A stretch of DNA of 64,000 bases, from assembly GCA_037447605.1 (NCBI GenBank), contig CM074805.1, forward strand, positions 4,435,361 through 4,499,360. Direction: 5' to 3'. Both the position numbers and the translations under genes were made by a program. Shown here in pieces: positions 1 through 64,000 of this stretch; positions within the stretch are counted from its first letter, which is position 1, and every line of letters begins with the position of its first letter. Origin of the DNA: Zygnema circumcarinatum SAG 698-1b (taxonomy: Eukaryota > Plantae > Zygnematophyceae). Below the pieces are notes generated by a model. That model was not told the DNA's origin. It did not search any database and was given only the letters and a program-made list of their open reading frames with translations.

Positions 1-920
1 TCGGTGTCCCTCCCCTCTCCCACGTCCTCCTCGGCCTCCCCCCTCATGCAGACCTCCAGCTGCTGCCAAGTCCCCAATTGCAGCATCTTTCTTATTCTCA
101 CTCTGAATGGGGTCCACCTTATCTTCATGCTGAGCTAATCCTGCAGCTCCTGCCAGCTCCCCAACTGCACCTCCCTTCTTCTCTTCATCAATCCCCCGCT
201 GCCCCACGTGTTCCCTATGCTTCCCCCCTTCTCTACCTTCACGTTGCCCTCCCCTGAACCCATGACTGCCATGATCATGGTTTCCACCGTGCTCTCCATG
301 AAGTTCACCCGTCATATGATGGCCGTCATGCTTCTTCCCCTCATGCCTGCCCTCTCCGCCCCTACGCTCTCCTTCATGCTCTCCCTTATGCCCCCTATGC
401 TCTTTAAGATGTTCACGATCCTTTCCATGATGACCCCCATGCTCATGGTCCCCATGGCCATGGCTCTTCTGGCCCTTCTCCTGCTCATCGAGATCGATGA
501 CTTTGCCGAGGACATGCGCCTTGCGCGAGTTGTCAGCGGCATCGCCATGGTGGCCATGACCATGGCCTTTTTTTGGGGATCCATGGCCGTCTCTGCCACG
601 GCGGTTGTGCCTCTCCCCTCCCTCCCTCACGCCCATTTCCGCTGGAAGGGTCAGCGGATTAGTGGCTACAGCTTCGGAACTCGGGTTCTCAGTAGTCTGC
701 GGCTCAGCAAGAGGCTGCGTCTGCAACATTACAACGAGAAATATGCATCAGCTGAAAGGCAAATATTCTTTTGTCACGCCCCAGCTTGGACACCACACAA
801 ACGAATTCAAAATTCTCATCGAATTTTACCACCATATCACAAACAAACCCTTTACCAGACGCCCTCCTATGAGAGCAGAAGTCTCACCTGCACCTGCGGA
901 TAGAGCTGCTCGGACGCCAT
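1..920 (-). CDS. His/Gly/Glu-rich hydrophilic protein, 3' part runs off the window; contains an ASR (ABA/WDS)-like segment
   Basis: Exon 1 is 920-888 (MASEQLYPQVQ, donor GTGAGA). Exon 2 runs from 720 (acceptor TTGCAG) to <1 in phase 0 with no stop: TQPLAEPQ...GHGHGHHGD...HGHGDHEHGGHHG...AVGELAGAAGLAQHEDKVDP...AAIGDLAAAGGLHE. It is missing from the ORF track because it has no stop in the window. Confidence 0.8.
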
Positions 921-1029
921 ACTGCTGTTGCGGAAGTAGTGCCTTTCCTCTCCAAACTCTCGCCTTGTCTGCTCTCCTCTTCTTCCTCCTCTCACCTTCT
1001 CCTCCCTCTCTCTCGTCAGGAAGCTCCCG

Positions 1030-1300
1030 ACCACGTTTCTAAATCTCACCGGGGGCCGCTCCCTTTTATAGCCAGAGGCGGGTCCGCACGCCACCCCGTG
1101 TCTTGGAGCACACGGCAGCCTGGCCGACCACACGTGGACACAGTTCCACGTGGACCAATGTGCGAGGTGAACGGCCACCCTGCAGTCCACGCGGCAAGTG
1201 CTGGAAGTCCCAAGCGTTGCGGACTGCCACGCTACATTTTGCTGACGTGGCGCCACGCGGCGTTTGGACAGGTAGCTGGGTTCGGTCAAGCTGCCACGTT
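1030..1300 (-). promoter_or_regulatory. TATA box plus ABRE/G-box/CE3-like cluster upstream of the His-rich gene
   Basis: TATAAAAG on the minus strand at 1070-1063. CACGTG at 1131 and 1147, TGACGTGG at ~1243, CCACGCGG at ~1186 and ~1253, GCCACGTT at ~1293. Confidence 0.55.
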
Positions 1301-1454
1301 GGCAAGACCGCCCTCATGGAACCCAGAAACCCATCGCGCACGACGGCGAAACTGTCCATGGAACCGAGGCCCGAAGCGGACAAGTCCAGAGTCCTGCACA
1401 GGCCGGGTCGTTGGATCAACCGCATAGTTGCGGGACCACTGGTTGGTTTGTGAC

Positions 1455-1670
1455 CCAACCAATCATTGCCGATAGTCACAACCATTGGATTCAATGGTTG
1501 CCAGCCACTGTCTGGTGACTCAGCCAGTCATTGCCAGCGGTTGCAACCATTGAATACCCGGCCAACCATTGGAATGGTTACGAACCATTGATTTGCGACT
1601 CAAAACCAGTGGACGGCCAACCATTGGGTGGTCAACGATTGAACGGCCAACCGTCCAACCATTGGCTGCC
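1455..1670. repeat. Cluster of AACCATTG motifs (degenerate minisatellite) with a 9-bp hairpin
   Basis: AACCATTG at ~1480, 1545, 1564, 1583, 1619 and 1657, plus variants. CAACCATTG-GATT-CAATGGTTG at 1479-1500. Confidence 0.7.
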
Positions 1671-2126
1671 AGGTCTGCCCGGACCAGCGGGCAGATCAAT
1701 TTAAGAAAAAACACATGCAAGGCTACCGCGACACCCAATAAGAAAGTTTCTTTGCTGCCCACCAACGCTGACCGGTGCCGTATGGAGCTCGTCCGTACAA
1801 TCCCCATCCTGAACCACGACTGACGCAATAACTGAGAGGTGAAAGAAGCTCCTTGTCCAAGTTCCGTTGGCAGTATTACTGCGGCCTAGTTTCTCACATG
1901 TGACCTTAGGACCGTTCTGTATTGTACTTTACTTTATCGAGGTCGCTCCCTGTTTTCGCCATTTCCCTATCTGCTTTTCATCCCCTCGATTCGCCACCCT
2001 TTCACTCCGAGTGCCGCTTTCCCTCTCTCCTCTTCAAGAGATTGGTCCTCTCGCTGAAGACATGTAAGGAGTGATTTTCACATGCGGCCTGACGCGCCAC
2101 TTACTTGATGGCATGAATGCAGGGAA

Positions 2127-2156
2127 GCATGCCATGCCATGCCATGCCATGCCATG
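2127..2156. repeat. (GCCAT)n pentanucleotide repeat, RY-like CATGC cores
   Basis: gcatgccatgccatgccatgccatgccatg read directly. Confidence 0.85.
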
Positions 2157-2503
2157 ACCAGCTTGCTTGCATCACGCAGTCTGCGAAAAGGCCAGGCAAG
2201 GCATTTGAACACCACAGCTTTATTACTCCCACAAGAGTACGCGCCCTTGGTGGGACAAATCCACCTTCATGGCGGATCCGCCTTCATTGCGGCGGTCTAT
2301 ACTATACCCTATATAACTGCTATCTTATGCTATACTACTGCAACATTTCTACTACCAGAGGCCCGCTTTACCCCACCTCCTTTACAAAGAGCTTCCTCTG
2401 TATTCCCTTCATAGGATCTGCTTGGATCTGTCTCTGCAAAGGAGCAGGTTGGCTTACCCCGGCAGATAGAGATCCAACAGAGCTTTCTGTCCCTTCTACC
2501 CAC

Positions 2504-5220
2504 CTACCCTAACTCTGCTATGGGGGCCTGCATCTCTCCATTCTCTCCCCCTCCTCCCAATTGCCCCCCTGTGAGATACGTTTTGCTCCGAAGGGAGCCG
2601 TGACGGACAAGCCCATTCTGCCGTTGGGCTCGGAACTGCTTCAAGAGCATGTTGGCCTGCAGGGTAACAGAAAGCCTCTTTTCAGTCAAGAGTCCAGCAA
2701 AAGCAACGCAGTGGAACTGTATGCAAATGGCATACAAAATTGAAGGTCGTATCGAAAGACGGACACATGTAAGGGCACTGAGAGTGTGTGTCAAACACGG
2801 AAATGAAGGTGGTTTGAGCACATGAAGACAGCGAGGGACAAAGCATAGACACAACCAGTTAGGGCGAATTTCCCAAATTTCACGTCAACTCGTGAAAGTG
2901 AGAGAGATTGAGAGAGAGAGGGAGAGGAAGAGGGCGAGGGCGAGGTAGAGTAAGAGTGAGAGTGGGAGAGAGAAGGGGTAGAGCTGCAATCTCACCTTCT
3001 CCTTCGCCCGAGGTGATCCAGTTTGTGTGAGAGCAACGAGGGGAGGAATGGCCCCCTCCTGCAGTATCATAGAGCGGAGTCGAGACGAACTGCTGGAGAG
3101 GTGCAGGAGAGCAGCGCACGCACTCTCTTTCCCTTTCAGCGACCCCGACTCCAACACCTCCACCAATGGCGGAATGCCTCCTTTCTCTACAATGGCGGCC
3201 CGCCCTTCGGGGTCGGACGCAAGGTTGGAAAGCACAGCACATGCTTTGTCGACCATGGGAGAGGTGAGTTCGATGAGCTGCACAAGGAGGCCCACTGCAC
3301 CGGCTCGCACTATCTTCCCTTTATTTGCGCTGAAAATGGAGAGCATGAAGAGGGCCATGCAGGCATCCTTCTTCCCTCTCGACGAGCCGCTTCCCAAAAG
3401 CTTAACGAGGGGGGGAATTGCCCCAGATGCTCCAATTGTCACCTTGTTTTCGTCCATCTTTGACAGACTGAAAAGAGTGGCTGCAGCGTTTTCTTGGGCC
3501 ATTTGCGATCCACTTTCCAGCACCTTCACGAGAAGATCAACCGCCCCAGTTGCCGCAATTGCACCCTTGTTTCCCTCGTTGATCGACACGTTGAGCAGGG
3601 CAGTCACTGCCAGCTCAACGACTGCGGGATTTTCCGATTTCAGCAGATGAACGAGGGGCTCTATGCCTCCTGCAGACGCAATTCGTATTCTATTCACCAT
3701 ACTGCACTTTGCCAGAATCCTAATCTGCTCAGCTGCTCCCAGCTGCTCCCCTTGATCTCCTCCTCTCAGCGCTTGAACTATGGGCTCTACGGGAATGTCT
3801 TCATCATCCGGACTTACACAAGTCGTATGAGTGCTACATGTGTGGTTTAAGGGGCTTGTTGCTGCTCCCCCATCCTCATCTGCTTCACTCTCTCCTCCTG
3901 CAGTGGAGCCGTTCCGTTCATTCCAAGATGCAGAACAAGATTCGGAGACCTCTCCTTCAGGTGTCGTTGCAAGACTCTGGCGATCAGGAGAAGTCTGCCA
4001 CTCCGGACTCAACTCACCAGATCGAGGAGGAGGTAGGGAGTTTGAGACAGTGGGACTTCCGAGTTCAGAACTATCCCAACCACCAGTTGCAAGCTCAACA
4101 AGATTAGCAGGTGCCCAAGTGCTATGCCGCATAATTCTCCCTACGGGTCTGCATGTCTGCAAGCGCCTATTGCCCGCTTTGGGAGTCCGAGGCTCAACAT
4201 GAGTGACAGGATCGACCTCTTCAAAGACAACCCACGTGGAAAAACCACCACCCCCCTCTGCAATCAGAGGCTGCAAAGGCTCCCCTGTGCGCTGCCCTTC
4301 CATGCTGGAGGGGTCCGCCTTCTCATCTCTATAGTCTGCAAAGATTCCGTTCTTCTGTGGCGAGATCACGTTGCCATATCCATACTTCCCTTCGTGTTCA
4401 GCCAGACCGTTGACTTCGGATTCAGCGTTCTCGTCTGTGAATGGATGTGAGAACAAGCGGTCGTTTTGATCTAGCTGAGGAGGCAGTGGGAGAGGAAGCC
4501 CTTCCGCCTCGCAGTAACTGGCAATCAGTGCCTTCACTGTATACTGCAACAACATAAGGCAGGCAGACGATCACGCAAAGGAAAAATAAGAAAGATTGCT
4601 ACGCAACCAATGAGTGCTCCAGAACCTTCTAGCTACTCACACGGCAGCAGATTCCCTTATCTCCTGACAGACACCTGCTATTTTTCCCCTCACTTCATCT
4701 CTACTGAACCAGGGAGTAGGCACTTCCCAAAGCAGAAAATCGGACCTTACCTAACCCAAACACACACAGTACCATACCCTCCTACAAAAACCATCCGGGA
4801 TCCTAACAACTCCTTCATCAATTCATCTTCTCCCCTCTCCTAACTCACATCCTTCTCCCCTACTATCATCCCCAATCTCCATACATTTCCAAAACCCCAC
4901 TGCCAACAGATGGCTTAAAAAACTGAACTAACTCCCGCTCTCTCAACATCTGCTTTGCTCACATTCGGAATGACGTCCACGTGGTGAAGGCGCTGCCCAG
5001 TTTTAGGGCACGTCCTGTTCCCTGCTTCAAGCCATCTAAGAATGTATGCTCTCTCATACGTTTGCCCCGAGGCTACCACAGCCGGGTCCGCCATTAGCCT
5101 CCCTGAAAGAGGGCATCGCAGGTGGGAAGGAGCCAAAACCGCAATTTCTTGGCTCCTTGACTTCCCTTTCCTCGCACTCCCTCTTTCTCCCACTGTTCCC
5201 TCCTGGCCCATATCTTCCAT
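2504..5220 (-). CDS. PUB: Plant U-box / ARM-repeat E3 ubiquitin ligase (PUB2/3/4-like)
   Basis: U-box exon ~5220-4963 (RCPLSGRLMADPAVVASGQTYER...CPKTGQ...IPN) splices to 4543-2996 (YTVKALI..., ARM repeats, GSPRAKEK), then last exon 2656-2504. The start codon is uncertain; a probable 5' UTR exon has its donor near 5788. Confidence 0.92.
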
Positions 5221-6013
5221 ACACCGTTCTCATGCAGCGCATTGCGCATGCCTGCAAGCCATGGTTCGTTTTCTAGAGACTTTTGTACTCTTGCACCACC
5301 TCCTGCTTGCGAGAATTCCTCCTTTGAAGATGATTTCACAGCAGCTGCGTCGAAGTAATCCGCAAGTTACTCGCATATGCTGCAAGAAGAGGAGATCACT
5401 AAAGAAAGTCAGGAGTGTCTAAGGAACTCCAATACCGACTAATGAGAGATACACATTTAATTCCAAAAATCAGATCTATTTCAAGGTCGAAGGAAGTGGA
5501 GTCCACGGGTGAATACGGCTGCAATAACTAGACACTGACACTCAAGGATCCTAAAAAAATCCATCAGATGCTCAGATGGCACGCACGTTTCGAAGGACAC
5601 TTAATAGCTCTGATGTACCTTAGCCTCAAAACCTCGACCCTGAACATGAGCTATGCGCACATTAAAAAAGAAGAGCACAACACTACATTCAACCAGTGCG
5701 GCTGGTACCACTTGCCACGCTCCCTGTTTCAGTTCCACGTTTTAGGGTTAGCAAGAGACAGCTAGAAAAGAGGAGCGAAACGCCTCACCTTAAAAGTGAA
5801 GCTTCACCGCTGTCTCCTGGGAGGGCGACGCGGAGGGATCGATGAGGCAAGCGAGAGAGGCGAGAGCGAGAGAGGGAGAGTTAGAGAGAGAGCGAGAACG
5901 AAAGGGAGCGTGGGATAGAGAGAGAGAGGCAGACGGAGAGAGAGGGAGAGAGTGAGGGAGCGAGGGCGGTGGGCGCAGCAGATTCGTCCATCGCACGCCC
6001 CCCTGTGGGAGCC

Positions 6014-6074
6014 GTATCAGTACGGATAAGTACAAAAATGTACGGTTTAAGTACCTTGGCCGTATTGTCCGTAC
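6014..6074. promoter_or_regulatory. Helically phased GTAC cluster (SBP/SPL-type core) in the PUB promoter
   Basis: GTAC at 6020, 6030, 6040, 6051 and 6071, with GTAT at 6062. Confidence 0.5.
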
Positions 6075-7129
6075 AGGGGCCGGGCGGGCACGTGCGGCCG
6101 CGCAGGTTAAACTCCGAGGTTGGTAGCGGGCCCTGGTGGGGACCAAATCGCAAAATTCGCGGGTTGTCGAGTTTTTCCAAAAAACTAGTTTTTTGGAGAA
6201 AACTAGTTATTCGGCGGATCGCGGAAAAAAGGGGGTGTAAGAGGGGCCGGTTTTTTGTGGAAGGAAAGGTTGTTCCAAAAATTGTGGATCGGTTACCACC
6301 AGAATTCAGAGTGGCAGCTTTGTCTGTTGCGCGTTTGGCAACTTTGGACGACACGATGCAAGCCACGTGGCGCGTTCTTGTTTGCTGCAAATGGCGTTAA
6401 TAATTAGGGCTTATCAACCTTGTAATTATCCTAAGGGTCTTGATGTAAAATAACAGTACTTTAGCTTCAAATTTAAAACAATTTTTTCGAAAACCAGAGT
6501 ACTAATTTCGACCTGACTCTTTGAAGAAAAATAAAAAATGGATGGGCGCTATTTATTGGAAGCCGCAGCGCCGCAGTGCCGCCCAAATCTTCTGCCGACA
6601 ATTCGCGCCGTCCGACATGGCATCCTCCCATTGGCTAAGGTCCCAGGGCTCATTTCCGTGGGCCACGTGGCACATGCCCGCCAGCTGGCAGCTGCTGCGC
6701 CAGGGCGGCACCCTCCCCTGCCAGCTCCCTCCCCGTCCCCCGTCTCGCCCCAGGTTCAAATTTCTCGCTTTCCAAGACCTCAACGGGCGGATCGTAGCCG
6801 TCCGATCGAAAACACGGACGGTCCAGATCCGCAGGCCCCCTTTCTGGGGCACCAGAAACTGCGCCCCCGGAAGGGTCCCCGGCGGCGGGTCCCCGGGTCG
6901 GCAGGTGTCGGCGCCGGAAATCTTCCGCCGAAGGACCAATCATTAAGGTCCGTACGGAGGCGCCTGACGCCGTACGATCCGTGCATGGATCCGATCCGAC
7001 CACGGAGAGGCGGGCGGGCGGGCGGCGGCGGTCAGTGAAGGGGGGAGGGGCGGGCGGGCGCAGGTTGTGGCAAAAAACCGGGTTTAAGGGATCGTAAGGA
7101 GGGGGGGAGGTTGTTTCGCACGTGCGCAT

Positions 7130-7790
7130 TTACAAGGAGCGGACGCGCGGCGGGAACATTCGAATTGGAGGGCAAATTGCTGGAAGATCACGGGCGCAGC
7201 TCTTTACTTCAAAACTCATTACTGCCGGAATGAAAGGTGTGGAATGAAAGCAGGGTTGACAAAAACTGTGCGGCAGTAAACGATGGGTTTCATTAATTAC
7301 TACTTGCGGGGATGCATTCACACACGCCCTCGGCGGGCGGCGGCGTTGCACAAGCAACAAAGCGCTCCGTGCTCCCTGCTGGAGGAGGAGCAGCGCGAGT
7401 CGGCCAGGGCGCGGGCCGGGCCTCCAGAGGCTGGCTGCTCTGCTCGCAGCCCTCCTCCTGCTCCTCCTGCTCCTCCTGCTCCTCCTGCTGCTGCCGGAAG
7501 TGCCCGGACGGACGGACGGACGAGCACCCGCGGGCCGCGGGCCGCGGCTTGCAGGAATGCAGGCAGACAGGCAGGCGGCGACCGGCAGGAGGCTCAGCCA
7601 GCGCGAGCCGGGAGGGAGGGGGGGGGGGGAGGGAGGGAGGGAGGGAGGGAGGGAGGGAGGGAGGGAGGGAGGGAGGCCAACCCCCGTCTCGGCCGCGGCC
7701 GCAGCCATGGCGGGCGGAGCGGCCCGCTGTCAGCGACTTAAAGGCGCCGAGAGAGAGGGCGAGGGCCGGCGGAGGGCCATGGCGTGGGTA
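7130..7790. other. GC-rich coding-like island, unresolved
   Basis: The minus-strand ATG at 7708 (MAAAAAETG) is followed by a CT-rich tract and a Gln/Glu-rich frame. One plus-strand frame encodes a long Leu run with no in-frame ATG. Promoter-like CGTAC and GGCCCA motifs lie at 7810-7835. No family recognised. Confidence 0.25.
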
Positions 7791-8716
7791 ACTGCGGGGA
7801 CAGTATGGGTTGTACGGACTGGCCCAAATCGTACGAATAACTGACGTGACGCTACAAGTCTTCCAAAGCCAATTGGGAATTTAGGATCCATTAGGGCTTA
7901 CGCCATAACGTTAGGTTACGGGAAAAAGTTCTGCGAACATGATGACGTCACGACGCCATCATCGAACAGGAACCAGTTTGCATTTGTAGTTTGCGAATCA
8001 CCGCATGACACGTGTAGAATTCTGATTGGCTGCAACAGGCTACAACGTGGCATCCTCCCGTTGGCTGCAGTTGTAGCAATTCCCGGCGGCTTCCTCGAGT
8101 CGTGACGTGTGCGCCCGAAGGCGTGACGTCGCAAAGTTCGCATCCGGCGGTTGGAAACCGGCGGCAGGTTTTCCGGTGCGGCTGCCCCCCCCCTCTTACA
8201 GAACCGCGCTTTTTGTTCCTTCGCCAGGCACTGTTTTGTGACCGGCAGAGTCCTATCTCCCTTTTCGAAAACAACTTAGAAGAGGTCCGTCTGTCAACAG
8301 CAGTTACAACAGTCTTTCTTGTTCAATTCTTCGTCTCGACGAGTTTCCAATTCGATTACAAAGTCCAATCACTTCCTTGCCATGAGAGGCACACGATCGG
8401 CCCAACATTTTAGTCATATGCGAACCCAAAAACATGCGCATCCGGCGCCCCAACAAGGCATGGGTCCATGGGTCCAGAACGCGCTTCGGCTCACGCTTTT
8501 CATAATACGTTCGCTCCCATGGAGCCATACACACCCATGAGCCTAAGTCCTTCCACGACGCAAAGTGATCCCAAACTGTGTTAAACTTACAACAACAACA
8601 ACAACATCAAAAAGACCTGACCTGCCCAACGAGCTACTACGGAAAGGAGGCTCCAGCGTCATATCCTTACAGGATTGGCAGCCGGCGTTGAACTGCACTG
8701 AGCTTCAGACACGTGT

Positions 8717-8762
8717 CCCCCCCCCCCCCCCCCCNNNNNNNNNNCCCCCCCCCCCCCCCCCC
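8717..8762. repeat. Poly-C tract spanning a 10-N gap
   Basis: C run at 8717-8734, N at 8735-8744, C run at 8745-8762. Confidence 0.9.
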
Positions 8763-8852
8763 ACCCCCCGAGAGCTCTTTCCCAGCAGTGAGTGCATGCA
8801 GTAGGCGGGGAGAGCTGCGCCCTGTTCCAAGTACTTGAGAAGACACAAACCA

Positions 8853-10342
8853 CTAAGATTTTTGTTCCTGCTTCGCGGCATCTTCAAAGCTCTCGCCTTC
8901 CACCAATTCCGGGACATCGTCATCATCATCCTCGCCCTCTGCTGCTCCTGCATCCTGTCGTTGGTATTGCTGCGCTATTTTTTTCAAGTTAGCCAAGTTG
9001 TCTGGGCCTGCCACCACAAGAAAGACATAGGAGTGAAATGTGAGTTTAACCTTGAAGCATTTTGGTCCATTAGGGGTCATGAAAACAGTTTAGATTTGCT
9101 CTTCCGCGAAGAGGAAGTTAGATGGGGGAGAGGAAGGGAGAGGAGGCCGAGCCGGGGAGGGAAGGGGGGAAGGGAGTGAAGTACGTAGGGAGACTTAAAT
9201 ACTGAAGTGAGTCAAAAAATGGTGAAATCAGTGCCAAACCGAACCCTATGTCTGTGTCAGAGATATCTTTGGTATGGCCTGAATCTACCTAAAAACGGGG
9301 GAGGTAAGAAAACTTCAAATTGGACAAAATAATAAGCACAATCATTTCACGAAATTTATTACAGGGAGCAAGGACATTTGACCCTTACACACTTGCCAGG
9401 TCAAACATCTCACTTCCAGCAAGATTGAAACGGTCACAAATTCGCAAGGTACCTTCCACCAAAAAAAAGATTGAAGAAAAACTGGCAATTGGGTTTCAGT
9501 TAATCTTTGAGGTCTGTAAGGGAGCAACTTACCAAGCTGATTAATGATCCCTGGCAGCAAGTCTTGTAGCTCTGCAAGCAAAACAAAGTACACATTTTAA
9601 GTTTGGCAGGCTTTCCCTGCAAGGAAGAAAATGCTCAAGACAGGAGACACACAGAGAGCGAGAGAGAGAGAGAGAGAGGGAGAGAGAGAGGGGGGGAAAG
9701 AGAGGAGAAAGTGGCATGTAAACTGTTCTACTGCGTTCCGATTAATGGCCTTGAGAAGTTGAACAATTTAGATTGAATTACAGTTACGGGTTTCCCCAGC
9801 AACACATTCTTCAAAAACATGGGAGCGTGTCCTATACTTTAAAGACAGTCTCGAATGATTCAAAACAGTTGAACACAAGAACATTCTTCTTTTCTTTCAT
9901 CGTAAGACATTTCGATCCTATACAAAAGGAAGTCTTCAAAAATTCCTCGCTCTCTCACTCTCTCTCCAGAATCCAGTTTAGAAAAAAAAAACTCGATTCA
10001 ATGACTGAGTGAAAAGGCTTTACTCTTTGTCTGAGAGGTTCCGCTGACGACCCACGTATTAGCAGCAATCGACGCTTGAACTGGAATTAAGCAAACGAAC
10101 AATAAGGAATTAGGGAAAGAAAAAGCGCAAATCAAATCTTCAGGAATGAACGAAAAATGTGAATTAGCTGCGGCACCTATGTTCAGCCGCTCAAGTAAGT
10201 AACAATACAGACAACTCAACATGACAAGCGAGCTGTCAATACTTTCAGAATACGCAGTTAGGAGCACAACGACACCCTGTATGTACATTTTTTAGATTGT
10301 CCGACGAGCAGTCCAAGAGACTGAACTCTCTCCCTCTCTCTC

Positions 10343-10393
<51 letters not shown>

Positions 10394-10940
10394 AATGCAA
10401 TTAGCATTATCGTACGACAATTTTCATTCAGCAAAAAGCGACGGGAAAGACAGTCAGCTCCAAAATACCTTTTGGGTTCACAAAGTGGATGACAGTCTCA
10501 TCCTTGAAAATATTAACCTCCTCAATGCCGGGGATCGTGTTCACCCCCAACCTCTTTAATGTGTTCTGCAAGCGCTTATCATCTGTGGTTGTCGTTTTCC
10601 GCACGGCCTTCGTCTTTCTGTACGCAGCAAGAGCAGGCAACGCTGCTTCTTTGTTACCCTCAGAGACCCTTTTCCAATGCTCTCACGCTCCAGGCAAAAC
10701 CCACTTGCATGCTGTTCTCAAACCCTTAAGCCCTAAAGCTCCTCCGTTTGGGTGAAAGGGAAGGAGTCCTCCAGGCAACACCATGACCTGGAACTGCTGA
10801 AATCTGCCAAGAAAAATCTCTAATGCAAACATATTTGAATGCAATTGCATTTCAAAGCGTGGCTGCATTTACCTTCTCACACTGCCTTTTCCTCCCGTCC
10901 TCACAGCACTCGCCATCCGCATTAGCTTTTCCCGATTCAT
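8853..10940 (-). CDS. BTF3: Nascent polypeptide-associated complex subunit beta (BTF3)
   Basis: Exons 10940-10873, 10617-10469, 10080-10024, 9571-9533 and 9007-8853 splice in phase: [23 protein letters not shown]...[30 protein letters not shown]...[14 protein letters not shown]...[21 protein letters not shown]...[13 protein letters not shown]. Confidence 0.97.
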
Positions 10941-12496
10941 CTGCACGCTTCAGCTGCTCAGCATGAGAGGATGCTCCCCACGAAAGAGCAGAGTCCTCAG
11001 GGGTTTATAAAGAAAATATTAGACGAAAAACGCAATTTATAATATTGATATTTGCTTCATAGGACCGCATGGCTGGCGTGCCTCTAATGCGCCCAGCCGT
11101 CTTTCTCCCTCATCTCTCCGCTTTCCACCCAAACCCCCCAATAAACCTCCGCACTCACAGCAAGACTAGTGAGGTAATTGATAAGCCCCAATTGCCACAG
11201 AGCGGCTCCTTATTCACATTTAATTAAATTAATTACAGCCGGCCATTCTCCTATCCGCAAGCCCGCAACAAAGAGTGCCTCCCAGTCGTCTCCTCTTACT
11301 CCCTCCTCTCCCGTCCAAGCTCAAACGCGGAATCAAAAAATGGGTCGAGCTATTCACCTTGCGCAGCTAATGCTCCCACCTCTCGCAGGGAGAAGGAGAG
11401 AAGGACAGAAGGAGTGGGAGCAGGCCGGCTATGGCGACGCCTTCCCTTCTTGCGGCTGAAGAGGGCGGAGAGGAAGGAGACGCGGGGGAACTGGGAGGCC
11501 TCAGCGGATCCACCTGTAGCCCCATTGGAAGAATCGACGGCTGCGATTGGGCCATTCCGCAGGAGGAGGGAGATCGACGGCTGAGGGCCGCGGGAGCCAG
11601 TTCTGCAACGGGTCAAGTTACAAGATCGATATCCACAACAGGTGACGAATCATAGACTCGTATATGTCCACGTAGGATTGAGTAGACCCAGCATATGGAT
11701 CCGGGGCGTATGCGCAGTAGCGCATGGAAAGCGCGTGGTTTGTCGCACACGATTCCAGTTCCATGTGAGAAAAGTCGTTGGGGAAGCCCAAAGGAAGGGA
11801 CTGACTGGGTACTGTACCTTTTTTTTATGACGTGGACTAATATGGAGCTCCCACGTAATAAGAATCCACGTGGTTAGTCCTGATTGGAAGTAACTTGCAG
11901 GGTTTATTTTCGGCAGAGATAGCACTGCCCAGCTGGCGGTGCGCAACATGGAACATCCAGTTACGTTGAGCACATGGAACGTTTTACGTCATTTGTTAGG
12001 CTCCATTACGTCAGTCAACGTGACAGCACACGGAACTGCGTGACCGCACAGTTTGAAAACCACGAGAAGTTTCCGAGGGAATAAAGGGCGCGGAAAGGTG
12101 CTGTAGCGGTGCCGTACAGTACGGCCTTGGGACTCCCACTGATGGACACGTGACAGCCTCCCTTTGTCGTTTCTGCCATGGCTGCCGGAAGCTCTGGGTG
12201 GCCCTGAAGGGCTCCCTGCAGGGCACGGCGGGGCCCTGCTCTTGGGAGGGAGGGGAGGGGGGCAGCCTGCTGTCAAGGTGCAGTCTGTCAATGCTGATGA
12301 TATGCAGTAGAATTTCAGCTTTGGGTAGGAGAGATTTGAGGGAGGGCGCTCCATGGCTGCCTTGCATTCAAGCGCTTTGTTTGGATTCCAGGAGATTCCT
12401 GGCACGGTGGCTGGAGACTATATCGCTCTTCCGAAATCGCCGGCAGCAGAGCCTGTGCTGAAATCGTCGAAGGAAGCAGAAAAACAAGAGGAAGCC

Positions 12497-15400
12497 ATGG
12501 CCTCTTGCAAGGCAGCGGTTGGACGTACGACGCTAGTAGCATATGGAGCCGGCCACATGCTGAACGACCTGACCGCAGCTTGTTGGTTCAGCTACCTTCT
12601 GATATTTCTCACAGACGTCGGTCTATCAGCAAGGTTTGCCTGCTGTTTACCCACTGGCTCTAAAGCGCCTCAGTTCTGGCATAGAATTGCATTTGAAAGA
12701 CGGAGAGCGAATGGAAAATGAGAGACTTATCAAGCAGTGTTGTGTGGAGATTCTGCAGAGACTACTTTCGCTCTTTGCCTGCTACTGAGGGAATATGGAC
12801 GCTGGTTTGCTTGCAGGGAGGCTGCAGCGGTAATGATGGCAGGGCAGTGTGCTGATGCAATTGCGACTTTGATTGTTGGCAGACTGGTAAGTTGCAGCCG
12901 TTGGATTCGTTGATCCCTTCGTACGGAACCTGCTCCTTTAAAAGCCTCTAGCTTATTGTATTGTTTGTTTCCGGGATACAAGTGGATCAGGAAAACGTAC
13001 TCCTAATAGCTTAACTAAGGTAAAATTTCAGATATCGGTACTGGTGAAATGATGTTTCCGTAAGAAAAAGTTGTGCTGCATAGAGGGCAGTAGATGAGCT
13101 TTACGGAGTTACTTGGGTGATTTGGCTTCGCAGCTGTGTCGCTGCATGCTGTGTCTTTTCATCCGAGAAAGGCTCAGCCTTGGCAAATATTGGACAGCCA
13201 CACTGGGCAGTCTTTTCATTAGTTCAGGCTGAACTGCAATTGTCAAGGCCTGTAGAGAACTGCGATACTGCTGTTAGATTCTATCGTATGCAAGTCTATC
13301 ACTATCAATGTTCAAGCAAGGTTGCCATGCCAATGAGTGTACACTGCGGTCCTGTCTTAAGCATTTCTCGGATCATCACTGGATTGACATAGATTCTGTG
13401 AGTGGTCGCCTCGCTGGAACCAAAGGTGCAGAAAATTTGAAAATGCGTGTCCAAAGAGTAATTTCTTCCGTTGGTGCTGCAGATTGACAGCTTCGGTCAC
13501 TTTAAGTTATGGCACGCTGGAGGGTCGTTAATGGTGGCCCTTTCATTCTCGTCTGTATTTGGAGGATGTCTGGTCTGCGCTGCTTTTGGCACATCGTCAA
13601 ACTTCGTCCGGACCGTCAGCTACAGTGTCTTTGCAGCGATTTTCAACTGCGGTTGGGCTGCAACTCAAGTCTCTCACATGTGAGAGCAGCCTTTCTATTG
13701 CTGCATGAAATGGGCTGTTGTGGTGTGTTATGTCAGACCTCGGCAATGAAAATTTCGCACCATTACAGATCTGATATGTTGCGTCTTCTTTTGTGTTCGA
13801 AACGATGCTGAGGCAAATAAGGGCATCCTACCTACTCACCTAGTTGTAGTGCCAATGTTCGTACTTGTGCTGCAGGTCTTTGGTGAACTGTATCACAAGC
13901 AACCCATCGAGCAGGGTAGCTCTTAACAGTTGCAGGAATGCTTTTACAATGGTGAGCGAAAAGAAGCTTAAGTCCTTGCATTTGCCTCGACCATAGTCTT
14001 GACTGACCTGTCAACTATCATCACAAACATGCCGTTGCCTTGCTCGGTTGACTTTAGAATCTAGGGCCTTAGGAAAATCTGTGATTTCACTCATAGTCCA
14101 TACAAGCTAGAATCGCAAGCTTTGGCTGGGCCTCAATGCTTTTCGTGTGGAATCCAAGACATCAAGATGACTTTTTTGAGGCATGGGGTGATTGATTTGA
14201 AGTGAGGGGCATCGAATGTGTGGACATGCTTGCTAGTTTGCTTCTTTGAACCTTCTTGTTCCTTTGACAGGTGGCGAATCTTGGATTGTATGGCATCGCT
14301 TACCTCGCCTTTTGGCTCCTCCCTTCGTGGACTCCGCTTGACGTGCAGTTGCAGGTTAGTTTGAACACTTTCTCAGGTTCTCTGTTTCCATATGCCTTCC
14401 TTGCCAACCTGCCGCGGCATATGCCTGCATCGGGTCGTGTATTTGGATGATTCCAAGGAAGCGGAGTTCCGTGTGCATGTAGCTGGTTCAAACTTCAAAT
14501 CATGTAGGTAATGGTAGTGCTGATGTGTGTTCGATTCACACTTTTTCAAGTTGAAAAAAGTGGTTTGCACGCCAGTTAAACCTGGACGAGTTGAACCAAT
14601 ATGAGCGAAAACAGGGTTGTTCTTGCCTCAGAATGAACATTTCAGCCAGTTCATGGAACGGGCCAACTGTGAACTCACTTATTGGCTACCAACTTGCCGC
14701 AGGTCCTGAATACAAGGACTTTCACCTTTATCACCACTGCATCTGCATATTTTTCATGAAAAGAACAGAGCTTTGGGGCCTTATGACAGTTTCGATGGAT
14801 TGCTGGAGGCGCCGTTGGAGTTGGCTGTACTCTTGTCCTGCTCTTCCATGCAGGAATTCGAGAACCTCGGTATGTGCAGGCATTTGGTTGTTATCTAGTT
14901 TTTCGCAAGCTGGGCCAATGAACTGGAATTTTGCTACATACAAAGAATCACATGCTATGCACTTTCGAACCTAGCGACCGAGATATCTCGTTTGGGCTTG
15001 CTGCTATTAAGTATTCTTTTCGTTACAATGTGGCAGAGACCTCTGCTTTTTGGCAGGCCACTGAGATATCTGCCTCTGAGCGCGTTTGTGATATTCTGTA
15101 GTGTTTCTGTGTAGGCTCCTTCACTTCTGCAACTCCGATGTTCCGCGAATTTCATGGACCTCATGGTTTTGGACCCTTCTGTACTACCAGGTCGCCCTCA
15201 TTTACATGCTCACACGACTCACAACCAATATCTCACAGGTTAGCCCCACTCTTCTGTGAGCTGCCCTGCAACGGATAGAATTGAACTGCCTAGCTGCTGC
15301 CAAATTTCACAAATTTTCCTGGCTCATAGATGCTACGGTTGCAACGGCATCTTGATCGGAGCTATGGAGTTGCAGTGAATCTCAACAGAATAGCTCAATA

Positions 15401-17684
15401 TCTTTACTGAGTGGGCATGAGTTGTGTTGGGGGGTTTGGGTGCCGACGCAGGCTATACTGCCTTTCTTTCTCATTGATGACCTCAGACTGCCTCATGCGT
15501 CTAAAGCATTGGTATGTTGTCACTACCTCTGCCCTACTCGTAAACTGATGTTGTCAGGAGAGCAATTTTCTCAGTGGAAAAGCATCAAACAAGTCCTTAA
15601 GACTACCAAGCTCTTTAGTTCAATCGCTGTACTTGGCCCTCGCCGAATCATGCACTGTTCATAGCAGGCCCAATGAAACTCGTAAGCTGAGTCACCTCAT
15701 TGAATTTTTTTTAATCCTAAAGCAAATTGTCACTGATAGAGCTGTCGGTTGACATGTTAGTGAGAAAAGCAAAATGCAGAGGGGGGGCGGGAGTGGCTTG
15801 CTGGTGTAGCGAATGTTATCTAAGACTCGATGTTTGGCGTGTTTGTTGTCCAGATTCCCGCCCTCATTTACCTCTGCAGCTTCTTGGCTTCTGTGATACT
15901 TCAGGTGCCTCTCCATCCTTGCTTGTGACGACTCTTGACCCCTTGAATGCGCGTCAGATTTGTCTCTCTGAAAGGAGGACGCAGTCATCCTGCTTCAATG
16001 ACTTGCTGGGTCAATGCTTTGCTCATCTCCACTTCAAGAAGGATATTGTCTGTGATGCAAATGTGCCCTCTCTGCAGTGACAATGTATACAGAGAACACA
16101 TGGCATTGGTCCATCCATTCTCAGCATGGAGTTGCCGTGATAGACCATTGTAGTCCTGTATGCATGCCCATTTGGAGGTTGTGAGGAAGAGATGTTGGCG
16201 CATGTGAGTTCTGCCTGACAACAGGAGTCCTGTGCTTCCATGCTATTCTTAGAGACCATCATCTTGACTTGTGCAAGTTGTTCTCTATGTGTAAATGACC
16301 TATAGGAGATGCCATGGACCGGCCGTCGACTGAAAATTTTCTTCATTGGAGGCGCGTTATTGTGGATACTTGCTGGTTACATCATTTACGAGCTCTTTGG
16401 CTCGGAAAATAGGATGATTTACCCCTTAGTTTTGGGGATTGGTATTGGCAATGCTTTAATGCTGGTGAGTAGCTTTCTTTGTTTTGCTCCCTTATCTGCT
16501 GCTTGTCTCCGAGTCGTCCTTATTGGCCTGTCTGAACCTGTTTGATGTGAGTGAGACTTAGCCAAGAAGGAAACTGCATTGCGATTGGAAGTTTTTCCTG
16601 TGTTTGTTACAGCGTGTGAGCATTGAGTTTCTTAGAGATAAGGTGCGGTAGGCAGTAGGCAGTGGATGTGTTGGGTTTTCAGAACGACAAACAGAAGATA
16701 CGAAAGCCGGAGTTTCTTGCCAAAAAATCTTGAACTATGATTTTTCAGGGGGATTGTCTGCAGTAGGTGTGAATGCTATATATTTTCTACAGCAAAGAGT
16801 CGCAAGGTTGGAGCTCAGTAGAAACCACTGCCATTAGTTTCCTTCTTGAGCCCGAGTTGTCATGATGTTTTTCTGAGCTTGGAAGTTGCCTTTGTGACAG
16901 GTAACTGCGACAAGTATGGAAGGGATTTTGGTCGCCAACGATCTGAGTGGCTGTGCTTTTGTATATGGCTCCCTTAGCTTCCTCGACAAACTCGCCTGCG
17001 GAGTGGCACTGTATGCCATTGAGGCCCTGAACGGTAAGTGATAGACATCTCCCCCAGAAACGCTATACTTCAAGCAGCATGGTTAGCTGTTCCTGGATAT
17101 GGGCTTTAGCAGGACCTGGACTACAGGTGGCACTAACGCCGCCACTTCTACGCATCGTTTGATACAACATCTGGGACAGAATGATATTGGGCTCAGCATC
17201 ATTTGAATCTCATTCTGTCTTCCCCTTGTTTGATTCGATTGGATGTGCTGATTCAGGAGAAGAGGAGAAGAAGTTCTGCAGTCCTTTGGGGGCACCTGAC
17301 TGCCACCGCTCCCTTGTACGCTTGGTGCTCTCATTCGTACCCAGTGGGTGCGCTCTGCTTGCAGCTCTCGTAGCAGTCTTTACCAATCTAAATGAAAGTG
17401 AAGATGTGGGCCCCAGTCTGAAGGAGGCGCTGCTGGCAAAGAAAGCGGGGGGGGGCGCCAAGGGGAAGAAGACTGGCGAATTCGGGTTGGGCCCAAGTCA
17501 CAGTGTGGCTGTGGACGCTCCAAGAAGGAGAGTGCGGGTTGTTGCAGATACTAGACAGGACGAGCCCTTCTACAGAGAGATTTGGGGGGGGCAGAGGGAG
17601 ATCGAAGCTGAGTCGATCTGCGTGCCTATAGGAGGGAGCGAGGTGGAGAGCAGGGAGGAAGCGAAGTCCTCCTCCAGACAGTGA
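12497..17684 (+). CDS. MFSD12: MFS transporter, MFSD12-like (MFS_2/GPH type)
   Basis: About 12 exons: YGAGHMLNDLTAACWFSYLL; GQCADAIAT; GHFKLWHAGGS; FNCGWAATQVSHM; RVALNSCRNAFTM; FRWIA..GIREPR; WFWTLLYYQVALIYMLTRLTTNISQ; IPALIYLCSF; GIGNALML; SGCAFVYGSLSFLDK. A possible in-frame upstream start lies at 12353. Confidence 0.9.
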
Positions 17685-18677
17685 CCTTACCAGGTGATTG
17701 CGGGAGGCCATAGTGGGGAGGTAGGTAGGGGTCCATATGTTCTCCCACTTTTCAGTTTAGCCGTGAACCGGTACAGGACCGCAGGCGGGTTTTTATTCAT
17801 TCTTTAGTGCACGGGTGCGCTCGTTCTTTTAGCAGTCTGTCCGTATATTGCGGCAGAAGTATGTATGCACAGCCCCAGCCCTTGAGCGTTGTACTTTGGC
17901 CTAATTATTTGCGGCGAGTATTCAGAGTTTTCCCTTAGAGCAAGGATAGTATTCGTCCTTTTCTGCCCTGTAGAGATTGCAGACATTTGAATCTCAAATT
18001 TTAAGTTCTTATTTTTTTTTTTCTTCAGATTGAAGTCTGGAGATTTAAGATTACAATTGTAGAGTGCGTGCAGTTTTCATAGGGTATGATGTGATTGCAG
18101 GAGGCCGCCCAACGAAAGCAGGTATCAATTTGAACTTCATGGATTAAATGACTTGTTTCTTATGTCTCCCTCCTCCCCTTTTCTCCACCAGGCTTGATAC
18201 AAGGAAAAGTAAGATCAACTCGGGCAAGAGAAAATTTGTTTTGCTTCTTGTTTCCTACAAAGGAAGTAATTACAACTTTGGACCGTTTGCCCAGTCTTCA
18301 GATACCCGAGCGGGTGTTTACCGATCAGAAAAGACGAGGAATGAATTTTAGACTCTGCTTGAAGTACAATGCTAATCTAACGGACTGTTTCACCATTTAC
18401 AGTTCCTCTCTGCTCTCCTTTTTATTCAATTCTATTCTTCTCTTAAATTCTATTCGATTTTTTTCAATTCTAGTTTATCCTATCCTCTTCTATACTATTC
18501 TAAGAGCTCGCCTGCAGTAGCAGGCTCCACAAATGCTTCTGAACTGCTCGAATACTACCGCTCTACTCCCCTAAAAAGAAAAAAGGTGGAGGCAAAAAGG
18601 AAGAAAAATTTACAGATCGGGACTGCTCCGCCTCCAAAGCCGCCCCGATTTTTTTTTTTTTTTTTTCTTTCCCGTTT

Positions 18678-21600
18678 TCAGTTCGCGGCAGGTCTGGGCG
18701 CCTTGTCGCGGGACAGCAGCTGCAGGAGCTGTGTGACGTCACGCTGCTGCGCCTTGAAGCGGGGCGGCATGCGGCCCTCCGCCTCCTGCCCCGCCCTCGC
18801 CCCGACTCCGCCCCGCCTCTCCTCCTCGGGCCGCCCGGGAAGGCGCGTCTGCTTGGCATCTGCAAGGAAGGATTCAGAATTTAAATCAAAAGGCTCTTAA
18901 CGTAAAGGCTCTAACTTTAACATTACCCATAATCAACATTAACATTAACCAGAGCAGGCGATTTTTTCTCGAATTTTCTCGAATCCTGGAGACTTCAAAG
19001 CACCTCGACCCTGACAGGATATGCGCGTATCTAACTTGGCAGCAAGGTGGGTTTCTGCAGTAAAGTCTCACCTGCTATCATGATGGCAGACGCTCTGTTC
19101 CCCTCTCCCACACCTTCACTAGCCGCATCTTCAGTGTACAGTCCCCTCAGCTTCCTCGACACCCTCTCCAGAAACTCCGCATCCGTGGAATCATAAACTC
19201 GCTCTCCTGCACACCAGTTCTGGTAATCCCCCGAGTCCCCTCTGGACGAAAGCGCCCCCTCCGACCCCTCCGACTCCTGCCGCAAACTACTGCTGAGATC
19301 TCCTGAGCTTTGCCTCCTAAGAAAGGAGCTTGAATCCCCGGATGTCTGCCGCACCGATCTGTTAGAGTCCCCTGAGCTTTGCCGAGTACTTAGCCAGCTC
19401 AAATCTCCGGACCCCTGATGCCTTAGATGCATTCCTATGTCTCCGGAGCCCTGACGCCTAAGGCCGAAACCACTAAGATCGCCCGAGCCCTGTCGAGACA
19501 TCCCCGAGAGGAGATGTGAGAAGTCTCCGGAGCCTCCAAAGGAGTGAGAGATCTGATCAATGCGAGGAGACCCAAATAGACGTCTTCCTCCGAAGTCACC
19601 ACTTGTCCACCTGCGAGAGCCTCGCGGGCTGAAATCTGAGAAATCGGATTCTACGCTTTCGATTGTTGAAGTTCGGAAAAGGTCCGACGAGACGACTTCC
19701 GCAACCGGGAGGTTTGTGAGCTCTGTTTCCAGTTTTAGGGCTAAGGACTCCGGCTTAGCTAGCGGAGCGGCTGCAATTGGAAAATGTTCCAATACCCACG
19801 GGTGCTCTGCAAAGGCGAGAACCATCAATTCCACCCAGATCAACATTTGGGTGACAGAATTGCACTCCAACATCGACTTCGATGACCCCAAAGGGAGCTG
19901 AAAGGAAACAAAGCAGAAGACAATACGATAAACATAATAATGTAATAAAAAAACTGGAAAATCTATCTGTGAGTTATTTAAAGTGGGGAAGCTCACTCAT
20001 AGCTTCTTCAGGTGTGAGCCGTTTTGCAGGATCAAGGACGAGGATGCGCCGGACGAGGTCTTTTGCCCCCTCGGAAATGTTCTTCCACGGCCCGCCCTTC
20101 ATGTCGAACTTCCCCTTCTTGATGGCCTCAAAAATCCCCTCTTCTGTGTCGTGCCAGAAGGGGGGGAGCCCACAAAGAAGAATGTATAGAACAATGCCAA
20201 TGCTCCACATGTCGACTTCTCGACCATAAGAGCCCAACAATACCTCCGGAGCAATGTAATATGCTGAGCCCGCCATAGTACTCAGTTTCTCACCTGTCAT
20301 TTGAAAACCCAATCCCAATAGGGGTTCAGTGATCTCATTCCCAAGGCTGAAGGCAAACAGGTGATGGGTGAAGTTTGAAAAGCTTCAAGAGCGAGAAATA
20401 GTTGAAGTGTTAAGACTGGGTCTTACCGGGTTTGGTGAAAACTGCGAGCCCAAAGTCTACTACTTTTATCATTGTGTTTGAGTCTGCGCGAGAGAGAAGG
20501 ATGTTTTCCGGCTTCAAGTCGCGATGAATTACTCCGCGAGACTGAAAATGTGAAACCACGGAGGCCAAAGTTGCAAATACTTGAGCTGCTTCCGCCTCGG
20601 GGTATCGCTTGCGCTCTCTTATGCGGTCGAAAAGCTCTCCGCCTTCACAGAGCTCCATTATGATGTACACTTTCTGGGAGGAGGGAGAAGAGAGGGAGAG
20701 GAGAGGGAGAGGGGGAGTGAGTTGGGGGAGCAGTGGAGAGAGAGGGAGTAGAGGAGCAAACGGTAACGATAAACTATTTGGAGACTTTTGGGGGTTTTGT
20801 GTGGAAGGAGGGGCAGATAATTGATTGTTTGGGTTTGTAGGAGACATCCTGATGGAGCATTGGAAGAAACGTACTTTACAATTCGTGTGAGGGGGAGAGA
20901 GAGAGGAGATGGATCAGGGAGGGAGAGGGAAATGACGAGCAGACGAATTGAGAGCGAGAGTGTAGATTGGGGAGAATGTGGGGGGGGGGGGGGAAGAGAA
21001 AGTGGCGGGGTGAGAGTAGAAACCAAGTAGAGCATATGACGCAGTCGGGAAGAGAGAGTGAGAGAGAGAGAAAGAGAGAGAGGGAGAGAGAGAGGAGGGG
21101 GGGAGGACAAGAAATCGAGCAGAAGCTACAAGGAGGAAAAGGGACTGAGGGTCTGGGAACTGGACTTGGAGTTAAGAACACACACACAGACACAGAGAAC
21201 AAGATAGAGACAGACGGAGAGATCGAGAGAGAGAGACAGAAAAAGAAGATAGAGAGAGAGAGAGAGAGAAAAGAGAGAGGGAGAGCAGCAGCAATGCCGC
21301 ACCTTGCTGTCCTCAACGGTTCCCTTGAGCTTGACGACGGCGGGGTGCCCCCCGAGCGCCTCCATGGCCCGCACCTCCCTCCGCACGTCCTCCGCATCCC
21401 GTGCGGCGCGCAGCCGGTCCTTCCTCACCGCCTTGCACGCCGCCATGCACGGCGCCATGCACGGGCCCCGCTCGCGGCACGCGCGGATGACGCCGAACTG
21501 CCCGCGGCCCAGCTCGCGCCCCATGACGTACGATTCGCGCACGTCCTCATAAGGACGGCCCAGAATGCGCCACGTGTGAGGAGCCTCCAGGGCAGCGCCG

Positions 21601-21722
21601 GCGGCGGCGGCGGGGGAGGAGGGCGACTCGTCAGGGGGGCCGCTGAGGGGAGGCCTGCGCGCCCCGGGGGAGGGCGAGGGCGAGGGCTTTGCGGGCTTTA
21701 GGGCTTGCGGGAGCGCGCCCAT
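18678..21722 (-). CDS. CDPK/SnRK-superfamily Ser/Thr kinase without EF hands (PEPKR/PEPRK-like)
   Basis: Exons 21722-21303, 20673-20427, 20293-19997, 19806-19072 and 18859-18678 are phase-consistent. Motifs LGRGQFG, MELCEGGELFDRI, HRDLKPEN, DFG and APE are present. The C-terminal region has no EF-hand loops. The N-terminus is MG. Confidence 0.88.
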
Positions 21723-23542
21723 GGCGGCGGGAGAGGAGACGGAGGGAGAGAGGGAGGGAGGGAGGGAGGGGGGGATATAGGGGAGGGAGGGAGGGAGGGA
21801 GGGATATAGGGGAGGGAAGGAGGGAGGGGGGGGGAGGAATAGATATAGGGAAGGGAGGGAGGGAAGGAGGGAGGGAGTGAAGGAGGGAGGGAGGGATGGA
21901 TATAGGAGAGGGAGACGGGAGGGACCGGGGAGGGAGGGAGACAGGGCAGGGAGAGAGAGGGAGGGGCGGAATGGGGGGAGGGCGGCCGTACATGTATGGG
22001 GCCGCGGGGGAGGCGAGTGGCGGCCGCCACCAATGGTGGGCCCCACTGGCGGCGGCGAGGGGCGGACACGCGGCGCGCTCTGACTCGTCGGAGGGCTCTA
22101 ACCGTGTGCCACGTGGCTGCAACTTGCCGGGGAGCGCTCTGGGGCCGCCACGCGGCGGGCTGCCGGGCGGCAGCTGGGGCCGCTGGAACGGCCACCGACC
22201 AGGGTCGTACGGATTGTAGAGGGCCGTACGAGAGCTGTTGGGCGACGTTTTCGTCGTTCGGCATATGACAAAAAAAGCCGCCCAGCGGGGCGCAGGCAAC
22301 GGGATTGGGCGGGCCACGTCGGAGGCGTCGATTCGGTCAGGGAAATTTTTTGACTATACGGACCCAATGGGCGATCGGCTCTCCTTTGAAGACTTTGAAA
22401 TCTCGAAAACGGGCAGGCATGGAAACATTGAAGGGACGGGCAGATGGATTTTTTTGACATTTTCGTACAGTTATACCGCCCCAAGAGGGCCCTTCCTAGG
22501 CGTCACCGTCGTACAGTATCTGCTTATAGACCAACCGTACTGCTTGTCACCTAGCAAAAAGACAGCGTAGTGTACGAAACGATCCGTCCGATGCCCACCT
22601 TTTCCTGATCGCCCCTGAGGAATCTAACCGATAATATACGGTTTACTCGATATTTGACCTTTATATCCCGATATTACGGATATAGAGTGGTACGACTGTA
22701 GAAATTAGGGGCATACAGTAATGTACGTAGGGGAGAGACTCCTCTACGGTCCAATTTTTTTTTGTCGCCTGCCCGTGAACGAAACCGCCAGGAGCGTTGG
22801 GTTCTGGCTGCCGACATTACGTTTGTCGTTGATTGCAACGGCGCGCAGTATATTTGCTGACGTGGCGCTATCTGCCCGGCGTATTCGCAAGGATGGAAAC
22901 AGCATGTTTTGGACTCCGTCCACGTTACGTCAAAAGAAAATGATTTGGCCTACGTTGCGTGCTGGCGGATTAAGGTGTACGTGGCGTTTACGTAAACGAC
23001 AATGATCGACGGTCAAACTTTCGCTGACCGCCTGCTGGCTTCTGGTTGGCTGAGATATTTCAGCGCCATGTGTATGGCAGATAAATCGCCACGTGGATCC
23101 CTGCAGTCGTTGAAGCTGGCCACGTTCTGCCAACTGAGACCCACGTGACGACAGGCAGAAGTCCACGTGGCCGGTGCGACGGTCAACGCCCATTTGAATT
23201 GCTTGTCAAACTGCGACCGCCCAGGCCTGTCGGCGACACGTGGCTCCAGCAGAGCGGTCGCTGAGAGCTGCGAATCTATGTGGCAGCGTGAAGCTTGACA
23301 GCAAGAAAGCCAGTTTAACGCTCCACATGGAAACGAAACGGCAAGGGACGCCGCTCCGCTCAGGGGGCGTTTTGGTGGTTCTCCTTTTGCTGACGTAGTT
23401 CAACTTTGCTGATGTCAGTTCGCTCGTGCGTGGGTTGATGTATGTTGCTGCTGATGTTGTCCATGTACATCGTGCCACCAATGCCATTTTCCCGTCACTC
23501 AGTACAGTATGCATGTGGAATCGTGAACCACCACCACCACCA

Positions 23543-23834
23543 CCTTTGCGACCAGTCCTTCGTGGTTCCACATTTTGCTTTTGTCCATGTACATTTGATG
23601 GCTTCGCCATCGCGAGTTCAATGAAAGTTCCCCCTAAATCGTGAACTGTAGGGATGACCCTCTGTACGAAAGATGTACGGCCAATACATTCGAATGTACA
23701 GTACAGTACAGTATTTGTGAGTTTACTTCAGCGGGAAAAACAACGCAAACTTTCATTGAACTCGCGATGGCGAGGCCATCAAATTTACATGGATAAAGGC
23801 AAAATGTGGAACCACGAAGGACTGGTCACAAAGG
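23543..23834. repeat. 87-bp inverted repeat pair made of a dispersed repeat family
   Basis: Arm 23543-23629 is the reverse complement of 23748-23834 with 5 mismatches; the spacer is 118 bp. Other copies lie at 50142-50259 and 26662-26697. Confidence 0.9.
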
Positions 23835-23989
23835 ACCGAAACACAATAAAACGAAGCTAGGAGCGGAAAACGGCGGGAAAGGCTGAACGAACCTCCCGAA
23901 ATTCATCTCTCCTCGCTCCAACTCCTCCGCAGTTCGACACCTTTTCTTTTCCGTACGACATTCAGCCCACCGACACGTGCGCCGCCATC

Positions 23990-24595
23990 ATGGCGAGCCG
24001 CGGCCTTAGCCCCAACGCCTTCTTCGCTTACAACACCGGCGGGGGACACGCCTTCGGACAGCAGGTCCCTCCCTCACTCTCTCTCTCTCGCCACCCTCTC
24101 CCACACCTGCTTCCGCTCCCTCTCCCTCTCCCGCTCCGCGTCCATCCCACTCTTCCCGACGCCCTCTCCCTCTCCCTCTCCCCACTTCCCCTTTCCACTC
24201 TCTCTACTCTCACTTTCGCCCTTCTCCGGGCTTCATTCACGTGTGCCCGAATCGGTGATGGCTGCGAGCAGCGATGCATGCATTCATACATGCTTCACAC
24301 ATTCACACCATGATGTTGTGTTGCTGTTCTTTGCTGTTTTCGTGTCATGGAAATGCGTGTGGGGGGAGGACAGCAGTCCTCGGTTTCGTACACGTTTGGG
24401 GGAGATGTACAGTACAGTACGGTGGTGCAGGGTGTACGGAAGGTGTCGGATGTCGGTGAGGGGAGAGGAGATGAAGCGTCGCAGGAAGTCGCAAAGAGTC
24501 GTAAAGAGTCGCAGAGGTGTTCGCAGAGCTTCCTACCACGAGCGTCAAAGCTTTCTACTGTTCTTGTATTGTGGATTTGTTATTTTTTAATATAA
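23990..24595 (+). CDS. Putative small two-exon protein with weak SPIRAL1-like motifs
   Basis: GCCGCCATCATG context. MASRGLSPNAFFAYNTGGGHAFGQQ is followed by a GT donor and a CT-rich intron, then a downstream frame GGGQQSSVSYTFGGD. The acceptor is uncertain. Confidence 0.3.
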
Positions 24596-25054
24596 AGTGG
24601 AATTCCTCCCTTTTTTTTTTGTGAAGGGTAATCGTGCTCAGGGCTTCAGATTTATTCACTTTCACTTTCTTGTTGTTGGAAGTATAAAGGACACAACCTT
24701 CCTTGCACTTTTGTTTTGATCATGCTCATTTTTGCTCAGCAAATCCCCTTTTCAAGGAAAACAAAATCAAATTAAAAGCCACTGGATATTGCCGATACAC
24801 GTTGCAGAATTCGGAAAGGAAAATCAAATTTACAAAGGAAGTTTGTTGTCTTTCATTCAAAAAGTAAAACGTCTCACAGTTTACACGAGGTATGAAATGA
24901 GCAACAGAATGGAAAACAGATTTACAGGGGCGGCCCTCCGGCTTTATCCGGAGCTTAGTCGGAAGGGGGGATTTACAGTTGACCTAAAAGGCTGAAAAAA
25001 GGAGCACACCAATTGCAAATATAGCACACAAAATTAACTCTCAGGACGGTCTCT

Positions 25055-26069
25055 TCACAGGTCCTCGTTTGCGCCCTTCGCCTCTCCCACTGACGTGTTC
25101 TGCATGATGAAGCGCGCTTTGGGCGCAGTGCACACTGCAACGCAAACACAGGCCAAGTGAGACAGACGGTCAGTACAGAAAGAAACAATTACTGCTCGTG
25201 AGAACACAATCTGTTCGCTTTTCGTGATTGTAAGCTGCAAAAGCAGCAAAGGTAGCTAAAATTTTCAGCCGTTTTTGCACGGCAGGATCATGGCAAGCGG
25301 TTTCACACACCTGGGCAGTTGTATGACTCGTCGGGCAACTCCTCAAACGGCTTCTCCTGGTCGTAGATGTAGCCACTGCACGGAAGCAAACCCCACTCAA
25401 TTCCAGTGTTGACGTCAACCCTTCCACGGCATTGCAGAAGCTCAAGAACGAGGAAGCTGCGGCGGAAGCAGCAGCGCTCTCGCTCTCTCTCTCTCTCCCT
25501 CTCTCCCTCTCTCCCTCTCTCCCTCTCTCCCTCTCTCCCTCTCCCCCCCTCTCCCTCACCAGTCCTGGCAGATGTAGGCGATGCGCTCCGCCACAGGCAC
25601 GCCCTCCTGCGGAATCCCCGCAGGGGTGGTGGTGCCGCTAAGCGGAGCCGTCCCCTCTCCCACTAAAGTTGACCCCGTGGAGCCCTTGTTGCCGGCATCC
25701 ATCCGTACGGCAGCTCGTTTAGGAGCGGCGCTTCGCAGACTTATGGCGCTGTTGTGGCCGGGCACAAAAGAGGCTGCCAATGAAAAGTGCGGGTGAGGGG
25801 AGGAGGAGGATAAAAAGATAATGTTTTCAGGCGAGAAACGACGGAACAGTGGGTGCGAAGGCGTGCACGTGTTCAAACATGGCCCAAAAGAAATAAAAAT
25901 GTCTGTTCTCTGCTTCGACGTAGACCTTCGCATTCTCAGAACCTGAATCTGTGTGCAGATTCACTAATTATGGCCTACCTTGTGCCGGCGAAGAAAAGCT
26001 CACAGCCGTCCTCGATGCGAGAGACGAAGGAACCCGAAGCACGGACACAGAAACGCACGCTGCCGCCAT
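25055..26069 (-). CDS. Plastid-targeted rubredoxin-like protein
   Basis: Exons 26069-25979, 25773-25560, 25375-25311 and 25134-25055 join in phase. An Ala/Ser-rich transit peptide is followed by [37 protein letters not shown] (two CxxC motifs). Confidence 0.92.
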
Positions 26070-26250
26070 GGCTGCCCTGGACGCGGAGAGAGGGGGCTTC
26101 TTTATGGGAAAAAGAAGTATGAAAGCGTGCAGGATAGAATAGAGAGCACCTTGAGCGCTTGACGATTTTTTTTTCGCGGCCAGAGATGAAGATGGGAATC
26201 TCTCCCCCGCCTTTTTAATACTGGAGGGCGGGGGAAAAGGTCGGAAGGGG

Positions 26251-26498
26251 CGCCACGTGGCAAGTGAGGAGGCGGTAACGTGGCGCGGCGCCTGCAGGCG
26301 ATGGTTGCCACGTGGCGCGGTGGAGCAGACACTGCGCTGGAAGGAGCCACGTGGCGGCCCGTGCGAGCCCGTCGGGCCGAGCCAAAATGTCGGTGCTCGA
26401 GGGAGATCGCAAAGGACGGCCGTGCCGACGCCAGGTGGCACGTGGGCGAGTGAGGTGGCGTGCACTGAGCGTGGCACGTGGCGGAGAGGCTGACGTGG
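26251..26498. promoter_or_regulatory. Dense G-box/ABRE array upstream of the rubredoxin-like gene
   Basis: GCCACGTGGC at 26252, 26307 and 26346; CACGTG at ~26439 and ~26475; ACGTGG at ~26278 and ~26493. TATTAAAAA on the minus strand near 26220. Confidence 0.6.
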
Positions 26499-26978
26499 AT
26501 TGGTGGTTTCCGCGGAGCCTAGTGCGGTGGACCGGAGCTTTTCCATTGGCTCGCGGCGCTGTGAATAATATTTTTTTGTTTTAAAAATTGAAGTTCTTGG
26601 GGCCTTGGTGAGCGCTTGCTTGGATCCTCACATGGTTCCCGGGTTGTGGCTGTTGTTGTTGTTGTCCATGTGCATTTCATGGCATCGCCATCGCGAGACC
26701 AACAAACAAACCTGAGACCATAACAATAAAGCGACGCTTCTGGCATAGGAAAGCGTTCCAAGGCGAACTGAATCAACGAAGGCAAATAACCCCCAAGTTC
26801 CAAGCTGCGAGCCCCTCTATGCAAGCCAAAGTTGCGTTGGCCAGTTCCAGTTCCACTTCCAGTTTCAGTTCCAGTTGCACGGGGCTGCATTGCCGGTTCT
26901 ATCTCAACGAGAGGCCCTTAACCGTCCGCGCCGCCCGAATCGCGGCCCGCCCGAGGGCGCGAGAATCGGCTTCCCTTA

Positions 26979-27165
26979 GGGGGAGTCAGGCCTTGACCAT
27001 CGCTTACGAAATTCCCGTATTCCTTATACTAAAAGTCACTTCTTTCGTGTACGAATTCCGGGTCGGGATCCGCGGCTCCGCCGAGCCCAGCCGTACCGAA
27101 ATGCGTACCTAGCCAATTCTTAATTCGCCCGACTGAGTTGGCGATGGTCAAGGTCTGACTCCCCC
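26979..27165. mobile_element. MITE copy 1 (25-bp TIRs, TA flanks)
   Basis: TA|GGGGGAGTCAGGCCTTGACCATCGC ... GCGATGGTCAAGGTCTGACTCCCCC|TA. The TIRs are 24/25 complementary and there is no ORF. Confidence 0.85.
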
Positions 27166-27167
27166 TA

Positions 27168-27365
27168 AGAGAGTCAGACATTAACCATCGCGTACTAAAT
27201 TCCCGAATTTAGTATACTAAAAGTCAAACTTTCGTGTACGAATTCCGGGTCGGGATCTGCGGCTCCGCCATACACAGCCGTACCGAAATGCGTACCTAGC
27301 CAATGCTTAATTCGCCCGACAGCCTCACTAAATTGATTTGGCCATGGTCAATGTTTGACTCCCCC
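27168..27365. mobile_element. MITE copy 2, directly abutting copy 1
   Basis: Same internal sequence as copy 1 (ATACTAAAAGTCA..CTTTCGTGTACGAATTCCGGGTCGGGATC..CCGTACCGAAATGCGTACCTAGCCAAT). The right TIR ends GGTCAATGTTTGACTCCCCC|TA; the left TIR is degenerate. Confidence 0.8.
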
Positions 27366-27664
27366 TATTACTGTTACGGTTTGCGTTCGGCGTTGAAAGT
27401 GCAGCGCAGAATGCGAAACGAAAAAGTTCGAATGGAGAGCCTGCCCTCTGCATTCTGCGTTGTGCGCTTTGCATTGGGGATGCGCAGGTGCAAGCTTCTT
27501 CACATTTCGCATTTCTCTCTTCTGCATTTCGCTTGCTGGCTTCTCACTTGAAAATGCTAAGTGCCGAGTGCGGTAGAGAGTGCACGCCCCTCTCCGTCCC
27601 GCGCACGGCGGATGAAGGCTGCGGGAGGAGAGACGAGGCGGACGAAGGGCCCGCTCGCCACTGC

Positions 27665-27717
27665 AACCCTAAAAGTACACGTACGAACCGTACGGCCACA
27701 CTGGTACGAATCCGTAC
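27665..27717. promoter_or_regulatory. Telo-box-like motif plus GTAC cluster upstream of TFIP11
   Basis: AACCCTAAAA at ~27665. GTAC at 27675, 27681, 27690, 27704 and 27714. Confidence 0.45.
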
Positions 27718-28077
27718 CGACAGCGCCCGCAGCCGCAGGCCGCAGCCTTCGATTTTTGTCGGCCGGCAGCGGCCGGCAGCCGTTTTGGCGGACCGGCGGG
27801 GCCTGTCCGTCCGTCTCTCCTCCTCCCGCCCGCCCCCTCACACTTTCCCCCTCTTCCTCTCCCCTCCCTCTCTCCTATCTCCTCTCTCGCTCTCCCCTCC
27901 CCTCTCCTCTCTCCTCTCTCCTCTCTGCTCTCTGCTCTCTGCAGGAAGCAGAGTAGGCGCGTGCAGTGCAGTGCGGTGCAGTGCGGTGCACGACGCGCAA
28001 AAGCAGGCGACACTTAACACGTGCGCGGGAAGCGGCCGCAGGAGGACAGAGGTGAGCGCCGCCTCCTCCCGGGCGCC

Positions 28078-31000
28078 ATGGACGACAGGCAGCACTACAT
28101 GAGGTTCGGGATGGAGGACGACTACGAGGACGGGCAGTGGATAGGCGGCGAGTTCTACGCCTCGCGGCAGGTGCAGAAGCGCAAGCAGACGCGGGAGGAC
28201 GCCCTCTTTGGAGTCTTTGCGGAGTCGGACTCGGACGACGAGGGAGGCGGGAAGAAGAGGAGGAGGGAGGGAGGGGGGGCAGGGAAGGCAGACTTCACGA
28301 AGTCTGTGAGGTTTGTGTCAATGGGGAACGTAGTTCCGACGGAGGAGCTGAGCAAGATGGCGGATGGGGAGAGGAGGGAGGAGGCAGGGGAGGCGGGAGT
28401 GAGGGAAGGGAGAGGTATCGATGTTATGGCAGGATTAGGGTTTGGGGGAGGGAAGGAGGAGGGGATGGAGGGTGAGGAGGAAGAGGAAGACGTGCTGAAG
28501 AGTGCGTACGGACAGCGGATAAAGGAGAGAGCTGAGAGGAGGCGAGAGCTTGAGAAGGAGAAGGAGAAAGAGAAGAAAAAAGATAAAGGCGGAGGGGTAG
28601 AAGAGAAGAAGAGATCGACTACAGCGGAGATTGGCACCTTTGAGAAGTTTACGAAAGGGTTTGGGATGAAAATGCTCGAGAAAATGGGATACAAAGGGGG
28701 GGGGCTGGGGAAGAACGCGCAGGGAATTGCGATTCCTGTGGAAGCAAAATTGAGACCGAAGATGATGGGAATGGGGTTTAATGACTATAGAGAGAGAGAG
28801 ACGGGGCTTGGGCCGGCTCCGGGAACGGAGGAGGAATCGGTTGTCGTACAAGCAGAGAAAGCAGGGCGGGCAAAGGAGCAACTCTGGAAGAAGAAACATG
28901 CGGTGAAGAAGGCGGAATTCAAGACAGCACAACAGCTTTTGGAGGAACGGCAAGCGGATGGAAAGGTGGAAGTAACGCAGCCAATCATTGATATGCGAGG
29001 AGCACAGGTGTGTTTGTCCCTTTGCAAACAACCCTAGGGGTTTTAGATTGTTTTTAGCTGAATTGTAGACTTTTTCTGATAAATTGGCGCTTCTAAAGAC
29101 AGTTGAGTGGATGGGCTATTGGAATGATGATTCGGCTCATCAAATTCAAAAAACTAAACAACCGTGTTGTTGTTAATACCTCGTCTTTTGTTGTATTTGG
29201 GAAGCGATGACCGGCCAGTTAGACCTGTTTCAGGGTTTTGGCGTAGCAGAGTCAGCTGCACACCGGACTCCGTCAAGTCAGTGAACTTAGAGTAGGGTTT
29301 GCAACAGATGGAGATGAAACAGGAATTTGCAGTTCAAACTTGGTTTCAAGTGCAGATGCAGTATCTATTTTTTCTCCCTGGGCGTGCCGTGATCAGAGCT
29401 CCTTGCTGCGTGTTGAGCTTTTCCATCGGAAAACGATTTCTCTCTCCCTCCCTCTCTCTGTTTCTCCTCTCTTCCTTGTGCATGCCGGCACTCTGAACTC
29501 ACCTTCTCTGCCATTGCCGGCACCTGCAGGTCCGTATATTGACAAATATGGAGAAAATAAACGACGAGACAACATCCGCTGCCATTGACGATACCCCCAT
29601 GCCGGAGCTGCAGCACAACTTGAGATTGATCGTAGATTTGGTAGAAGCTGACATTCAGATGACCGATCGCAAACTAAAACACGAGCGTGACTCCCTCGTG
29701 CTTCTTCAAAAGGAACGGGACCGTGCTAAGGGGGAAGCTGCTCTGCATAAGGGGCAGCTCAGCACTCTGGAAGCAATAGTCAGCGCTTTAGACAACATTC
29801 AGTCCAATGTGAATGCTCACGGAGCAACTCTCGACATGCTCGGAGAAGCTTTCCAGTCATTGAAGCAACGCTTCAATGACGAATACAAGCTGTACAACTT
29901 GTCTGCCCTCGCCCTCTCATATGCAGTCCCACTAATGACAGCACACTTAGCTCCATGGAATCCTCTTACTACTCCCCAGCACGGGACGGAAGCTATGGCC
30001 ACTTGGAAGAGTCTGTTAGCGCGAGAAGTCAGCCAACCCATCGACTACTCCATCTTCCCTGACATGGAGATGGAAAGCTCGCAAGATCACTACACTCAGC
30101 TGGTGAGAGAAGCAGTCATCCCTAAGCTCCGAAGTGCAGTCACAAACTCATGGGAGCCCCGAAACCCTGAACCCCTCCTCCTGCTTCTGGAAGCATGGGA
30201 GGGGTTACTCCCCCCCTCTGCTCTGCAGCACGTGTTAGAGCATCTCGTGATGCCAAAACTTGCAGCTGCAGTGGATGTGTGGGACCCACTGAAGGAGCCA
30301 ATACCCATCCATGCATGGATACATCCATGGCTTCCTCTCCTAGGAGCAAGTCTTGAGCCTCTTTATCAGCCCATCCGATACAAGCTTGGGAAAGTTTTAG
30401 GGGGTTTTGTTGTGGGAGATCCGACGGTTCTTGCAATGCTTGCTCCCTGGCGAAGAGTGTTCGATTCCGCGAGTTGGGAGCACCTCTTAGTCCGTTTCAT
30501 TGTGCCCAAACTCGCAGAAGCTTTCCAAAGCTTTGTGGTGGACCCCAGAAACCAAAACCTCGAGATTTGGAATGCAGTTATGATGTGGGCAGGGGCTGTT
30601 CCTGTGCCGCACATGGTGACCCTTTTGGAGGTGGGTTTCTTCCCGCAATGGCACGAGCGACTCTACCATTGGCTGTGTGCTAACCCTAATTTTGAAGAAG
30701 TCACACGGTGGTATTTGGGCTGGAAGGCCCTCCTGCCGCCCGAACTCCTGGCCAATGAGAGAATTCGTTATCAGCTAACTTTAGGGTTAGACAGAATGAA
30801 CCAAGCAGTAGAGGGGGCTCCCTTGATGCAACCAGGAGCACGAGAAAACGTTGCATATTTGAGAGTAACGGAACAGCAAGCATTTGAAAACAAGCAGCAG
30901 CCAAACTATGGCGGACCGCCCCCTTCCGTTCACCCCCCTTCCCAGCAGGCTCGGAATGCAGCTCCCTCAGGAGGAGGGGGAGGAGTGGGAGGAGGACAGG

Positions 31001-31260
31001 AGAATGGGACGGTGGGAATGGAGGTAGATCTCACTTTGAAGGAGGCAGTGGAGGGGTTTGCTCAGCAGCATGATGTGCAGTTTTTGCCAAAGCCGGGACG
31101 CCTGCACGAGGGGCTGCAAATCTTCTCTTTTGGGGCCGTTAGCATGTGTGTGGATAGCGGGAAGCAGGTGCTGCTAGCGCAGGCGGAGGGGAAGTGGGTG
31201 CCTGTATCGTTGGAGCAGCTGCTGGAAATGCATCGAAGTAGGGGGGGAAGGTGGGGGTGA
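28078..31260 (+). CDS. TFIP11: Tuftelin-interacting protein 11 / STIPL / NTR1 spliceosome disassembly factor (G-patch + GCFC)
   Basis: Exon 1 is 28078-29007: N-terminal MEDDYEDGQWIGGEFY and G-patch KGFGMKMLEKMGYKGGGLGKNAQGI...RPKMMGMGF. Exon 2 is 29530-31260: PMPELQHNLRLIVD, HAWIHPWLP, NFEEVTRWYLGWK. Confidence 0.95.
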
Positions 31261-31790
31261 GGGGGGAGGAGACGAAGGGGGAGAGAGAGAGAGAGAGAGA
31301 GAGGCGCAGTGTGGGAGGTGGAGGCTCAAGGCCTTACTTCTCCGGGTTTTGGAGAGGTGAGGATACTTTGAACGATGAAGGTGGGAGGGGGGATGAGAAG
31401 GAGATGCATCCTTCTTTACCGTACGGTGTGGAGATGAGAGACTTTTTGCGGCGCAACTGGGCAGGTCTGAGGGAGGCTGTTCTGAGGTACGCTGCGGAAT
31501 GAGATTAGGGAGGCTTTGAGAGGACTGAACTGTTTGGTGGGAGAGGGAGGGAAGGGTAGAAGATTGAGAAGGAAATGAGTATGGAGAGTGGAATGCTTGC
31601 TCCACCCGTTTATACAAGTTCTTGGAGGAAGTTTCAGAAGTTGTGAAGTTCAGCGTTCACATTCTTAGCGGGCTTCGAGTAAGGTGTTTCTTTTGTGCAT
31701 CAGCTCCATGTGACTGCTTCAAATGACAGTTTCAAAAAACGTTAAGCGGTTTTCCAATTGTGATGGAAGCCTGGGAATACGAAGACGCTC

Positions 31791-31839
<49 letters not shown>
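31791..31839. repeat. (CTTT)n microsatellite
   Basis: Read directly. Confidence 0.9.
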
Positions 31840-31840
<1 letters not shown>

Positions 31841-33394
31841 GCCCTGAGTTGAATTTAAATTTGAATCTGAATTTGAATTCTCATTTGCGTACCTGCAGGC
31901 GCTGCTGCGGGAGGCACAGCCGCCTCTTATTGGAGGGAGCAGCGCGCCTCTCATGGGGGGTCCACTTCGAGACGGAGGATGCATCTGTGCAGCTCTTCAA
32001 ACGCCGCTGCCTTTTCGATGGCTGACAAAGCTGCCCTGAGAGGAGAGTAAACTTAGAATTAGTTTGTTGGAGGAGAAGTCCTCGGACGATTCAGTATGCG
32101 ATAGGGTCGGAAAGTTATTTTTGAAGTTTTTTCAGAGAAAAGAAAAGCAGGTGACCTCGTTTTGACCTAACCGTGGCCGACTTCACGTTTTCCGGGATTG
32201 ATTCCATGGGCTGCTCGCGCAGGTTGGTTCAGTTTACGGTAGCGTTTACGCAGTTGTGCGGCCCTCACACATGCTCACTTTCCGGTCAAGTTTGCCGTTT
32301 CAGGTTTCAGAGTCTTATATCACATGTGCGTTGGTTGGATGCATGCGTACATGAAGCCAAGCAGTCAGTCGAGAAGCAGTCATTGGTTCACGGCAGACCA
32401 TCTAAACGGAATGGAATAATATCCTAGAAAGGCTAAGGAGGAGTGCTGGGGACTCTGCAAATTGAAATTCCACACTTGAAATGCGCGCGTTACAATAGCA
32501 CGAGCCTCAAGAAAAGATAAAGATTTTTCTTGAACAGTCTACGGTTCAGATAATACAAGCACTGCTGATCCTCAGATCCACTGAGCCTTGAGCCTGAGCG
32601 ATGCGAGTCACTGCTACTCAGTACTCGCCTGGCCTCAGTTCCTCACGAGGAATTCTTCTAAGGCACAAACTGTAATCTTCCAACCATCGATGTGTGGCAG
32701 TGCATCATACCATTACACTTAAGAGGGCATTCTTCCACAATTCACGTGCATCCAAGAAAAAATCGCATGCACTGGACAATGGGAAGCGCCTCATGTGATC
32801 AGCAAGCAGCACATAGTAGACCGGTATGAGAGCAAAGTCGTGCCAGTTGATTTACACAGAATGATCTCAAAGTGGTCGCACACTTCTCCATTAAGAAGCA
32901 AAATCATGACATGCATTGCAACACAACGGTGTTTAACTTCAACAGCATAGCAAATCGCTATTTCAAGGGACAAAAAGGGAAAGTGATGTGGCCAACAGGT
33001 GAGCCAAACACCCGAGTACCTAAAGAGGAAAGTGGGTCATCTAAAACCAAGTACTTCGATGATCCACCCCCCACTCTCCTGCTGAAAGAGAGAATATTCC
33101 ATAACAAAACTCAATTGAAGAGAAGACGCAACAAAAGTTTGACGTCAACTACCACCCCCTAGACTGACCAACTTTGACCGGCCCAAACTGTGTTTGACTT
33201 TTGCTATCACTGGATGAAAAAAAAAAAAAAAGCCAAAAAATAGATAGGACTTGCTCCTAACAAACATCTGCAATAAATATTTACAGTCGCGCCCAGAAAA
33301 AAAGAAAGTACCACTATTTTCAGCCTTGCAAACTTTTGCATCCGCGTGCAACCATAGGTTACATCCACCTCATTTTTGTCACAAACATTCTAAC

Positions 33395-36300
33395 TTATTC
33401 GCCGGTTTTCCACTTATTGAGCTCCTGAATTTTTTGACCCGCTTCCTTGCAACGTGCCGAACAATCCCTCGTCCTCTCGCCTTCTTCACGGGCCCCTTTT
33501 TGGCCATTTTTGTGCATGAAGAGAGTCAAACCCGAAGGCGCTTCCTTCGAGATACCAAACATTGGCATGTGGAGTACTCTCAACGTCTTTTTGAAGGTAC
33601 CCCAATCCTGCCCTGATCTATCGGTAGTAGGAACAAACCGACGTCTGGTTTCTATGCGCCCATTTCTCAAATTCAGCCGATTGTACCAAATCGCCGAGAG
33701 CCGCTTGCGTGCATGCTTGAGAGATGGCAGCCGCTTCTTGTGGGCTTCGGAGTCTTCGACGATGAGAGCCATGGAAAGACGAGACGTATGCCCGCTCTTG
33801 GATATGCATGGGAATGAAATCTTTCCCATAGTCACCTGCATAAATACCAAAGACAAATTCAGCTCAAGCACAACCGCAAATACCAGCAAAGAATGAGAAC
33901 AGTCTGAGACCTTCTCTTATGGGAAAAAAGATTGACACATCGCAAAAAAACGAGCAGCCACATCCAAGTTAACTGCAAACTCGATTTCAAGTGACATCAC
34001 ATCTCAATCCCTCAAAAGCAGCTGACTTCAATTGCATCTTGCATACAACAATCAAAAAATGACCGGTGTTGTTTTTTGAAGACCTACCGCCAATCGTAGG
34101 ATCAAAACTGTTTTTCTCACAAGTACTCCTTTGCTTGGCCAGTCTCCTGCACATAGCGCAAACATACAAGAATAAAACGAGAGAAATTACTACATCCGAC
34201 ACGACGAGCCACAAAAACATAAAAATGTTTCCTTTGAATTGTCCGATTCCCCAAACATGGTTCAACTACAATCCAGAAATATTAAAAGACAGTTCAGCTG
34301 GGACATACCGAAGTTGTACATGAAGCAACTGCGAGGCGATAGCCACCAATAGAACGGCAAATGTAGAGTCTTCGAGATCGTGAGAACTCTGCAATTCCCA
34401 TATGAATATATCAGAAATGAGGACACCATTCGACACATTGAAATTGTACATTCAATCAAACAAATCATCTATAGTCAAAATTTTCACCTCAAATTGAAAA
34501 AAAAAGACATAACTTCCTCTAATGAAGCAGCCGTATTCAACAAAAGAGAAAGGGAAAGAATTACCTGACTGAGGAGAGCTATAGACACGATGCGCATTGC
34601 CCACTTCACAAATTCAGCAATGGAAGGAGTTATTGTGCCTTCGGATGTCAATATGATACTCCGAGTAGTCCAATATCCGAGCCCAGCTCCAATCAAAAGA
34701 AACATAACGATTGATAATATAAGAATCTGCACAGAAATTGAAACCAATGAAAAAATTGTTAATAATGTCAATTTTCTTTGTCGCAATCCTATGTTGGAAG
34801 GCAGAAGAATAGGCAGAAGCAACTTACCGAAGTGGCTGCCTCTCCATGTCCACTTAAACTTTGCATTGCATCGAATGCTTGAAACAAGAAATAGAGTTGT
34901 CCAATACAACTGATTCCCGTCTGCCATAAAATAACAAAAGGGAACGGAAAACCCACATTTTAGCACATTTTTCTGAAAGCTACGATGATGAAACAAATAG
35001 CCAAACTGAGGATTCACCAATCAGTCCTAGATTGAAATGCGCAATACATCGCAATCTAAAACCAATGTAATCAACCAATCAGTTAACCTTGAAATCAGTT
35101 TTCCTCCATCTGAATGATGCCTTTGACTGTTTAGAAACTTTCTAGGAAACGTAGCAAGACATTTCAAAGTAACGACAGGATGATGATGACGCGTGACGCG
35201 AGGTTAACAACTTACAAAGGACCCCAAAAATAAAATATACCATAAGCCTTGCCCAACAGTCGGCGCTTGTCGAAAGGCCTGCAAACATACCCTCTTACAG
35301 CCCAAATTAATCCTGAGTACCAAAATGTGCCGGTTAGCAATTGAAATTGGGTGGTTGGATGGATCAAGAGCTCGGAACACTCACAGATCTAGAAACATGA
35401 CAACATGCCTCAAATGGTTGAAGAAAATACCTTATACGGTAGAATGAATGCAATAAAAGCAACTCCAAAAAGCATTCCGCTGCTATAATAAAATAGCAGC
35501 CATTGGCTTAAAATCGGAGCCATCAAGAACAAGAAGATGCCCAAAATGAAGAGATATACGCGATAAATACAGAATTCTGCAAACACCGCAATTCCCCACA
35601 TAGCAAAATAAGGATAAGCCAGAAACCCAAGCAAAGAAATGTCTATCAATCTACTCCCACACTGTTTCTCTTCTTGAAAGCCTGCCCTGCAAGGCTGTAC
35701 TTTTGAAAGATGTCAGCACGTACCTTCTGTGAGTTGCACCTGTAACTTGGCATTCGAAAGTCCTCCGTTTAAAGGAATCTTAATGTCCACATAAGTAACT
35801 TCAGAATGGTACACAAGGAAAGTCAGGGTTGCCATCTTTTTTAAAGGAATCCAAGCAACAAGGCACGAGCCCATTTCAATGCTCTCATTCCTGCAACAAA
35901 AAGGCGAGAAAAGATAAGAAAAAACAGCAAGAAAACTGTTAAACTACTGAAACTGAGAGGCAAAGTTCCTAATTCCTGTCGTTAAACAAAACGACTGCAA
36001 ACTTTTTTGAAAGAAAAGGAAACGCGCAAGAATCCACGATGCTCTTTGCAATAGTAGTAGCATGCCAAGCCACGAAAGAGAAGCCAAAAACAGCACAGCA
36101 TGCAGTGAACTCACCTGTGCAGACAGACCTCTGCACTCGAGGAAGTCGTCGACAACCGGCTCCAATATGAAGGCCTGGTCTCATCGTTGAACGATGCCAT
36201 CAACTTGCTGACGAAAAAATACTTCATTGCACGCGTATGGAGTGAGCAAGCAGGGACTCTGAATCGAATGACAGTCTGCAATGGATTCTGATTCACTCCG

Positions 36301-36713
36301 TACACGTATCTTGATTCCAGAATTTCAATTGGAGCACTGACAGTAAGGCCACCTAGATGCCACGAAAGAAAATAAAGATTCAAACTTTCTTGCACGATAT
36401 TACTGCAACGGAGCAAGGTCTTGACAAAAGCTTGAAAACAGACTAAAAACAGCTTGAGAAAGGAGTTTCTTACAGCAAAAGACACCACAAGGAATCAGAA
36501 AACTCCGCAGTTCCTAAGCAACATCTTGCAATCATTGCTGCTGCTGCCATCAAGCAAGGCAAAGCACGGGAAACAAGCACAACTGAGCTCACCTGTTTCC
36601 ACCATGGGTGGCATGCCTCCAGCAGCACCACCATCCTCTACAGCAGCGTTGTTTCCACGCACCAAAGGCACACAGAAGAGAAAGAGAGCGATAAATATCG
36701 ATGCGCGCGCCAT
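33395..36713 (-). CDS. NEMP/PNET2-family nuclear envelope integral membrane protein
   Basis: Signal peptide MARASIFIALFLFCVPLVRG; VCLHR/NESIEMGSC; LMAPILSQWLLFYYSSGMLFG; GAGLGYWTTR...EGTITPSIAEFVKWAMRIV. These match remembered PNET2/NEMP motifs. The C-terminal exons are less certain. Confidence 0.78.
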
Positions 36714-37917
36714 GGCTCGGATCAAATGATCCGCCCGCAACAGCGCTCGCCTGAGGGGAAGAAGAAAGAGAAGAAGAAAGTGTGTGTAAGCAGGGCCGAG
36801 CGCCTTTTGGCTCCCGAGAGGAGCCGGCCTGCCGTGTCAGGGAAGGCACCCAGCCAACAGACTTTTTGGTCCCACACGTTCCTGTCCGTCCATTCCGTCC
36901 GTTGGTCCCGCGCCGACCCGATAAGGTTGGGACTGCGGCCGCCGTTCGATGAACGGCGAAGCTTCCGTGGCCGTTCGATGTAAACGGAACCGCCGTTCGA
37001 TGTATTAAATCAATTTATCGCAGTAGATAGCCTGTTCGTACGTGATGGCTACATCGAACGGTTACACTGCTTCGCATATATCGTGCGTGCACGTAGCGTA
37101 TCGTATCGTACTGTATTGTGCGTCATCAGTATTGTGCAATATCGTTGCATATCGTACTATATCGTATCGTGTTTGAGAAGAATCTGGCTGTGAGGCTCAT
37201 GCAGCTGTCGCCCTTGTGGAGGCGGCACGTGGCGTAGGGCGACCGCGCCATGGCGCTGACGCCAACAGAGAGCTGAGAAACGACCCGAAAGAAAATTTCA
37301 ATATGGAGATAAGGCGGAAAGAAGGGGGGGAAGGGAGAAAGTGAGAGTAGAGAGAGTGGAGAGAGTGTCTCTTTTTGGATATTGGTCTTCGCAACAAAAC
37401 ACACAAGATCAGAGTACTTAATTGAAACTAACAAAAAAACTTCTCAGCCGTTTTGTATAATGTTCAGATAGCCGTGGCTAAAACTTAAAAGCTTAATACT
37501 TTGGCCGAGCACTACGCGAATCATCTGCTCGAGAATCAATTGATCGATGTGCCTTTATTAACAACGGCATTAACGTATTATTCGCTTCAAAGTGGGCATC
37601 GTCCCCAATGTTTCAATACACGGTTGTTCACACGAACTTGTTCCGATCGAACAAGTAAAAGTCCACGTCTTGTAGCGACCCACCGCCTTTCACTTCCACT
37701 ATTTCTCAACCAACAAGGAGGGAGCCCCAATGCCCATCCGCCATGGGTGTGAACCCGAGTTTTGGACTCCTTTCCGAGGCGGGTACGACTGGTTGCGCTT
37801 CTCCTTTTGGACGCATGCGATCCCTTGCGTTCTCATGCATGGGGTCGCATGCATGCCGCATCCCATGCCCGCACATGAGGGAGGCTGCATGCATTGTCTC
37901 CATGGCGAGGCGGGGAA

Positions 37918-37977
37918 TCATCCATCCATCCATCCATCCATCCATCCATCCATCCATCCATCCATCCATCCATCCAT
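37918..37977. repeat. (ATCC)n microsatellite
   Basis: Read directly. Confidence 0.9.
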
Positions 37978-38198
37978 CGAGCGAGCGGCGGGTGGAGGGA
38001 TCGTCCGCCTCTGCGCGTTCTCGTGAAGGGGAGCGCTCTCCCTCTGCTGCTTTGGTGGGTGCCCTAAACGAGGCACCGAGCGATACCGGCGCATTGCAAG
38101 CCTCCGCCGTAACTCTTGAATGCTGCCTTCAGTTACCGACCAAGTGCCTGGTAGGTTCAACTCAAGCGCCTGACTTCAGGAGAGGGAGAGAGACGAGG

Positions 38199-38918
<720 letters not shown>

Positions 38919-39064
38919 GTCCGAACTTCAATCCCTGAGCAGAGAGACAAGCAGCAGGTAGAGCACCGAATCGTCTTCATTTGGTGGGAGTGCCTGCGAA
39001 AACTGTACTCCCCCAGGCGCCTCCTGTGGATGAAGTTTGCAGCAGGAAGTCGCCCCCAGGCCTC

Positions 39065-40495
39065 TTAGGGATTCTCAGCGCCATCCATGTCGTAGATGCT
39101 CTCAGTCTCCACATCCCCCTCCTGCCATATCATGGCCGGCGCCTCCTTCTCTGTGAGCAGCTTCCATATACTGAAGCCGTGCATGAGGGAGAGGAAGGGT
39201 AGAGTGTATCGTGGGATGAGCAGGACTGTGTACCACAGATACCTGCATAGAGTCAGCGGCAGCAACCCTATAGGCTCAGATTCAAGGTAGAAAGAGGCCT
39301 GGAATGTAATGGTTTGAATATTTCTTTTCTGTTTCCAACGATTGGCGTATTGACAGACCATACATGTGACGCAGTCACTGATTCACACCAGAACATATGT
39401 TACGGAAGGGTAGTCTCAGGAAACAATAAACAAATGTTCGAAAGCAGTCTATGGTGCAGCAAATGCGGTCATTGCAGAACCTCATATGATGATTAGGGAT
39501 GAGGAATAATTCCCGACTATTTGTTCAACCCTAGCCAGCCATTGAGCGCGAAGGGATGAGCGGCTGGTGAAAATAAAAGCAAAAAAAATTCAATGAGAGG
39601 GGGAAAGAAGTAGAAAATATGGAAGCTCAGCCAGACCCTTAAGTGCCAGTGCACAAGGGGGGTCACCCTCGCAAAAAAACAACATAGTGGAAGCTTCTGT
39701 GCGCCGCTTCGTTTCCGCAGTATACCTTAAAATGAGGCAAATTCTGCCCCCAAAATGACTTAAATCTCCGGTGCAAGTCTGCGATCTCGTATCACCACCA
39801 ACAAAAGAAGCCAAGACCCACCTGATGGGCAGCCTCTGCGCGACCCTCTCCGCTATGAACTTGTCAAGAAAGGCCCCTCCGCACGCGAGAGACATGACTA
39901 TCTCCGCCAAGCAGACTGCATTCCAGCCCAAGCCGAGCTCCTTGGCATGCCCTGTTCCCGTTGCAAACGCATGCGCCATGATGGGTGCAGAAATGCCCGC
40001 CATGGTGTCCCCCCATCCCACGGGTATGGCGTAGGCCGCAGGGAGATACCCCATGTCAAAGAGAGTGAGAAGAAGGTAGCCCATGCATCGCACAGTATGG
40101 AGACCCATCAGCCATGGCTGCGGAGTGTCGTGAAGGATCTCGCGGAAGGTGGGAAAGGCGAGCAGAGGGACGGATCCCAGAAGGGCGAAGAGAAGGAAGG
40201 GGACGGCAATTCCAATGGGGCCGGGAAGGAGGCCGACGGGAGTGAAGAGGTGGATGAGGAAGAAGGAGCCGAGGAGGGTGCTGGCCAGGTATATGACGAT
40301 CTTGCGCATGGAGGGAGGGTGGAGGTTGGGGAGGCCGTCGATGCCCTGCAGGAGAGCGAGGAAGGAGAGGAGCGTGATGGTGAAGTTGCCGGCGAAGACA
40401 GCCACTGCTGCGTGGACAGGGAAAGGAGGCTGCAGAATGAGAGGCGGAGGAGGAGGAGGAAGAAGGGGGGGGTGGTGGCGGACTTGGTAGGGCAT
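39065..40495 (-). CDS. Multi-pass membrane protein resembling an uncharacterised bacterial family
   Basis: Exon 40495-39822 and exon 39242-39065 join in phase 2 (..LPIR/YLWYTVLLIPRYTLPFLSLMHGFSIWKLL). About 7 hydrophobic segments; motif GLHTVRCMG..LPAAYAIPVGWGD. Confidence 0.8.
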
Positions 40496-41110
40496 GGCTG
40501 CAGGCGGGAGAGGGCGAGGAAGAGGAAGCAGGAGAAGGAGAGGGAGAGGGAGAATGGGTAAGGGAGAGAGAGCGGGAAGAAAAAAATGGAGTGAGAAGTT
40601 TGAACGAGGGCTGACCGAGAAGTTGCCGGCCGGCAGCCGGCCGAGGGGCGACCGGCGACCGCCCGTCAGCCATGTCATGATCGTACGGCAGCCGTTACAA
40701 ACGAACGGGCCGTACACGTCTGTACGAAATCCAAATTGCCGATCCATCAGACCAATAGAAGAACCCCACGTGGCATTTACATGCGCTTAATTTTTCAGTC
40801 AACCAATAGAAGATGCCACGATGGCAGCGGCAAGGTGAAATGTCGAGGCGCCACGTGGTAGTCGGAAAATTCGGCGAATGAGCGGCTGCCACGTAGCATG
40901 AAGTGGACCTACATTTACGGACTCTTTTACCGAGGATCTGGAGCGGTCGTAAGAGGGAGGGAGAGGGAGAGGGAGAGGGAGAGGGAGAGGGAGAGGGAGA
41001 GGAGAGAGGAGAGAGGAGAGTGAGGGGGAGGGGGTGAGCGAGAGGGGAGAGAGTGTGAGAGGGACAGGAAAGTAGACCGGGCATGGGGATGCAGGGAGGA
41101 GGGCGTAGCC

Positions 41111-43314
41111 ATGGAGCCATGGCGGAAGAGAGGATTTTGGGGGCTGGAAAGTGGGGAGGGTTTGGGAGGGCAGCTGTCGCTGTGGCTGGGGGAAGGTGAG
41201 AGGGAACTGCGCCTCTTTTAGGCGTTTTGAAGGCTCTTGTTTTCTGCGAAGCTTTCAGGATCTTGGAATCTTCATACTTTTAGTTCTGGGCATGAAGGTC
41301 CAAATGCATTTTTGGTGCAACGGGTTGTCGATGCTGTCCTCTCTGCCGAGAAGCTTCCTCAGATCGCAACCTGGCTGATATTTAGGAATTGCTCTTTTTG
41401 AAACTTCTAAGATTTCAATATGATTTGAAAGTCTTGTCCTGCTGTCTATGCATGGACTTTTGTTTTGCTCAAGATGCTCGCTATAGAGCAAGGAAGGCCT
41501 CGCCTTGTAGAATTTGCCGTCAGGTTCAATCTGAGTTTAAGGCTTTTGCAGGAATGACCTCTTAGTCGCTAAACCTAGTCGCTCTCTTCTTTCTGCAATT
41601 CCAACTAATCTGCTTAGAATAATTGTTCGGTGCCTCAGGCCCTTTTGTTATCTCAATTCCTAAGCATCCAAACCCTTCCCTATGTCAGATCTGTGAAACG
41701 AAAAAACAGACAATTTTGGGTCTTTGTATTGACGAAGGTCCGGTTGCCTGGCAGTGTTGTCTTGAAGCCTTACGATCAATGCTAAAGCTGTTTTTTGACC
41801 CTTCTGAATCCGCCTTATAATATCTGTTCCACTATTCCCCATTAAAAGCTCTGGTCCGCTTTCCTGGTTAACCATTAGTAACCATTGTGGCGAAGAAAGT
41901 AAAATAAAAGACGAGGAGAGAGGAAAAAGAGAGTACGACAAGCGTGGCTTTTATGAATCATACTCCATTTTGAACAGCTTTCAGAAGACAAGTTACATTC
42001 ACACAACAAAAGACATAATTTGATTAATGGTATGGGGGGATTACTTCCTTGCAGGCTGGTAGCTTTTGATACACGTAAAGTGTGTCGGCCCTCAGTACCA
42101 ATATATCCTCACGGAAAACCTTCAAACATTTTCATTTTGAGTGCGATTTCAGCAGTGGATAGAGGAATGCAGACCTCCGATGTCTCTTCTAGTGAGGGAG
42201 GGAAACTTCAGTCAGAAAAAGCAGACAGTGCAGAGGAGCATCAGGCAGCAGGTTGCCTTTTTTCACACTAGGGGCTTCCTCTCGTCGCCGTACATTATGC
42301 TATGATGGAGCCTTTAGACACTGCTTAAAGTTTTTTAGGGTTTGTCTTACTCTTCCCTAACAAGGCATGGTAATCTGGCCTTGGATGATGCGTACAAATT
42401 TGCAGGAAATCCTTCTCAAGTTCGCCTATCCCCCCTAGGAGGCGGAGGAGGAGGAGGAGGAGGAGGAGAAGTGCTTACAGTGGGGACAGGACTCTTGCTG
42501 CTTCTGGCAGCTCTTTTTGCAGCTCTTCTCAAAGGAGGTAAGTCTTAACTTAGAATTAGCAGAGACAAATAGGTGGAATCTGGTGCATTTTTGCTGTCAT
42601 TATTAAAGAGTAGTTGCGAAGAATTGAGAGCTGTGGTGTTGTGAAATGGTGCAGGAAAGGAGAGCAGGAGCGTTTCACATCCTGACGGAGGCCCGGAGGA
42701 GAAAGAAGAGGTACATTGGTGGGAGCGATTTGTTAAGTAAAGAATGGCTTTTATGGTGTTAGGGTTTGCTAATGTAATCAGATCCCCTGAACTCAAACTT
42801 GTGGTTATCTTTTGCTGTTGAAAGCTTTTGCGTCTGAAGAACTGCATCTGTATAAAAATAATGATAATGATAATGCTAATGATGATGAATTTGCAGAAGA
42901 TAGAGGGCTTAATTCGAGGCTTACGAGCAGGCATAAAGGTGGAGGAAGAAGAGATGGTAAAACGAGCTGAAGGTAGGAGAGGTGAAGAGAAAGAGATGGC
43001 GGGAGGGGCAGAGAGTGTGGATAGAGGGGAGGAGAGAGAGGAGAGAGATGATGAGCGAGCAGGTCCGGCGGAAGGAGGCCAGTCTTCAGAAATTCAACAC
43101 CAGGTGCTGCTCATTTCCATGATTTTTTTATCACATTTTTAATAGTAGATTGCTGGTGACCCTGGAAACAAAAATGTTCAAAGTCTTGCTTTTATTCCAT
43201 TTGAGTTTCATGAAGAATGACGAGAATAATTATTTTCTGGGATTCCAAAACGTCCAGATAAAGCCCTTCCAGGCAGGAGATCCTTCAGGCAGCCCCCTCC
43301 AGCAGCAGCAGCTG
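41111..43314 (+). other. Series of small putative exons, either an N-terminal extension of the alpha-amylase or a separate gene
   Basis: ATG at 41111/41119 with a GTGAG donor near 41195. AG/GT-bounded open segments at ~42155-42250, 42407-42538, 42651-42710, 42897-43101 and 43271-43314. A unique frame could not be fixed. Confidence 0.35.
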
Positions 43315-43789
43315 GTGAGATTAGGGTCAGAAACTAAGCTTGTTTGCTGTTTCCCTGCAAACACTTGGGAGTTCCCAAACATCAGTTTCCTCACGAGTTA
43401 ACTAGAACTTTTTAAAACGTGAAATCCATCCAATTTGAAATGTTCGGTTCTTGAGGCCCAGTTTTGAGTTCATAGGAGCCTGAAGAAATATGAAAAAAAA
43501 GGCGAACTTTCCCAAAATGGGGGGGGTGGGGGGGGTCCTTTTATTTTCATTTGTTTTTTGTTAGTCTGTGTGAGTGGAATTTTGACCCAAAGCCTGCCAT
43601 AGCGGCTGCAGGAAGGCGAGAGCGCGCTGAGGGTGGAGGAGGGTGGGAGGCGGCCTCTCTCCCACTCATGCTGCTTGGGACACGTGTGCTGCCAAAAGGC
43701 AAAATGCAGCGCCCAAGTTCCACCCGCGAGCTCGAACTGACTTTAGGAAGGGAGCGGACTCTCCTGCAGGGCGGCCCGCCAAGGTGCAG

Positions 43790-46700
43790 GAAGGACACGA
43801 GATTATCCTGCAGGTCTGCTCCCTCCTCCCTCCCTCCCTCCCTCCCTCCCTCCCTCCCNNNNNNNNNNTCCCTCTCTCCCTCCCTCCCTCACTTACCAGT
43901 AACCTATGGTGTTGGTGCCACATGGCAGGCCTTCAGCTGGGAGTCCCACAAGACTTCCCCTTCCTTCTGGGAGGTGCTAAAAGACAAAGTCACCGACATA
44001 GCAGCCGCAGGCTTTACCTCTGTGTGGCTGCCCCCTGCCTCGGACTCTCTCGCTCCGCAAGGTACTACAGCCTCTCGCCTCCCACCCCTCCTCTCCTCTT
44101 CTACTCTCTCCCTCCCTCTCTTTCTCTCGTCTCCTCTCCCCTCGCTGCTTCCTCCTCCTCTGCTCCCTCGTTCCCTACCCATCCCTTCTCCCCCACTCTC
44201 CTTTCCCTCTCTCTCCCACTCTTCCCCTTTCCTCTCCCTCTCTTCCTCTCGCCGTCTCCTCCTCTCTCCTCCCCCCATCTCTCCTCTCCCTCCCTCTCTC
44301 TCTCCCTCCCTCCCCTCTCCCTCACCTCTCGCGGCCGCGCAGGCTACCTCCCCCGCGACCTGTACTCCCTGCACTCTGCGTACGGTTCCGAACCGGCCCT
44401 GCGCGCTCTCCTCTCTGCCCTGCGGGAGGCGGGAGTTGGAGCATGTGCTGACGTGGTCCTGAACCACCGGATTGGTTCCGTACAGTCCGCGGGAGGCCTC
44501 TACACGCGCTATGACGGCATGCCTCTCCCGTGGGACGAGACAGCTGTCACGTCCGACACGGGGGGACAGGTGGAGCCCCTCTCAACTCTCAGGTTTGGGT
44601 TGTAGGGGCTGTGAGAGGCTCAATTTGGGGGAAAGAAAAGGGCAGTAGAACTGAAACTGCAAACTGTTTCTATGCGTGTTGATTCAGGGCCAAGCGAGCA
44701 CTGGAGATGTGTTTCAAGGCGTACCGAACATTGATCACACGCAGGAGAGGGTGCGGAGAGATATCTCAGAGTGGCTGAAATGGCTGAGGAGAGATGTGGG
44801 CTTTCATAGTTTCCGTTTCGACTATGCAAAGGGGTCAGAAGCTCCCTTGCTTGGCAGAGTGGGGGTTATTTTCTTAAGAGAACATTTTTTTTTTGTTTGA
44901 AAGACGAGAGGTTTTTACTGGTTCGGTCCTCCATTGGCATTTAAACCAACTTCAACGTGATGGCTGAATACTCATTAGTCACCGATAGTGAATTAGTACC
45001 GGTTGTTGTTTGGAGTTAAAGCTGTGATGTCCTTTTGGAATTGTGCAAGTTCAGGTACAGTCCCGAGTTTGTGAAGGAGTACATCGCGGCGGGAGAGCCT
45101 GCTTTAGCGGTGGGAGAGTTCTGGGATGCGTGCAACTACTCGGGGGATGACTACCAGTTCGACTATGACCAAGGTCAGGAGTTCAAGTCTTAGGCTCGGC
45201 AGTGCCTTTTACGAGACTCAGAGTTTTAATTGTACATGAGTTCACATAGACGTTGGGCTTTGAAATTTTTCGTTTGTTGGCGTACTGCTACCAGCGAAAG
45301 TCTCGTCTTTTGGAGTGGGAATGTTCGGCAAACACTTTAAATTCATTGTCAGCAATTCATTGTTGGAGTATAGAATTGGCACGTACTCAGGATCCAAAAG
45401 TTTTTGATTTCATAGTTTAGTGGAGCCAGTGACCAAATTAGCCATGAATTTGTGACCAAATTAGCCATGAATTTGACTCATACGAAGGGGAGAGGTTTGC
45501 AGACAGCCATCGGCAGCGCATAAGAGATTGGATCGAGCGAGCGGGAGGGACCGCCTGCGCCTTCGACTTCACCACAAAAGGGATTTTGCAAGTGAGGGGA
45601 ATACGAACTTGAATGAGAAATAGATGGGCAGGAAAATGTATTCAAAAGAGGAGGCGAATTGTTACAAAGCTCTCTATAAGTTCTCTATGGAACGAAGCCG
45701 TTGTTCTGGGGAGAGAAGGAGAGATGAAAATATGATCCAGTGTTGGGATGTAGCAAAAGTTGAGAGAGCTCTTGGAGTGGGCTTGAAGCGGAGGAGAGAG
45801 AGAGAGGGAGAGAGGGAGAGAGGGAGAGAGGGAGAGAGGGAGAGAGGGAGAGAGGGAGAGGGAGAGAGAGGGAGAGAGGGAGAGAGGGAGAGGGAGTGGC
45901 CCTGCACTTGCGGCATTGGAGCTCAGTGCAGGAGAGGAGGGGCCCTTTTGCAGGAGGCTGTACGGCGCAAGGAGTGGTGGCGCCTGAAGGACCCGCAGGG
46001 CCGTCCTAGTGGTTTCCTCGGCCTCTGGCCGGAGCGCGCCGTCACCTTCGTGGAAAACCACGACACGGGATCCACGCAGGTGGGCCTCGATCGATCTCAA
46101 CCGTCCATTGCTGTGACAGGGAGCTGACTGGCCCTTTGTGCAGTATAAAAAAACGGCTTTGGTTAGAGTTAGTTAGTGTTAGGGTTAGGGTTAGGGTTAG
46201 GGTTAGGGTTAGGGTTAGGGTTAGGGTTAGGGTTAGGGTTAGGGTTAGGGTTAGGGTTAGGGTTAGGGTTAGCGTTAGGGCTGGGGTTTAGGGTTAGGGT
46301 TAGGGTTAGGGTTAGGGTTAGGGTTAGGATTAGGGTTAGGGTTAGGGTTCGGGTTCGGGTTCGGGTTCGGGTTCGGGTTCGGGTTCGGGTTCGGGTTCGG
46401 GTTCGGGTTAGGGTTAGGGTTAGGATTAGGGTTAGGTTTAGGGTTAGGGTTAGGGTTAGGGTTATGGTTAGGGTTAGAACTAGGGTCAGGGTTGAAGAAG
46501 AAAGGGAAGGGGTTGACATGGTTGATGATTGCTGAAAGGGTGGGGAGAAATTGGGATTGCAGGCTCACTGGCCTTTTCCGAGCGAACACATACTCCAGGT
46601 TTGGTTTCTTTCTAGTGGAGACTATGTCCCTGCAGTTTGTGAATGTGCAGAATGAAGAGAGAGGGAGGGCTGGAGGGATGCATGTCGCTGCAGAAGGGGG

Positions 46701-47299
46701 AACCCGCAGCCTCAAAGACTCACTCGCTCTCTGCATTTGAGAGGATGGTGCAGGGGTACGCGTACATTCTGACGCATCCGGGACAGCCGACAGTGTTCTA
46801 TGATCACATCTATGAGTGGGGAGATGAAGTGAGGGGCTCCATTTTGCAGCTGGTGCGTCCGCAACCTCTCACTTGCCAAATCAAATAGAGTGCTGCTGCT
46901 TTCGCTGCACTGACATTGCTTCATGACCATCTCAGAAACAACTGCCAGTTAACCCTAAATTTCATCTGCACCATCGTTGCCCCACTTCCCCTCCATGCAT
47001 GCGTCCATGAACGTGTCCATGCGTGCCTCCCTCTCCTCCCCATTGCATGGCCGCCATGGATGATGGATGATGGCATGCATGCATGCATGCAGATGGAGGT
47101 GCGGCGCAGGGCGGGCATCTGCAGCAGCTCTGTGGTCGACATCTGGCAGGCGGACAGCGACATCTACGTGGCGGCCATCGGGCGGCGGCTCCTCCTGAAG
47201 CTCGGGGAGGCCGCGTGGCCGCCGCCGGAGGGCGCCGGGTGGGACCTCGCGGTGTCGGGCAACGGGTTTGCGGTTTGGACCGCGGGGGCCGCAAACTAG
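43790..47299 (+). CDS. AMY2: Alpha-amylase, GH13 plant AMY2-type (catalytic exons)
   Basis: EIILQ/AFSWES; VWLPP; GYLPRDLY; ADVVLNHR; PNIDH; FRFDYAKG (nucleophile Asp); AVGEFWD (acid/base Glu); [11 protein letters not shown]; HWPFP; [10 protein letters not shown]; stop at 47299. The 5' end is uncertain. Confidence 0.95.
46161..46495 (+). repeat. Interstitial telomere-like array (TTAGGG)n with a (TTCGGG)n block, inside an amylase intron
   Basis: About 55 hexamers. The array lies between the exon ending at ~46080 (HDTGSTQ) and the exon starting at ~46563 (AHWPFP). Confidence 0.95.
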
Positions 47300-48691
47300 G
47301 TTTGCAGTTTGCATTTTCGGGTTTGTACGGAACGGGAAATTGGGGTCTACTGGGGGGGCTTAACATTTTCAGGGGCCAAAATTGTAATATAAGGGAAAGT
47401 TCGGTGTCATATTGAGCCGTTCATCGACGTTCAACTCGTTAGGGCGCGTTCTCATGGTTCTTTGGTAAACTTTTGATGACGTGGTGCAACTTGATGACGT
47501 CACCTGGCTCGTGCGGACGACCGTTGAATGAAACCTCTCGGAAATTCAGTCTCGCCTTCGTACCCGAACAAGAAAAAGGGGTAGACCAACAAGAGTTAAT
47601 TTACCAATAAACGCCGACACGTGGCATACCACTTTCAAGCACTCCCGATCTCCCCACATTATTCGTGGTTTTTATTTCACGGGTGCCACGTGGCGTTTTT
47701 TCGTTAGCTCCTCCAATCCGACAAAATTCGCCCCGGCTCGCTCTTGTTGACGGTTCCAAAAGTTCCACGATTAAACCTCGTCATCGGAGGTTGCAAACTT
47801 TCCGCCTCGGTTTACAATTGCGGCGCTGCCTGCCGATCGCCCACCCCTCGGTGAAATTTGGTCTCTGAGGCGCAACTTGAGGAACCCAAATGTAATATGA
47901 TGAGAGAGTTTCTTCTCCTGACTTTCTCTCCCTCCCCCGGAAGTTTAGGTTTCTCCGTGTCTCCATCATTTGCCGAGACAGGCAAAGGCTTGGAAGTTTT
48001 TCTTTGGTGACTAAATGTTTGCCGCTTATCAAAATTAGCAATTGAAAATGACTGTAGCGGAGCAGGTAGTGAGCTACAGAAGTATCCTGTGCCGTGCCGA
48101 GACTTGAGAGAATTTCGTTTATTTTTTAAAGGCAGAAGGCATTTCCGCTATGTAAAATTTCTTGGCTCGTCAGTTCTGAGCAGATATGCCATTTTCCACT
48201 CGCAGAAACAGGTTGAAATTTATCGTTGGATGTGTTCTTGCGATTTCAAAGAACCCAAGAAAAACATCATGCAGTAAACCAAACAAGAAGTTTCCCAACG
48301 AGCATACTTTTGTAAAAAAGCTGAAATAAAGAAAAAAATAGTGTGAAGCTGCATGGCAGGGCATGCATATGCGCAGTACTCATGTACCCTGCTTAGTGAG
48401 ACTTGACGAATGTCAAAAAAGTGTTCAGAGAGAAGCAGAATGAAGCATTGTATGCACATGACCTGACGCACATGCTGTAAAAAGTCAATAGTTGCTTGCC
48501 TGCCGCAAAACATGCACAGGTTTTAGCTGGAACCAGATGACAATTTGCAATGCTCGAGGACTGGTGACAAAAATCATTAAAAAACGTCTCAGTTATAACT
48601 TTTGTACAAATTGACAGTTCTTTAAAAGCACAATGTGCCAAAAACAAGCACCGACCTGGCTTCGGCCAGGAAGCCAGGAAAGTAAAAACAC

Positions 48692-49652
48692 TTAACCGTG
48701 GCAGATAGAAGCAGTGGGCTGAGCCACGCAGATGTTCGCGAACTTCTTCTTCGCCTCCTTGCTGCCCTTCTTGTCAATGGGAGGCTCTGCGGGAGGGCCC
48801 AGGGCCAACACGGGGCCGGCCATGGCTGCCATGAGAGCAGCTGCTGCGGTGGCGGCAATCATCCGGCGAGAAGGAACGTCATCGGAGGACTTCACAGAGC
48901 ACCGGATGGGCGCCACGCTCTGCACATTTGCAGATTCCGCATAGAAAGGTGTCAAGACAGAGATGCAGCGTTTACGACATGTTAGAAAAAAAAATTGAAG
49001 CCCAGACAACAAAATCTGGTGAACATGCAGGTAGAAAATCTATCGCAGAGGCACCGAGAGCCTTTCAGCTCAACCAAGTTGACCACCATAGTTAAAAATA
49101 CACGCGGCTATAAGATTTAGTTCAAGAAACATCGCACTGCGCCCTGACAAACTTGCAGTAATCCTTCAAAACCAGACAAGGGAAGGGATGACCACCAACA
49201 ACACTTATAATGCCGAAAGATAAGAGAACAGAAACTGATCAGAGTAACTGCTTACCACGGCAACGACCTCGCGGGCAGAAGCACGCAGAGGAGCGGCAGT
49301 GCTTTTGAATGTCTGCATCACCAGGAAAACAACAAATACACAATAAGAAATACTGAGGAACCTCCGAAAAACAACAACCTCCGGATCGCCGGACAGAGCG
49401 CATTACACACTCAAGCCTCACATCACTTCCTTCGGCACAAGACAAACCAATGCTACTTCCTCAAAGCCCTGCCCTGCTCAGCACAGCACAGCAGGCAACC
49501 AGCCGAAACGTAGCCAAACAGCTCACTGGAAGCTGCAAGCCGGCAGTTCCTCATCGGATCCTACTCTACAGAATGCAGGGCAGCCACATGCTGCACATTA
49601 CCGCATTGACTGACGCGAGCTGGGCAGCGGCGGGGCAGGCGAGGGCGGCCAT
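48692..49652 (-). CDS. PSBT: Photosystem II 5 kDa lumenal protein PsbTn
   Basis: Exon 49652-49602 plus exon 48919-48692. Bipartite transit peptide (SRRMIAATAAAAL..GPVLA) and mature end KKGSKEAKKKFANICVAQPTASICHG with the two conserved Cys. Confidence 0.9.
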
Positions 49653-50141
49653 GGCGATGGATTTGGAAGTCTCCTGAAAGCGATCTGCAGTTTGAAAGCT
49701 TCTAGATAGTGGGCGCGGAGAAATGAAGGGCGGGGGAGGGAGGGAAGAGGACTTTTCCAAACCACTTCCTCGTGTTCAGACGGATATCAACAATTGATTG
49801 GTTTTGTTATCCGAATGGTTTCAAGGATATTCTCATAAAGTATAGAAGACGTATCAAATTAGGGTATCTCGTTTCGTGTGAATGCACTGCTTTCGAATTC
49901 AAGCGTGCTGAAAGCAAAGGTAAGGGCCGTGGAGCAGACGGGGGACACGTGTCGGCAAAGGAGCCTCCAGCAGGTGGCTGCAGAAGATAAGGCGTACGAA
50001 CGGGCAGCAGCCCGTCCGTTCTCTCGACCAATGGGAGTCGTCTATCTCAAACACGGGCACAACAACGGGCAGAAACAAATCGTTTAGATAGATAGTCTCG
50101 CACAATGCTCAAGTTATATCTTATCCTTGGAGAGAAAATGG

Positions 50142-50259
50142 CATTGAACTCACGATGGCGAGGCCATCAAATGTACATGAACAAAAGCAGCATGTGGAAC
50201 CACGAGGGACTGGTCGCAAAGGACCCAAGCGCAAAAGATAGAAACTAAGAGCGGAAAAC
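50142..50259 (+). repeat. Third copy of the dispersed repeat seen at 23748-23871
   Basis: CATTGAACTCaCGATGGCGAGGCCATCAAAT...ATGTGGAACCACGA.GGACTGGTC.CAAAGGACC...GAGCGGAAAAC aligns end to end with 23754-23871. Confidence 0.88.
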
Positions 50260-50881
50260 TACGACCTTGCGACCAACTATGCGTCAATGTTAGAGTTCTT
50301 TAAAAATTCATCGTCCCAAAACAGTGACGGTGCATTGTTTTTGTTCAGGGCATCTGACGACGAGTGAGGTAATGACGTAACTCAAAATGACTTTTGAATG
50401 ATTCATCCCCATACAATAGCATTTCATATAAACGCCTGATACGCAGTAGACGGCAACTGACCTAAATCGTGCCTTGTGTCAATGACCCCACCATGGTATG
50501 AATGCGGAATCGACACTGGAAGCAAGAAAGGACCAGCGGACAGTCCCACGATGAAGCTCGAGCACATGTGTCCAACTTTGCCCTTGAGACATGGGCGCTT
50601 CACTTGTTGTGTGGCTATCGATCCACGCCATGGCTGCAGCCACCACCCCCCCTTCCCCCCGCACAGGCTTCCCCCATCGCCAGGTGGAGGTCCCACTGAC
50701 GGAGCAAGGCGCCGGCCCAGAAGAAGGGATGCCTTCCTCCTCCCCGCCCAATGCAGCCATGGATTCGCAATATCGCCGAGGCACGGCAGTATCGCGATAT
50801 GGTCCGGTCACAGTCGATATATCGCGAACTAATGGCACTCCGTATCTGTCCGGTGACGTGTTCCGAACCGCGCCGATGGCT

Positions 50882-51008
50882 GCCACGTGGCGACTCCAAA
50901 TGCTGGCGTGACATCATGCCGCGTCATGCGTGCTGACATGGCGCTAGTGCCGGGGACTAATTTGACGCCACGTGTCAGTCGAGTACCACGTGGATGAGGA
51001 CACGTGGA
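50882..51008. promoter_or_regulatory. G-box cluster upstream of orphan gene 1
   Basis: GCCACGTGGC at 50882, GCCACGTGTC at ~50967, CCACGTGG at ~50986 and ACACGTGG at ~51000. Confidence 0.5.
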
Positions 51009-51267
51009 GCGCACTGGTGGGGGAGGGGGCGCTTGAGCTCTGCAGCCTGAGAGGGGAGGAGGGGGAGGAGGGAGGAGGGAGGAGGGAGGAGGGAGGAGGG
51101 AGGAGGGAGGAGGGAGGCGGGAGGAGGGAGGAGGGAGGCGGGAGGAGGGAGGAGGGAGGAGGGAGGAGGGAGGAAGAGGAGGAGGAGGAGGAGGAGGAGG
51201 AGGAGGGAGACGGAGGGGGGAGGAGGGAGGGGGAGGTGGGGGTGGGGGAGGGGGAGGGGAAGGAGCC

Positions 51268-52530
51268 ATGTCCATGGCGCAGGAGGAGCGGCAGGACTCG
51301 CAGGAGGAGGGGCCCGCCCTGCAGGTGCGAGAGAACAGAGAGGATAGGGAGGATGAGGGGTGAGAGGGAGGGGGAGAGGAGTCATGAAGGAGGGGGAGCG
51401 TGGGAGATAGAGTGAGAAAGGAAGAGAGAGAATAGAGAGTGAGGGAGACGTATGGAGGGAGGGAGACAAAGGGTAGGAAGTTGCAGAGGGCATTGGGGAA
51501 AGAAAGTGAAGGAGATAGAAGGGAGGAAGGGGGGAAGGTCGAGGGAAAAGGAGAAGGAGAAGGGAGGTAAAGGGAGGAAGAGTGGAAATGTAGAGGGAGC
51601 GAAAAGGACACGTGAGGGAGAAACGGAGAGATAGAGGAAGGCGAAAGACAAAGTGATGCAAGAGAACGGAGAAATGGAAGTGTTAGATAGAGAGGGAGAG
51701 AGGAGGGGGAAAGAGCATTGAAAGAAAGAGTAAGGCGAGAGCCCAGATGACCGAACGGTATGTGGGTCGCAGAGAGCAGTGGCTCACATTCACTATTTAT
51801 TTGCTGGTTGACTCACTACTGGTTCAAGCATTAATATCTATAATGCAATCACTGCGGTTAAACCTGATGCACCAGCCAAATTAAAGTCGAGCTACCTGAT
51901 ATCTTTAGTATGCTCTGTTAGCCAGTTTCTGATTCACCCTTAGGCGCTGCTTTAAGCCGCCAAACAACTGATGCTGTGTCAATTGGATGAATTCTCGAAA
52001 GTGAATGCGACAGCAAAGTGGTTGTTGTAAGCTGGAAACATTTTGCAAGAAACTTCTTGTTAAGGAAGCCATTGAATACCCTGCTTCCTACAGACCCCCC
52101 CCAGCGTGGGCGGTATAACCAACTCTGGGAGTACCGAGTACGATTATCCGTCAGAGGAGGATGCTGCAGAGGGGCCTTCAGCCATGAATGAAGAGGACTT
52201 GCAGAATGAAAGCTCTCAACAAATTGGCAACGGTTTCATGAATCACCACAACATGTCGATAGATTATGAGGCGGAGTTGAACGACCGAGAACTGGCAGGT
52301 AATGTACCTTCATCAACAATGAAGTGCAGGCAAATTTTGATTAAAAAAAACTCAGTTCGAATTCTATGGTGCTGAAGCTTACCCCGTTTGAAGACTCCCT
52401 CCTAATGCCTCATGCAGATGAGGTAGTGGCGCAGCAGGAGGGAGGGGGCGAGCAAGAAGCCGACTTGAGGACGGCGGCTGCACAGCCGGGCGAGCTGGGG
52501 GCTATGCTTCCTGAAGAGATGGAAGATTAG
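51268..52530 (+). CDS. Acidic disordered orphan protein, paralog 1
   Basis: Exons 51268-51324, 52094-52298 and 52418-52530 are in phase: MSMAQEERQDSQEEGPALQ/TPPS...EYDYPSEED...YEAELNDRELAG/DEVV...QPGELGAMLPEEMED*. Confidence 0.75.
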
Positions 52531-52547
52531 GGTTAGGATTAGGGTTT
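52527..52547 (+). repeat. Short telomere-like tract TTAGGG-TTAGGA-TTAGGG-TTT overlapping the stop codon of paralog 1
   Basis: GAAGAT TAG GGTTAGGATTAGGGTTT read directly. Confidence 0.8.
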
Positions 52548-53411
52548 GTCTGGGCCGCAGTGACAGCAGGATTGTTAGATCAGCAGTTAGATCATGAGGT
52601 TGGGGCTTGTACAGGAAAAGTTTTTTTTTTTTGGGTTTTTTTTTTTTTTGGTACTGCTGGTGTTGTAAAGAAGGAGTGGACAGCAAACGTGGGAGTGATG
52701 TTCGTATGCACTCCTTTGAAAATCGTTGGTGGAATCGCTGTGGTATACGCTAACTCTGTTTAAAAATAAATGAAGTCATGGGTTGCTGAAGGAGATTTTC
52801 AACCTGTCCTCGCATTTGTTGGGGCATCGTTATACGTCCGTGCTTTCAAAAAACAAAAAAAGAAAAGATGCTGCTTCTACAAACGTTTGTCTTACCAACT
52901 CGTTCTTTGAAATTGAGTCGAATTGGGGTACGAAGAGTGCTGGTCAGAGCAACACCTTCAGAACCTACTCCTGCATTGACATTCTCCTAACTTTACTTTC
53001 TGCTTTTCATCTGCTTCAATGCTCAAAACTTCCACATAACATTAAAGGGACCGGAACTCCATTGAGAGTGCCTCTCGTCTGGAGTCGACAAATCACAGAG
53101 TGCCACGTCAGGAGAAATGCGAACGTGGCAGTCCGTGATTGGCCTTAGCTGAAAAAGGGCACCTTGAACGAAGAGCCGCACTGACATTGGAACCTGCAAA
53201 AGTGCAAAGCGGAGCGCAAAGTCTCGTGCAGGTCCTGCTCCGCCTTCAGACTCGGGTCAGGATCGATGAAGGCAGTTGACAGAGCAAGGCCTGCTTGAAT
53301 TCAGACTTTCAATGTAAAGCCGGCGTCTCTTGCTTCTCTCTCTCTCTCGCTCTGGCTCTCATTCTCTCTCTCACACACACACAGAAGCACACAAAAGCAG
53401 AGCAATCGGCA

Positions 53412-54873
53412 ATGTCCATCGCGCAGGAGGAAAGGCAAGATTCACAGGAAGAGAATCCCTTCTTTCAGGTGCCCGCTGAATGCCCTCGAACCTGTTCTCG
53501 CCAAGCGCATGCCGTGTCTGCCACCGCGTGTTTTGTTTCGCATGAGACCGAGAAGAATACGAAGGAGATGCAGTGGGCGGAGGCAAGTGATATATGCGCT
53601 TGCATTCGAACTGTTGCAGGGCCACCAACCGCCTTCAACAGGGCTGCACTCGTTTGTCAATTTCAGAACTCCAAGTAACATAATAGTTTCTCATTTCGTA
53701 ATACCGTACCTTCAAAAAATTGCTTGAGTCAGAAAAAATTGTGAAGATTCTGTACTTCACGCAGGGGTGCACTTTCAAGAATCAGCGATGCACTACAGAG
53801 AGGAATTTCTATTGAGGAATGATTTGAATTCCTGAGCAGCTGCAATCAGTGAATCATGCATTGAATTGCTTTGCAATGTGCGACTGGACCAACAATCGGC
53901 ACACGGTGCTTCTCTGATTCCTGAAAGTGCACCCCTGGATGTAGTTGCAGAATCTTCAGAAGGTTTCTCGAAAGAGCACTCTTGAAAAGTTAATTACAGG
54001 ATGTTTTTTTTTTTGCTGCCCTTGCTGTTTTACCCTTTCTGCATTTGTGTTGAGCGCGTTCAACGAGTCTATGAAGAAAATTTTCGTCCTCTTTGCGTCG
54101 TCTTATTTCGCTGAAAAGCTGCATGCACCTCATCTACCTTGAGCCAATGACCACATCAAAATGGAAACCTGGAAATCAAGCTTTTTTCTCTCACGTACGT
54201 CATAAGGTTTGTTATGTTGCAGAGCACGCCCAGTCCTGGAGATGATGCGGACTTCCCGGGGGAGTACGACTACCCTGACAGCGAAGGGGAGGGAGCAGGT
54301 CCCCTCGCCTTTGAAGAGGAGGACCTGCCCTCTCCGACTTCTCAAAAGAGCCCAACCGGCTTCAGGGGGGAGATGTCTCCTGCTTATGCAGCGGAGCTCA
54401 ACGACCGAGAACTCATCGGTGCGAAAAAGATGCTTATTGAAATAGCTGTGGAAATCAGGTTATTTCCCAGACGTCTTTTTCCAGTTCTATCTCATGTCAA
54501 CCACATCGCCCTCTCGGATATCCATTTTAGGTCGTCCGATCACGATTCGGTATGGAAACCATACTCCGTTTGAGAGGGTGATGCAAAGATTGTGCATTTT
54601 TTTTTTTTTCTTTTTCTTTTTTTTTACATTTTGTATGCAGACGAGCTGGAGATTGACGAGGAGGAGGGCTGCGACCCGACCCCACCGAACACGCCGAGCC
54701 GGCAGCCAGGAGAGGTGGCGACGATTCTGCCAGAGGAGATGGAGGAGGAGGAGGATGAGAAGGAGGGGGACCCCCCTGCAAAGGAGGTTGGAACTGCTTT
54801 GTGCCAACAAGAGGGCGACGATGGCCTCGCTCAAGCTTTAAGGTGGCTCTTTGAATTCGCGGAGATGGAGTAG
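53412..54873 (+). CDS. Acidic disordered orphan protein, paralog 2
   Basis: Exons 53412-53468, 54223-54418 and 54641-54873 have the same intron phases as paralog 1: MSIAQEERQDSQEENPFFQ/STPS...EYDYPDSE...YAAELNDRELIG/DELE...QPGEVATILPEEMEEEE...LAQALRWLFEFAEME*. Confidence 0.8.
53742..53958. mobile_element. MITE-like inverted repeat (~44-bp arms) in intron 1 of paralog 2
   Basis: TGAAGATTCTG...CAGGGGTGCACTTTCAAGAATCAG (53742-53785) pairs with CTGATTCCTGAAAGTGCACCCCTG...CAGAATCTTCA (53914-53958). No clear target site duplication. Confidence 0.55.
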
Positions 54874-55161
54874 GGTGGCGTGTTTGGCAAGTTTTTAGTT
54901 CATACAAAGAGAGAGATCGCTGCAAGAACGAGTTTTTGGACAGTGTGGGAAAATAAGGGGAGTGTGGGAAAATAAGGGGACCTTATCCCAGTGCGCTTTT
55001 ACTGTAAATATGAGGCAAGGCTGAAATCTGCAACGCACTAAGCGGTTTTCTTCAAAGCTCTGCGCTTTTGGTGGAATTTTTTTCCAGAATAGATTGCTTT
55101 TTGAATGGTCGAGTAATCGCCATTTTGCTTGAACAGCTAAACATGCACGTGAAAGATTTCC

Positions 55162-55261
55162 NNNNNNNNNNNNNNNNNNNNNNNNNNNNNNNNNNNNNNN
55201 NNNNNNNNNNNNNNNNNNNNNNNNNNNNNNNNNNNNNNNNNNNNNNNNNNNNNNNNNNNNN
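55162..55261. other. Scaffold gap (100 N), probably hiding the 5' half of the subtilase gene
   Basis: Exactly 100 N; the subtilase sequence begins in the PA domain immediately after. Confidence 0.9.
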
Positions 55262-55340
55262 ATGCGCATGAAACGCATTGTGCTTCTTTGCTTTAAGAAC
55301 ATTTCAGTCTCTGAATTCTTTTCCTACTCTTTGTGTGCAG

Positions 55341-58300
55341 CCAATGCGCTGATGGAACACTTGATCCCGCAAAAGTCAGTGGGAAAATTCTTGTCTGTGA
55401 TTCGGTTTCGAGCACTTTGCAGCAAGGATACACTGCGAAGCAGGCGGGGGCAGTTGGCATCATCCTCATAGGATCGGTGAAAGTGGAATATCATGTTCTT
55501 CCAGCCATTCACATTTCTTCTACGAGTGTGAGAACCTATGCAACGACCGTTACGTAAGTGATGCAGCTGATTTACTTTCACTTTTTTGGTTAAGCTATTA
55601 TGAAAATTCTAGCACACCCTAGTTCCTTCCAGTTTTTTTTTTAACTCCGGTGGACTCCATGGCCTTTATTTTGCTGTCATTGTGTTCCCTTAGCGGTTGT
55701 GGTGTTTTATTGTGAATTCCCACGTAATGATAATGTCATGACGTGGTACTGACGTTTGTTCGCCGAGTGAACATCCTGAAACTGCCTTGCGCCGTCAATT
55801 TTATTTTTTTCGCTTCATGAGTCGACTGTGCATCGTAGCTGACGCGATAGTCTGGTTGATGCCAGAAATGCAACTGCACGCATAACTGAAATCACCGTGC
55901 AAACGGGATCTCCGCCATATGACCCACCGGCAATAGCTTACTTCTCATCAAGAGGCCCAAATCCTCTCATCGACAATATGAAGGTACACTTGATTCACTG
56001 CAAAAATCTGCTATCCCTCCTTAAAATCATGTGCTCCATTCAGTGGTTGTTGATGTGCACAACACCTTCTCTTGTCTGTTCAACTTCTTCCCTTATTTTG
56101 AAGATTTCAGGGTGCAGGCTCCTTCCTGGCTTGTTTGGCCTTTCTTCCAGGCCAATGGCTGTCGACTTGCGAATCTTTTGGTTCTTACGATGTGGTTGTG
56201 ATGGTTAGTGATGCGTCTTGTGTTGTATGTGTTGTTTGAGAGTCTAGGAGTTCTAGCGGCCGTACAGATGTGTGGTCGATGTACGAATACTGTACGGGTT
56301 AAATATACGGAGAACAGAGAGGACCACATTTGTGAGGGAATTCGAGATTATGTCAGACTTAAAAATCGTCAGTAGGTCGTTCGTAAGTTTTACACCAGAA
56401 CGAGTACTCCGGTGACATCGCGGCCATGCGTAACTTCTGTTCTAGTAACTCTTTTCGTAAGATTTTGCTAAGTCTGACAACCCCTATTGTACGAGGACGA
56501 CGCGAAGCGGGAAGGCGAAGCGTCGCAAGAAGATGAAGGGTACGCAGAGGAGAGTTCTAGAGACAGAGTCTGAGAGCAAGAAGAGAAGGCAGAGAAGAAA
56601 GAAGCTGAGAAGCAGAGGAATTGAGAGAAGGATCAAGTGAAATTGCATGAAGGCCTTTGAAGAGAGTTGAGAGATGTATTGATGCCTTTGCTTGTGTGTA
56701 TACGATCGAGTGGGACTGAGAAATGTTTTCATCATGAGTTTGCTGGAAGTGAAAGAGTAACACTTCCATCACAATGGTCTGCAGTGCTGATCCGTGGTCC
56801 GGTATGTAAGAACCGTGTTATCTCTATTACACCATATGGCGTAATGAATGTTTTAGTTGACGCATTCCTCAAGGTGTCGTCTTCTAACAGAACATGCCGC
56901 AGCATAACGTAGTGATAATGCTACATGCCGTCGCCTGGCACAAGCACAAGGCTTTTTATTTATTGGCTCTATGTTTCTGTTATTTACGCGCGAGCTGCAG
57001 CCCGACGTTGCGGCACCAGGATCGCATGTGTTTGCTTCATACATTCCTCGACGAGTCGCGACGGACCTTTCTGTGAGCGTAGATCCGCGAACCACCACGT
57101 GGGCATTCCTGTCGGGCACATCGATGGCAACTCCGCACGTGGCTGGAGTGGCCTTATTGATCCGCTCACTGCGGCCCACTTGGTCTCCTTCAGCTGTGTA
57201 CTCGGCAATCTCGACTACTGGTAAAACAAAGGAACCCCACCTGACTGGCAGTCTACTGTAATGAAACACTGTACAATATGACGAGAAGTTCTGTACAACA
57301 CGGCTAATAAGCGATGGCTAGAGAGGGCTGTTTGAGATGGGCGAAGGAATAGTCTGTTAATGTTCAACAAGACTCCCAAATTTGTTGGAAAGTCTGCTGT
57401 GTATTTCAACCACCAGAGGCAGAGGCAGAATCAAAGTCAGCATTTCATGATCTCTTGTTTTAGCGTGGTGTGGTGCCTGCAGCGGCTGCAATGACTGGGA
57501 ACATCAACGATTTTGGCAGCGGTCTTGTTCGTCCCAATCTTGCGGCAGACCCGGGGCTCGTGTACGAAACAGGACCATGCGATTATGCCCTTCACTTGTG
57601 TTCTTTCTACGGTAGTAGTACGGTGTTCAGTTATACCGGCTGTTACTGTCCTTCCACTTTCCAGCCGTTTGACTACAATGCCCCTTCCCTCATGATGACT
57701 GGTGTTACCAGCACCGGATTCACCACTGTCCGTCGCGTCACAAATGTGGGCCCCGCTGTGTCAACCTACACAGTGGCAATAAACCAGCCAAGCGGAGCTA
57801 TTGTGACTATCTCCCCGGCTATCCTCTCATTTAATGCAACCAACCAAGTGCTAAATTTTACTATTGCTGTTGTGGGCATCGCAAACACAACGGATTTCTC
57901 CACTGGTGAGTTAATAGTGTGCCCTCTGAGGGATATGACGCGGCCCAGAGAGCTTGTCAATTCCTTTCTGCAGTCTTAGCTCTGGTAGTTGGTCGTGGAT
58001 GAAAGAAATGTGAAATTGAACATTCGTCAAAGCGACTTATGTGGGTTCTGGTTTTTTTCCTTTGATTTCTCCAGGGAACTATGCCATGGGGCAGTGGAAT
58101 TGGACATCAGCAGACGGCAAGTATGTTGTCAAAAGTCCTATCATGGTGAACATTGTGGACATTCTGAGAGTACCTCCTCCTCCCCCTCCTCCTCCAAGTC
58201 CACCGAGTCCTCCTCCTTCTCCTCCTGCTCCTCCTTCCATCACACGTGTGGATTTGCTGCCATACGGCTCAGCGGCAGGGGATGTGACCATGCCACGTGG

Positions 58301-61300
58301 CGATGACGAATCTAGTTCATCGATCGTTCTGCCCTCGCCAATGGCTTTCTTCAACTCAACCCTCTACACTGCCTTCGTCAATACTAACGGCGATGTCACT
58401 TTTGACAGGTTCGGACACGAGCTTTCTGCTACTTCTCTAAAAGAGGCTAAGCTCAAAAAACATTTGTCTTAGATGGCACGTGAGTTTGTCATGCTGATAT
58501 GGTAATGCCTCCTTGCCTGGATACAACCCACGAATTATAAAGTCAGCTATGTCACATTTAACATTAAGCTGCCACCTGTTTGCAGTTCGTTCTCCAATTA
58601 CTCAGCGAAACCTTTCCCTCTTGGAATTAAGATACTCGCACCCTTCTGGTCGGACATTTGTGAGTCGTTCATTCTAGCTCTTCTGCCGCTATATTTTTTT
58701 ATGATGCGCCTTCTCTTTTCTTGCTCAATGTTCATGTAGATTCTATATTTGTAGACTACCTACTATTTATCACCTGCTTAAATGTCTTTAATGTGCTCCT
58801 TTTCGGCCGAAAGATTGGTAATACCGTGACCGTTTCCCAGCTGACGGTTTGATCCTTTGCTGCTGTCCTATTAATATCGCTTGCGTTTATACTCAACATT
58901 ATTGTCCTATTGTTTTCCCTCTTCTCGAAACTGTATGCAGATACACTACCGTCCAATGCCGGCTTCGTCCACTACAGAACGGTGAGCGGCAGCAGCCGCC
59001 CGGAGGACCTCTCCCGCATGGCGTCGGATGTGAGAGGGGCGTTTCCAAGCAGCGCGGAGGCCCAAGCCTTCCAACCCGACGGAGGGCTCGTGGCGTCCTG
59101 GATCGATGTTGGATATTACAAGTGAGTAAGGAACACCGTTCACCTTGTGTTGTTGTGAATCATTCTTTCGCAAGTTGTTGCGTAAGTCCTCGCTAGTTTT
59201 TCGATGAAATCCATATTCTTTGGCACATTCTATTCCCTTGTCCTCGGTATCATTTTTTTATTTTTTCAAAATAGAACAATTTGACGCTTTTGTGTGCTTT
59301 TTGATATGATAGCATTGTGAAGGTATTACTCTACGGATGTCTTCCAAAAAGCTTGATACTTGCATTTTTCCGAAAGCATAAATGAAGGGTGCTTCACGTG
59401 GGAAGCACCCCTGGCAGTCATGAGTAATTTGCTACATTTGTCTCCTGAGTTTATGTGACTTATTTCATATGCGGTGAAGCCGGCGACATTTTCTTTTTGC
59501 TATGTGCTTTTGTAGATGTCCAATTTTTAATATTGTGCACACTTTTCTTAACCTTGCAGCGGTACTGATAAGTTAAACACCTTTCAAGTATGGCTCGCGT
59601 GGAGGTCCAACCCTTCACCGCTGACATATTCCTGTTTCCTCTACCCCCAGGGTGGACTACAATGGCTAGCTCCATCAAGTAAGTCACAATGCGCCAATGT
59701 TGGATGATCTATATATTGAACGTTTGTAATTTGCTTGTTCCTAGTTTTAATCTTGAGCTCTTCACTTTCCAAAGTTGAAAGGCATTAAGCTATAGAGGTT
59801 CCTTTGGTACTCCAAGATCCTTCACAGTTTTGTTGGTCCCAGTTTCTGGTCGCTTAGTGGTTAGCCTAAAATCCATTGTATCTGTTTTCCTAGGAGATGG
59901 TGAAAATTGAAGGAATTGTCGAGGCACTGGTGGTCTGTGTCATTTCGTTCCAGTTCATTAATGGTATGACACGCATTTAATCATTGAGCATCTTGTATTC
60001 TCAAAGGAAAGGTAAAGTAGAGTATAGTAAAAGGTAGTGTACTATGTTGATGAAAGACACTGGGGACAATTAACACGGAAAAATGGATCCTTGCAGGTGG
60101 GCTATTTGCTCAAGCGGGATATGATGGGGGTAATGGAGTGAACTACTTCAGCTTCCCATCGTCGGGGAGCTCCAGTATGTCGAATCTGCAAACCACGACT
60201 AATGTGAATGTGCCTGGAAAATGGTGCTTCAAACTTTCTTTCGATAGAATTTATCCTCCTCCAGGTGAGGATGTCTAAAGCATTTTACCTCAAACTCGAG
60301 CTTGATTAGAACGACATTCTAGTCCTTTTGAATTTCACAATTTCTCGAGCCATTTCTGAGAATAACTAAGAATTCTCAGTATCTCACTATTTCTACCGTG
60401 TTGATATATTGATGTGGTTGCAGCGCCTCCAAGTCCACCACCATCTCCATCAGCTCCCCGTCTCCCCCCGCAGCCAAGCCCTCCGCCGCGCACCAGTCTC
60501 CCTCGTTCAGACCTTCTGCCGTACGGTGCGGCAGCTGGGGATGTGACAATTCCTCGTGGCGACGACGGAAACAGCGGAGCCATTTCGCTGCCCACACAGA
60601 TGTCGTTTTTCGGCTACAAGGCCTCCTTTGCCTTTGTCAACATCAACGGCGATGTCACTTTTGACAAGTAATATATTTCTCTTCTGTTGTTCTCGAAAGC
60701 TTCGCACATCCGCTTGCTGTCATGTAACTCTTGTTCATTTCTCTCCTCATTTTTTCTTTCTCTCGCTACCTTCGAAAATTCCATCCCTTCCTACCTATCT
60801 TTTCTATACGAAACTCGAAATAATATGGCTTGCCGTATTTTGATGAGGTTGTATTAAACTGTGAGTGTCGGCATGAATGTGCAGGTCGTACTCCAACTTC
60901 TCAGCATCGTCAGCTTTTCCTCTTCTAGACAATACTAAGATAATCGCACCCTTTTGGTCGGATATATGTGAGTAGTTCAAGCAATGCCCTTCTTGTTGTC
61001 ATGTCCGCGAATCAAAACAATCCGCAGTCGTTCGATTTAACTTCCCTTCATTGACCTTTTTCTTACGTTTAATTATCGCGCAGCTGTTCTGAATGCATGA
61101 TAAACATGTCTTGCTGCAATTTGAGAGTGATTTGGTTAGGTTTTGAATACTGGTCCATATTGTCTCTCTTTCCCCCAGCGTGAATTGCGAATTTAGAATA
61201 TCCTTTTCCTATGCTTTCGCCATGCAGACACGGTCCCATCCAATGCCGGCTTCGTAAACTACAGAACGGTGAGCGGCAGCAGCCGCCCGGAGGACCTCTC

Positions 61301-63546
61301 CCGCATGGCGTCGGATGTGAGAGGGGCGTTTCCAAGCAGCTCGGAGGCCCAAGCCTTCCAACCCGACGGAGGGCTCGTGGCGTCCTGGATCGATGTTGGA
61401 TACTACAAGTGAGTGACGACAACCTGACATGTAGACATTGGACATGCTTTGTCGTCCATTGAGATTGGAAAAAGCGCATTAAACTTTACTGATGGTCAAG
61501 TTGCATATCTCAAATCATCTGTACGCGTTTTTTCCTTTTGCAGCGGAGTTGATAAGCTGAACACCTTTCAAGTATGGCTGGCATGGAGCTCGAACCTCCT
61601 TTTGCCGTTGACATATTGTTGTTTGCTCTACCCGGAGGGTGGATTGCAATGGCTATTTCCAACCAGTACGTTTCCTACCATCCATGATGAGAAAGTTTCA
61701 ATCTTCAGCGTCGATTGGTACAACAGGCTTTGGTCGCTCTTTGATGATTTTGATGTATAGCAGCAACATGCGGCTGAAATATATTGAATAATGGGTGTAA
61801 CTGAGCATGCCAATCGTAAAAACGTCAGCTCTCTTGTTCGTAAGTTTGACACCAAAACAAGTATTCTAAAGACATCGCTATCATCCTGCTGCAGAGTATT
61901 TCCGGAATTTTTTTTTTTGTCAATGTTTAACCTTTCTCGCTGCTTTAGGCAGACTTGATAGGTTTCGGAATTCATCCTTGGGGATATGCTTCTGTACTTG
62001 CCAGGACGGAACAATTTTTTGGCATTTTCTTGCAAAACACATGGGATATATAGCTTTGCGGTGTAGAGGGCTTTTCTTAGCAATCATATCGGGAAAATGC
62101 AGGTGGGGTTTATGCCCAAGGAGGATATGACGCTGGAAACGGAGTGAACTACTACAATCTGCCTGGATCAAGGACAGCGAACTTAGCGAACCTGCAATAC
62201 ACATCGAATGTGAACATTCCCGGAAAGTGGTGCTTCAAACTTTCCACATCAGGTGACGAGAACAACCTGAATAGAACAACCTGAATATGAGTCGCCTTTG
62301 CAGGTTAAATATTTATCCTTAAGTCTGCTTTTTGGGAAGCAGTCACTATTTGAAGTCTGTCCGAATCAATCAAACGTTGGTTTGTGATCTTATCCTTTTG
62401 CAGTTGTTTCCCCGTCTCCTTCACCACCACCATCATCACCACCACGATCGCCACCATCACCACCACCATCATCACCACCACCATCGCCACCATCACCACC
62501 ACCATCATCCACCATCACCACCACCCACCACCACCATCACCACCACCACCACCACCATCACCACCACCACCATCACCACCACCATCACCACCATCACCAC
62601 CACCACCATCACCACCACCATCACCACCATCACCACCACCACCACCACCCACCATCACCACCACCATCACCACCACCACCATCACCACCACCATTGCCAC
62701 CATCACCACCACCACCATCACCACCACCATTGCCACCATCACCACCACCATCACCACCACCACCACCACCACCACCATCATCACCACCACCACCATCGCC
62801 ACCACCACCATCACCACCACCACCATCACCACCACCACCACCATCACCACCACCATTTTCACCACCACCATTATCACCATCACCACCACCATCATCACCT
62901 CCACCATCGCCACCAGCACCAACTCCTCCTCGTCTTCCTCCGCCTCCTCGTTCTCCTCATCCTCCTCGATCTCCACCTCCTCCTCCTCGATCTCCACCTC
63001 CGCCTCCTCGATCTCCACCTCCTCCTCGTCCTCTCCCTCCTCCTCCTCGATCTCCACCTCCTCCTCGTCCTCTCCCTCCTCCTCCTCGATCTCCACCTCC
63101 TCCTCGTCCTCTCCCTCCTCCTCCTCTGTCTCCACCTCCTCCTCGTCCTCTCCCTCCTCCTCCTCGATCTCCACCTCCTCCTCGTCCTCTCCCTCCTCCT
63201 CCTCGGTCTCCACCTCCTCCTCGTCCACTCCCACCTCCTCCTCGGTCTCCACCTCCTCCTCGTCCTGTCCCTCCCCCTCCTCGGTCCCCACCTCCTCCTC
63301 GTCCTCTCCCTCCTCCTCCTCGATCTCCACCTCCACTTCCTCCTCCTCGAAGTCCGCCTCGAAGCCCCCCCCCTCCAAGGTCACCTCCATTCCGACCTCC
63401 ACCTCCATCTCCGCCTCCATCTCCACCTCCACCTCCATCTCCATCTCCTCCTCCATCTCCACCTCCACCTTCACCTCCATCTCCATCTCCGCCTCCATCT
63501 CCACCTCCACCTTCACCTCCATCGCCATCTCCTCAAGCTCAACCAG
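55341..63546 (+). CDS. Subtilisin-like serine protease (S8/PA/Fn3) fused to two NIDO-like domains and an extensin-like region; 5' end in the gap, 3' end probably beyond the last exon called
   Basis: Fifteen phase-consistent exons: 55341-55553, 55866-55983, 57001-57220, 57483-57905, 58075-58408, 58586-58659, 58941-59121, 59560-59678, 60097-60264, 60424-60667, 60885-60967, 61228-61408, 61544-61665, 62103-62252 and 62404-63546. Subtilase motifs: [67 protein letters not shown]. Confidence 0.88.
58245..60250 (+). other. NIDO-like domain 1 (nidogen/tectorin type)
   Basis: DLLPYG..AGD...DD..S..I.L...FF.....FVNTNG.VTF; ILAPFWSDI; G.V.YR; LVASW..V.YY; NTFQV.L; GGLQW; [13 protein letters not shown]; [12 protein letters not shown]. 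Confidence 0.75.
60507..62252 (+). other. NIDO-like domain 2
   Basis: Same motif series and same intron positions and phases as domain 1 ([57 protein letters not shown]). Confidence 0.75.
62404..63546 (+). repeat. Extensin/HRGP-like Ser-Pro(n) coding repeat exon
   Basis: [10 protein letters not shown] and ([13 protein letters not shown])n repeats; 1143-nt exon with phase 1 at both ends. Confidence 0.85.
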
Positions 63547-64000
63547 GTTAGTTCATGCCTCAGCTCCATCACACCACATGCTATCTTCTAGACAAGGCCA
63601 AACCTACTCAAACTAGTGATGGTGAGCATGTAAGTTTCTACATGTACGGTGGAAATCGTCTTCGTGGCTTTGCCTGCTTTGAAGAACATACTTGTCATTG
63701 GATGTGCAGAGTGATGCGCAACAGCCGGAAACTTCAAACTAGCTTCCATGGATGATGATATGGAAGTTGGGCCTTGAGGAGGAATGTGTGGATGGGCGTG
63801 TGGACAAGCAGCGACTCCCTCCCGAATGGTACTCAATGGATTCACTGGTTATTGAGGAAGTGGGAGGACAAGGGTTGAGAAGGCTCTCACGGGAGGGAGT
63901 TGAAAGATGGGAGATGTAGGCTGTAGGTAGAGGGAAGGAGTTGGCCTTCGGGCAGAACATTTTGGGAATGATGTGGAATTGAAGGAAAGGGTTTTCAATT

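Follow-up and report, generated by a model that had tools for sequence, protein, structure and literature searches.

Gene structure and protease exons

The plus strand of the analyzed window (a 64,000-nucleotide stretch of the Zygnema circumcarinatum SAG 698-1b genome) carries at 55341–63551 a spliced gene of the green lineage (streptophyte-alga-like), in which subtilase exons are followed in the same frame by two NIDO domains and a Ser-Pro-rich tail. The model consists of 15 exons, every intron being bounded by GT and AG, and its spliced translation runs for 1258 codons without a stop to the stop codon at 63549–63551. The original prediction that all exons are consistent in phase held once the acceptor of exon 4 was set at 57483, which keeps the phase, while the first AG at 57463 does not. 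All exons are located on a single uninterrupted 8.2 kb stretch downstream of an assembly gap of 100 N (55162–55261), identified by reading the sequence and listing its N runs. The exon structure and the domain identities of the locus are established.

The protease half occupies exons 1–4 and the beginning of exon 5. Exon 1 (55341–55553), the first exon of the gene present in the window, encodes the PA domain inserted in S8 (PF02225, 5.6e-8) and is collinear with residues 21–85 of P0003, a subtilase from a transcriptome contig (Logan SRR8128904, L001). Exon 2 (55866–55983), an S8 segment ending in the region of the FSSRGPN motif, aligned by tblastn to residues 97–142 of the same protein. The C-lobe of S8 is encoded by exon 3 (57001–57220), which matched positions 203–272 of the 288 in Peptidase_S8 (PF00082, E 1.6e-12) and includes the catalytic-serine motif GTSMATPH (GTSMxxPH type), read in the translation as part of an 11-residue stretch. 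Exon 4 (57483–57905) completes S8 and begins fn3_6, of whose 99 positions it covers the first ~72 (PF17766, 6e-14). Together, the five S8/fn3 exons provide 355 open codons, with the Ser motif intact and canonical splice sites. The exon-by-exon Pfam search thus recovered what had been expected, namely PA, Peptidase_S8, fn3_6 and two NIDO domains, and this profile places the gene, as judged from its sequence, in the plant-type subtilase family (S8A with a PA insertion and fn3_6).

The transition from protease to NIDO takes place within exon 5 (58075–58408), in uninterrupted DNA: the end of fn3_6 (58075–58163) is followed by Pro linker 1 (~58168–58239) and then by the N-terminal part of NIDO-1. 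The first 29 codons aligned to the fn3 end of P0003 (residues 358–386, 52% identity, E 2e-6), and the fn3 end was also matched by a second subtilase, P0033 (tblastn). The fn3_6 domain is completed only by this exon, whose frame stays open through the linker and into NIDO; reading on from exon 4 without splicing would end after 25 unrelated codons, with the last fn3 strands missing. Translation and tblastn therefore both upheld the proposal that one exon leads from the fn3 end through a Pro linker to the start of NIDO. The NIDO part of the exon aligned to bacterial NIDO proteins.

At the 5' side the assembly breaks within the gene, of which only the 3' three-quarters are therefore visible. The 100-N gap lies 80 bases upstream of exon 1 and accounts for the lack of approximately 400 N-terminal residues, which by comparison with related sequences would comprise the signal peptide, the I9 prodomain and the Asp, His and Asn of S8; in the P0003 contig these ~400 residues (I9 and S8) are present upstream. 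No I9, Asp or His exons were found anywhere in the 64-kb window by tblastn with full-length subtilases as queries. A run of 100 N is customarily inserted where contigs are joined across an unknown length, and the absent exons would sit either in this gap or on another contig.

NIDO cassettes and Ser-Pro-rich tail

The remainder of NIDO-1 is distributed over exons 6–9 (58586–58659, 58941–59121, 59560–59678 and 60097–60264), while Pro linker 2 and NIDO-2 occupy exons 10–14 (60424–60667, 60885–60967, 61228–61408, 61544–61665 and 62103–62252), as delimited by Pfam pieces and RNA joints and, for the second set, also by phases. Exons 6–9 matched collinear segments 17–39, 46–92, 98–129 and 141–184 of the 186 positions of the NIDO profile (PF06119, SMART SM00539) with 15.5, 21.5, 28.1 and 39.7 bits, respectively, and exons 12–14 matched segments 46–92, 99–128 and 140–185 with 20.6, 24.0 and 42.4 bits. 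The sums, ~105 bits for NIDO-1 and ~87 for NIDO-2, compare with a Pfam cut-off of 25 bits, which three single exons exceeded unaided. The two domains share 72% amino-acid identity, and each is organized as a cassette of five exons with phase-1 introns on both flanks, i.e., as a symmetrical 1-1 module. One exon pair (7/12) is 95% identical. The introns of the two cassettes were unalignable with each other, which ruled out a collapsed repeat.

The original prediction had presented NIDO as best known from animal matrix proteins, but the domain is not confined to animals and is common in surface proteins of bacteria. At the domain level, NIDO has already been published for filamentous Zygnema (PMC11096116), and residues 9–230 of the spliced algal domains aligned to nine bacterial ORFs (tblastn, E 1e-9 to 1e-23) that scored 130–142 bits against PF06119. 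These ORFs, from metagenome loci L002–L010, encode PEP-CTERM proteins with a full-length NIDO 30–35% identical to the algal ones over the same residues, in which a signal peptide is followed by NIDO joined to a cell-surface sorting device. Unlike the algal gene, they are ~400 residues long, intronless and free of a protease, with an exosortase-type PEP-CTERM anchor instead of a Pro-rich tail. The alignment to such secreted proteins suggests that NIDO is a general cell-surface module. The predicted structure of a bacterial homologue gave no significant PDB match, the model being poor (mean pLDDT 59). NIDO has no clearly assigned function, animals included (bioRxiv 10.1101/2020.07.27.223107).

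Exon 15 (62404–63551) encodes, as read from the translation and the splice phase, a tail of 382 residues and the stop codon. Pro makes up 59% of the tail, which contains 37 SP3+ motifs and is built from ~11 copies of a 39-nt repeat unit. Since all three frames are open from ~62400 to 63550, the open frame here is in itself no evidence, and the Ser-Pro frame is set by the splice phase alone. A run of 41 His (62526–62648) results from the Pro-coding repeat shifting register by +1 three times and may reflect indel errors in the low-complexity tract. The tail had been described as an extensin stalk: its Ser-Pro(3-5) motifs agree with this, but it is a free C-terminal tail and the cross-linking residues are absent. 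It contains no Tyr, Cys or Lys, hence none of the Tyr cross-linking motifs (YXY, VYK), which makes covalent cross-linking of the extensin type unlikely; the Pfam search of exon 15 gave no match, extensin included. For these reasons the tail should be called extensin-like, or HRGP-type on the basis of its composition, rather than extensin proper.

Transcripts and alternative readings of the locus

RNA contigs contained GT..AG joints for ten introns, comprising exon 3/4 (57219/57482) and all introns between exons 5 and 14, so that these exon joints are transcribed in this organism. In run X1 the depth on the S8 exons (34–54) was similar to that on exon 5 (33–81). For NIDO-1 exons 6–9, four of four joints were recovered. 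Loose contig ends fitted two further joins: upstream of 56999 the contig reads the end of exon 2, and past 62252 the ends read a near-identical start of exon 15 in the Ser-Pro frame. The two junctions singled out for confirmation gave different results: 58408/58586 (exon 5/6) was seen in two runs, while 57905/58075 (exon 4/5) was absent from the joints listed for the RNA contigs and, like continuity across the Pro linker, is supported only indirectly. A contig that matches 57715–57904 perfectly stops matching precisely at the donor of exon 4 and continues for 33 further letters.

The incomplete 5' end and the origin of the RNA on the S8 exons leave room for the locus being a 5'-truncated partial duplicate of a neighboring S8-NIDO gene, or a decaying copy, whose S8 exons do not form part of a working protease and where at most the NIDO and Pro-rich part is expressed. 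In agreement with this, the N-terminal S8 exons are absent, an unrelated gene on the same strand stops only ~290 bases before the gap, and run X2 had zero depth on exons 3–4 and high depth from exon 5 onward. Furthermore, the whole X1 depth on exon 3, and on exon 4 as far as 57712, came from one variant contig that shows 11 differences over 484 bases (seven synonymous and five non-synonymous codon changes), so that the transcribed copy may be a near-identical paralogue. However, contigs drop rarer variants, and missing window letters are therefore no evidence of silence. The perfect-match contig departing at the exon 4 donor, the 355 open codons with intact Ser motif and splice sites, and the usual meaning of a 100-N run, by which the missing exons may be merely unassembled, all speak against a truncated copy, which we consider unlikely.

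A wrong merger of two genes, an ordinary subtilase ending near fn3 and an independent NIDO-extensin gene, would explain why no contig of the runs examined bridges Pro linker 1 (58168–58239). It is nevertheless hardly credible, since the end of fn3_6, the linker and the start of NIDO share one exon with no stop or intergenic space between them and no need for a splice, the X1 depth is continuous on either side of the linker (41.5 and 45.7), and the contigs break there because the linker is repetitive. Very improbable, too, is a chimeric join or a collapse of paralogues that produced a mosaic nonexistent in the genome. The gene does adjoin a scaffold gap, its tail includes the three register shifts, the RNA contigs are a patchwork in which some segments match perfectly and others are variant, and odd joints connect the cassettes (59121 to 61545, 60967 back to 58941 and 61408 back to 59560); yet exons 1–15 lie on unbroken sequence, and cross-cassette joints of this kind are what de Bruijn contigs would be expected to show at exon pair 7/12, with its 95% identity. 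We therefore favor, with a probability of roughly 0.65, a plant-type subtilase gene whose C-terminus has been extended by NIDO cassettes and a Ser-Pro tail, the product likely being a protease held in the wall or matrix.

Comparison with known proteins and possible function

The large subtilase family of plants consists of processing proteases resident in the wall, which nearly always end at fn3_6. This was also true of the 150 nearest subtilase representatives, in which the median tail after fn3_6 was ~0 residues, in line with what had been assumed beforehand. The land-plant members (SBT1/SBT5 clades, MEROPS S8A) share with the Zygnema protein the PA insertion, the S8 C-lobe with GTSMxxPH and fn3_6, at 38–45% identity over the common part, but stop there, without the NIDO domains and Pro-rich tail found here. 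The combination of S8 with NIDO was found neither among these 150 representatives nor among the 120 relatives of P0003 listed, nor in the published literature searched. S8, NIDO and a Pro-rich tail form a combination absent from the public sets searched, in agreement with the original prediction of a possibly new architecture.

The closest relative found was P0003, with 51% identity and collinearity with exons 1–5 across the exon 4/5 junction. It also has a C-terminal Pro-rich extension beyond fn3_6; in contrast to the gene described here, this is only ~90 residues long, lacks NIDO and has a hydrophobic end (by inspection, a putative membrane or GPI-type signal). Such an end behind a Pro-rich tail points to the existence of C-terminal tethering extensions in this subfamily. 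Among animals, PF06119 occurs, as here, in secreted matrix proteins (nidogen-1/2, SNED1, alpha-tectorin, mucin-4, Drosophila mesh and Caenorhabditis elegans DEX-1), sometimes in two copies (DEX-1), and is likewise placed next to other extracellular modules; however, the animal partners are EGF, AMOP, VWD and ZP domains instead of a protease and a hydroxyproline-rich rod. In Gram-positive bacteria, the S8 cell-envelope proteinases (PrtP, C5a peptidase) combine PA and Fn3-type domains with a Pro-rich wall-spanning segment that fixes them in the envelope, and volvocine matrix metalloproteases carry hydroxyproline-rich domains. The likeness to these enzymes appears to be an analogy with a non-homologous extension, as they either rely on an LPXTG sortase or belong to the metalloprotease class, and have no NIDO.

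The product is predicted to be a secreted serine protease retained in the cell wall or extracellular matrix. The Pro-rich tail would be embedded in the wall as a glycosylated rod and the NIDO domains would serve as matrix- or surface-binding modules, and we propose that proteolysis would consequently be confined to one place in the matrix. From sequence we infer secretion, catalytic activity, tethering and a role in wall remodeling or filament adhesion, with matrix tethering, adhesion or conjugation as the actual function being purely conjectural. A subtilase equipped with matrix modules and a hydroxyproline-rich tail would illustrate the way in which a protease soluble in the apoplast can become a positioned one, and would bring a protease into the group of NIDO-recruiting proteins. 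Tentatively, and with considerable doubt, NIDO might be regarded as a mobile phase-1 cassette that proteases, receptor kinases and lectin mosaics of this filamentous-alga-like genome have all received, and that would dock each of them to the matrix in a shared way, in which case the S8-NIDO-HRGP proteins would be matrix-resident proteases shaping cell–cell adhesion or wall remodeling. If so, the green lineage would possess a matrix toolkit sharing a module and an exon-shuffling logic with the animal matrisome, and the NIDO ligand would become tractable in a simple organism.

As to its origin, exon shuffling may have extended the normal C-terminus of a subtilase, placing two NIDO cassettes and a Ser-Pro(n) tail in frame past fn3_6. 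This suggests that extracellular modules have been shuffled in a lineage-specific manner in an alga closely related to land plants, which bears on the evolution of multicellular filaments and matrices. Recombination in low-complexity Pro-coding sequence is the probable source of the fusion itself. P0003 already has a Pro-rich tail behind its fn3_6 domain.

Gene Model and the Fusion Exon

The gene was rebuilt from the raw sequence by locating canonical splice sites and then testing the phase, which gave 15 exons on the forward strand (55341–63551) with a single open reading of 1258 codons, free of internal stops and closed by a stop at 63549, as expected from the phase-consistent model of the original prediction. 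For exon 4, the first available AG (start at 57464) was rejected: its acceptor broke the frame and was therefore replaced by 57483, which kept the frame, brought back the TTA that is conserved behind the S8 helix, and was confirmed by RNA. An extra exon past 63546, behind the candidate donor CAG/GTTAGT, was also discarded: with the sole plausible acceptor (63709) it reached a stop after no more than one additional codon, so that the protein ends at exon 15 with or without this splicing. The introns preceding exons 5, 10 and 15 were each in phase 1, and the latter two make the second NIDO cassette (exons 10–14) a symmetrical 1-1 module.

Pfam was run on each exon translation separately and recovered the predicted domain set: PA in exon 1, the Peptidase_S8 C-lobe, serine motif included, in exon 3, positions 1–72 of the 99 of fn3_6 in exon 4 (all on the forward strand) and two sets of NIDO pieces, collinear across successive exons, exons 5–9 forming NIDO-1 and exons 10–14 NIDO-2. 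The two NIDO domains shared 72% protein identity. Their N-terminal part lies outside the Pfam core; its homology to NIDO proteins is indicated by alignment, both spliced domains matching nine intronless bacterial ORFs over residues 9–230 in tblastn, and these ORFs reached 130–142 bits against PF06119. The matches of a single 55-residue exon in the ESM Atlas were discarded, being weak MAM/CBM jelly-roll look-alikes below the trust threshold, and sequence matches of single NIDO exons in the PDB were spurious repeat proteins only. For a bacterial NIDO homologue, AlphaFold produced a poor model from an 8-row alignment (pLDDT 59), and Foldseek returned no PDB match for this model at E <= 0.001.

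The central claim had been that one exon leads from the end of the fn3 domain via a proline linker into the start of NIDO, and translation and alignment bore this out: all three parts were located in the single uninterrupted exon 5 (58075–58408). Its first 29 codons matched in tblastn the extreme end of the closest subtilases (residues 358–386 of P0003, the nearest relative, and 746–773 of P0033), indicating that they complete fn3_6, and a 25-residue proline linker precedes NIDO-1. Without the splice to exon 5, the frame of exon 4 would meet a stop after 25 unrelated codons, and fn3 would be short of its last strands. Judged from the sequence, the locus could not produce an ordinary subtilase without reading on into the linker and NIDO.

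Transcripts and Cassette History

RNA contigs from two RNA-type runs with the same organism label (X1 and X2) contained GT..AG joints at 57220/57483, 58408/58586, 58659/58941, 59121/59560, 59678/60097, 60264/60424, 60667/60885, 60967/61228, 61408/61544 and 61665/62103, the second of which is one of the two junctions that had been singled out for confirmation. The other, 57905/58075, was absent among the RNA joints listed (all but one of the total); a perfect-match contig covered 57715–57904 and carried 33 extra letters, not given as a loose end, which fits this joint without proving it. A loose contig end upstream of 56999 corresponded to the end of exon 2, and those past 62252 continued, in the Ser-Pro frame, into a sequence nearly identical to the beginning of exon 15. 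The proline linker was bridged by no RNA contig, the reads being cut at 58168–58239 as a repeat.

The source of part of this RNA was ambiguous. In X1, one contig with 11 differences supplied the entire depth of exon 3 and, as far as 57712, of exon 4, and the codon changes, further variants included, comprised seven synonymous and five non-synonymous ones; many other RNA contigs were perfect matches. We read the variant contig as derived either from a near-identical expressed paralogue or from a gene-conversion mosaic; the joints are therefore proven for this organism's gene family and not strictly for the locus. Many X2 contigs differed at 3–7% of letters within 56900–62500. Several joints crossed between the cassettes: from 59121 to 61545 (exon 7 to 13), from 60967 back to 58941 (11 to 7) and from 61408 back to 59560 (12 to 8). 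Such joints are expected of short-word contigs at the exon pair 7/12, which is 95% identical in DNA (58941–59121 vs 61228–61408), and they, like the X2 differences, could also originate from one or more expressed paralogues with more or other numbers of cassettes. The remaining four NIDO exon pairs were 64–79% identical and the cassette introns did not align. This difference suggests that the duplication is old and that exon pair 7/12 is a local patch of gene conversion. The fusion itself probably arose by recombination between the proline-coding repeats of a subtilase tail and those of a NIDO-HRGP gene.

The Missing 5' Part

A run of 100 N (55162–55261) ends 80 bases before exon 1; two further runs of 10 N (8735–8744 and 43859–43868) represent another type of gap mark. 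Full-length subtilases aligned in tblastn to the C-terminal two-thirds only, collinear with residues 21–386 of P0003, and the exons for the I9 prodomain and for the catalytic Asp and His were not found anywhere in the 64-kb window. About 400 residues are absent, judged by the transcript contig encoding P0003 (L001, Logan SRR8128904), in which a 397-residue I9+S8 ORF is followed by a 478-residue ORF. The two ORFs of this 3797-base contig are 20 bases apart, which suggests a frameshift or stop in its assembly. The gap may hide the missing exons, or this copy of the gene may be truncated; an unrelated gene on the same strand ends approximately 290 bases ahead of the gap. Just upstream of the gap there are two adjacent two-exon-like ORF pairs on the forward strand (52106–52530 and 54214–54873) for similar acidic proteins with shared stretches (...YDYP..., AELNDREL..., LPEEME...), an apparent tandem gene duplicate.

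Distribution of the Architecture and the Proline-Rich Tail

Full-text literature searches found NIDO together with a subtilase or Peptidase_S8 nowhere except in the Zygnema genome paper, which treats them separately (PMC11096116). According to that paper, filamentous Zygnema and algae outside Phragmoplastophyta have NIDO, and neither land plants nor three unicellular Zygnematophyceae do; the text of its supplement, as far as accessible, named neither NIDO nor Peptidase_S8 (PMC11096116). When exon 4 was run exhaustively as a profile query against a library of 1.84 billion representatives, which lacks the window's own protein, 1194 matches were obtained. Among the best 150 of these none had a NIDO match and the median number of residues after fn3_6 was about 0, consistent with the premise that plant subtilases usually end at this domain. 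The few long tails among them all belonged to merged tandem genes, except that of P0003. The long top matches were set aside: they were tandem subtilases merged into one or, in the case of P0001, a junk repeat protein, and all lacked NIDO. The best 120 relatives in a search with P0003 were ordinary plant-type subtilases without PF06119. Exon 5 as a query gave no match in a set of 5.8 billion proteins and in metagenome contigs, a blank of little weight, as the search filters by length and the sets do not include the organism.

From the bacterial side, the many partner sets of NIDO in the ESM Atlas included PEP-CTERM, dockerin, RTX repeats, T9SS tails, AMOP-VWD and D8C, and Peptidase_S8 was not among them in the clusters of at least 50 members covered. 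The nine bacterial relatives on metagenome contigs (L002–L010; for example L002:1550–2785, L004:8085–9287 and L008:9392–10651) are proteins of about 400 residues with a signal peptide, a full NIDO domain and a C-terminal PEP-CTERM exosortase motif, and are 30–35% identical to the algal NIDO over almost the whole length; in these bacteria NIDO follows a signal peptide and is paired with a surface-sorting tag.

Since the sets lacked the organism's own proteins, the word-index search was length-filtered and the Atlas included large clusters only, "not found" does not equal "nonexistent". The claim of a new architecture stood in so far as the combination of S8 with NIDO was not found in the papers and sets searched; the presence of NIDO in Zygnema had already been published (PMC11096116). 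The gene appears to be a plant-type subtilase with an undescribed set of C-terminal modules, a finding whose weight is reduced because the 5' end is incomplete, the paralogue source of the RNA is ambiguous and NIDO had been reported earlier. We consider this reading of the architecture and of its apparent novelty right; the functional role is putative.

Exon 15 contained 59% Pro and 15% Ser with 37 Ser-Pro(3+) motifs and about 11 copies of a 39-nt unit, and was devoid of Tyr, Cys and Lys. All three frames were open at ~62400–63550, so that an open frame is no evidence there; the frame of the tail was fixed by the phase-1 splice out of exon 14, and in this frame the tail was Ser-Pro-rich over its first 36 residues and again over its last 300. 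Between these stretches, a single C inserted at each of three points (near 62510, 62525 and 62648) moved (CCA)n into the Thr register, the His register and back to Pro, producing 41 consecutive His within 62505–62650, a run which may be genuine or may reflect indel errors in a low-complexity tract.

Plant subtilases are secreted apoplastic serine proteases activated via their prodomain, and in wall proteins of the green lineage Ser-Pro(n) tracts become stiff rods once they are hydroxylated and arabinosylated. In this gene, two NIDO domains and a tract of this kind come in frame behind the protease scaffold, and the product would be a protease held in the wall or mucilage, with NIDO as its putative binding module and the tail as a rod, linked through glycans or non-covalently entangled. 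Covalent Tyr cross-links of the tail are unlikely. Reading of the C-terminus revealed no hydrophobic segment, so that nothing points to a membrane or GPI anchor, in contrast to P0003, whose proline-rich extension has a hydrophobic end resembling a GPI or membrane signal. Elsewhere in the window, long ORFs on the reverse strand (50829–51661) carried many poly-Pro and SS(L/R)LPPP repeats, with an extreme GC skew of 0.75 at 51000–51499, and possibly belong to a gene for another proline-rich wall or formin-like protein.
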